Below, one piece after another: positions 1-64,000 of a DNA stretch of 64,000 nucleotides. The number at the start of each line of letters is the position of its first letter. Position 1 is the stretch's first letter. Position numbers and translations under genes: made by a program. This DNA comes from Macrostomum hystrix (taxonomy: Eukaryota; Animalia; Platyhelminthes): NCBI GenBank assembly GCA_950097015.1, contig CATNEN010000005.1, positions 186,001-250,000 on the forward strand. The letters run 5' to 3'. Under the pieces are notes generated by a model, which saw only the letters and a program-made list of their open reading frames with translations, ran no database searches and was not told where the DNA came from.

Positions 1-177
1 AGGACCGGACACGCTCACAAAAATTCTACGTCAGCTGATACACAGACGTAACCCGTAACACACATGGGAGTTCTGAAGTAATGAGAAAAAACGCTATAAC
101 CAATCTATCCCTTATCAAATGTTTTGCATTTTTTTAAGAAACGTTGGTTTGTACTTTGGCAGATAATTTCGACTCAC

Positions 178-12456
<12,279 letters not shown>

Positions 12457-12457
12457 C

Positions 12458-13012
12458 TGTCTGTCTTAGGTGTCTGTCTGTCTTAGGCGTCTGTCTCAGG
12501 TGTCTGTTTTAGGTGTCTGTCTGTCTTAGGTGTCTGTCTGTTTTAGGTGTCTGTCTTAGGTGTCTGTCTTAGGTGTCTGTCTTAGGTGTCTGTCTGTCTT
12601 AGGCGTCTGTCTTAGGTGTCTGTCTGTCTTAGGTGTCTGTTTTACGTGTCTGTCTTAGGTGTCTGTTTTACGTGTCTGTCTTAGGTGTCTGTCTGTCTTA
12701 GGTGTCTGTCTTAGGTGTCTGTCTTAGGTGTCTGTCTGTCTTAGGTGTCTGTCTTAGGTGTCTGTCTGTCTTAGGTGTCTGTCTTAGGCGTCTGTCTGTC
12801 TTAGGTATCTGTCTTAGGCGTCTGTCTTAGGTGTCTGTCTTAGGTGTCTGTCTTAGGTGTCTGTCTTAGGTGTCTGTCTTAGGTGTCTGTCTGTCTTAGG
12901 TATCTGTCTTAGGTGTCTGTCTTAGGTGTCTGTCTTAGGTGTCTGTCTTAGGTGTCTGTCTGTCTTAGGTGTCTGTCTTAGGTGTCTGTCTGTCTTAGGC
13001 GTCTGTCTGTCT
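12458..13012. repeat. 13/17-bp minisatellite TAGGTGTCTGTCT(GTCT)
   Basis: Tandem units running up to the PHLDB acceptor. Confidence 0.95.
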
Positions 13013-13789
13013 GAACAGAAGACTCATGTCTGTCTTGTATTTAAACTTTTTTCCGACTAGTCGACAGGTAAATGCACTTTTCTTGTAAAAATGGCGCCTA
13101 GCATAACAAGTATAACAAAGGAAATGTCAGAAGTAATTTTCTATGACTAGAAATTTGTCCAGCTCTCGTACATCCCGTGCTATTTCAGTGTCTGTGTGTG
13201 CATCCTGCTATTTATCTCTATAGGATTTCAGCTGTCTTACCGGTAGCAGAAAATTTAGCCAAAGGTGGGCGCATTATCGATTTTACTTCCATTTCCACAA
13301 CTACTACTAAATACTAAAAGTAGGTTTCTACATTTCTACGAATCCGGGTCCACGAGTATTAACTGACTACTGAATATTAAATATTTGTTTTCTTTTTTAA
13401 TCGTTAGAACAAAAATTCAATCGTTTTAAAATCGTATGCAATTGACGAAAAAAAATATAATGCGAAATATTTACCGCATCGTTTCAAAGTTCGCTTTTCT
13501 TACCACAAAAAAGTTTTTTAATCTTTTGCTTTTTGTGGGATTTTCAGTTATAGCTACCTTCAAATTTAATAATGACTCATCGTTTCTAGGACGGCGAAAA
13601 AAGATAGTGAATTTGTGTGCCCGCGTGCGTTCTGATACGGTGGCTTGGGGTGCAGGTTAAATGCTTGATTGACAGGGGAGAATTTCACGCCAGGTCTGGA
13701 ACTGTCTACCTGGTTTTCTAAACCCGCTAGGAGCAACTAGGAAAGAGTTGAGGGAGAAATTCCAATGATCCCAATCAATCTGAGATCCC

Positions 13790-15732
13790 GTAGCTAGGGT
13801 CATGATCCGGTAGCTAGGGTGATAATCCCGTAGCTAGGGTCACTATCCGGTAGCTAGGGTCATGATGCGGTAGCTAGGGCCATGATCCGGTAGCTAGGGT
13901 GATAATCCGGTAGCTAGGGTCACTATCCGGTAGCTAGGGTCATGATGCGGTAGCTAGGGTCACTATCCGGTAGCTAGGGTCATGTTGCGGTAGCTAGGGT
14001 GATAATCCCGTAGCTAGGGTCACTATCCGGTAGCTAGGGTTATGATGCGGTAGCTAGGGTCATGATCCGGTAGCTAGGGTCACTATCCGGTAGCTAGGGT
14101 CATGATGCGGTAGCTAGGGTCACTATCCGGTAGCTAGGGTCATGATCCGGTAGCTAGGGTCACTATCCGGTAGCTAGGGTCATGATGCGGTAGCTAGGGC
14201 CATGATCCGGTAGCTAGGGTGATAATCCGGTAGCTAGGGTCACTATCCGGTAGCTAGGGTCATGATGCGGTAGCTAGGGTCACTATCCGGTAGCTAGGGT
14301 CATGTTGCGGTAGCTAGGGTGATAATCCCGTAGCTAGGGTCACTATCCGGTAGCTAGGGTTATGATGCGGTAGCTAGGGTCATGATCCGGTAGCTAGGGT
14401 CACTATCCGGTAGCTAGGGTCATGATGCGGTAGCTAGGGTCACTATCCGGTAGCTAGGGTCATGATCCGGTAGCTAGGGTCACTATCCGGTAGCTAGGGT
14501 CACTATCCGGTAGCTAGGGTCATGATCCGGTAGCTAGGGTCACTATCCGGTAGCTAGGGTCACTATCCGGTAGCTAGGGTCATGATCTAGTCCCTAGGGT
14601 CACTATCCGGTAGCTATGGTCACCATCCGGTAGCTAGGGTCATGATCCGGTAGCTAGGGTCACTATCCGGTAGCTAGGGTCACTATCCGGTAGCTAGGGT
14701 CACTATCCGGTAGCTAGGGTCACTATCCGGTAGCTAGGGTCACTATCCGGTAGCTAGGGTCATGATCCGGTAGCTAGGGTCACTATCCGGTAGCTAGGGT
14801 CACTATCCGGTAGCTAGGGTCATGATCCGGTAGCTAGGGTCACTATCCGGTAGCTAGGGTCACTATCCGGTAGCTAGGGTCACTATCCGGTAGCTAGGGT
14901 CACTATCCGGTAGCTAGGGTCCGGTAGCTAGCGCAAGTTTCTTGAAATGATACGTCAGGCAGCAGAAAATTTGGGATAGATTCACACAGTTCATCCATTG
15001 AATATCTTTGGGAAAACGGCCAACTGTCTTGACCCTCGACGGATAATGAAATGAAGTTCGTGATGTTGGCACGTTGGGCGCAAAGGAGATTTTAAAGGAA
15101 GCTGAACTTGGTATGCACATAGCCGCTCACACACAGAGAGACTTATTTATATTGCGTAATATCTAAACAAACTAACAGAACTGCAGACCTAGGACTGACC
15201 CTAGGCTAGGGTAATATACTCGTATAATCAATGATTAAAATATTCAAGGTAGCTAAAATGATTTGCCGTCCTACTTTTCAATAGGGTCACGGCAAAACAG
15301 AATCCTAGCTACTGGATCATGACCCTAGCTACTGAATCATGACCCTAGTTGCCGTATCATGACCCTAGCTACCGGATCATGACCCTAGCTACGGGATTAT
15401 GACCCTAGCTACGGGATAATGACCCTAGCTACGGGATTATGGCCCTAGCTACGGGATTATGACCCTAGCTACGGGATCATGACCCTAGCTACGGGATTAT
15501 GACCCTAGCTACGGGATCATGACCCTAGCTACGGGATTATGACCCTAACTACGGGATTATGACCCTAGCTACGGGATCATGACCCTAGCAACGGGATCAG
15601 GACCCTAGCAACTGAATCATGACCCTAGCTACTGGATCATGACCCTAGCTACGGGATCATGACCCTAGCTACTGGATCATGACCCTAGCTACTGAATCAT
15701 GACCCTAGCTACTGGATCATGACCCTAGCTGC
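13790..15732. repeat. Inverted pair of 20-bp tandem arrays around a ~370-bp spacer (foldback-like)
   Basis: 13790-14930 unit CCGGTAGCTAGGGTCA(CTAT/TGAT); 15300-15732 unit GACCCTAGCTAC(G/T)GGAT(C/T)AT, its reverse complement. Confidence 0.85.
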
Positions 15733-16199
15733 CTAGGCTTATAGTCTTATCAGCTTTAAAAAATCCTGCCACTTGAAGTAATTCAATAGATTCCGCCGTT
15801 AACGTCCCATACTAAGCCTGTACATAATATCATCCCAATGATAGTAGCAAACCTGTTTAATGCATGTACAACTGCTGTCTGGAGTTAACTGACTCAAGTT
15901 GAGTCATCTCAACTGGTTGCAGCTAGCTGACGCAGTTAGTAATCTCATGGGAGAATGTACAATATATGTACGCTCGTATATTAATAATCCAAAATATTCT
16001 AACTTCATTGAGTCACTCAACGTTCAAGCAATTGTAATCTTGCATAGACAATGAAAACTAAAATTTAACGGTAAATAAAATAAGTAAAATAAAATTTAGA
16101 ACAAAAATTAAAGAAGAAAGTGATAAAAGAAGAAAGTAAAAATGGTAACTGAAGAAGCTAGGAAGGTAGTTTAAAGTTCAAAGTTTATTTATTAGTATT

Positions 16200-16670
16200 A
16201 GAGAGAAGGGTAGAAGGTGAGAGAGGAGGGTAGAAGGTGAGAGACGAGGGTAAAAGGTGAGAGAGAGGAGGGTAGAAGGTGAGAGACGAGGGTAGAAGGT
16301 GAGAGAGAGGAGGGTAGAAGGTGAGAGACGAGGGTAGAAGGTGAGAGAGAGGAGGGTAGAAGGTAAGAGAGGAGGGTAGAAGGTGAGAGAGAGGAGGGTA
16401 GAAGGTAAGAGATGAGGGTAGAAGGTAAGAGAGGAGGGTAGAAGGTAAGAGAGGAGGGTAGAAGGTGAGAGAGAGAAGGGTAGAAGGTAAGAGAGAGGAG
16501 GGTAGAAGGTGAGAGACGAGGGTAGAAGGTGAGAGAGAGGAGGGTAGAAGGTAAGAGAGGAGGGTAGAAGGTAAGAGAGGAGGGTAGAAGGTAAGAGAGG
16601 AGGATAGAAGGTAAGAGAGGAGGGTAGAAGGTGAGAGAGGAGGGTAGAAGGTGAGAGAGGAAGGTAGTAG
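16200..16670. repeat. Purine-rich 19-21-bp minisatellite GAGAGGAGGGTAGAAGGT(A/G)A
   Basis: Tandem units. Confidence 0.93.
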
Positions 16671-17374
16671 AGGAAGGTACCTAGGAGCACATAAAAGGAT
16701 AAATAGTTTGCAAAAGCAACTTACCCGCTAGTTACTCGTAAAAGCAAGCAAAGGAGTTTCCTTTCCTAGAAGTAGAATGACTTTTTTAATAAAACATTTT
16801 TGATATTTTCAAGAAAGCCTGAAACGAGGATAAAAAAATTTAATTCCGATATTCGATGTGACCGTTTCCGATGACTGCCTATATCTTAAATAGGCCAGGG
16901 GGTTTTTGCTGTTCTTCTCTCTCCCATATTCAAGTTTGACTGTCTGACTCACTCCCAATGTCCGGCCAAAGATCCAACCGCACGGCGCCAACCTCAACCT
17001 CCCTAGCGGAAGGGGGTCCTTTGGGCAGGGGGGAATTCTTCCCAATCCTATAGTTTCTTCCCCTATTCCCCAATGATTGGCCTATAGTCTAGTCTAGTTG
17101 CAGTGTATACACGAGCTATATATATATCTGTGTCTAAGTAATGTGCCTGTATGGACACATGAAGTAAACTACTTGCAACCTGAACCACTTCTGCAACAGT
17201 TTCTTCTTATTCAAAGGAAGTGTGCACGTTACCATACGTGAAGTAGCATTGATTTAGTAAAGGACTTTACAGATTTTTTCCCTATGCCGTTAGATAAAAT
17301 ATTTGCATTTCGGTATTTAAACTGCTTGCCAGTTTTCAATGCGTCTAAGGATAACGAAGACGGGAAATTCGAGA

Positions 17375-17745
17375 GGAGAGAGGGGAGAGGGGGAGAAAGG
17401 GAGAAGGAGAGAGGGAAAGAGGGAGAGAGGGAGATAGAGAGCGAGATAGAGAGCGAGATAGAGAGGGAGATAGAGAGGGAGTTAGAGAGGGAGATAGAGA
17501 GGGAGATAGAGAGGGAGATAGAGAGGGAGATAGAGAGGGAGATAGAGAGGGAGATAGAGAGGGAGATAGAGAGGGAGATAGAGAGGGAGATAGAGAGGGA
17601 GAGAGGGGGAGAGAGGGAGAGATAGAGGGAGAGAGGGGGAGAGAGGGAGAGATAGAGGGAGAGAGGGGAGAGAGGGAGAGGGATAAGGGAGAGAGAGGGG
17701 AGAGAGAGATAGAGGGAGATGATAGAGAGGGAGAGAGGGAGGGAG
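17375..17745. repeat. (GAGAGGGAGATA)n GA-rich repeat
   Basis: 12-bp units. Confidence 0.93.
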
Positions 17746-18129
17746 AGACAGACGGGTACAGATTAGAGAAATTCCCAATTCCAAACGCGCCGGCATGAAA
17801 TTTAAATTCTCGATATTTGAATAATTTTAATTGCTCTCGACCTTGTGGCTTGATATTTTACGGAGAAACTATTCTGGCTTAGAAAAGCGACAAAAAACGT
17901 CAGGGTGAGAGAGAAGGATGAGAGAGGAAATGTATATTTTTCAAAAACAGAACATTATATGAGTTTGTAAGTGAAGCCAAAATAAGGACCGATAATATTT
18001 CAATATGGCACGCAATGATAAGACTATAAAATAACAACAAACTAGATTTTCAGATGGTTAAATTTGGCATTGTGTGAAATAAATAGGCAGATAGCACGAA
18101 AAAGGGACAATTTTGTATAACAGAAAATT

Positions 18130-19125
18130 TGTCTAACAGGATGACTGTCTAACTGTCTAACAGGATGACTGTCTAACAGGATGACTGTCTAACAGGATGA
18201 CTCTCTAACAGGATGACTCTCTAACAGGATGACTCTCTAACAGGATGACTGTCTAACAGGATGACTCTCTAACAGGATGACTGTCTAACAGGATGACTCT
18301 CTAACAGGATGACTCTCTAACAGGATGACTCTCTAACAGGATGACTCTCTAACAGGATGACTGTCTAACAGGATGACTCTCTAACAGGATGACTGTCTAA
18401 CAGGATGACTCTCTAACAGGATGACTCTCTAACAGGATGACTCTCTAACAGGATGACTCTCTAACAGGATGACTGTCTAACAGGATGACTCTCTAACAGG
18501 ATGACTGTCTAACAGGATAGCTATTTAAGAAGATGACTGTCTATCAAGATGACGATCTAACAGGATCACTGACTAACAGGATGACTGTCTAATAGGATGA
18601 CTGTATAACAGGATGACTGTCTAACAGGATAATTGTCTAACAGGATGACTGTCTAACACGATAGCTATTTAAGAAGATGACTGTCTAATAGGATGACTGT
18701 CTAACAGGATGACTGTCTAACAGGATGACTGTCTAACAGGATGACTGTCTAACAGGATGACTGTCTAACAGGATGACTCTCTAACAGGATGACTGTCTAA
18801 CAGGATGACTGTCTAACACGATAGCTATTTAAGAAGATGACTGTCTAACAGGATGACTGTCTAACAGGATAGCTGTCTAACAGGATGACTGTCTAACAGG
18901 ATGACTGTCTAACAGGATGACTGTCTAACAGGATGACTGTCTAACAGGATGACTGTCTAACAGGATGACTGTCTAACAGGATGACTGTCTAACAGGATGA
19001 CTGTCTAACAAGATGACTGTCTAACAGGATAGCTGTCTAACAGGATAGCTGTATAACAGGATAGCTGTCTAACAGGATAGCTGTCTAACAGGATAGCTGT
19101 CTAACAGGATAGCTGACTGACTAAC
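18130..19125. repeat. 16-bp minisatellite CTAACAGGATGACT(G/C)T
   Basis: Tandem units. Confidence 0.95.
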
Positions 19126-19253
19126 AAGATAAAATAATTGATAAAGACCAAAATACAAGTACATACTATAATTAGCTTAAAAAGCTCATGGAGGAAAACT
19201 ACTTCACGGCTACACAAACCAATAATGAGAAGCAAAGAATGTTCAGAATTGGA

Positions 19254-22200
19254 TCAATTCTTTAAATTTAGTCTCTCAATGGTTTTCCGAAGTTCCATTT
19301 CAGTGGGATCGACTCCGATTGGCCTCAGGCCGTAGAGCAGGAACTCCATTAGGTACATTTCGCTAGTGTAGTGAAAGGTGGCCGTGACACTGCTGATGCA
19401 CTGACTCAGGCACTGCGGGTTTGAGCACAGTATTCAGGGTGTCTGTTCAGGGTGTCTGTTCAGTGTGTCTTCTCAAGGTGTCTGTTCAGGGTGTCTGTTC
19501 AGGGTGTCTGTTCAGGGTGTCTGTTCAGTGTGTTTGTTCAGGGTGTCTGTTCAGTGTGTCTGTTCAGTGTGTCTGTTCAGGGTGTCTGTTCAGGGTGTCT
19601 GTTCAGTGTGTCTGTTCAGGGTGTCTGTTCAGGGTGTCTGTTCAGGGTGTCTTCTCAGGGTGTCTGTTCAGTGTGTCTGTTCAGTGTGTCTGTTCAGGGT
19701 GTCTGTTCAGGGTGTCTGTTCAGGGTGTCTTCTCAGGGTGTCTGTTCAGGGTGTCTGTTCAGTGTGTCTGTTCAGTGTGTCTGTTCAGGGTGTCTGTTCA
19801 GGGTGTCTGTTCAGTGTGTCTGTTCAGGGTGTCTGTTCAGGGTGTCTTCTCAGGGTGTCTGTTCAGTGTGTCTGTTCAGTGTGTCTGTTCAGGGTGTCTG
19901 TTCAGTGTGTTTGTTCAGGGTGTCTGTTCAGGGTGTCTGTTCAGGGTGTCTGTTCAGTGTGTCTTCTCATGGTGTCTGTTCAGGGTGTCTGTTCAGTGTG
20001 TCTTCTCAAGGTGTCTGTTCAGGGTGTCTGTTCGGGGTGTCTGTTCAGGGTGTCTGTTCATGGTGTCTGTTCAGGGTGTCTGTTCAGGGTGTCTGTTCAG
20101 GGTGTCTGTTCAGGGTATCTGTTCAGTGTGTCTTCTCAAGGTGTCTGTTCAGGGTGTCTGTTCAGGGTGTCTGTTCAGGGTGTCTGTTCAGTGTGTTTGT
20201 TCAGGGTGTCTGTTCAGGGTGTCTGTTCAGGGTGTCTGTTCAGTGTGTCTTCTCAAGGTGTCTGTTCAGGGTGTCTGTTCAGTGTGTCTTCTCAAGGTGT
20301 CTGTTCAGGGTGTCTGTTCAGGGTGTCTGTTCAGCGTGTCTCTGGTCTTACAGCCTTGAACTTGTAATAGTTGACTGTCCACATCCATGGCGGCATCTGT
20401 GCTGGCCCATGTCCAATCATGTACTCCACATTCAGAGGATGGAATCTCTCCAGTGCTGAAGAATCCTGGCTGGTCACTATAGTAACACCAATGCTGGTTA
20501 GACAAGTTCCTGGTGGGAAAGATTGTGATAGGATGTTTAAAAATGTAAACTATCGACATTTAGTGTTACCACTTGACACGGATAATACCAAGCAATATAA
20601 ATAATTTATAAATAGTCGAGCTTCAAGAACAGAACATTTTCGCATTAATTAAATATTTTGACAACAGCGTACTAACCATGATAAACTAAATTCCTTTCCC
20701 CAATTACGTGACTGGCATTAGCCAATAAAATAATTTGTTTAATTATTTACTTACCCAAATCACGTGACATGTCTAGCCAATGAAATTTGCAAGAGAAAGT
20801 CCTCCCCCAATCACGTGACTGGCCACAGCGAATGAAGCATTATGTACAAATATTTGCTTACCCCAATCACGTGGCTGGTCAGTGTTTTTATGTTTTAACA
20901 GTAGAACTACCAAGGGGGGCGTCAAAATCATAGTCAAAATAAAGTGTCTATGGCCTCACCCATCATCCAGTCCTCGGCCGTGTGCCTATTGAGATCGCAA
21001 TCCTTCGGAGTGTTCACACCGCGGACAGCTTGTTTTAGAAACAGTTTCACAGCCGATCTGGACAGAACATAGCCGGCGCCGCCTGACATGTAGCTCTGCT
21101 TTGGGTCCCGGTCGTAATAAAACCATCGACCCAAATAAATTGGCTTACTCGGATCCAGCGGTGCTAGTAGTAGTTTTAAATTTTCTACCACCACAAAAGT
21201 ATCGTCGTCGGCTTTTAAAACAAAATCGAATTCGTCTAAGTTAAACATTTTCTCGGCTGTATCGAATGACATCCAAGTCTTTTGCCACAGATTGTTGTAG
21301 GAGTTCGTCAGGTTTAAGCCTAGTTTTTATGGTTTCACTGATAAATAATAATGCGCATTCTTGATACTTAAAGTAGCTTAACACATTTCTAGGCTAATTA
21401 TTGCGTTTTTTTATAAAAATCGGAATCAGTTTGTAGTCAGAATCAACTAACAGGATATCAGAATCTACCAAAACAGGATTTCAGAATCTACCAAAACAGG
21501 ATTTCAGAATCTACCAAAACAGGATTTCAGAATCTACCAAAACAGGATTTCAGAATCTACAAACAGGATTTAAGAATCTACAAACAGGATTTAAGAATCT
21601 ACAAACAATATTTCTGAATCTACAAACAGGATTTCAGAATCTACAAACAGGATTTCAGAATCTTCAAACAGGATTTCAGAATCTACAAACAGGATTTCAC
21701 AATCTACAAACAGGATTTCACAATCTACAAACAGGATTTCAGAATATACAAACAGGATTTCAGAATCTACAAACAGGATTTCACAATCTACAAACAGGAT
21801 TTCAGAATCTACAAACAGGATTTCACAATCTACAAACAGGATTTCAGAATCTACAAACAGGATTTCAGAATCTACAAACGGGATTTCAGAATCTACCAAA
21901 ACAGGATTTCACAATCTACAAACAGGATTTCAGAATCTTCAAACAGGATTTCAGAATCTACAAACAGGGTTTCAGAATCTACAAACAGGATTTCAGAATC
22001 TAGAAACAGGATTTCAGAATCTAAAAACAGGATTTCAGAATCTTCAAACAGGATTTCAGAATCTAAAAACAGGATTTCAGAATCTTCAAACAGGGTTTCA
22101 GAATCTACAAACAGGATTTCAGAATCTACAAACAGGATTTCAGAATCTAAAATATTAAATACACAGAATTAAATACACAGCTTACACATAAGAGGCAAAT

Positions 22201-22582
22201 TAAGTTGAGATGAACTGCTGCCAACAAAGATGTACTTGTCGCACCGGTTAGCCCACGTGTTATTAATCGCCAAAGCTTTTGTTCCGTAACTAGCTGCTTG
22301 GGTCATTATCAGACATAAAATGCGAACTTTTGTAATAACAAAATCTAATTTTGAAACAGGCTTTAAATTGGGCACAGCTGTTGTTGTTGTTGTTGACATT
22401 GACGACGAATTAGTCGAGCTAGAAACTATCAGATGCTCGTGTCGTAGTCCAGAATAGTTTGGTGCGGCTTGGGTTCTGCTGGTTACTAACAGGATAACAT
22501 GCGTTGCTAGGCAGCCTAGCAACACTCCAAGCAAAAGCTGAGCAGCTTTGCAGCCAAAGTTTGAGTTCTGAATTGCGACCAT
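19254..22582 (-). CDS. C1GALT1: Core-1 beta-1,3-galactosyltransferase-like (GT31), paralog A, ~357 aa
   Basis: Exons 22582-22186 (upstream in-frame ATGs at 22624 and 22684 are possible), 21319-20960, 20509-20352, 19412-19254 (TGA). N-terminal hydrophobic anchor; RILCLIMT...TWANRC; LWQKT; LKADDDTFV.ENLK; [11 protein letters not shown]; ED..G.C; ERFHP; FHY..MY..EFLLY.LRPIG. Confidence 0.88.
19433..20340. repeat. 13-bp minisatellite GTCTGTTCAG(G/T)GT filling intron 3 of paralog A
   Basis: About 70 units. Confidence 0.95.
21450..22150. repeat. 21-bp minisatellite AAACAGGATTTCAGAATCTAC
   Basis: Tandem units in intron 1 of paralog A. Confidence 0.95.
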
Positions 22583-22919
22583 GATTCGGGAAAACTTAGA
22601 AGAGCGGCGTAAAATTTTTTGCATTTGTGGTCGAGTATGAAAATGATCCTCAACTTTAGGATTTTTGGAGTTTAAGTTAGTCATTGGGGTTGGTGTAGGC
22701 TATAGTCGAGTTGAGCACACAATTCTTAAGTTTCTCAAGTTGGCGCGTGTACAGTCAACATTTTTCCAAACTTCTGAATTCTTTATTGCTATCTGCGTGA
22801 AATGATCGCACGTGGAAATGAGGTGGACTAGGCATTTGAGCACAGCTCTCAGTAAAGAGCCTAACCGATATAGGGAGTTGAACTTTTTTAATGTAGATCC
22901 TTTTTTTAGAAGTACTGTC

Positions 22920-23425
22920 TTTTTAGAATTATCCCTTTTCTAGAAATATCCCATTTCTAGAATTATCCCGTTTCTAGAATGATCCCGTTTCTAGAATTAT
23001 ACCGTTTCTAGACTTATCCCGTTTCTAGAATTATCCCATTTCTAGAGTCATCCCATTTCTAGAATTATCCCGTTTCTAGAATGATCCCGTTTCTAGAATT
23101 ATACCGTTTCTAGACTTATCCCGTTTCTAGAATTATCCCATTTCTAGAGTTATCCCATTTCTAGAATTATCCAAGTTCTAGAATTATCCCTTTTCTAGAA
23201 TTATCCCGCTTCTAGATTTATCCCATTCCTAGAATTATCCCATTTCTAGAATTATCCCATTTCTAGACTTATCCCGTTTCTAGAATTATCCCGTTTCTAG
23301 AATTATCCCATTTCTAGAATCCTCCCGTTTCTAGAATTATCCCGTTTCTAGAATTATCCCATTTCTAGAGTTATCCCATTTCTAGAATTATCCCATTTCT
23401 AGAATTATCCCGTTTCTAGAATTGC
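22920..23425. repeat. 17-bp minisatellite TTTCTAGAATTATCCC(A/G)
   Basis: Tandem units. Confidence 0.93.
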
Positions 23426-23447
23426 CCCGATTCTTAAGTTTTTTAAT

Positions 23448-24116
23448 CTCCAGGTCCTCCAGATCCTTTAGGTACTCCAGATCCTTCAGGTCCCTCAGAT
23501 CCTTCAGGTCCCTCAGATCCTTCAGGTCCTCCAGATCCTTCAGGTCCTCCAGATCCTTCAGGTCCCTCAGATCCTTCAGGTCCCTCAGATCCTTCAGGTC
23601 CCTCAGATCCTTCAGGTCCCTCAGATCCTTCAGGTCCCTCAGATCCTTCAGGTCCCTCAGATCCTTCAGGTCCTCCAGATCCTTCAGGTCCCTCAGATCC
23701 TTCAGGTCCTCCAGATCCTTCAGGTCCTCCAGATCCTTCAGGTCCTCCAGATCCTTCAGGTCCTCCAGATCCTTCAGGTTCTCCAGATCCTTCAGGTCCC
23801 TCAGATCCTTCAGGTCCTCCAGATATTTCAGGTCCCTCAGATCCTTCAGGTCCTCCAGATCCTTCAGGTCCTCTAGATCCTTCAGGTCTCTCAGATCCTT
23901 CAGGTCCCTCAGATCCTTCAGGTCCTCCAGATCCTTCAGGTCCCTCAGATCCTTCAGGTCCCTCAGATCCTTCAGGTCCTCCAGATCCTTCAGGTCTCTT
24001 AGATCCTTCAGGTCCCTCAGATCCTTCAGGTCCTCCAGATCCTTCAGGTCCTCCAGATCCTTCAGGTCCTCCAGATCCTTCAGGTCCTCCAGATCCTTCA
24101 GGTCCTCTAGATCCTC
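23448..24116. repeat. 18-bp minisatellite AGATCCTTCAGGTCC(CTC/TCC)
   Basis: About 37 units. Confidence 0.95.
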
Positions 24117-24422
24117 CCGCTTCTGAAATTATCTCTTGTTGAATTATCCCAATTCTTGCACATTCTAATTTTCTAAATAATTTTTCTATTTGTTAAATTA
24201 TCATATTCTTGTGAATTTAAGATTTCTAGAACTAAAATAATCTACCCTTCTTAAATCTATCCTCACATAGAAAAATAAAATAAAATAACACAAAATATTC
24301 CATTTTACCTACTTTAAGTACGTTGCAAGGCATAAAAGAAAACGTTTACTTCAATATTTCGATCCAATTCTTGTCGACAAATTGTGCACACATACGAGCA
24401 AAGAAATTAAAATAATAACTTC

Positions 24423-27400
24423 TCAATTAAGTTTCTTCAGTTTAGAGAATTTAAAATTCAAATCGGTCAAGGATTTCAAGGCCAACTGGCTGTCACGTGC
24501 CACTGGGTCGACTCCGATTGGTCGAATTTCGTACAGCAGAAATTCCAGTAGGTGCATGTCGTACGGCTCGATGTAGTGAATTGAGACTGAGGAATGACTG
24601 GCACAGCCGCTCATGCACTGCATAATGAGTAAGGACTGACTGGCTGACTGACTGACTGACTGGCTGACTGACTGACTGACTGACTGGCTGACTGGCTGAC
24701 TGACTGACTGACTGACTGACTGACTGACTGACTGACTGGCTGACTGACTGACTGACTGACTGACTGACTGACTGACTGACTGACTGACTGACTGACTGAC
24801 TGACTCACTGACTGACTGACTGACTGACTGACTGACTGACTGACTGACTGACTGACTGACTGACTGACTGACTGACTGACTGACTGACTGACTGACTGGC
24901 TGACTGACTGACTGACTGACTGACTGACCTGACTGACTGACTGACTGACTGACTGACTGACTGACTGACTGACTGACTGACTGACTGACTGGCTGACTGA
25001 CTGGCTGACTGGCTGGCTGACTGACTGACTGACTGACTGACTGACTGACCTGACTGACTGACTGACTGACTGACTGACTGACTGACTGACTGACTGACTG
25101 ACTGATTTGCTGACTGACTGACTGACTGACTGACTGACTGACTCACTGACTGACTGGCTGACTGACTGGCTGACTGGCTGGCTGACTGACTGACTGACTG
25201 ACTGACTGACTGACTGACTGACTGACTCACTGACTGACTGACTGACTGACTGACTGACTGACTGACTCACTGACTCACTGACTGACTGACTGACTGACTG
25301 ACTGACTGACTGACTGGCGGACTGGCTGACTGACTGACTGACTGACTGACTGACTGACTGACTGACTGACTGGCTGACTGGCTGACTGACTGACTGACTG
25401 ACTGGCTGACTGACTGAGTGACTGACTGACTTCCAACCTCAAAGGCACAGTGAGTGTGTACACTGCCTGGCGATGAGAAAGTCAGGGCAGATGTACACCT
25501 TGTGTGTGAGCGTATGCCTGCGTACAGTATCTGTGTGCGCGTGTGCTCAGGAGTCAGCGAAATGAGCAGAATTGCCTCCTCGCTGGCTGCGGGTCTAGTG
25601 TCACCAAATGATGTGCCACTGCCCGCAGCCCTCCTGCAATTATTATTAATAATATTATTATTATTAATATCCCAATGACTCACGCTGTTGAATTTGAAAT
25701 AGTTGTACTCAAAGAGCCACTTGGGATTGCGCATGAAGCCGAATATAAACTCCGGGCTGACTGGGTGGAATCTCTCAAGACCGAGAGAATCTCGACTGTC
25801 CACAATGCTAACGCCGAGTTTCTGGAGGCACATGCCTGATAATTTGTTTGAGATGGGACATGTGGAGAGTAGATATCTCATTGATAGCTAGAGTAGATAT
25901 CTCATTGATAGCTAGAGTAGATATCTGATTGATAGCTAGAGTAGATATCTGATTGATAGCTAGAGTAGATATCTGATTGATAGATAAAGTAGATATCAGA
26001 TTGATAGATAAAGTAGATATCAGATTGATAGATAGAGTAGATGTCAGATTGATAGATAAAGTAGATATCAGATTGATAGATAGAGTAGATGTCAGATTGA
26101 TAGCTAGAGTAGATATCTGATTGATAGATAGAGTAGATATCTGATTGATAGATAGAGTAGATGTCAGATTGATAGCTAGAGTAGATATCTGATTGATAGA
26201 TAAAGTAGATGTCAGATTGATAGCTAGAGTAGATATCTGATTGATAGATAGAGTAGATATCTGATTGATAGATAGAGTAGATATAATTGTAATAAGTGGC
26301 CTAGAAAGTAGATTGGTTAAATGTAATTCCCGCTCACCCATTTTATAATCCTCTGGCTGGTGTGATTTCAAATTGCATGTATCCTTTTTTGTCAGTGCTC
26401 CGCGCACAAAGTCTTTGGCGGCACGCCGTGACAGTACATATCCCGCCCCACCGGATGTGTAAATCTCTGGCCACGAGCGGTCGGGTTGAAAGATTCTGCC
26501 GAGAAGTACTTTTTCGTTGGGATTAATGCCGAGCAGTAGGTAGCGCAGGTTCTCCATAATCACGTAGGTGTCGTCGTCAGATTTTAGTATGAAATCAAAA
26601 TTATCGAAATTGAAATGCTTGCCAGCGTATTCGAAAGACATCCAAGTCTTTTTCCAAAGGTTGCTTCGGCCCTCCTTCATATTTAGGACTAAAATTTTTG
26701 GTTGAAATTAATCAATTACTATTAATCTCTCACTGAATTTGTTCTAAAAAATGCTCCCTCTAAAAAGTTCACTCCTAATGTCACTCTAATTAGTTCACTC
26801 CCAATGTCACTTTAGACAGTTCACTCCTAATTTCACTCTAATTAGTTCACTCCCAATGTCACTCTAGACAGTTCACTCCTAATTTCACTCTAATTAGTTC
26901 ACTTCCAATGTCACTCGAAACAGTTCACTCCTAATGTCACTCTAATTAGTTCACTCCCAATGCCACGTACTCTAAAAAGTTCACTCCTAATGTCACTCTA
27001 ATTAGTTCACTTCCAATGTCACTTCAAATAGTTCACTCCTAATGTCACTCTAATTAGTTCACTCCCAATGTCCCTCTAGACAGTTCACTCCTAATGTCAC
27101 TCTAAACAGTTCACTCCCAATTTCACTCTAATTAGTTCACTTCAACTGTCACTCTAAACAGTTCACTCCCAATTTCACTCTAATTAGTTCACCCCCAATG
27201 TCACTCTAGACAGTTCACTCCTAATTTCACTCTAATTAGTTCACCCCCAATGTCACTCTAGACAGTTCACTCCTAATTTCACTCTAATTAGTTCACTCCC
27301 AATGTCACTCTAAACAGTTCACTCCTATTGTCAGTCTAATTAGTTCATTCCCAATGTCACTTTAAACAGTTCATTTCCAACTTCACTCTTAAAAGTTCAC

Positions 27401-28100
27401 TCTCAATGTCAATATAAACAGTTCACTTCAAATGTCACTCTAAACAGTTCACTCCCAATTTCACTCTAATTAGTTCACTTCAACTGTCACTCTAAACAGT
27501 TCACTCCCAATTTCACACTAAACATTTCACTTCAAATGTCACTCTAATTAGTTCACTCCCAATGTCACTCTAAACGTTTCACTTCAAATTTAACTCTAAA
27601 AAGTTTACTCCAAACGTCCGTCTAGACAGTTCACTTCCAACGTCACTATGAGAAGCTCACTCCCAGTGTCACTCCCAATTTTTCACTCCTAATTTCACTC
27701 TAAACCGCTCTCGCAATGTCGCTGCAAATATGCTAAATAGGAAAATGAAAACCGCACTAAATTACTTACCAACCAGCGGCAGTTGCAATTTAGTTTTCTT
27801 GCTGCCAAAGAAGGCGTAACGGTTGCATCTTCTAGCCCAGGTATTGTTGACTGCGACTGCCCTACTGCCATAGTTGTTAGGCCGAGTGATGATCAGACAA
27901 AGGACTCGGACCCTATCATAGAGTTGTTTAGCTAGGTCTGTCTGGTTAGCGCTAACAGTTAAATTGGCATCAGTTATACCGAACTTAGCCAATCGCAGAT
28001 GTCCAAAATCAATAGAGTGCAGTGCCATATGAAACAGTTGATTAGATAATAAGCCAATTATCAATCCAATGATGAAGCTCATCAGTCTCCGACTAGACAT
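24423..28100 (-). CDS. C1GALT1: Core-1 beta-1,3-galactosyltransferase-like (GT31), paralog B, ~342 aa
   Basis: Exons 28100-27770, 26688-26338, 25835-25684, 24617-24423; total 1029 nt, in frame. Motifs [53 protein letters not shown]...EFLLYEIRPIG. Confidence 0.88.
24634..25431. repeat. (GACT)n microsatellite
   Basis: About 200 units with GGCT variants. Confidence 0.97.
25432..25668 (+). mobile_element. SINE family 1, 5'-truncated copy with (TTA)n tail
   Basis: AACCTCAAAGGCACAGTG...GGAGTCAGCGAAATGAGCAGAATTGCCTCCTCGC...TTATTATTA; collinear with the 57933 copy. Confidence 0.8.
25866..26283. repeat. 24-bp minisatellite AGAGTAGATATCTGATTGATAG(CT/AT)
   Basis: Tandem units in intron 2 of paralog B. 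Confidence 0.93.
26755..27705. repeat. ~23-bp minisatellite AGTTCACTCC(C/T)AATGTCACTCTAA(AC/TT)
   Basis: Degenerate tandem units in intron 1 of paralog B. Confidence 0.9.
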
Positions 28101-28504
28101 TCTTAAAAAATTCTTAACAACTTTTCTGTTTGCCTGTCGTTTCTCTGAGCAAAGCTTGTGAATAGAATTTTACAGTGAAGCAATTTTTAGACCTCCATTG
28201 GTTGTTGAAAATTCTTAATCCGCAGATTAAAAACTTCCGATCAATATGTCGACCACACTTGGCGAACAAAATTTGACTGAGATTGTCAACAAAAATGTGT
28301 CCATATGTTTAAGCTGTTCTTAGACTGCAAGATGACACCAGAAAGGTTTTTAACTTAATCCTAGTTTACTTTCATATACTGAATAAGACACGTATTAATC
28401 AACAGTTCCTTTAAGACAATTGCGCTATCTAGAGTTTTAAATAGTTGCGACATGTCCTTGCAATTGCAGTTCCAATCGGTATCTCGTAAAGTGTGGAGAG
28501 AGAT

Positions 28505-29000
28505 AAGCAGCCAATCGATAAAGAGAGGGGGGTTGGGTTGCATCCAATCGTGGGGAAGAGGGTGGGTTGCATCCAATCGATAAAGAGAGGGGGGAAGAGG
28601 GTGGGTTGCATCCAATTGATAAAGATGGTAGAGGGGTTGGGTAGTAGAAGTCTATCGATAAAGAGGGGGAAGGGGGTGGGTTGCATCCAATTGATAAAGT
28701 GTGGGTAAAGGGGTTGGGTAGTAAAAGTCATTGATAAAGAGGGGGGTTGAGTTGCATCCAATCGATAAAGAGGGGGAAGAGGTTGAGTTGCATCCAATCG
28801 ATAAAGAGGGGGAAGAAGGTGGGTTGCATCCAATCGATAAAGAGGGGGAAGGGGGTGGGCTGCATCCAATCGATAAAGAGGGGGAAGGGGTTGAGTTGCA
28901 TCCAATTGATAAAGTGGGTAGAGGTGTTGGCTAGTAGAAGTCCATCGATAAGTAGGGAAGGTGTATGTTTGATCAGCTAATTGATAAATTGGGGGAGAGG
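28505..29000. repeat. G-rich ~33-bp minisatellite TTGCATCCAATCGATAAAGAGGGGGAAGGGG(G)TGGG
   Basis: Tandem units between the divergent paralogs B and C. Confidence 0.9.
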
Positions 29001-29682
29001 TGGCTTACAGCTAATCGATAAACAGGGGAGGGGGCAGTAGCAGCTAATCGCTAAAGGTGGAAGGGGTAGCAGGTATAACAAACGTATGTACTCGCTCCAC
29101 TCGAAAATAAAAGTTCTTGCCTATATCTAGGTTTCAGATTACAAATACATAGAGCTGCTACCCCACTCATGCACGAAGCAGGTGCAACTCTCGACAGTTT
29201 TTTTTATTCCGACTTTTTTATTCCAAGTTTGACGAAACGAAATGTGGGAAGAGGAAAGTGTGAATTGTGAGCCGACAACTTTTTCCTGACCTGTCCAAAG
29301 CCGGACCTGTACACTCTCCAACTGACTATAAAAAAATTTTCAAGCCTCATAAACTGCACTCTAGACCGACACTGGAGACTGAATGAGCGCTGCAATGTGC
29401 TAAGGGATCAATTTCTTGAGCAGTAAATTTTCTTTAAAAGCAAATTCATTTGCGTTTATTTTGTTAAAATAAAAAAATTTCTGTTGTAGTTTTGATTTCA
29501 GTGCTTTGAGAGCGTCTTCTACCAGGGTGAGTGAATTCAAGTTGAGACATCGTTATTTTAATACTTCCGTTGTAATGCTAAAAGCAAACTAAACATTTAA
29601 ATCTTAAGGGGTCGACAAAAATATGCCCAAAATATACCCTGAAATTTCCTGAAAACTTCCTGAAGTAAATTAAACCAAATAC

Positions 29683-30000
29683 TTCAGATCCTTCACGTCC
29701 AGCGTATCCTTCACAATCTAATCCTTCAGGACCTCCAGATCCTTCAGGTACTTTAGATCCTTCAGGTACTTTAGATCCTTCAGGTACTTTAGATCCTTCA
29801 GGTACTTTAGATCCTTCAGGTACTTTAGATCCTTCAGGTACTTTAGATCCTTCACTTCCTTCAGGTCCTTCAGGTCCTTCAGGTCCTTCAGATCCTTGAG
29901 GTACTTTAGATCCTCTTCAGATCCTTTAGATCCTTCAGGTCCTTCAGATCCTTTAGGTCCTTCAGGTCCTTCAGATCCTTCAGGTCCTTCAGATACTTTA
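29683..30000. repeat. 18-bp minisatellite AGATCCTTCAGGTACTTT
   Basis: Same family as the 23.4-24.1 kb array. Confidence 0.92.
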
Positions 30001-30094
30001 GGTTCGAGGTGCACCAGAACCTTTTACATATTATGCCTTACCAAAACAATTTATTCGTATAAAAAATTGCAGCTCTGAGAAATCAGCCTTCAAA

Positions 30095-33524
<3,430 letters not shown>

Positions 33525-33914
33525 TTAATAATTGTTGCGCAAGAAAAATTGAATACGTTACAAATTTGTTTAAGTGTTTGGCATTTTTTATAAACAAAAT
33601 AAAAACCTATGACTTTCGAAGATTTGCAACAAATTATCATTAAATTTTTTTGGTCACAATTTGCAATCGTTTTAATAGTAAAAATTTACTGATCCAATGG
33701 CAAATTTCATGTTATCATGAACATGTTACTACATTCAATAAAACCGATTTTTCCTTATTTGATTATATTATGCAATATATTCACCATAAAACTGATGTAT
33801 TACCTTAATATTTTAAATACAAAAATTACCTAAAGTAAGCAATATATTTATAGCCTTGGGTTACATTGTTATAACTGAACTGAAATACTTTTAAGTTGGT
33901 TTTTTTCTGAATCT

Positions 33915-34320
33915 TTCACCCTTCATCTCACACCCTTCATCTCACACCCTTCATCTCACACCCTTCATCTCACACCCTTTATCTCACACCCTTTATCTCA
34001 CACCCTTTATCTCACACTCTTTATCTTACACTATTTATCTCACACCCTTTATCTCACACCCTTTATCTCACACCCTTCATCTCACACTCTTTATCTCACA
34101 CCCTTTATCTCACACCCTTTATCTCACGCCCTTTATCTCACACTCTTTATCCCAAACCCTTTATCTCACACCCTTTATCTCACACTCTTTATCTCACACT
34201 CTTTATCTCACACCCTTCACCTCATATCCTTTATCTCATATCCTTTATCTCATACCCTTTATCTCACATCACACACCCTTCATCTCACATCTCACACCCT
34301 TCATCTTATACCCTTATCTG
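33915..34320. repeat. 14-bp minisatellite CACCCTTTATCTCA
   Basis: Tandem units. Confidence 0.92.
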
Positions 34321-35011
34321 AGTCCCTTCAAAATTCTTGAAATAAAAAAGTATTTTCTTGAATTCTTGAAGTATCACAACCCTATATTTCCCATATTTTA
34401 TTTTTCACGCTTCATCTTCTACCCTACATCTCACGCCCTTTATCCCCTTAAGTGGCAGACTATCGACAGTAAATTTCCTACTAGAATTTCACTTCCCTAA
34501 ACTTCCCAGCAAAATCAATGACCAGCAGAAAAGATTCCTTAGCTTTTCTCTTAATTTCTTTCATACTCCGACAACTTAGTATTATTCCCGTGGGAAATTT
34601 CGAAAATGAAAAATTTCAATTTTAATTAATCCACAGCATAGGCAGTTCATAGACATTTATAACTGGTGGCGGCTGTCGTTGGTTATGCTTGATAAGATTT
34701 TAATTAATTAAAAAAGGTTTCTAAAAGCGTTCTTATACTACTTATTTGGGCCTCTGGTTAGGAAATTTTGTAAGCATTTTCTTCAATTGTATGCTCATTC
34801 TATTAAAGAAGCTTAAAATTTCTTAGTACTTAAATTCCACTTAAAGTTGAATTGAGGTCAAACAGCCCATAAAAATTCACCATCCAACGAGTTATGAGAT
34901 TATTTGAAAATTTTTCTTTAATTGCTCTGTTGAGTTTCTGGTGCATTTTAGCCGAAGAAAACATAAAGTTGCTTTCAATGTGTCGAGGGCACCCCTCTAG
35001 CCTTCCTCCTA

Positions 35012-35161
<150 letters not shown>

Positions 35162-35668
35162 AAAGGCAGACATCTATATTATTCTTCATGAGACCTAAAA
35201 GCAGAGGAATGTCGAGTGTTTTAAATTCCCAGAAGCAGTTGACCAGAACAGCAGAACAGGTGCTGCAACATTCTCACACTTTGTCTCTTCTATTATCTTT
35301 AGTCTATTCCAGTTGAAAAAGGGTCAGAACTGCATTACCAGATATGTGAGACCCCAAAAGCAAAATGCAACACCGAAAAAACATCTTTGAGACCAGTAGA
35401 GAGAGCACTGCAGTATTGCTATAGTCTAAAGACTGTACATAAAAAATGTATAACACTTGCCGAGCTAATACTCGTTGAGCTTAGCATAGACAGACGGGTA
35501 AAGGCGAAATGGCAATACAATAATGCCAGTCTTAACTTGCCCAACACCCAAATTTGGCTAACTTTTTTAGACTACGAAGAAGAAGGAAAAAGAAGAGAAA
35601 AGTATAAATTCATATGCAAATTTTTTTCTTCTCATTTTTAAGAGAATCGTGAAAAAGCGTCCACCATT

Positions 35669-38600
35669 ATGTCATCAGTCAGCAGCTGCGAAGATGACGT
35701 CACACCGACTGGTTCGCGAAAGCAGAGCGCAACAGACGATTTAACATTCTCTTTGGATAATTTGTCCATTCTAGTTGAGGATATAAAAGATGGATTTGCG
35801 TTGGCTATGCAACAGCTGGCCAATATTCAAGGTCAGGATGATGACTTACGAAGTTTGTTAGCCAGCACAGAGTCCAATACTAAGCTGAGGATTGAGACTT
35901 TGCAAACTGCAGTGGATCAGATGAAGGTAAATATGCTGCAACATTGATAAGTCGTACTTTTAACCTGTCTGACTAGCTGTTCTAACTGTTAGACTAGGTG
36001 TTCTTACTGTTAGACTAGCTGTTCTAACTGTTAGACTAGCTGTTCTAACTGTTTGACTAGCTGTTCTAACTGTTTGACTAGCTGTTCTAACTGTTAGTCT
36101 TGGTGTTCTAACTGTTTGACTAGGTGTTCTAACTGATTGACTAGGTGTTCTAACTGATTGACTAGGTGTTCTAACTGATTGACTAGGTGTTCTAACTGAT
36201 TGACTAGGTGTTCTAACTGTTAGACTAGCTGTTCTAACTGTTTGACTAGGTGTTCTAACTGTTAGACTAGCTGTTCTAACTGTTTGACTAGGTGTTCTAA
36301 CTGTTTGACTAGGTGTTCTAACTGTTTGACTAGGTGTTCTAACTGATTGACTAGGTGTTCTAACTGTTAGACTAGCTGTTCTAACTGTTTGACTAGGTGT
36401 TCCAACTGTTTGACTAGGTGTTCTAACTGTTTGACTAGGTGTTCTAACTGATTGACTAAGTGTTCTAACTGTTTGACTAGGTGTTCTAACTGTTGGACAA
36501 GGTGTTCTGACTAACTGTTAGACGAAGTGTTCTGACTGTGAGACTAGGTGTTCGAACTGTTAGACTAGATTTTCTAACTAACTGTTAGACTAGGTGGTTT
36601 TACTGTTAGTCACATAAAAATCTACCTGTTAGAAAGTGAAATCTACATCTTAGACAGTAAAATCTACCTGTTAGACAGTGAAATCTACACCTTAGACAGT
36701 AAGATCTACCTGTTAGACAGTGAAATCTACCTGTTAGACAGTGAAATCAACCCCCCTCAGATAGTGTAGCTGGAATCAAATCTCACCACATATTCATTTG
36801 AATTGGGCCAAATTTGTTAAACTGTTGTCCACAACTGTACAAGCCAATGAAAATCATTTGTCTAGAGGTCTCTGGCGCACAACTGATCCTCAACCACAAA
36901 CTTTCTTCCCTCTCCACGAGTGCAAGGTTGGCAGTCCCATGAAAAGTGTTCGATCTCTGAAGTAATAAAACTAAGTCACAATCTCTAAACAAAACACATT
37001 AGAACATAATATTACATCCTCGCTGTTTGACTGAGAGCACTTTGCCAAGCATGTCTGATTGGTCGAAAATTGTTGCTCAATATCTGCTCTGGTGTCTGAG
37101 CAGATTGTTAATAACCACACACCTGATTCTGAAATTATTGCAGGATCAATTTTCGGGTCTGGCTGCTCGAGTGGAGTCTCTTGAATTGCATCATAGTCGA
37201 CTGGAAGGTCACGTGGACCGTCTGGACAGAGTGCAGACTGAGCAGCAGGACAGGTTAGATAATTGTCAGCGACATCCGGTATGCGAGATGGAGAGGTGAG
37301 AGAATATCATAATTTAGGTCATATTGTCAGCTTTGGCTCATATTGTCAGCTTGTGGTCATAGTGACAGCTTTGGGTCATAGTGTCAGCTTCGGGTCATAG
37401 TGACAGTTTTGGCTCACAGTGTCAGCTTTGGGTCATAGTGACAGTTTTGGGTCATAGTGTCAGCTTCGGGTCATAGTGTCAGCTTTGGGTCACAGTGTCA
37501 GCTTTGGGTCATAGTGACAGTTTTGGGTCATAGTGTCAGCTTCGGGTCATAGTGTCAGCTTTGGGTCACAGTGTCAGCTTTGGGTCACAGTGTCAGCTTT
37601 GGGTCATAGTGACAGTTTTGGGTCATAGTGTCAGCTTCGGGTCATAGTGTCAGCTTTGGGTCATAGTAATTATTTGTTTAAACCCTATCATTTCAGTGCC
37701 GCCTGTCAGACACCAATCATGCGAGCACCTTACAGCTGTCCGACGCCGCTCAGTCCAGATAGCGGTCGATCAGACACCTGCACTCCGTCGTGTTACCATG
37801 GCAACGAGTTTTTGGCCAGTAGCAACGACTGTAGCGGCCCAGGTAATGGCTTGTTCGGGTTTGATGGTTTAAATTTAAACTCTATTAACATTAAAATAGT
37901 TAAAATGGAGGATTAAGAGAAGCCATTCTGTACTTATATTACTCCTAATTTTACTAGCTAGACAAATTTCTGAACGAAAATGTCTAACACTGCAATCTTT
38001 ATTCCATAGCAACCTCATAGCATCTAATGCTATAGCATTTTATTCCTTGATTTGGCATACACCCAACGGGAACAGATTTTATGCTGTCGTTAGATAAAGA
38101 AAATAAACTGCTGCTGCTGCTGCTGCTGATGCTGGGTCTCTAAGGGCTTGTCTAGCTAGCTATAGATCCAAATGTGTCATGTACTTGAATCAGCGTGACA
38201 TTTTCAGTTCAAGGATTTTTTCCCAATCGAGAAAGATCTACTAGAATCAGGAAAATTTTGTGGAAAACATTTTATGCTCATCTGATGATTAATGAAGGGA
38301 TTATTCAGGAAAAACTTACCCAATCTGTGGGAATAGACTTTAACTTGAAGGAAAATACATATCGGTAATTAGTTTGAGAATATATTTAACCCTTTTTTTC
38401 ATTATTTTCCCATATCTTGGGGAACATAGTTTTCCCATATCTTGGGGAACATAGTTTTCCCATATCTCGGGGAATATAATTTTCCCATATCTCGGGGAAC
38501 ATAGTTTTCCCATATCTTGGGGAACATAGTTTTCCCATATCTTGGGGAACATAGTTTTCCCATATCTTGGGGAACATAGTTTTCCCATATCTTGGGGAAC

Positions 38601-41600
38601 ATAGTTTTCCCATATCTTGGGGAACATAGTTTTCCCATATCTTGGGGAACATAGTTTTCCCATATCTTGGGGAACATAGTTTTCCCATATCTCGGGGAAT
38701 ATAATTTTCCCATATCTTGGGGAACATAATTTTCCCATATCTTGGGGAACATAGTTTTCCCATATCTTGGGGAATATAGTTTTCCCATATCTCGGGGAAT
38801 ATAATTTTCCCATATCTTGGGGAACATAGTTTTCCCATATCTCGGGGAATATAATTTTCCCATATCTTGGGGAACATAGTTTTCCCATATCTCGGGGAAT
38901 ATAATTTTCCCATATCTCGGGGAACATAGTTTTCCCATATCTTGGGGAACATAGTTTTCCCATATCTCGGGGAATATAATTTTCCCATATCTCGGGGAAC
39001 ATAGTTTTCCCATATCTTGGGGAACATAGTTTTCCCATATCTTGGGGAACATAGTTTTCCCATATCTTGGGGAATATAATTTTCCCATATCTTGGGGAAT
39101 ATAATTTTCCCATATCTTGAGGAACATAGTTTTCCCATATCTCGGGGAACATAGTTTTCCCATATCTTGGGGAATATAATTTTCCCATATCTTGGGGAAC
39201 ATAGTTTTCCCATATCTTGGGGAATATAATTTTCCCATATCTTGGGGATTATAATTTTCCCATATCTTGGGGAACATAGTTTTCCCATATCTTGGGGAAC
39301 ATAGTTTTCCCATATCTTAGGGAACATAGTTTTCCCATATCTCGGGGAACATAGTTTTCCCATATCTCGGGGAATATAATTTTCCCATATCTCGGGGAAC
39401 ATAGTTTTCCCATATCTTGGGGAACATAGTTTTCCCATATCTTGGGGAATATAATTTTCCCATATCTTGGGGAACATAGTTTTCCCATATCTTGGGGAAT
39501 ATAATTTTCCCATATCTTGGGGAACATAGTTTTCCCATATCTTGGGGAACATAGTTTTCCCATATCTTGGGGAACATAGTTTTCCCATATCTTGGGGAAC
39601 ATAGTTTTCCCATATCTTGGGGAATATAATTTTCCCATATCTTGGGGAACATAGTTTTCCCATATCTTGGGGAACATAGTTTTCCCATATCTCGGGGAAT
39701 ATAATTTTCCCATATCTTGGGGAACATAATTTTCCCATATCTTGGGGAACATAGTTTTCCCATATCTCGGGGAATATAATTTTCCCATATCTTGGGGAAC
39801 ATAGTTTTCCCATATCTCGGGGAATATAATTTTCCCATATCTTGGGGAACATAGTTTTCCCATATCTCGGGGAATATAATTTTCCCATATCTCGGGGAAC
39901 ATAGTTTTCCCATATCTTGGGGAACATAGTTTTCCCATATCTTGGGGAATATAATTTTCCCATATCTTGGGGAACATAGTTTTCCCATATCTTGGGGAAT
40001 ATAGTTTTCCCATATCTCGGGGAATATAATTTTCCCATATCTTGGGGAACATAGTTTTCCCATATCTCGGGGAATATAATTTTCCCATATCTTGGGGAAC
40101 ATAGTTTTCCCATATCTCGGGGAATATAATTTTCCCATATCTCGGGGAACATAGTTTTCCCATATCTTGGGGAACATAGTTTTCCCATATCTTGGGGAAT
40201 ATAATTTTCCCATATCTTGGGGAACATAGTTTTCCCATATCTTGGGGAATATAATTTTCCAATATCTTGGGGAATATAATTTTCCCATATCTTGGGGAAC
40301 ATAGTTTTCCCATATCTTGGGGAGCATAGTTTTCCCATATCTTGGGGAACATAGTTTTCCCATATCTTGGGGAATATAATTTTCCCATATCTTGGGGAAT
40401 ATAATTTTCCCATATCTTGGGGAACATAGTTTTCTCATATCTTGGGGAACATAGTTTTCCCATATCTTGGGGAGCATAGTTTTCCCATATCTTGGGGAAC
40501 ATAGTTTTCCCATATCTTGGGGAATATAATTTTCCCATATCTTGGGGAATATAATTTTCCCATATCTTGGGGAACATAGTTTTCTCATATCTTGGGGAAC
40601 ATAGTTTTCCCATATCTTGGGGAACATAGTTTTCCCATATCTTGGGGAACATAATTTTCCCATATCTTGGGGAACATCGTTTTCCCATATCTTGGGGAAC
40701 ATAGTTTTCCCATTTCTCGGGGAATATAATTTTCCCATATCTTGGGGAATATAATTTTCCCATATCTCGGGGAATATACTCTGGGGAGATGAAATTATCC
40801 AATCACAGAAAATGTAATTATCCCATGTCTGGGGGATATAATTATACCATATCTGGGGTTACAATTATCCATATCTCATGGAATTTAATTATCCCATCTC
40901 GAGGGGATTTAATTATCCCATATTTGTGAGCCAAGAAATCGTCAAAGTATTTTCCACATATTTGGCTAGTTTCTGTTCGTCTATTTTGCTTAGTGTCACT
41001 CAAATATCAAAAGCGATTCGTATCGCATATTTGAGACTGTTAAGGGTATAGTGATTGTTTTGTGTTCGTCAGCTCGTCATAGATTTTGATTATAGTGACC
41101 AATAGAGGCAGGGAATTCATGGTGTGAAAGAGTATGCAAGCAATTGGAGCTATCGTCGATTTTCTACTCAATCCCATTTCTCTTCTCTTCTTTCTTCTCT
41201 TCGGGTAGAGTGCAGCGATCCGCCAAGTTACACCATCTAACCCCAACCCAGGCCGTGTCCTCACCGTGACCTAGACACAACCCCCAACTCCCCACACTCT
41301 CTCCATCATTATTCAATAGCTCCCTAACCTCTGCTGACCGTTTAGTACAGGAAAATGTTTTTTTTCCTTGAGATTCATTTTTGACATTATCAAGCGAATC
41401 AAATAGAAATCTACTCGACTAAAACTTGTTCGCAGTGTCTGCTCAAAAGGAGACTAAAATTCGCGGAACAAATAATTTGAGCAGTCGGACGCAATTAGTT
41501 GCCGAGCAGAGTTTGAGCATGTCTAGAGCGCTCGCTGAACAGATTGGAGTCGTTGAGAACTGCTCAGTGGATTGCGAATTCGATAATGAGGAGAGGAGAA

Positions 41601-44600
41601 CTGCTGACGAGGTAAGAAAACTTTATTAATATTCCAGTATACTCAGACTGTCCACTCAGAATACCCCAGTATACTCAGACTGTCTACTTATACTACTAAA
41701 GTGTACTCAAACCGTCTACTCAGACTACTCCAGTCTACTCAGGCTACTCCTGTCTACTCAGACTACTCCAGTCTACTCAGACTACTTGCTTAGGCTAATC
41801 CAGTCTACTCAGACTACTCCAGTCTACTCAGACTACTCCAGTCTACTCAGACTACCCCAGTCTACTCAGGCTACCCCAGTCTACTCAGACTACTCCAGTC
41901 TACTCAGACAACTTCACTCTACTCAGACCAGTCGAATCTACCGAGACACTAATGTCTGTGTTTTAGTAGACTTTGAAATTTTAAGTGCAGCTCATTTTTT
42001 TATTCAACACAGGAACACACGAACGCCGGAAATGCTCAAATCAATGCAAACACTGGATTGATTGGCAAGACATCGGAGCAGCTTTTAGGTAGGATTTTCT
42101 GCGTCTGGAGGGAGAATCGAGGGTTGTCAAAATCAGATGGGGGAGAATTGAGAATACTCAAAATCTCATAGTAATAATACAAAAAATTAGAAATATCATA
42201 ATGGAGACCAAAATCTAATAAGAAAAATCGAAAATACTCAAAATAATATAGGGAGAATCGTGAAATCTCAAAATCTCATAGGGAGAATCGAAAAATCTCA
42301 AAATCTCATAGGGAGAATCGCAAAATCTCTAAATCTGATAAGGAGAATAGCGAGATCTCTCAAAATCTCATAGGAAGAATCGCAAAATCTCAAAATCTCA
42401 TAGGGAGAATCGCAAAATCTCTAAATCTGATAAGGAGAATAGCGAGATCTCTCAAAATCTCATAGGAAGAATCGCGAAATCTCAAAATCTCATTGGGAGA
42501 ATCGAAAAATCTCAAAATCTCATAGGAAGAATCGCGAAATCTCAAAATCTGATATGGAGAATAGCGAGATCTCTTAAAATTTCATAGGGAGAATCACGAA
42601 ATCTCAAAATCTCATAGGGAGAATCGTGAAATCTCAAAATCTCATAGGGAGAATCGAAAAATCTCAAAATCTCATAGGGAGAATCGCAAAATCTAAAAAA
42701 TCTCATAGGCTGAATCGCGAAGTCTCAAAATCTCAAAGTTAGAATCTTATAACAACGGTACCTATTTGCTAAATCAATACCCTAAGCTAATTACTATCTG
42801 AAAATCTCGCCCAGACAAGCGATCCAGAATCTACCAGGAGATTCTAGACACCGAGAAGCGCTACTGCTCAGACCTGTGGACCATTATCGATCTGATAGCT
42901 GAGTCGCTGAAGTCGGCCGGGTTCATCTCAATGAACGATCTCTGGTGAGTTCGCTAGCCGATGGAAAAAAAATCTAATAGTTAATTTTTAATTAGCGTTA
43001 ATTACCTGTCGCTATATCGCTTTGGTGCTGTTTCTAAGAAAAAAAAACGGTGTCATCGGTTTTTTAACGCTTCTAGTCACGCGAATTTCTATCCCCGTTT
43101 TTTTTAATTAGCAATCTAGGTGGAAGATTAAGGATAGTTGAGGACAAAAACTTATTCATTTGCTATGTAGTCGAAAATTAAATGGGGCGACAGTTTTTTA
43201 GACTTGGAGGGCACGTTTACTTTTTTTCCTTAACTGCATTTTGTACTTTACGTATATATACGGGGTACTTATTTACGTTACTCTTTAAAAATGATATATT
43301 TCCGGGTAGAAAGAAATTCATATTTAAATTGGTACCCCAGTGTCCATTCATTCATATCCAATCTTTCTACCCCAGTGTCTACATTTTTTGCCTTTCTACC
43401 CCAGTGTCTGCACTTTAAATCTTTCTACCCCAGTGTCTGCACTTTAAATCTTTCTACCCCAGTGTCTGCACTTTAAATCTTTCTACCCCAGTGTCTGCAC
43501 TTTAAATCTTTCTACCCCAGTGTCTGCACTTTAAATCTTTCTACCCCAGTGTCTGCAATTTAAATCTTTCTACCCCAGTGTCTGCACTTTAAATCTTTCT
43601 ACCCCAGTGTCTGCACTTTAAATCTTTCTACCCCAGTGTCTGCACTTTAAATCTTTCTACCCGGGTACCTTAAATTTTAATCTTTCTACCCCAGTGTCTG
43701 CACTATTAATATTTCTACCCCAGTATCTGCACTTTTATTCTTTCTACCCCAGTTTCTGCACTTTTAATCTTTCTACCCCAGTGTCTGCACTTTTAATCTG
43801 TCTACCCCAGTGTCTGCACTTTTAATCTGTCTACCCCAGTGTCTGCACTTTTAATCTGTCTACCCCAGTGTCTGCACTTTTAATCTTTCTACCCCGGTAC
43901 CTTCAATTTTAATCTTTATACCCCAGTGTCTGCACTATTAATATTTCTACCCCAGTATCTGCACTTTTATTCTTTCTACCCCAGTTTCTGCACTTTTAAT
44001 CTTTCTACCCCAGTTTCTGCACTTTTAATCTTTCTACCCCAGTGTCTGCACTTTTTATATTTCTACCCCAGTGTCTGCACTTTTAATCTTTCTACCCCAT
44101 CTTTCTAATCTTTCTAATCTTTCTAATCTTTTTAATCTTTTTAATGCATCTACCTCAATGTCGACCTTAATTCTATCCTTCAAACCTAGAAGTAAAACTC
44201 AATTACTTTAGCAAAAAGCTTCTGCTTTTCTAAAGCATAATTAGCTACTTAATCAGCTACTGCAAGTAGAACGCATAGTATCATACCATAATTCTAAAAA
44301 ACACAATTGCAGTCTAATATTTCCAAAGTGTCTGCCGCGATTGTACGACCTTCATTCGACGTTTCTCGGCCTGTTGGAAGCTCGCTTATCTTCGTCGACG
44401 GTCGAAGTCGGTGGCGCGTCGCCAACACAGACGACTGACTTTGCCAGCATATTTCTGGGCTTTCTCGACGCCAACAATGGCGAGCTATTCGAACTGTACA
44501 AACGCTACGCGAACGATTTTGGTCCGGCCGTGCGAACTATTAAAAACTATCAGCAGCATTCCGGTAGATTTCGTTGCTTGCAGATCAGCTTGCAGAGGCA

Positions 44601-44805
44601 TCCGAGCTGCAACGGGCTGGATCTGACCGCATTCCTGCTTACGCCAGTGCAGCGACTGCCGCGTTACCTCCTGCTCATCAGGCAGCTCGCTGTGTACACA
44701 CCTACAAGCCACTGCGAGCGTCTTGGACTAGACAGGCTATTGTCTCGGCTACACAGCCTGCTAGATCAGCTAAACTTCTCCATACAGACTGCACTGAAAC
44801 AGGCT

Positions 44806-44836
<31 letters not shown>

Positions 44837-46361
44837 GTCATCAAAGACAGCAGCAGCATCAGCAAAGGTGGAAACGTTCTCGCTCGCTAAATCGGTATTC
44901 AACTAATTGTGAAACAGCTTCGACTGACAATTCTGACGCCGAGACCATCATCAGCGGATCTGGGAGGCTCAGTCCGCAGACCAATGGTAGTGCTCACTTT
45001 ATGACGGCTAACTCAAGATGCCGATCTGTCACACCGTCTGCTGTTGGGTCTGTGGATGCGTCAGCTTTTGCTAGCGCAAGGTAAGGCTCAGTAGGAATGC
45101 AGTTAATAACTCATTTGAGGATCGGGACTGATGTAGACAAGACACACTTTTGTCTTCTCTAACTAATCGAGCTTAATCCAATGGCACAGAACATTTACGA
45201 GTTCTATATGCAAATTTACAACACACTGAAAGAAAGCGATTTGTCTTCACACTAAAGTCGGATTACAGCGACTAAAAAAATTAATACCACAATTAATAAT
45301 TTGTTAGCGGCCATATTCAGAGTGATTAACGCGATTTCCTCTCGCGCCAAGGCTCCCTGAGCTCGATTTCGTGGCGAGGCCGCATTAAATTTTCAAAGTC
45401 AGGGCAGCTGATGTACTCACCTGTGTGAGCGTATGCCTGCGTATACAGTATCTGTGTGTGTGTGTGCTCAGGAGTCAGCGAAATGGGCAGAATCGCCTCG
45501 TCGCTGCCAGTGGATCTACTATCAACAAATTATGTGCCATTGCCCACTGCCATACTGCAATTAAAGTAATAATAGTATTGTTATTATCATTAATATTTAT
45601 TTAGTGGCTTCTTAAAATAAATTCACAGTAAGAGTCAGTCTTTGCCGCACTAAAGGAATCATGAAACGATAGGCCGAAGCCCTTTAGGCATAGAATCAGA
45701 TAAATAAGACAAGAGATAAGGAAGGTAACAAGCCAGGCCAGATTGTAAGGGGCTGAAAATGAGGGGGTGAGGAAAGAGTGGTGCAAAGCTAGCCAATCAG
45801 AGACGAGGAGAGGAAAGAGAAGCTTAGAAGTTAAACTAATATTATATAGAAGGAGAGAGAAGAAAGGAGAGAGAGGAGGGTGCGCGAGCGTATACAATCA
45901 CAGAGAGAAGGGGAAGTCATATAAAGAACACAAATTATTATTACATATTAAAGTTTTCTTCTACAATATTCAGGAGCACATCAGGAAGCCCATCCACCTT
46001 CGGCGGGTCCCAGTCTGCCCTGCCGCACCAGACACCAGCCAGGAGTCCAAGCATGATGGGCCGCAGAAGTCGCCTAATATCGCAACATCTGCGTTCGTTC
46101 GATCGCTGCCTGTCGGCTAGTGACATCCTACGCAGCGGCGATAGCGGCATCGCCGTCTCGCCTTCGCCATCGTCCGTTTCAGCGGCGTCGCCTTCACCGG
46201 CCCTCGCGGCCAGCCCGAGTCCGCAACTGCGACGCGCCGGCGGGCGAACCTCGGCAGCGGCCGCGTCCACTGCGGCGATGATGCAGCTGCAGGCGTCGAA
46301 CAGGTCGACACCAACGCTGAAGGAGTCCTTCAGGCGGATGTTTCAGTCCAAGAGAAAGTGA
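35669..46361 (+). CDS. ARHGEF33: ARHGEF33-like Rho GEF (N-terminal coiled coil + DH domain, no PH domain seen)
   Basis: Exons 35669-35926, 37144-37295, 37697-37842, 41436-41611, 42013-42088, 42815-42944, 44313-45080, 45974-46361, with phases consistent. DH motifs EILDTEKRYCSDL and DLTAFLLTPVQRLPRYLLLIRQL. N-terminal LSILVEDIKDGFALAMQQLANIQ resembles ARHGEF33 LQALASELKTGFTEAMQELSRIQ (from memory). AATAAA at ~46587. An alternative end is possible via a donor at 46358 to an exon at 48053-48155. Confidence 0.75.
35965..36750. repeat. Two 21-bp minisatellites (GTTCTAACTGTT(T/A)GACTAG(G/C)T; AAATCTACCTGTTAGACAGTG)
   Basis: Adjacent tandem arrays. Confidence 0.9.
37315..37665. repeat. 19-bp minisatellite GGGTCATAGTGTCAGCTT(T/C)
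   Basis: Tandem units. Confidence 0.92.
38400..40790. repeat. 25-bp minisatellite TTTTCCCATATCT(T/C)GGGGAA(CATAG/TATAA)
   Basis: About 95 units; source of the MGKLCSPRY artefact ORFs. Confidence 0.97.
41630..41930. repeat. 19-bp minisatellite CAGTCTACTCAGACTACTC
   Basis: Degenerate tandem units. Confidence 0.88.
42140..42745. repeat. ~29-bp minisatellite AAAATCTCATAGGGAGAATCG(C/A)(G/A)AATCTC
   Basis: Tandem units. Confidence 0.88.
43335..44105. repeat. 29-30-bp minisatellite CTACCCCAGTGTCTGCACTTT(T)AATCTTT
   Basis: Tandem units. Confidence 0.93.
45320..45598 (+). mobile_element. SINE family 1, copy with head and internal deletion
   Basis: TTAACGCGATTTCCTCTCGCGCCAAGGCTCCCTGAGCTCGATTTCGTGGCGAGGCC head, then jumps to AAAGTCAGGG body; AT-rich tail. 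Confidence 0.75.
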
Positions 46362-46642
46362 GAGTCCTTCACAATTCAAAGTTCGAAATTCTTTCTATGG
46401 TTAAAGCCTTATACTTCTGGCTGAAAGATTAGGAACTCGTATCTCAGCCTATAGCAGGCAATTTGTGTTTCTAAACGACACATACGACACCTAAACGACT
46501 GAACAGATGTACACAAACACACTGCTACCTTTGGTGGCATTGTTGCAGCTGTGCCTCTTGCTATAAATTTGTACATCAATTGCAAAAATAAAATCTCAAC
46601 AGTTCCGATTGGGCCAGATGTTGAGCAGACAGCACAGCCGCA

Positions 46643-46832
46643 GCTATTGCGCGGCGCATCTGAGGCCTCAATTACCCCAGTTTACAGCTGGTATCCATTT
46701 TACAGGTGGGTGAACTGAAACAATGCATAGTTACGAGCGTAATAGAAACGCTGATGGACTCAAATTGTTCCAGTGAGTCGGGAATCGAACCTCCGACCTT
46801 CAAGTCATGAGTCAGACACGCTAGACACTAGG
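46643..46832 (-). mobile_element. SINE family 2, second and more diverged copy
   Basis: Shares GCTATTGCGCGGCGCATCTGA, CTCAATTACCCCAG, GGGTGAACT and the B-box reverse complement GGAATCGAACC...CGACCTTCAAGTC with the 62.5 kb copy. Confidence 0.7.
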
Positions 46833-49324
46833 CAACAAACTAAAATGTACTAGCACTCGTGCATATAATGTTGTTTTATGCCCTCGCTAGTAATATTAGT
46901 GTGTTTTAAACTGCCTATTCTAGACTTTATCAAATCAGTTCACATACACAAATCGTCTATTTAAGATCTGCACTGGCAAAAATGGAATCCTTGCCGGCTG
47001 TAAACCTGAACGACACTTTCGAGGATGAGAACGGGGAACCATGCACGGATGTCTGATTGATCGAGCACCGATTTTACACGAATTCATTAAAACAATATTA
47101 TAAAAAATTTGCGGCTTATCATATTTCATTATATTAGAATTCTATCATGTTGGAGATGGTTGAAAATTAATTTTACAGAAGAATACTTTTTTATCAAGAG
47201 ATGTACTTTTAGCGGTGATTCATCATTTTATGTACACGAATTTTAGAGTTAGTCTTTGTTGGCTTTGCTTTGTTCTCTTTTTAAAAGTTTGTTTTAACTC
47301 ACATAAAAGTCTTCATATAAAGAAAATTTGTATTATAATTTGTTTTTTAGAACTATTTTTTGTTTCAAACTATGTTTGTCACTTAAATTTTTAACTGATT
47401 ATTTTTTTTTTATAAAAAAAATTGTTTTTTTTATTTTTTTAATTATTAATTATTTTAATTTTTATTTATTTTTAATTAACAAAAATTGTTACAATTTTAT
47501 TGTGTAAATAATTCAATATATACTATATTGAGTACAAAGTAAAAAACTCTGTACTCATATAATTGTGTGCTTACATATACGACGTGAGTATGCGTATTCG
47601 AATATAAAGAAATAAAACGCGGTATTCTTTCTGGACATGAACTAATTTGCCGTCAATATTTTATTACTTAATTAATAAAACTAAGACACTGAACCTATAT
47701 ACAGTCCAAAGAACATAGGATAAGCAAGAACACATGCTGCAGGGAAAAGCGTGATTTAACTTAGACCGATTTCCCCCCGATCCTATCATTAGCATTGAAA
47801 CTTTTGGAGAAATGTTTCCGCCGCGCGCCGCGCCGCAGTTGGTAAATTTAGCTGGGAACCATATGCGCGAGTCTTAAACACAGCCAATTGATCAAAGAGC
47901 CAATATTAACTGTTTAATTTGGTACTACTTTATAGATTCACAATAATTGAAAAGGATCAGTTTGAATATGCCGTGAACACCAACATAAAGAAAGGAAACA
48001 AATTATGGTCAAAACTCCGGCTTTGACTGTCTAAAGCTGCATCTCTCTGCAGCTCGGCGGTTTGGCTGCGGGACAGTCGGGCAAGTCGTAAGAATGAGAC
48101 AGCAACCAACAGCTCCTGCTTATCTGCATCCTCCACATTCAGTCACATCCCCTAATGCGTGGCTCGAGTCGTGAGTCCTGAGCGATCAAGTATTCATCAG
48201 TTTGCAGCCCAAGTCGGAGGCCCACAGTAAGGCGTCAAAGTTCATGTTTACTCACTTGATATTTCGTTCGGAAAGTATGAAATCATTTTTCTCATTGTGG
48301 TTGTGATTTTGCTCATAGTCTGGTCCACGCTTTCATCTTTGTCAGCGCCTTTGAGATACACAGGGGCATCTTTCAGGAAGAACCGGACCATCGGCATTGC
48401 CAGTTGATCGTCGGCTGCTCTCCATGCAGTCAAGCAGCTGCATCTGCAGCGACTGCCTCGAATTCTGACTGAGTGAGCGCTGAGTGCAAAGCTGCTGGCT
48501 CATCAGCTCTGGGTCGCAGGAAGCGGCTCTGAAGTGACGTTGGATTTGTACTGTATAGTACTCGTACTATTGAAGTGTAAATAGTATTTACTCTCATTTC
48601 CCATTTATTTAGTTGCCTAGCAGGCAAAGACACGAAGTATGTCGCTTTCATCATTAGTGCCTTTGTCCTTAGTGCGTCGGTGATTTTATCCTTGTGTTAT
48701 GAAGAAACATAAACAGCTCGAGACAAGGACAACTAACAAAGGGCCTCTGATCTCAGCAGATTTCTCGAGTACCGAAGCGCACGGCATCACAGAACTTCAA
48801 CCCATAGCTCACTAACTAATAGCTCACAACTAGCTGATGAAGCAACTAAAGTGTGCAACCAAAGACTCATCAAGACCATCCACTTTGCAGGAGTCGGGGG
48901 AATGGAAAGTAGACGAGGCTATTCTCAAGGATGCCAATGAGTCAGGCAGAGTCAGTTTGCTTTTGTAATACAGATCAGCGACACGATCCCCGATCTCAAT
49001 ATGCTCAGACTGTGATTGCAACAAGGGCAGGATAGCAGGACGGCGTCATCATGGAGAAAATGTAGCGTTTTGATAAAAGTTGCGTCAAATCAGTTCCCTG
49101 CGCATTCCATATCTACTCTATAGGGAGTTGGTCTGCTTCATGGAGGTCTCGGGATGATCGCTTCTGATCAGTGTCATCGATGTGCCCAAAATATTAACGA
49201 TGCGCATTGTTAACATGGTCAAAGAAGAAAAACTCGACAAAAAATTCGAATATAGTCTCATAGTTAACAGGAATAGATACTTTTTCGGAACTGGTAAACA
49301 GTCAGCTAAGGCGTAAAGTAACAC

Positions 49325-49562
49325 TTACGGAGAATTATAAGTTGAGTCGGCTGACTGCTCGAAGTGCAGGGCTTCACCAAGATCAGGGTTTGTTTCAGGG
49401 TGTCTCGACTGTCTGCATGATGACATAATACTGATGCAATGCCCAGAGGCGAGAGGCGAGACCTTGAGTTGAATATTGACGTCGGCTTGTGCTTTGATGA
49501 GCGAGCGAGTCAACGATATTCTGATGACCTTTGTGTGATGCAATGTAGAGAGGTGACACGCC
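49325..49562 (-). pseudogene. Degenerate ankyrin-repeat coding relic
   Basis: Minus strand GVSPLYIASHKGHQNIVDSL/IKAQADVNIQ is an ankyrin consensus repeat broken by a 4-bp GCTC duplication at ~49499-49506, with an in-frame stop just upstream. A second eroded repeat, KVSPLASGH, follows. Confidence 0.55.
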
Positions 49563-51645
49563 CTATAGCTCGGCCTTGCTCAGGACTTTTCAAGCGAAGG
49601 CACGACATGCATGGTACTCAGCGCCGTCAAGAGCTCTTGTTGGTTTTGTTTCAATTCTGGGGCTTGTGCGTACAAGCGACATTGCCTTAATTGCTGCAGT
49701 AGGAAATATATGTCTTGGCAGTCATTTATAGCAGTCGCGGGACCGCGCTAAACGCTTTATATTGAAAAAAATGCTTTGGGTCATCGATTTGGGTGCATCC
49801 TAAGACTCTCATTTTAATAAAGTTAATTGCAAAGACGTTTATAAAATATAATAACTCTTCCAAGCTCTTTTTATATTGATGCATTTTGAAGCACTTGATG
49901 CGAATTTGCCTTTTACTGTATTATAGAAAGTCAATGTGTTTTTCAAATATACATTTTTTCCTTTTCGCATAAAATATCAACGAATGTATCGCCATTAAAA
50001 TCATTGTTCTGGGTGAGATTGCATGAGGCACGGCCAACAACGAAAACACCGTTATTTTATAATTTTGCAAAAATACCTACTACAGACATGTACTAGCTGC
50101 TTTCACTTTGTGAATGTAAATACTGATGCATTTACTGAATTGCATTTTTGGAAAAAATGTATTGTGAAAATACTGCAGGGTCGTTATAGTTACTCAAGTG
50201 GGTGCAGGTTAGTTTATTTAGATCGTGTGTAGGGCAATTTTTCAAGATTTTTGATGTTCAATTGATGCATCCATGCTGGAATGTGCAGAAACATTAGCGT
50301 TGAATAATTTTCAACTTTCATTATAAGTTGAAATACACCCAGTCAGTATAGCCACAGTCACAGAAACTGCAGTAGAATTCGCCTCATTGCCTGCTTTTTC
50401 TAGCCTAAGAACAAGTAAGCATTTGCTCGCAGTCCCTCTGTTTGCTACTGATAGCAGGCACGCGAACAAAAAGCTAAAAGAAAACCATTTTAAATCTCCA
50501 AATGATCGAATTTCTTGGGCCTGTTATGCCAACAAGCTAGGCGTCAAACAGCCTCTGGTCAAAGGTAGGGATATATTGGGGCTACGGAATAGACATGTGC
50601 ATGGTTGTTAAGATGAAGGGGCTATTATCAAAGTCAACTTGGGAAAACTCACACTGATTTAGAATACATCCGACAGATTAGACCTTGTTGGCAAACCCAT
50701 AAACATTTTAGAGACAAACTAAATAAGTTGATATAAAAACTATGCTTTTTTAAACAGTTAAGACACCGGTTAAAACCACATAAACATACAGCCAATCTAA
50801 AATATGCAAATTAGTAAACAGCTTTGTTTTAGTTTTGAAAGTTCGTAAATTTTAGAAGTTTTTCGTTTTTTTCTTAACATTTTCGATTTGTTAAAATTAT
50901 CTCGCCTGTTACTTGCAACGTGCAGCACGTGATGTTATGTAGATGTATAGTACAGTATTTGAACTTTTAAAGGTGTTTTCAGCACTATTTACTGTTGTTA
51001 TAATTATTACTATTGTCATTTTTGTGGCAATTTGCTTCATATAGTTACTATAAGACGTTGATGCATAGTAAAGGTTGAGTCTTACATGCTCTCTTTATTA
51101 AACAGGTAGAGGCGTAAGCTTCAGTTAATTTTTGTAGACAATTCAGCTTTCTAAAGAAAAAATGTTTTGAAGTTGCAAGAACATACATTGCAAGTATGTT
51201 GCAATGATACAGAATATCTTTGTTTATCTTCAAGTTTTGTAGGCCTATCCAAATTTCCTATCTTAATGTGCTCATTGCATTTTTCAGGACAGTCAGTCAG
51301 CCTACACTCAAGTCTAGAAAATGGGAGGTTTGGCAGTTGTCTTTCCAGTTTCTAGATTCAGAGTTTTATGGCATAGCCAACCAACAAAAATGTACAAAGG
51401 TCAGTCAGTGGTAGAACCAGAAAAGTATGGTCCACTACAGTAAAGTACAGAATATTCAATTTAAATTCATAATATTTAAACAAATGTACCTGTAAAGTGA
51501 CAATGCTGTGCTAGGAAAAAAAGATAAAAGTGCCACCTTACTTCTATTAGCCTATTGTTTTCTTTTGAAAAACCAACATTCCTGAATTTAATGGGGAGTA
51601 CAGAATGATCACCAATGTTCCTAGCCTATTCCAAGTATTATAAAG

Positions 51646-52572
51646 GGTCCCAGGTCATTTCGGTGACAAGACATTTCGGTGACAGTCATTTCGGTGACAA
51701 CTCAAGTCATTTCAGTGACATAATTAGTCAGATTGGTGACAACTATTTTTGCACCTAAATATGCTAAAAAACGGCCTTCCATTTTAACTATACAATAACA
51801 ACAACAAATTACACTGTGAAAAGGAAAGTTCACAGTGTCACAAGGCACGCCGAAGAGCCAGCTTCCTGAAATTGTTGATTGCTCTTGTCCAAGTCTGATG
51901 CTCGCCAAGACCAGCATCGGCGAGCAGGCCCTCGACATAGCGGTGTGTCCTGGCCTGCCCTCGGCGCAGGGGACCCTGCATGGTCAGCAGCAGGACGTCC
52001 TGCGCCGGCTCTGGACAGTAGGCCCTGGCGCGCACCACATGGCCTGCCAGCTGCAGCCGCCGTCTCCGAAGGGTCTCACTGGGTGGGTGCAGCCCAGCAC
52101 GATAGTAAAGGGCGGCGTTGGAGACCCGCTCCGGGAAGTGGATACCAAAGGCGGCGCGTAGCAGGGCCGAGTGCACCGAGTCCAGCTGCCTCTCCAGCGC
52201 CTCCGTGGCCGTCCAGGTCTCGGCTGGTCATAGCATTTTAACTATGCACACTTATAAAGTATTAATTAAATAATGCTAAAAGTATTAATAAGAAGCTGCA
52301 TCGCTCTGAATAAGTCTGGGTTTTACTTTAAATGAGTTAAATTATTTTATGAGTAGTCAATAGTTTCAATAGTTATTCGTTCCTAATGTGTATAATCATC
52401 TTTTTTCAAGTTTTGGATTGACAAGGCAAGTGTAGGCTTTAAGCAGCTGCTGGATCGTGGAAGGCTGTTTTCTCAGCATATTTAGGTGCAAAATAGTTGT
52501 CACCAAACTGACCAATTCTGTCACCGAAATGACTGTCACCGAAATGTCTTTTCACCGAAATGACCTAGGACC
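51646..52572. mobile_element. Non-autonomous TIR DNA transposon (~130-bp TIRs, 8-bp TSD)
   Basis: TIRs GGTCC(C/T)AGGTCATTTCGGTGA... with internal CATTTCGGTGACA subrepeats at both ends. Exact TSD TTATAAAG at 51638-51645 and 52573-52580. Superfamily is uncertain. Confidence 0.85.
51792..52233 (-). mobile_element. 5'-truncated non-LTR retrotransposon (RTE-like ORF2 C-terminus) nested in the TIR element
   Basis: The GC-rich minus frame ETWTATEALERQLDSVHSALLRAAFGI...VSNAALY...SETLRRRRLQLAGHVVR...GQARTHRY resembles the post-RT tail of RTE-type LINEs. 10-bp hairpin 51811-51838, (TTG)n-like tail, TSD CATTTTAACTAT at 51780-51791 and 52234-52245. Confidence 0.75.
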
Positions 52573-54740
52573 TTATAAAGTCATCAGTGGCATAGTTAAG
52601 GAGGCTCATTGTCTCTTAAAATAGAAGAATAGTAAAAGATAACTAATAACAGAATAACTCTCTAGTGTTATTGGCAGCTACCCTTTATTGTTTCTTATGC
52701 TCTATAAATTTGGCATCTATAGGCCAGGCCTGCATACTACATACTGGTCTACATATACTGGTTATATTGTTTCTTTGGCCATGTATTTGGCTAAAATGTA
52801 TACCAACATAATGCCATATATTAGAATATAGACCAATGTATACAAACAGTGACCATTGTATGCTGAAAAATCCTTAGCATATAGAGAAATCTATATGGAT
52901 CCAAGAATTGGTATCAAATAACAAAGGTTGGCAATGGTGAGAAGCAAAAGAATGTTCAGCAAATACAAAATTAAAACATTAACATTTGTCAAAAAAAATT
53001 CTTATGCTTATCAATGGACACATATGGAATGCTTATCAAATCAATTTCAAATTTAAATTCAAACAATTTATATGGGTCAACTATTATGGGGGCACCATAG
53101 GGTGTTATATAAAAGTAGATCAATGTTTGGCATTCTTTTTGAATTGTTCATCAAACAGTTTTATTAAAGTTTCATTTGAAATTAATGCAAAAAATTTGGG
53201 AAATCATTTTGAAACAAAGTGAAACAATTGGAAACAATGATATGATAAGCATCAAATGTTGAGTCTAAATTCTACAATATTGGGTGTAAAAATTCAGTAG
53301 GGGTAATAATAAGAAAGTTTAGACGGTGCTGTTGGGTTGACTCTTGGCATGGTGTTAATAGACTTTAAGTGTGTGTTACTTGATAGTAGAAAAATTGTGT
53401 TAGCAGAATTTAGAAAATATGTTAATATTTCTCCTTCCACTAACTAGCTCATACATTTTGGCCATAGACACTCCCAAGCATGTCAACCATTTTGTTTTTA
53501 CCCCCTAGCACTGAACATTTGCCATTAACAAGTTCCCTGGAACCCCAGAAAAAGTAGTCATTACTTTTGGCTTGTTGTTTTGCTGTTTTTTCCTATCAGT
53601 CATTCCAAGAAAGTACTCATTGTTGGCATTCTATCAAGTTCTGCTTGCTGTGGGAAACTGTCAAACATCTGCTTTCAAATTGGAATATTTTATCAAACAT
53701 ACATTTTGTAACAATAGAAACTTCATCGAATGGTTTGAAAAAATATCAATAAATACTCAATTATTTTTCTTTAGTCTATAGGACTTAGTCTGCATAAATA
53801 ATATTCAATGAAAATACAAAATATGTTCTATAAATGTAGTAGGATAGTTGCAACAAAAAGATTATTATTAGATTCTGATTATTATCGAAAATAATTATTT
53901 AATGTAATGTTTCGTTTCAGTTTTAGCTGATATATTAGAAACATTTCATGTTTAGTGTTATTGATGATCTATCTATGGGCTAGGTCACAATCCAGATTAT
54001 GTCATGTTTGAAGTCATAATTACTTTTTATTGTACACTAGGGTAAGCCAATTAAATTGTATTTGCATAAATGAGTGAAACTTTGCTCATGCATTGCATTT
54101 TTTCAGACTATACACATCCTATGATCTAAGTTCAAAGCTTCAAAATATGTTAAGTGTCCGTTTTATGTATGCATCAATTTATGTCTAATAATGTAGCAAT
54201 TAGAAAATGCATGTTTTATGTTTTAAATATTCATTTTGATTAGAAGCAATTTTTAATTTCATGTAGTAAAAACATTAAATTTAGTATTTTTTAACTTCTT
54301 TAGAAAAATGATTAGAGTTAAAAAAAGTTTTGTAAATACCAAAATGAATTGGTTTGTAAGTTTAAGTTTTGTGTTTTTATGCTAATAATGAAATTAATAA
54401 TGTTATGACAACCATGCAAAATAAAAGTTTTTGTAATATAAAATATATAATTATTTATTTTAAATATCTTATTGCAAATGCAAGACATACATATTTAGCA
54501 TTGTTATTTTTTGTTCTTGAAATTAAGCTGCTGTGCATTTTTGTTAGTTGCTAACAGTTAAACAATACTTTTTTCAGTGCACAACAGTTAATTTAACAAT
54601 GTTTTGCATCTCAACTATCTAGTTTCTTTCTGGTTTTAAAGTAAGTGCTTAAAGTGTTTTTAAACTGTTAAATTCCTTCATATTTATTAAGACATCTGTC
54701 CCTTGAAATTATTTTAGACTATTTTGATGCATTTTGTACA

Positions 54741-56815
54741 ATGGATCAAGGACAAGGAAACGTGGTAAGCCTTCACACAAAGTCAAATCACATTATATAT
54801 TAGAGAAATTTTTATCTATAATCAATAATTTTCATTATCAGGCCTACAACAATGGCTATGCTCACAACAATAATCGAGGCCGGCAAAGCTACAATGGCAA
54901 TTACCGCGGCAATGGACACAGAATGCAGCACCACAATGCGCATCACCAGCAACAGCAGCAGCAGCAACCGCAGCCAGTGACCTCAGTTCAAATGCCCAAT
55001 AATATGCCAGCCCAGGCATACAACGCCAATGCTGCTCAGGTGCAATGGAGTGGCTACTCGACACAATTAGCCGCAGGTGGAATGCCTGTGCCCTTAGTGG
55101 TGAGTCATATTTGTTAATTTTAATCAGCCTTGAAATCTTTATTTTGTCTTTCCCATTCGATAAGAAAGCGGTAACAGATATCAGATTAAACAATCGAATT
55201 TTTCAAACTTGCAGATGTGTGCTCCATTGCAACAGGTGCTATACTCTTAAGCTTAAGATATCTTGCTATTGATTTATACTATGTTCGTTGATTTTTTTAC
55301 TAATCGTTACTTTTGTATACTGTATGTGTTACTTTGTTGATGTCGTTTGTTTTAAATGCTTTCCAAAATGTCAAAAAGTAAATTAATTTTATGTTTACAC
55401 CATTCATTGTGTTGTTGATAAAATGCACATTGACGAGGAGAAAGCTATTGCGTGATAAGTGAATATCATATTTCGTTGTTTTTAATGTTGATTTTAAATC
55501 CTAGAAACATGTATATTATTGTCATCACAGAAACAAAAAATTTCTGTTCTGACCCTTGCTAAATTAGAAGTAATTATCTCAACTTATTTATCAAATTTGT
55601 GAAATTGCTCTAACATTCAACTTAAACTCCCCTGAACACAAGTGGAGTCACATAAATTCACAGGGGACTCAACTGAATACATAGGGACTCACCTGAAGAC
55701 ACGGGACTCACCTGAATACACGTGGACTCACCTGAATACACGGGGACTCGCCTGAATATACGGGGACTCACCTGAATACACGGGGACTCACCTGAAGACA
55801 CGGGGACTCGCCTGAATACATAGGGACTCACCTGAAGACACGGGACTCACCTGAATACACGTGGACTCACCTGAATACACGGGGACTCACCTAAATATAC
55901 GGGGACTCACCTGAATACACGTGGACTCACCTGAATACACGGGGACTCACCTGAATATACGGGGACTCACCTGAATACACGGGGACTCACCTGAAGACAC
56001 GGGACTCACCTGAATACACGTGGACTCACTTGAATACACGGGGACTCACCTGAATATACGGGGACTCACCTGAATACAAAGGGATTCACCTGAATACACG
56101 AGGACTCGCCTAAACAAACTCTAACTCACTTAAATACACCAGGGCTCGCTTACACACACAGGGACTTGCCCAATAATACACGGGCACTCACCTGAACACA
56201 TACGGACTTATATAATCATTGAAACATTGATATTGTTTGTCGGCTGTGATGATAAATGCATTCAGAATGTTTCAAGCATTGACGAGCAGAAACGCTACTG
56301 AGCCGCAACAATCACTATCACATTCTTCGGAGTATTTTGAATAAGCACAGCACAGAATGCATAAAGGTTGTAAATAATAATTCTATTGATTTTTCTAGAT
56401 GTGTGGTATCATTCTATCGTATTTTCTAAACTTTTGTTATACAATTTTTTAAAGCTGTACTTAAGTTTATAATGCATTTGTGCATAAATAAATCGTTCAA
56501 ACATTTTTTCTATCGCCACAGGCTCAATTCGGTGCGCACAGCTGGCAAACCGCGGGCCCTGGTGCGCCTATGCCCCATCAGGGTGTTGGACATTTCGCCG
56601 CTCCTTTAAGCCATCCGCCGATTTACTATCCTAATCCGCAAGCAAACCCGTATCTGCCCGTTATGAATCCCTATGGTCATCCAGTGTCTAATGTGTCTTA
56701 CGTGCAGTCAATGAATTCGGCTCATCCTCTGCTGCCGCCGCCTCCGTCTTCTCACCATCATCAGCAGCCGCCGCTTCAGCAGCCGCAGCAGCAGCAGCCT
56801 CGTTATCATCACAAT

Positions 56816-56846
<31 letters not shown>

Positions 56847-59800
56847 CGCAGCCGCAGCCACCGCCGCCGCAGCAGTCAGTCAGTCACACTACCAAGCGTT
56901 TAGTGATAGTTGATCCCAAGACAAACGAGGCCATTGATTTGCCTAATGCGAAGCCGGTACAGCCGCCGCCGCCGCCGCCGCCGCCGCAGCAGCAAACTGC
57001 CACGCAGCAGCAGCCAATTGTCCAGCAGCATCAGCAAGCCGGATCTAAAGACGAACAACAGCGCCACGTGCAGAAAAATTTATTAGCTCAGGTGCGTTCC
57101 GCTAAAGATGGCAAAGCTTTGCCCGTTGCGCCTGCTGGCAATGTGCAGCAGCAAGCATTGACCCAAAGCGATTCTACTGTTAAGGAGGAGCCGCCTGTTG
57201 TTGAACAGACTCAACAGCCAGAGTCCGTTGCTACTAGTGTTGAAGAAAATTCCAAGCTTGATAGCAATGAGCAGCAGCAGCAGCAGCAATCCAAGCCAAC
57301 TGACACTGCATCGTCATCATCAGGCGATTATCTGGTTCGTCCGGCTCCACAACCACTGCGTAGTCAGTCTCTTGACGCTGTCGGATTAACAATGCATCAC
57401 AGCCAGAGCCACGGTCAGCTCATGACGCTAGCTGAAGGCGGCGGCGGTGTCGCCGACAATCTCGGAGCTTCCGTTTCAGCGGCCTCGTCTAACAGTTCGG
57501 ATGCCGCCACAGCTGGGCCAGTTAAGAATGCGCCTAAATATGAGTTCAAACCTGAGAAGGGCGAGTCTGAAAAGACCACACTCGAACGGAAGAATAAATA
57601 TGATAGAGAGTTTTTGTTTAAATTGCAAGACTCACAATTGTCTACTCAACGGCCAAGCACCCTGCCTAGCGATATTCCTGAACTGTTGCGCAAAAGTGAA
57701 GTGGTAAGATCCTTACCGATTAATTAGTTTAGTATTTATTGATGAGTTCGCTTTTATAACTGGCAATGATGATAAGTGCTTTCGGAAAAAGTCAATTAGT
57801 AAATTTAATATTTATTAATTGTTAATTGACGAGCAGAAACGCTACTGAGCCATTAAAAGTAAAAAAAAAATTATTATATTTTCTAGTACAATTTTCTTAA
57901 AAATGAAAATAAGATTTTCACAATAGGCTGGGAAAGGTGGTCAGTGTCAGAGCGGTTAACGCGTTTGCCTCTCGCACAAAAGGTCCCTAGGCTCGATTCC
58001 GCGGCGAGGCCACATTCACTTGGGGCGCAGCCGCGAAGAGAAGGCTTCTGTCGTGCTTGTCGTGCAATTTACGCCCTCGAGGACTAACCTCCAAGGCACA
58101 GTGACATTGTACACTGCATGACGATGAAAAAGTCAGGGGACGATGCACACTCCTGTGTGAGCATGTGCTCACGAGTCAGCGAAATGGGCAGAATTGCCTC
58201 CTCGCTGTCTGCGGGTCTAGTGTCACCAAATAATGTGCCATTGCCCGCAACCCTCATGCAATTATTATTATTAATGGGCTGGGCTGTGAGTACTGACGTC
58301 CCCCAGCTAGCAATAAAGCGATGGTGTCCATTGATTTTGCTGACCTCTAAGCACCCATTGTTTTGTAATTTGTCAAAATTATCATTAAGATTATAATTAC
58401 TTGTACTTCTATACCTTTTATAATGATTTTTTAAACCCGCAGCCGCGTATTCAAGGCGGCATCAATTTTATGCCTCAGTACGTTGTGCCTAGTAATTCTG
58501 GCACGCCGAAAGACAAGAACAAGCCTGGCATGTTTGGCAGACAGCAGCAACAGCAGCAGCAGCAGCAGCAGCAGATTAGTCGCGGTAATAATTCTAGACA
58601 ACAACAGCATTATCAGCAGCCGAAGCAGATGGTGATTGAAGTCAGGAGTCGCGAGAAGGTCGACTTGCATCACACCGACAACGCCTATGTGCCAGGCTTT
58701 ATGCAAAAGAAATCGGACGATGGCGACAATAATAAACGCCAAGATACCGAGCGAAATATTCGATCTATTTTAAACAAGGTCACGCCGCAAAACTTTGAAT
58801 CCTGCTTTCAACAGCTGACTAGATGCGACATTGGCACAGAGGACGGATTAAAGTGCTGCGTTGATATCATCTTTGAAAAGGTAAGCCCGTTACGCGCAGG
58901 AAAGGACTAGGTATTTCAGAATCTGAAAGCATTTCGTGGCATGCCAAAGCAAATGATGATTGTTATCCCTGTCTTACACTAAATGTGTAGAAAAATTCAA
59001 CAAACAATGGTAACTTTTATTTCTGAGTGCTATGCTCGCCACGAGTGCTTGTAATTGATACAATGTACATTTCATTCAAGTCTAGGGGTTATTGATTCTC
59101 ATTGTCTGAAATACATCAGTCTGAGTGTTCTAGATGCTCATTGACTGAAGTACATCAGCCTGAGTGTTCTAGATGCTTAAACTGACTGAATTACATCAGC
59201 CTGAGTGTTCTAGATGCTTAAATTGACTGAAGTACATCAGCCTGAGTGTTTTAGATGCTTAAACTGACTGAAGTACATCAGCCTGAGTGTTCTAGATGCT
59301 TAAATTGACTGAAGTACATCAGCCTGAGTGTTCTAGATGCTTAAATTGACTGAAGTACATCAGCCTGAGTGTTCTAGATGCTCATTGACTGAAGTACATC
59401 GGCCTGAGTGTTCTAGATGCTCATTAAATTGACTGAAGTACATCAGCCTGAGTGTTCTAGATGCTCATTAAATTGACTGAGTAACTAAATAAATATCTAA
59501 ATTGCTTCATGGCAAACTAAGCAATGATGATTGTTATCCCTGTCTTACACAAAACTGTGTAGAAAATACTAAACAAAAATGGTAACTAATTTCTGAATGT
59601 TTCGCTTTGCCAGAAGACTAAATTTGGTTAAGAAAATTTTCTTTTCTAATTTTTATAATTAGCCGAAACGATACAAACAAATGTTTTATAATCATGTAAT
59701 TTATTTTTAGAAAAAGTTTATTAAAGCAGGTAAATTATAATTTTTACTATTCTAGCAATTTTTTCTTTTATATTCTCTTCTCTACTAAAATTAACGTGGG

Positions 59801-62502
59801 TTATTTCCTGGCCACGTGTTTAATTGCCAACACTCTAGACATTGTTAAACAGTGATGCTAGTGGTAATGGTAATGCCAATAATTTGTTTTATATCTATAA
59901 ACATTACAGGCCACAAGAGAGACTTCTTATTCGTCGGTGTTTGCCGAAATTTGTCGCAACTTAGCTTTCGTAAGTAATCAGTTTCTTATTATTGTAGTTC
60001 ATATATTCTTAATATATTTTGACTATGAACAGACTGGACTGAGATTGTCTCTCTATGCTTTGGGTCAGCTTGAAGCGTTTAATAACACGCAACAAATGCA
60101 TGCGTTTGCAAAACTATTTCAACCCCTAGTCCCGCCCCTATGCTCTCTCTCTCTGTATGTCTGTCTGTCTCTTTCTCTCTATTCCATATTTCCTCTCCGT
60201 TCCGCTTCTCTACAAACTAATTTCAAGCCTAAAACTGTGTATCCTGTTCAGTCTTTGCATTTCCACGCGTATAAATGTATGCATAAGGAATATTTCCAGC
60301 ATAAAAAAATACAGTCCAATGCGCGTATTCCATGTACTTATGCAATCAAACCAATGCACGCATTTAGCACGTGCGTCATGGTGACTTTCTATTAAGAAAA
60401 AATCCCCTATTCCCACCTTTCCACTGTCGGTTTTAGAAAAAGCTTAACAAATTTGGGGCTTTTGGTGTGATAAAAGTAGGACTACCAAGCCATTTCACCG
60501 CTCTTTATTACACCAAGAGGGGATTTCCCCCCCAGATTTTTTAAACAACGCCTGAATGCTACGCTCGTAACAGCGTTGGGTCTTGGGTGATGAATGATTG
60601 GTTGACAGGCTAAGCGATAGTGTCCTGTGGTTGAGCTGCGCCTCAGCTGAGCTGTTTTAGCTATTGAAAGTCCAGCAGTCCATCTAGATCAGGGGTAGAC
60701 AAACTTATTTGCTGGCGGGCCAAAGAGAGAACCTAAAAGACGACAGCGGGCCGCATTGACTGTATAAATATGAGATAGGGGAGAGATGAGACACGGGAGA
60801 GATGAGACATGGGAGAGATGAGACACGCGAGAGATGAGAAACGGGAGAGATGAGACACAGGAGAGAGAAGAGACGGGAGAGATGAGACACGGGAGAGATG
60901 AGACATGGGAGAGATTAGTCACGGGAGAGATGAGACACGGGAGAGATGAGACACGGGAGAGATTAGTCACGGGAGAGATGAGACACGGGAGAGATGAGAC
61001 ACGGGAGAGATTAGACACGGGAGAGATGAGACACGGGAGAGATTAGACACGGGATAGATTAGACACGGGAGAGATGAAACAGGACACTGTAGATGTCAGA
61101 AAGGGGAACGGGCCGGATTTGGGAGCTTCGAGGGCCGCATCGGGCCCGCGGGCCGGAGTTTGCCGACTCCTGATCTAGATAAAGGTAGGTGACCACCGAA
61201 GACGTAGATGATGCGGGTGACATTCGGGTGACATGCTGTTACATTTTTAAGGCCTGGCAAGGCTGCACTGAGGCGCAGTGCTAATTCGTGTATATTTTAA
61301 TATGAGAAAATTTGCAGGTCTAAATTAAAGTCTCCAGCCAGACTTCCCACCATTTTTTTGCTGACTACCTCCGATTTAATGCGTAGGCGTAGCTCTGGCT
61401 TAGCTCTAACACTCCCCTGTGTTATTCTATTCAAATAGGAGAGTAATAAAAGTATTAAATAGTGCAAGGCTCAGCAACATCCGGTCCGTTGCCCCGATTC
61501 AAAATTTACTCTCCCGTCTCATCTCTCTACTGTTTCATTTATTTCCTGTATCATCTCATAACTGTTTCATCTCATAACTGTCTCATCTCATAACTGTCTC
61601 ATCTCATAACTGTCTCATCTCATAACTGTCTCATCTCATAACTGTCTCATCTCATAACTGTCTCATCTCATAACTGTCTCATCTCATAACTGTCTCATCT
61701 CTCTTATTTACACTGTCTCGTCTCTCTACTGTGTCACCTCTCCACTGTCTTCTCTCCATTGTCTCGTCTCTCTACTGTCTCACCTCTCCACTGTCTTCTC
61801 TCCATTGTCTCGTCTCTCTACTGTCTCACCTCTCCACTGTCTTCTCTCCATTGTCTCGTCTCTCTACTGTCTCACCTCTCCACTGTCTTCTCTCCATTGT
61901 CTCGTCTCTCTACTGTCTCACCTCTCCACTGTCTTCTCTCCATTGTCTCGTCTCTCTACTGTCTAACCTCTCCACTGTCCTATCTTTTCTGTCCCATCTC
62001 TTCTCTATCTTATTTCTTCGCTGACTCATCTCTTCTCAGGTCTCATCATTCTTGTCTCATCTCTCTTAATGTAATCTATGGCATTTGTGTCTTCTGTCTC
62101 TCCGTGCTTAGTCAGTAATTTAGCCTAGCCCTAGTGTAATGAACTAGACGCTGTCATTTAAATGAACTTGATTGTGTACTGCATGAGTTATATACAAGAT
62201 ATAAAGTCACTATTATATTTGTAGTAATTATTTCTAATAATTACACTATATTTTATAATCTTTTAGCTCAAGGTGAACATTGACAAGTCAGGCTCCGGCA
62301 GCTTCATCACTCATCGATCGCTGCTATTAAAGAAGTGCCAGAATATGTTCGAGACGCCCCTACTAGACCAGATGAATGCCAAGGCTGAGCATTGGGACGA
62401 CATCATTGCCAAAGAAGAGAAAGAGGAGAAGAAGAAATCGCTTGAAGAGGAGAAAGAGGAGCAAGTTAAAAAAGTGAAGGATCAGTACTACGGTAATATT
62501 CG
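54741..62502 (+). CDS. EIF4G: Eukaryotic translation initiation factor 4G (partial; continues beyond last exon seen)
   Basis: Exons 54741-54764 (MDQGQGNV), 54842-55099, 56522-57703, 58443-58880, 59910-59969, 62267-62502. eIF4E-binding motif YxxxxLphi = YDREFLF. MIF4G start IRSILNKVTPQNFE...IIFEK|ATRETSYSSVFAEICRNL|...RSLLLKKCQNMFE...GNIR. Confidence 0.9.
55660..56110. repeat. 20-bp minisatellite GGGGACTCACCTGAATACAC
   Basis: About 22 units in an eIF4G intron. Confidence 0.93.
56241..56305 (+). ncRNA. Candidate box C/D snoRNA family 2, copy 1 (eIF4G intron), target unidentified
   Basis: Box C GTGATGA 56246-56252; C'-like TTGACGA; guide GCAGAAACGCTA; box D CTGA 56298-56301; terminal stem CGGCT/AGCCG. 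Confidence 0.65.
57760..57852 (+). ncRNA. Candidate box C/D snoRNA family 2, copy 2 (next eIF4G intron)
   Basis: GGCA-ATGATGA at ~57762-57772, and TTGACGAGCAGAAACGCTACTGAGCC identical to copy 1 (26 nt), with an unrelated AT-rich internal spacer. Confidence 0.65.
57933..58272 (+). mobile_element. Full-length tRNA(Val)-derived SINE, family 1
   Basis: Head CGCGTTTGCCTCTCGCACAAAAGGTCCCTAGGCTCGATTCCGCGGCG resembles tRNA-Val CACGTTCGCCTCACACGCGAAAGGTCCCCGGTTCGAAACCGGGCG. B-box-like GGCTCGATTCC at ~57990. Body shared with four other copies; (TTA)n tail; probable TSD AAT(A/G)GGCTGGG at 57922-57932 and 58273-58283. Confidence 0.8.
58947..59031 (+). ncRNA. Box C/D snoRNA, snR38/SNORD1-like, copy 1 (eIF4G intron)
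   Basis: Box C ATGATGA 58953-58959; guide GTTATCCCTGT 58962-58972, antisense to the conserved LSU rRNA sequence ACAGGGAUAAC; D' CTTA; box D CTGA 59023-59026; terminal stem AGCA/TGCT and outer GTGGC/GCCAC. Confidence 0.8.
59098..59480. repeat. 36-40-bp minisatellite TGACTGAAGTACATCAGCCTGAGTGTTCTAGATGCT
   Basis: About 9 units between the two snR38-like snoRNAs. Confidence 0.92.
59519..59601 (+). ncRNA. Box C/D snoRNA, snR38/SNORD1-like, copy 2 (same eIF4G intron)
   Basis: Box C ATGATGA 59524-59530; identical guide GTTATCCCTGT 59533-59543 plus CTTA; TGTGTAGA; TGGTAACT; box D CTGA 59593-59596; outer stem GGCAAA/TTTGCC. The spacers have diverged from copy 1 while the boxes and guides are conserved. 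Confidence 0.8.
60690..61172. mobile_element. hAT-type MITE containing a 16-bp minisatellite
   Basis: TIRs CAGGGGTAGACAAACT / AGTTTGCCGACTCCTG, subterminal GGCCCGCGGGCC, exact 8-bp TSD ATCTAGAT (60682-60689, 61173-61180). Confidence 0.88.
61515..62040. repeat. CT-rich minisatellites (16-bp TCTCATAACTGTCTCA and a ~39-bp unit)
   Basis: Tandem units. Confidence 0.88.
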
Positions 62503-62533
62503 GTAAGTTTCTTTAAGTTATTTATTGTCTGAA

Positions 62534-62762
62534 GCTATTGCGCGGCGCATCTGAAGACTGCGTACGGCTGTTCAGTCCATGGACTGGGGCGACGCCACAT
62601 ACACCCTCAATTACCCCCAGCTAATGCTGGTGCCCATTTGACAACTGGGTGAACTCAGGCGATGCAGAGTTAAGTGTCTTGCTAGATTACACAAACTGTT
62701 CTTGTGGAGTCTGGAATCGAACCCCCGACCTTCAAGTCGTAAGTCTCGAGTCTAATCACGCA
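62534..62762 (-). mobile_element. tRNA-derived CORE (MIR-like) SINE, family 2
   Basis: The minus strand reads GGGTTCGATTCC (B box)...TGTGTAATCTAGCAAGACACTTAACTCTGCATCGCCTGAGTTCACCCAGTTGTCAAATGGG, which aligns by eye to the MIR core TGTGTGACCTTGGGCAAGTCACTTAACCTCTCTGAGCCTCAGTTTCCTCATCTGTAAAATGGG. Confidence 0.7.
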
Positions 62763-62997
62763 TTTTTATTAGATTAGGTACACTACAACCTCTTGTCTCC
62801 TGACTTTGCGTTGGCAAACAAACTGAAGTTGTGAGTTTGTTTTTTTATCTCACAAACAGATCAATTTCTCGTAAATAGAAACTATTTTAAAACTTCAAAA
62901 AGCTAAAGAAATTATCTGGCGCTTCAGTTAACAGTAGAAAAATCACGATATACCCCCTGTGGAAGAGCCACGGTGGTAATTTAAACACCCACTGGCC

Positions 62998-64000
62998 ACT
63001 GTCTACTTGTCTACTACTAACTACAGTACACTGTCTACTTGTCTACTACAGTACACTGTCTTTTTGTCTACTACAGTACACTGTCTTCTTGTCTACTACA
63101 GTACACTGTCTACTTGTCTACTACAGTACACTGTCTACTTGTCTACTACTAACTACAGTACACTGTCTACTTGTCTACTACAGTACACTGTCTTCTTGTC
63201 TACTACAGTACACTGTCTACTTGTCAACTACAGTACACTGTCTACTTGTCTACTACAGTACACTGTCTACTTGTCTACTACAGTACACTGTCTTCTTGTC
63301 TACTACAGTACACTGTCTAGTTGTCTACTACAGTACACTGTCTACTTGTCTACTACAGTACACTGTCTACTTGTCTACTACAGTACACTGTCTTCTTGTC
63401 TACTACAGTACACTGTCTTCTTGTCTACTACAGTACACTGTCTACTTGTCTACTACAGTACACTGTCTACTTGTCTACTACTAACTACAGTACACTGTTT
63501 ACTTGTCTACTACAGTACACTGTCTTCTTGTCTACTACAGTACACTGTCTACTTGTCAACTACAGTACACTGTCTACTTGTCTACTACAGTACACTGTCT
63601 ACTTGTCTACTACAGTACACTGTCTTCTTGTCTACTACAGTACACTGTCTAGTTGTCTACTACAGTACACTGTCTACTTGTCTACTACAGTACACTGTCT
63701 TCTTGTCTACTACAGTACACTGTCTAGTTGTCTACTACAGTACACTGTCTACTTGTCTACTACAGTACACTGTCTACTTGTCTACTACAGTACACTGTCT
63801 AGTTGTCTACTACAGTACACTGTCTAGTTGTCTACTACAGTACACTGTCTACTTGTCTACTACAGTACACTGTCTACTTGTCTACTACAGTACACTGTCT
63901 TCTTGTCTACTACAGTACACTGTATAGTTGTCTACTACAGTACACTGTCTACTTGTCTACTACAGTACACTGTCTACTTGTCTACTACAGTACACTGTCT
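62998..64000. repeat. 25-bp minisatellite TACACTGTCTACTTGTCTACTACAG
   Basis: Runs to the end of the window. Confidence 0.96.

Follow-up and report, generated by a model that had tools for sequence, protein, structure and literature searches.

The closest described systems to the locus reported here are the box C/D snoRNAs of the snR38/SNORD1 family, namely, snR38 in yeast, SNORD1A/B/C (snR38A-C) in human, and AtsnoR38Y in plant, which correspond to the Rfam entry snoR38 (RF00213). These snoRNAs are encoded in introns, carry on the 5' side of the D' box a guide with GUUAUCCCUGU that is directed to the middle G of ACAGGGAUAAC in the large-subunit (LSU) rRNA, and have a degenerate C' box after D'. 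Yeast snR38 was assigned to Gm2815 by deletion and RiboMethSeq (PMC5027498), and RF00213, which serves equivalent plant, human, and yeast sites, was dated to the last eukaryotic common ancestor (PMC3511168). A second relevant system is the extra base-pairing between box C/D snoRNAs and rRNA. As set out by van Nues and colleagues in 2011 (EMBO J, PMC3116282), this pairing occurs in the second guide region, spans 4 to 11 bp, and adjoins the methylation duplex, with which it sometimes shares 1 to 2 nt; snR75 and snR87/U16 are examples, and yeast snR38 is on the list. The third is TtnuCD17 of Tetrahymena (RF02293), a short C/D snoRNA with AUGAUGAUU, a few bases, and then GUUAUCCCUGUC, and with a noncanonical D' box; its consensus carries GGUAA 4 nt upstream of box D, with a complement of only 5 nt, in a ciliate lineage.

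We analyzed a 64-kb stretch of flatworm DNA (termed the window) and found in it a single spliced intron that holds two snoRNA copies, each in sense orientation. The features of the locus are as follows.

58442-58880, upstream exon, ending ...DIIFEK (translated ORF)
58881..59909, plus strand, host intron of the eIF4G-like gene, 1029 nt, GT..AG (spliced transcript contigs)
58935..59043, plus strand, external stem of copy 1 in the intron flanks, CGTGGC 58935-58940 with GCCACG 59038-59043 (MFE and centroid folds)
58948..59031, plus strand, snoRNA copy 1, ~84 nt (boxes, Rfam, fold)
58948-58951 and 59028-59031, plus strand, terminal stem of copy 1, AGCA with TGCT
58953-58959, plus strand, box C of copy 1, ATGATGA
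58962-58972, plus strand, guide of copy 1, GTTATCCCTGT
58973-58976, plus strand, D' box of copy 1, CTTA
58984-58991, plus strand, TGTGTAGA of copy 1, including the C' box TGTAGA at 58986-58991
59008-59018, plus strand, accessory block of copy 1, TGGTAACTTTT, 4 nt upstream of box D
59023-59026, plus strand, box D of copy 1, CTGA
59101..59480, no strand assigned, tandem array of a 41-nt unit, 9.2 copies, separating the two snoRNA copies
59510..59612, plus strand, external stem of copy 2, TGGCAAA 59510-59516 with TTTGCCA 59606-59612 (MFE and centroid folds)
59519..59602, plus strand, snoRNA copy 2, ~84 nt (boxes, Rfam, fold)
59519-59523 and 59598-59602, plus strand, terminal stem of copy 2, AAGCA with TGTTT, one G-U pair
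59524-59530, plus strand, box C of copy 2, ATGATGA
59533-59543, plus strand, guide of copy 2, GTTATCCCTGT
59544-59547, plus strand, D' box of copy 2, CTTA
59556-59563, plus strand, TGTGTAGA of copy 2, with the C' box TGTAGA at 59558-59563
59580-59587, plus strand, accessory block of copy 2, TGGTAACT, 5 nt upstream of box D
59593-59596, plus strand, box D of copy 2, CTGA
59910-59969, downstream exon, reading ATRETSYSSVFAEICRNLAF (translated ORF)

The intron is documented by 3.3-kb transcript contigs (runs X5 and X6), in which the exons are joined and 1029 nt with GT..AG ends are skipped; compared with positions 58401-59980, the assembled contigs of these runs cover the exons and not the snoRNA stretches. 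The host is an eIF4G-like translation-factor gene. Its Pfam MIF4G match is weak, and its exon ORF at 56570-57727 contains YDREFLFKLQ, which we take to be an eIF4E-binding motif. A protein homology search with the intron-adjoining exon alone as the query gave no match. The 41-nt unit of the array between the two copies occurs nowhere else in the 64-kb window.

Each copy has a box C (RUGAUGA), a box D (CUGA), and a short terminal stem, as well as an 11-nt antisense guide that abuts CTTA and whose sequence occurs only twice in the 64-kb window, once per copy. Alignment of the copies (137 columns) shows 81% identity, with the differences located in spacers and flanks. The sequence-only reading that first singled out the locus had described conserved blocks set in diverged spacers, and this description held for every block that it named, with the qualification that the second shared block, although in both copies, reaches the full length of TGGTAACTTTT only in copy 1; copy 2 reads TGGTAACT and then AATTT, and a 2-nt deletion brings its accessory block nearer to box D. 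In copy 1, TGTGTAGA also contains the 3' strand of a D'/C' hairpin (UACAC/GUGUA). When folded and compared with shuffled sequences, copy 1 with its flanks had a z of -4.1 and copy 2 a z of -2.6. Outside the short terminal stem, complementary intron segments of 6 to 7 bp bracket each copy, an arrangement like that of intronic box C/D snoRNAs whose external stems reportedly assist processing. Both external stems share the core TGGC/GCCA, which copy 2 extends on the opposite side. The distance from the 5' splice site to the first copy is 67 nt, and that from the second copy to the 3' splice site is 307 nt; in mammals, splicing-coupled snoRNA assembly is favored by a position ~70 nt from the 3' splice site, which the window copies do not have. 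Two snoRNAs in one animal intron are also less usual than one.

We then looked into the target of the guide. GTTATCCCTGT is antisense to ACAGGGAUAAC in both human and yeast LSU rRNA, and the duplex computed for copy 1 comprises 11 bp at -18.1 kcal/mol. By the +5 rule, the C at 58968, the fifth base upstream of the D' box of copy 1, faces the middle G of ACAGGGAUAAC, and the predicted target G is the site of yeast snR38 (Gm2815) and of human SNORD1/snR38A (Gm4362), in agreement with the family and target originally proposed. Yeast numbering also singles out this G. Placing 2815 on the middle G puts a G at both 2791 and 2793, presumably the methylated Gm2791 and Gm2793, and this is true for only this one of the three Gs. 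The rRNA sequences were taken from publications, where human and yeast LSU rRNA both read AAAAGUUACCACAGGGAUAAC, and from this identity the host 28S rRNA was assumed to be the same; no rDNA was found in the 64-kb window, the scanned viral contigs, or the fetched loci. On this basis, the two copies are predicted to be paralogous intron-encoded box C/D snoRNAs of the snR38/SNORD1 (Rfam snoR38) lineage.

Compared with snoR38, the window copies are compact. Box C and the guide are 2 nt apart, against ~19 nt in the RF00213 consensus, the guide forms 11 bp instead of 13, the D' box is CUUA instead of CUGA, two copies share one intron, and a UGGUAAC block is present that is not visible in the RF00213 consensus. 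Rfam gave no match at gathering thresholds over the whole window. When searched by E value, snoR38 scored 24.6 bits for copy 1 (58946-59033) and 23.6 bits for copy 2, about half the gathering threshold of 45, so the expected membership in RF00213 was not borne out at the curated threshold. The best subthreshold matches of both copies were snoR38 and TtnuCD17, which share the same guide; the TtnuCD17 model scored 24.1 bits (copy 2) and 22.9 bits, about equal to snoR38 and against a gathering score of 75. We attribute the low snoR38 score mainly to the lack of a spacer separating the guide from box C. Two relatives, L053 (57.1 bits) and L043 (53.7 bits), have short spacers and the block yet lie above the snoR38 threshold.

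The accessory block is complementary to the rRNA that directly precedes the primary target. In copy 1, TGGTAACTTTT is antisense to AAAAGUUACCA over 11 nt without mismatch (-13.4 kcal/mol), and in copy 2, TGGTAACT is antisense to AGUUACCA over 8 nt, also without mismatch (-10.6 kcal/mol). Both rRNA segments lie directly 5' of the target and end on its first base, giving an overlap of 1 nt; the proposal of a second antisense element next to the first was thus confirmed. In composition-preserving shuffles of the D'-to-D region, tested against the 21-nt rRNA segment that precedes the target, a perfect block complement arose with a P of 6e-5 for the 11 nt of copy 1 and 2.6e-3 for the 8 nt of copy 2.

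The block occupies the position of a box-D guide, 4 to 5 nt upstream of box D, and C/D snoRNAs with two guides are common. Some relatives have it directly abutting box D (TGGTAAC|CTGA in L053 and TGGTAA|CTGA in L077). Its register, however, is not that of a guide. In copy 1, the fifth base counted back from box D forms the outermost pair of the duplex, with the first A of AAAAG, and the four bases next to box D (ATTT) mismatch the rRNA (CCAG). The corresponding position in copy 2 is an A-A mismatch, and the 2-nt indel makes the block register differ between the copies. In the various relatives, the block lies 1 to 10 nt from box D, a spacing that singles out no one nucleotide. No duplex of about 9 bp or more was found that includes the fifth base from box D and keeps its register. 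We also know of no methylation between yeast Gm2793 and Gm2815 or at the equivalent human positions.

Evidence beyond the window came from 107 nonredundant snoR38-type snoRNAs collected from metagenomes with a scan that accepted only CTGA or CTTA as the D' box. Within these bounds, CTTA was present in 51 of the 107, and the D' box of the window copies is not the oddity it had been taken for. TGGTA occurs at most 18 nt from box D in 13/107 relatives, compared with 1.7 on average and never more than 7 over 1000 shuffles, in a test (G-containing core near box D) that was chosen after the data had been seen. It replaced a test of the longest perfect match anywhere in the 21-nt flank, in which at least 6 nt matched in 17 members against 11.8 expected, a nonsignificant difference; the replacement was made because chance matches arise from A/T-rich words (ACTTT and TTTTC, for example). 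The conserved core in relatives is (G/T)TGGTA, antisense to UACCA(C). The block was found in 13 of the 35 members with guides of 11 to 12 bp and in 3 of the 72 with 13-bp guides (Fisher P = 2e-5), P values here being overoptimistic since the relatives are not phylogenetically independent. About 85% of the family members are without it, it is absent from the chicken homologue Ggn20, and the Rfam snoR38 consensus has no conserved block at the corresponding place. The anticipated conservation in related snoRNAs was thus observed, well above expectation and enriched with short guides, in a subset of the family only.

Several relatives document the block individually. TGGTAAC abuts box D in L053 and TGGTAA is present in L043, both of which pass the snoR38 threshold; moreover, L053 carries two diverged paralogs that have both kept ATGGTA. 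In L051, L055, and L063, GUGGUA forms a 6-nt loop on a 4-bp stem that covaries (GCCA/UGGC, GCGA/UCGC, and ACGA/UCGU, respectively). The C' boxes of relatives have the form TG..GA, as in TGTGGA, TGCTGA, TGTTGA, and TGTAGA.

We propose, with a probability of roughly 0.6, that the two copies are intronic snoRNAs of the snR38 lineage whose D' guide targets the G of ACAGGGAUAAC and whose block provides extra pairing and no second methylation. Both snoRNAs would be released from one eIF4G intron, probably with the help of the external stems that flank each copy. The 11-nt guide upstream of D' (CUUA) would position fibrillarin on the middle G of ACAGGGAUAAC, so that we infer methylation of a G in the peptidyl-transferase region of the LSU rRNA, equivalent to yeast Gm2815 and human Gm4362. 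UGGUAAC(U), in the usual place of a box-D guide, would pair with the rRNA stretch that directly precedes the target (AGUUACCA; AAAAGUUACCA for copy 1), lengthening the snoRNA-rRNA contact to 18 to 21 near-contiguous nt and stabilizing an unusually short primary duplex by the van Nues et al. 2011 mechanism. The complementarity of the block flanks the guide duplex and lies outside the methylation register, both features of van Nues-type extra base-pairing. As in the cases described there, the window block lies in an otherwise unused second guide region and is complementary next to the methylation duplex. Helper pairing is already known in kind, and that paper (PMC3116282) has yeast snR38 on its list, which fits the earlier suggestion that the RNA could clamp a continuous rRNA stretch. 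No animal snR38/SNORD1 appears among the 17 human cases in the paper, and for the window copies a stimulating effect is what we infer.

We next weighed the possibility that the block has no function. In that case, the copies would derive from a young tandem duplication, the block would be leftover identity matching rRNA by chance, and the copies might be decaying pseudo-snoRNAs. Identity of the block between two paralogs is indeed weak evidence alone because, by our own estimate, a shared run of about 9 bases is no rarity when the spacer is ~70% identical; the 81% identity of the copies and the absence of the block from most family members fit this explanation too. Distant relatives offer stronger support for a function. 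An exact 11-nt complement abutting the primary target has a chance of 6e-5, relatives that are otherwise dissimilar carry the same pentamer at this position (13, with 1.7 expected), and L053 supplies a second, independent paralog pair with the block. Unlike decaying copies, both window copies retain every box, the terminal stems, and separately maintained external stems. A functionless block thus appears unlikely.

Next in order of probability is a role in the structure of the snoRNA itself. Here, a helix between GGUAAC of the block and GUUAUC of the guide would close the RNA or mask the guide before it meets pre-rRNA, and the rRNA complementarity would be a by-product of the GUUA/UAAC near-palindrome in the target region. 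This helix is present in the MFE and centroid folds of both copies, GGATAAC of the relative L043 pairs with its own guide over 7 bp, and conserved blocks of some snoRNAs support secondary structure according to van Nues et al. (PMC3116282). The internal helix is weak, however, at -6.3 and -5.2 kcal/mol, compared with -13.4 and -10.6 kcal/mol for the block on rRNA. In addition, many relatives read GTGGTAT, in which the UAAC needed for the internal helix is lost and six Watson-Crick pairs to rRNA are kept. Over the carriers of the block, Watson-Crick pairing covers 5 to 10 bp to rRNA and mostly 3 to 5 bp to their own guide region, with the exceptions of L041a, which ties at 5, and of L043 and L052, whose internal pairs of 6 to 7 bp come from other bases. 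Finally, L051, L055, and L063 display the hexamer in a hairpin loop. We therefore rank the internal helix below extra base-pairing and consider it improbable as the main explanation; part of the conservation of the block could still serve internal structure.

A broader proposal goes beyond helper pairing. In a subset of eukaryotes (the flatworm, ciliates, and several uncultured lineages), the snR38-type snoRNP would have traded guide length for a second contact and would act as a folding clamp too, gripping ~20 contiguous nt of the peptidyl-transferase-center strand and keeping them transiently unpaired during assembly of the large subunit. The inverse relation between guide length and block would then be the evolutionary trace of this trade. 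We regard this extension as speculative, with low odds. Least probable is a true box-D guide directing a second 2'-O-methylation in AAAAGUUACCA besides that of the D'-guided G, an option that had been raised at the outset and that is countered by the edge or mismatched position of the fifth base, by the variable register, and by the observation of van Nues et al. (PMC3116282) that extra-pairing blocks lie outside the methylation register with one exception.

Altogether, we consider the find sound but ordinary: judging from the sequences, the block most likely strengthens binding, as in known helper pairing. With this locus, a snoRNA family that ranks among the oldest gains two unannotated members in the flatworm genome, and the shared target site predicts a conserved 2'-O-methyl-G at the catalytic center of the ribosome in the host flatworm. 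The locus also indicates that compact family members escape the Rfam snoR38 model. Helper pairing, which van Nues et al. reported for the most part from yeasts and also for other human snoRNAs, would extend to snR38-type snoRNAs of distant eukaryotes. There it would occur preferentially where the primary guide is short, which fits compensation for weak guides, and an 11-bp guide with or without its 8- to 11-nt helper makes a simple test case.

The + strand at 58947-59601 was found on inspection to hold two look-alike units (copies 1 and 2), in which every element of the layout proposed by the sequence-only reading is present, in the order it gave and with diverged spacers.

Features of the two snoRNA copies and of the gene around them
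Each unit, +: ATGATGA (box C), 2 nt, GTTATCCCTGT, CTTA, small hairpin ending TGTAGA, A-rich spacer, (A)ATGGTAAC, a few nt, CTGA (box D)
58948-59031, +: copy 1, predicted mature RNA of ~84 nt; short terminal stem AGCA/TGCT; external stem in the intron flanks outside it, CGTGGC/GCCACG
59519-59602, +: copy 2, predicted mature RNA of ~84 nt; short terminal stem AAGCA/TGTTT; external stem in the intron flanks outside it, TGGCAAA/TTTGCCA
59101-59480, between copies 1 and 2: tandem array, 41-nt unit, 9.2 copies, 92% matches; at no other site in the window
59910-59969, +: next exon of the eIF4G-like gene, reading ATRETSYSSVFAEICRNLAF
56241-56303 and 57761-57853, +: second box C/D candidate, also in two copies, one in each intron beside the large eIF4G exon

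Pairwise alignment gave 81% identity between the copies, with identical boxes and antisense blocks, divergence in the spacers and flanks, and a 2-nt indel just after TGGTAAC. The external stems have a TGGC/GCCA core in common, extended on opposite sides, and the 11-mer GTTATCCCTGT has no further occurrence in the 64-kb window. Folded with their flanks, both copies were more stable than shuffled sequences (z = -4.1 for copy 1 and -2.6 for copy 2). The two-copy observation is real, and the copies are very probably genuine snR38-type snoRNA genes.

Human 28S (PMC12477938) and yeast 25S (PMC8527467) rRNAs both read ...CAGAAAAGUUACCACAGGGAUAACUGGC... Against this sequence, the guide GTTATCCCTGT is antisense to ACAGGGAUAAC in a computed 11-bp duplex of -18.1 kcal/mol, and the fifth guide base from the D' box lies opposite the middle G. 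We take yeast positions 2791 and 2793 to be the known Gm2791 and Gm2793. In the yeast sequence (PMC8527467), these positions fall on G only if the middle G is 2815. Deletion of snR38 abolishes Gm2815 (PMC5027498). In plants, humans, and yeast, the corresponding G is the target of the Rfam family snoR38 (RF00213), whose history has been followed back to the last common ancestor of eukaryotes (PMC3511168). By predicted target, the RNAs are snR38/SNORD1 equivalents, as the earlier assignment had it. By Rfam score, they are not snoR38 members: both match the family, but with 24.6 and 23.6 bits they fall short of its threshold of 45 and score about as well against the Tetrahymena family TtnuCD17. 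The low score is due mainly to the absence of the long spacer that separates box C from the guide in Rfam snoR38, as seen in the alignment.

The block near box D is a perfect complement of the human/yeast rRNA, TGGTAACTTTT (copy 1) pairing with AAAAGUUACCA at -13.4 kcal/mol and TGGTAACT (copy 2) with AGUUACCA at -10.6 kcal/mol. The matching rRNA stretch extends as far as the first base of the primary target. Sharing one A, guide and block would have a combined reach of 21 contiguous rRNA nt in copy 1 and 18 in copy 2. Shuffles of the D'-to-D region produced such matches in 6e-5 (copy 1) and 2.6e-3 (copy 2) of trials. Identity of the block between the copies, which are 81%-identical paralogs, proves little by itself, so we examined relatives.

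Metagenome contigs were scanned once for TGATGA, 0 to 30 nt, and then GTTATCCCTGTCT(G/T)A, which gave at least 120 loci; the matches listed included 107 non-redundant snoRNAs of the snoR38 type. Several reach the Rfam snoR38 threshold; two of these, L053 at 57.1 bits and L043 at 53.7 bits, resemble the copies studied here in having short spacers. The CTTA D' box, previously regarded as noncanonical, is normal for the family, being about as common among the relatives listed as CTGA (51 versus 56, the pattern having admitted only these two). Their C' boxes have the form TG..GA, TGTAGA included. One locus (L003, 1-1170) is a dense cluster on a metagenome contig, of plant-type polycistronic arrangement, in which Z157/R69, snoR80, snoR38, snoR20a, U31b, and SNORD14 share a span of 1.2 kb and each passes its Rfam threshold.

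In a crude first test, complementarity to the whole rRNA flank was not significant across the relatives, because A/T-rich words match by chance. Enrichment was clear for the G-containing core: TGGTA at most 18 nt from box D was found in 13 of the 107 relatives listed, whereas 1.7 were expected and no shuffle of 1,000 exceeded 7, the word having been chosen after seeing the data and kinship being ignored. Five control pentamers gave 0 to 6 cases each, the highest being ATGGT (6), which overlaps the TGGTA motif itself. Outside the motif, the carrier sequences are unlike one another. Two diverged paralogs in L053 both keep ATGGTA, and TGGTAAC abuts box D in one of them; in L051, L055, and L063, GUGGUA (antisense to rRNA UACCAC) fills a six-base hairpin loop, and the four-pair stem below it shows covariation from contig to contig (GCCA/UGGC, GCGA/UCGC, ACGA/UCGU); and L036 and L088 carry GTAACTTTTC, ten bases against GAAAAGUUAC. 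The TtnuCD17 consensus has GGUAA near box D, and an Entamoeba homologue has TGTTAACT. Chicken Ggn20 contains no such block, and vertebrates may lack it.

Van Nues et al. 2011 (PMC3116282) describe extra base-pairing by conserved blocks of 4 to 11 bp that are complementary to rRNA beside the methylation site, often in an unused second guide region, outside the methylation register, and sometimes overlapping the guide duplex by 1 to 2 bases. They suggest that extra pairing may enhance or regulate methylation (the title has methylation "aided"), and their human list does not include human snR38. The block of both copies fits this pattern. Alternatively, its GGUAAC could pair with GUUAUC of the guide in an internal helix, which appears in the predicted folds but is weak (-5 to -6 kcal/mol); moreover, what the relatives keep, (G/T)TGGTA, is the stretch that pairs with rRNA and not the one that pairs with the guide. 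The suggestion that the block guides a second methylation from box D is not supported. In copy 1, the partner of the base 5 upstream of box D is the A at the outer end of the duplex, and the four bases adjoining box D mismatch the rRNA; in copy 2, the base 5 upstream is itself mismatched. Relative to box D, the block is also displaced by 2 nt from one copy to the other, and its position varies by up to 9 nt over the relatives listed. We propose, with a probability of roughly 0.6, that the block works as an accessory rRNA pairing. The "clamp" envisaged earlier is a reasonable idea but not new in kind: it exemplifies a mechanism already in the literature, where the snR38 family in yeasts is included.

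Among the relatives listed, the block accompanied 13 of 35 guides of 11 to 12 bp and 3 of 72 guides of 13 bp (Fisher P = 2e-5, with kinship ignored and the word chosen after seeing the data), which suggests that it compensates for a short guide. Other lineages, with a long spacer and a 13-bp guide and some of them fungal in appearance, have different conserved blocks abutting box D, namely, TATTCACACT (L009, L010, L017, L021, L039, L040, L078, L108, L120, and others), ATTAGACT (L001, L002, L011, L015, L019, L050, L114), and TCACTACCT (L006, L045, L046, L085, L101, L117). These blocks resemble genuine second guides with other targets, and the slot upstream of box D seems to be used differently in different lineages. 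L043 (minus-strand snoRNA, Rfam match 699-780) has TGGTAA near box D and also GGATAAC, which matches part of the rRNA target in the sense direction; GGATAAC could form 7 bp with the snoRNA's own guide, which may be a guide-masking helix.

The host is an eIF4G-like gene on the + strand, for which protein searches were made with single exons. Its large exon encodes YDREFLFKLQ, presumably the eIF4E-binding motif, and the exon ending ...DIIFEK at 58880 starts the MIF4G domain (weak Pfam match). In 3.3-kb contigs from two public runs, evidently transcripts, 58880 is followed directly by 59910, and the 1029 nt left out have GT..AG ends. One spliced intron therefore contains both copies, in sense orientation, and the array between them; copy 1 starts 67 nt from the 5' splice site, and copy 2 ends 307 nt from the 3' splice site. 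The contigs cover neither snoRNA, but being assembled from libraries that appear to be of mRNA, they are uninformative on small RNAs. Copy 1 has TCTGAGTG at its box D and 3' flank, and each 41-nt unit of the array includes a near-match to it, CCTGAGTG; the array may therefore have expanded out of the junction of the duplication. The window is in general rich in tandem repeats: downstream introns of the gene are full of short arrays (60770-61000, 16-nt unit), with longer repeated ORF-like arrays further downstream (61731-62118 and 63007-63927). Sub-threshold Rfam matches at 56764-56888 on the minus strand (isrG and several miRNA families) were rejected as low-complexity artifacts on a CAG/CAA-rich polyglutamine-coding stretch of the large exon. 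Both members of the second candidate pair have (A/G)TGATGA and, directly upstream of CTGA, a common TTGACGAGCAGAAACGCTA; their best Rfam match is only snoR113, at 22.8 bits. With this pair counted, three successive introns of the eIF4G-like gene would together contain no fewer than four C/D snoRNAs.
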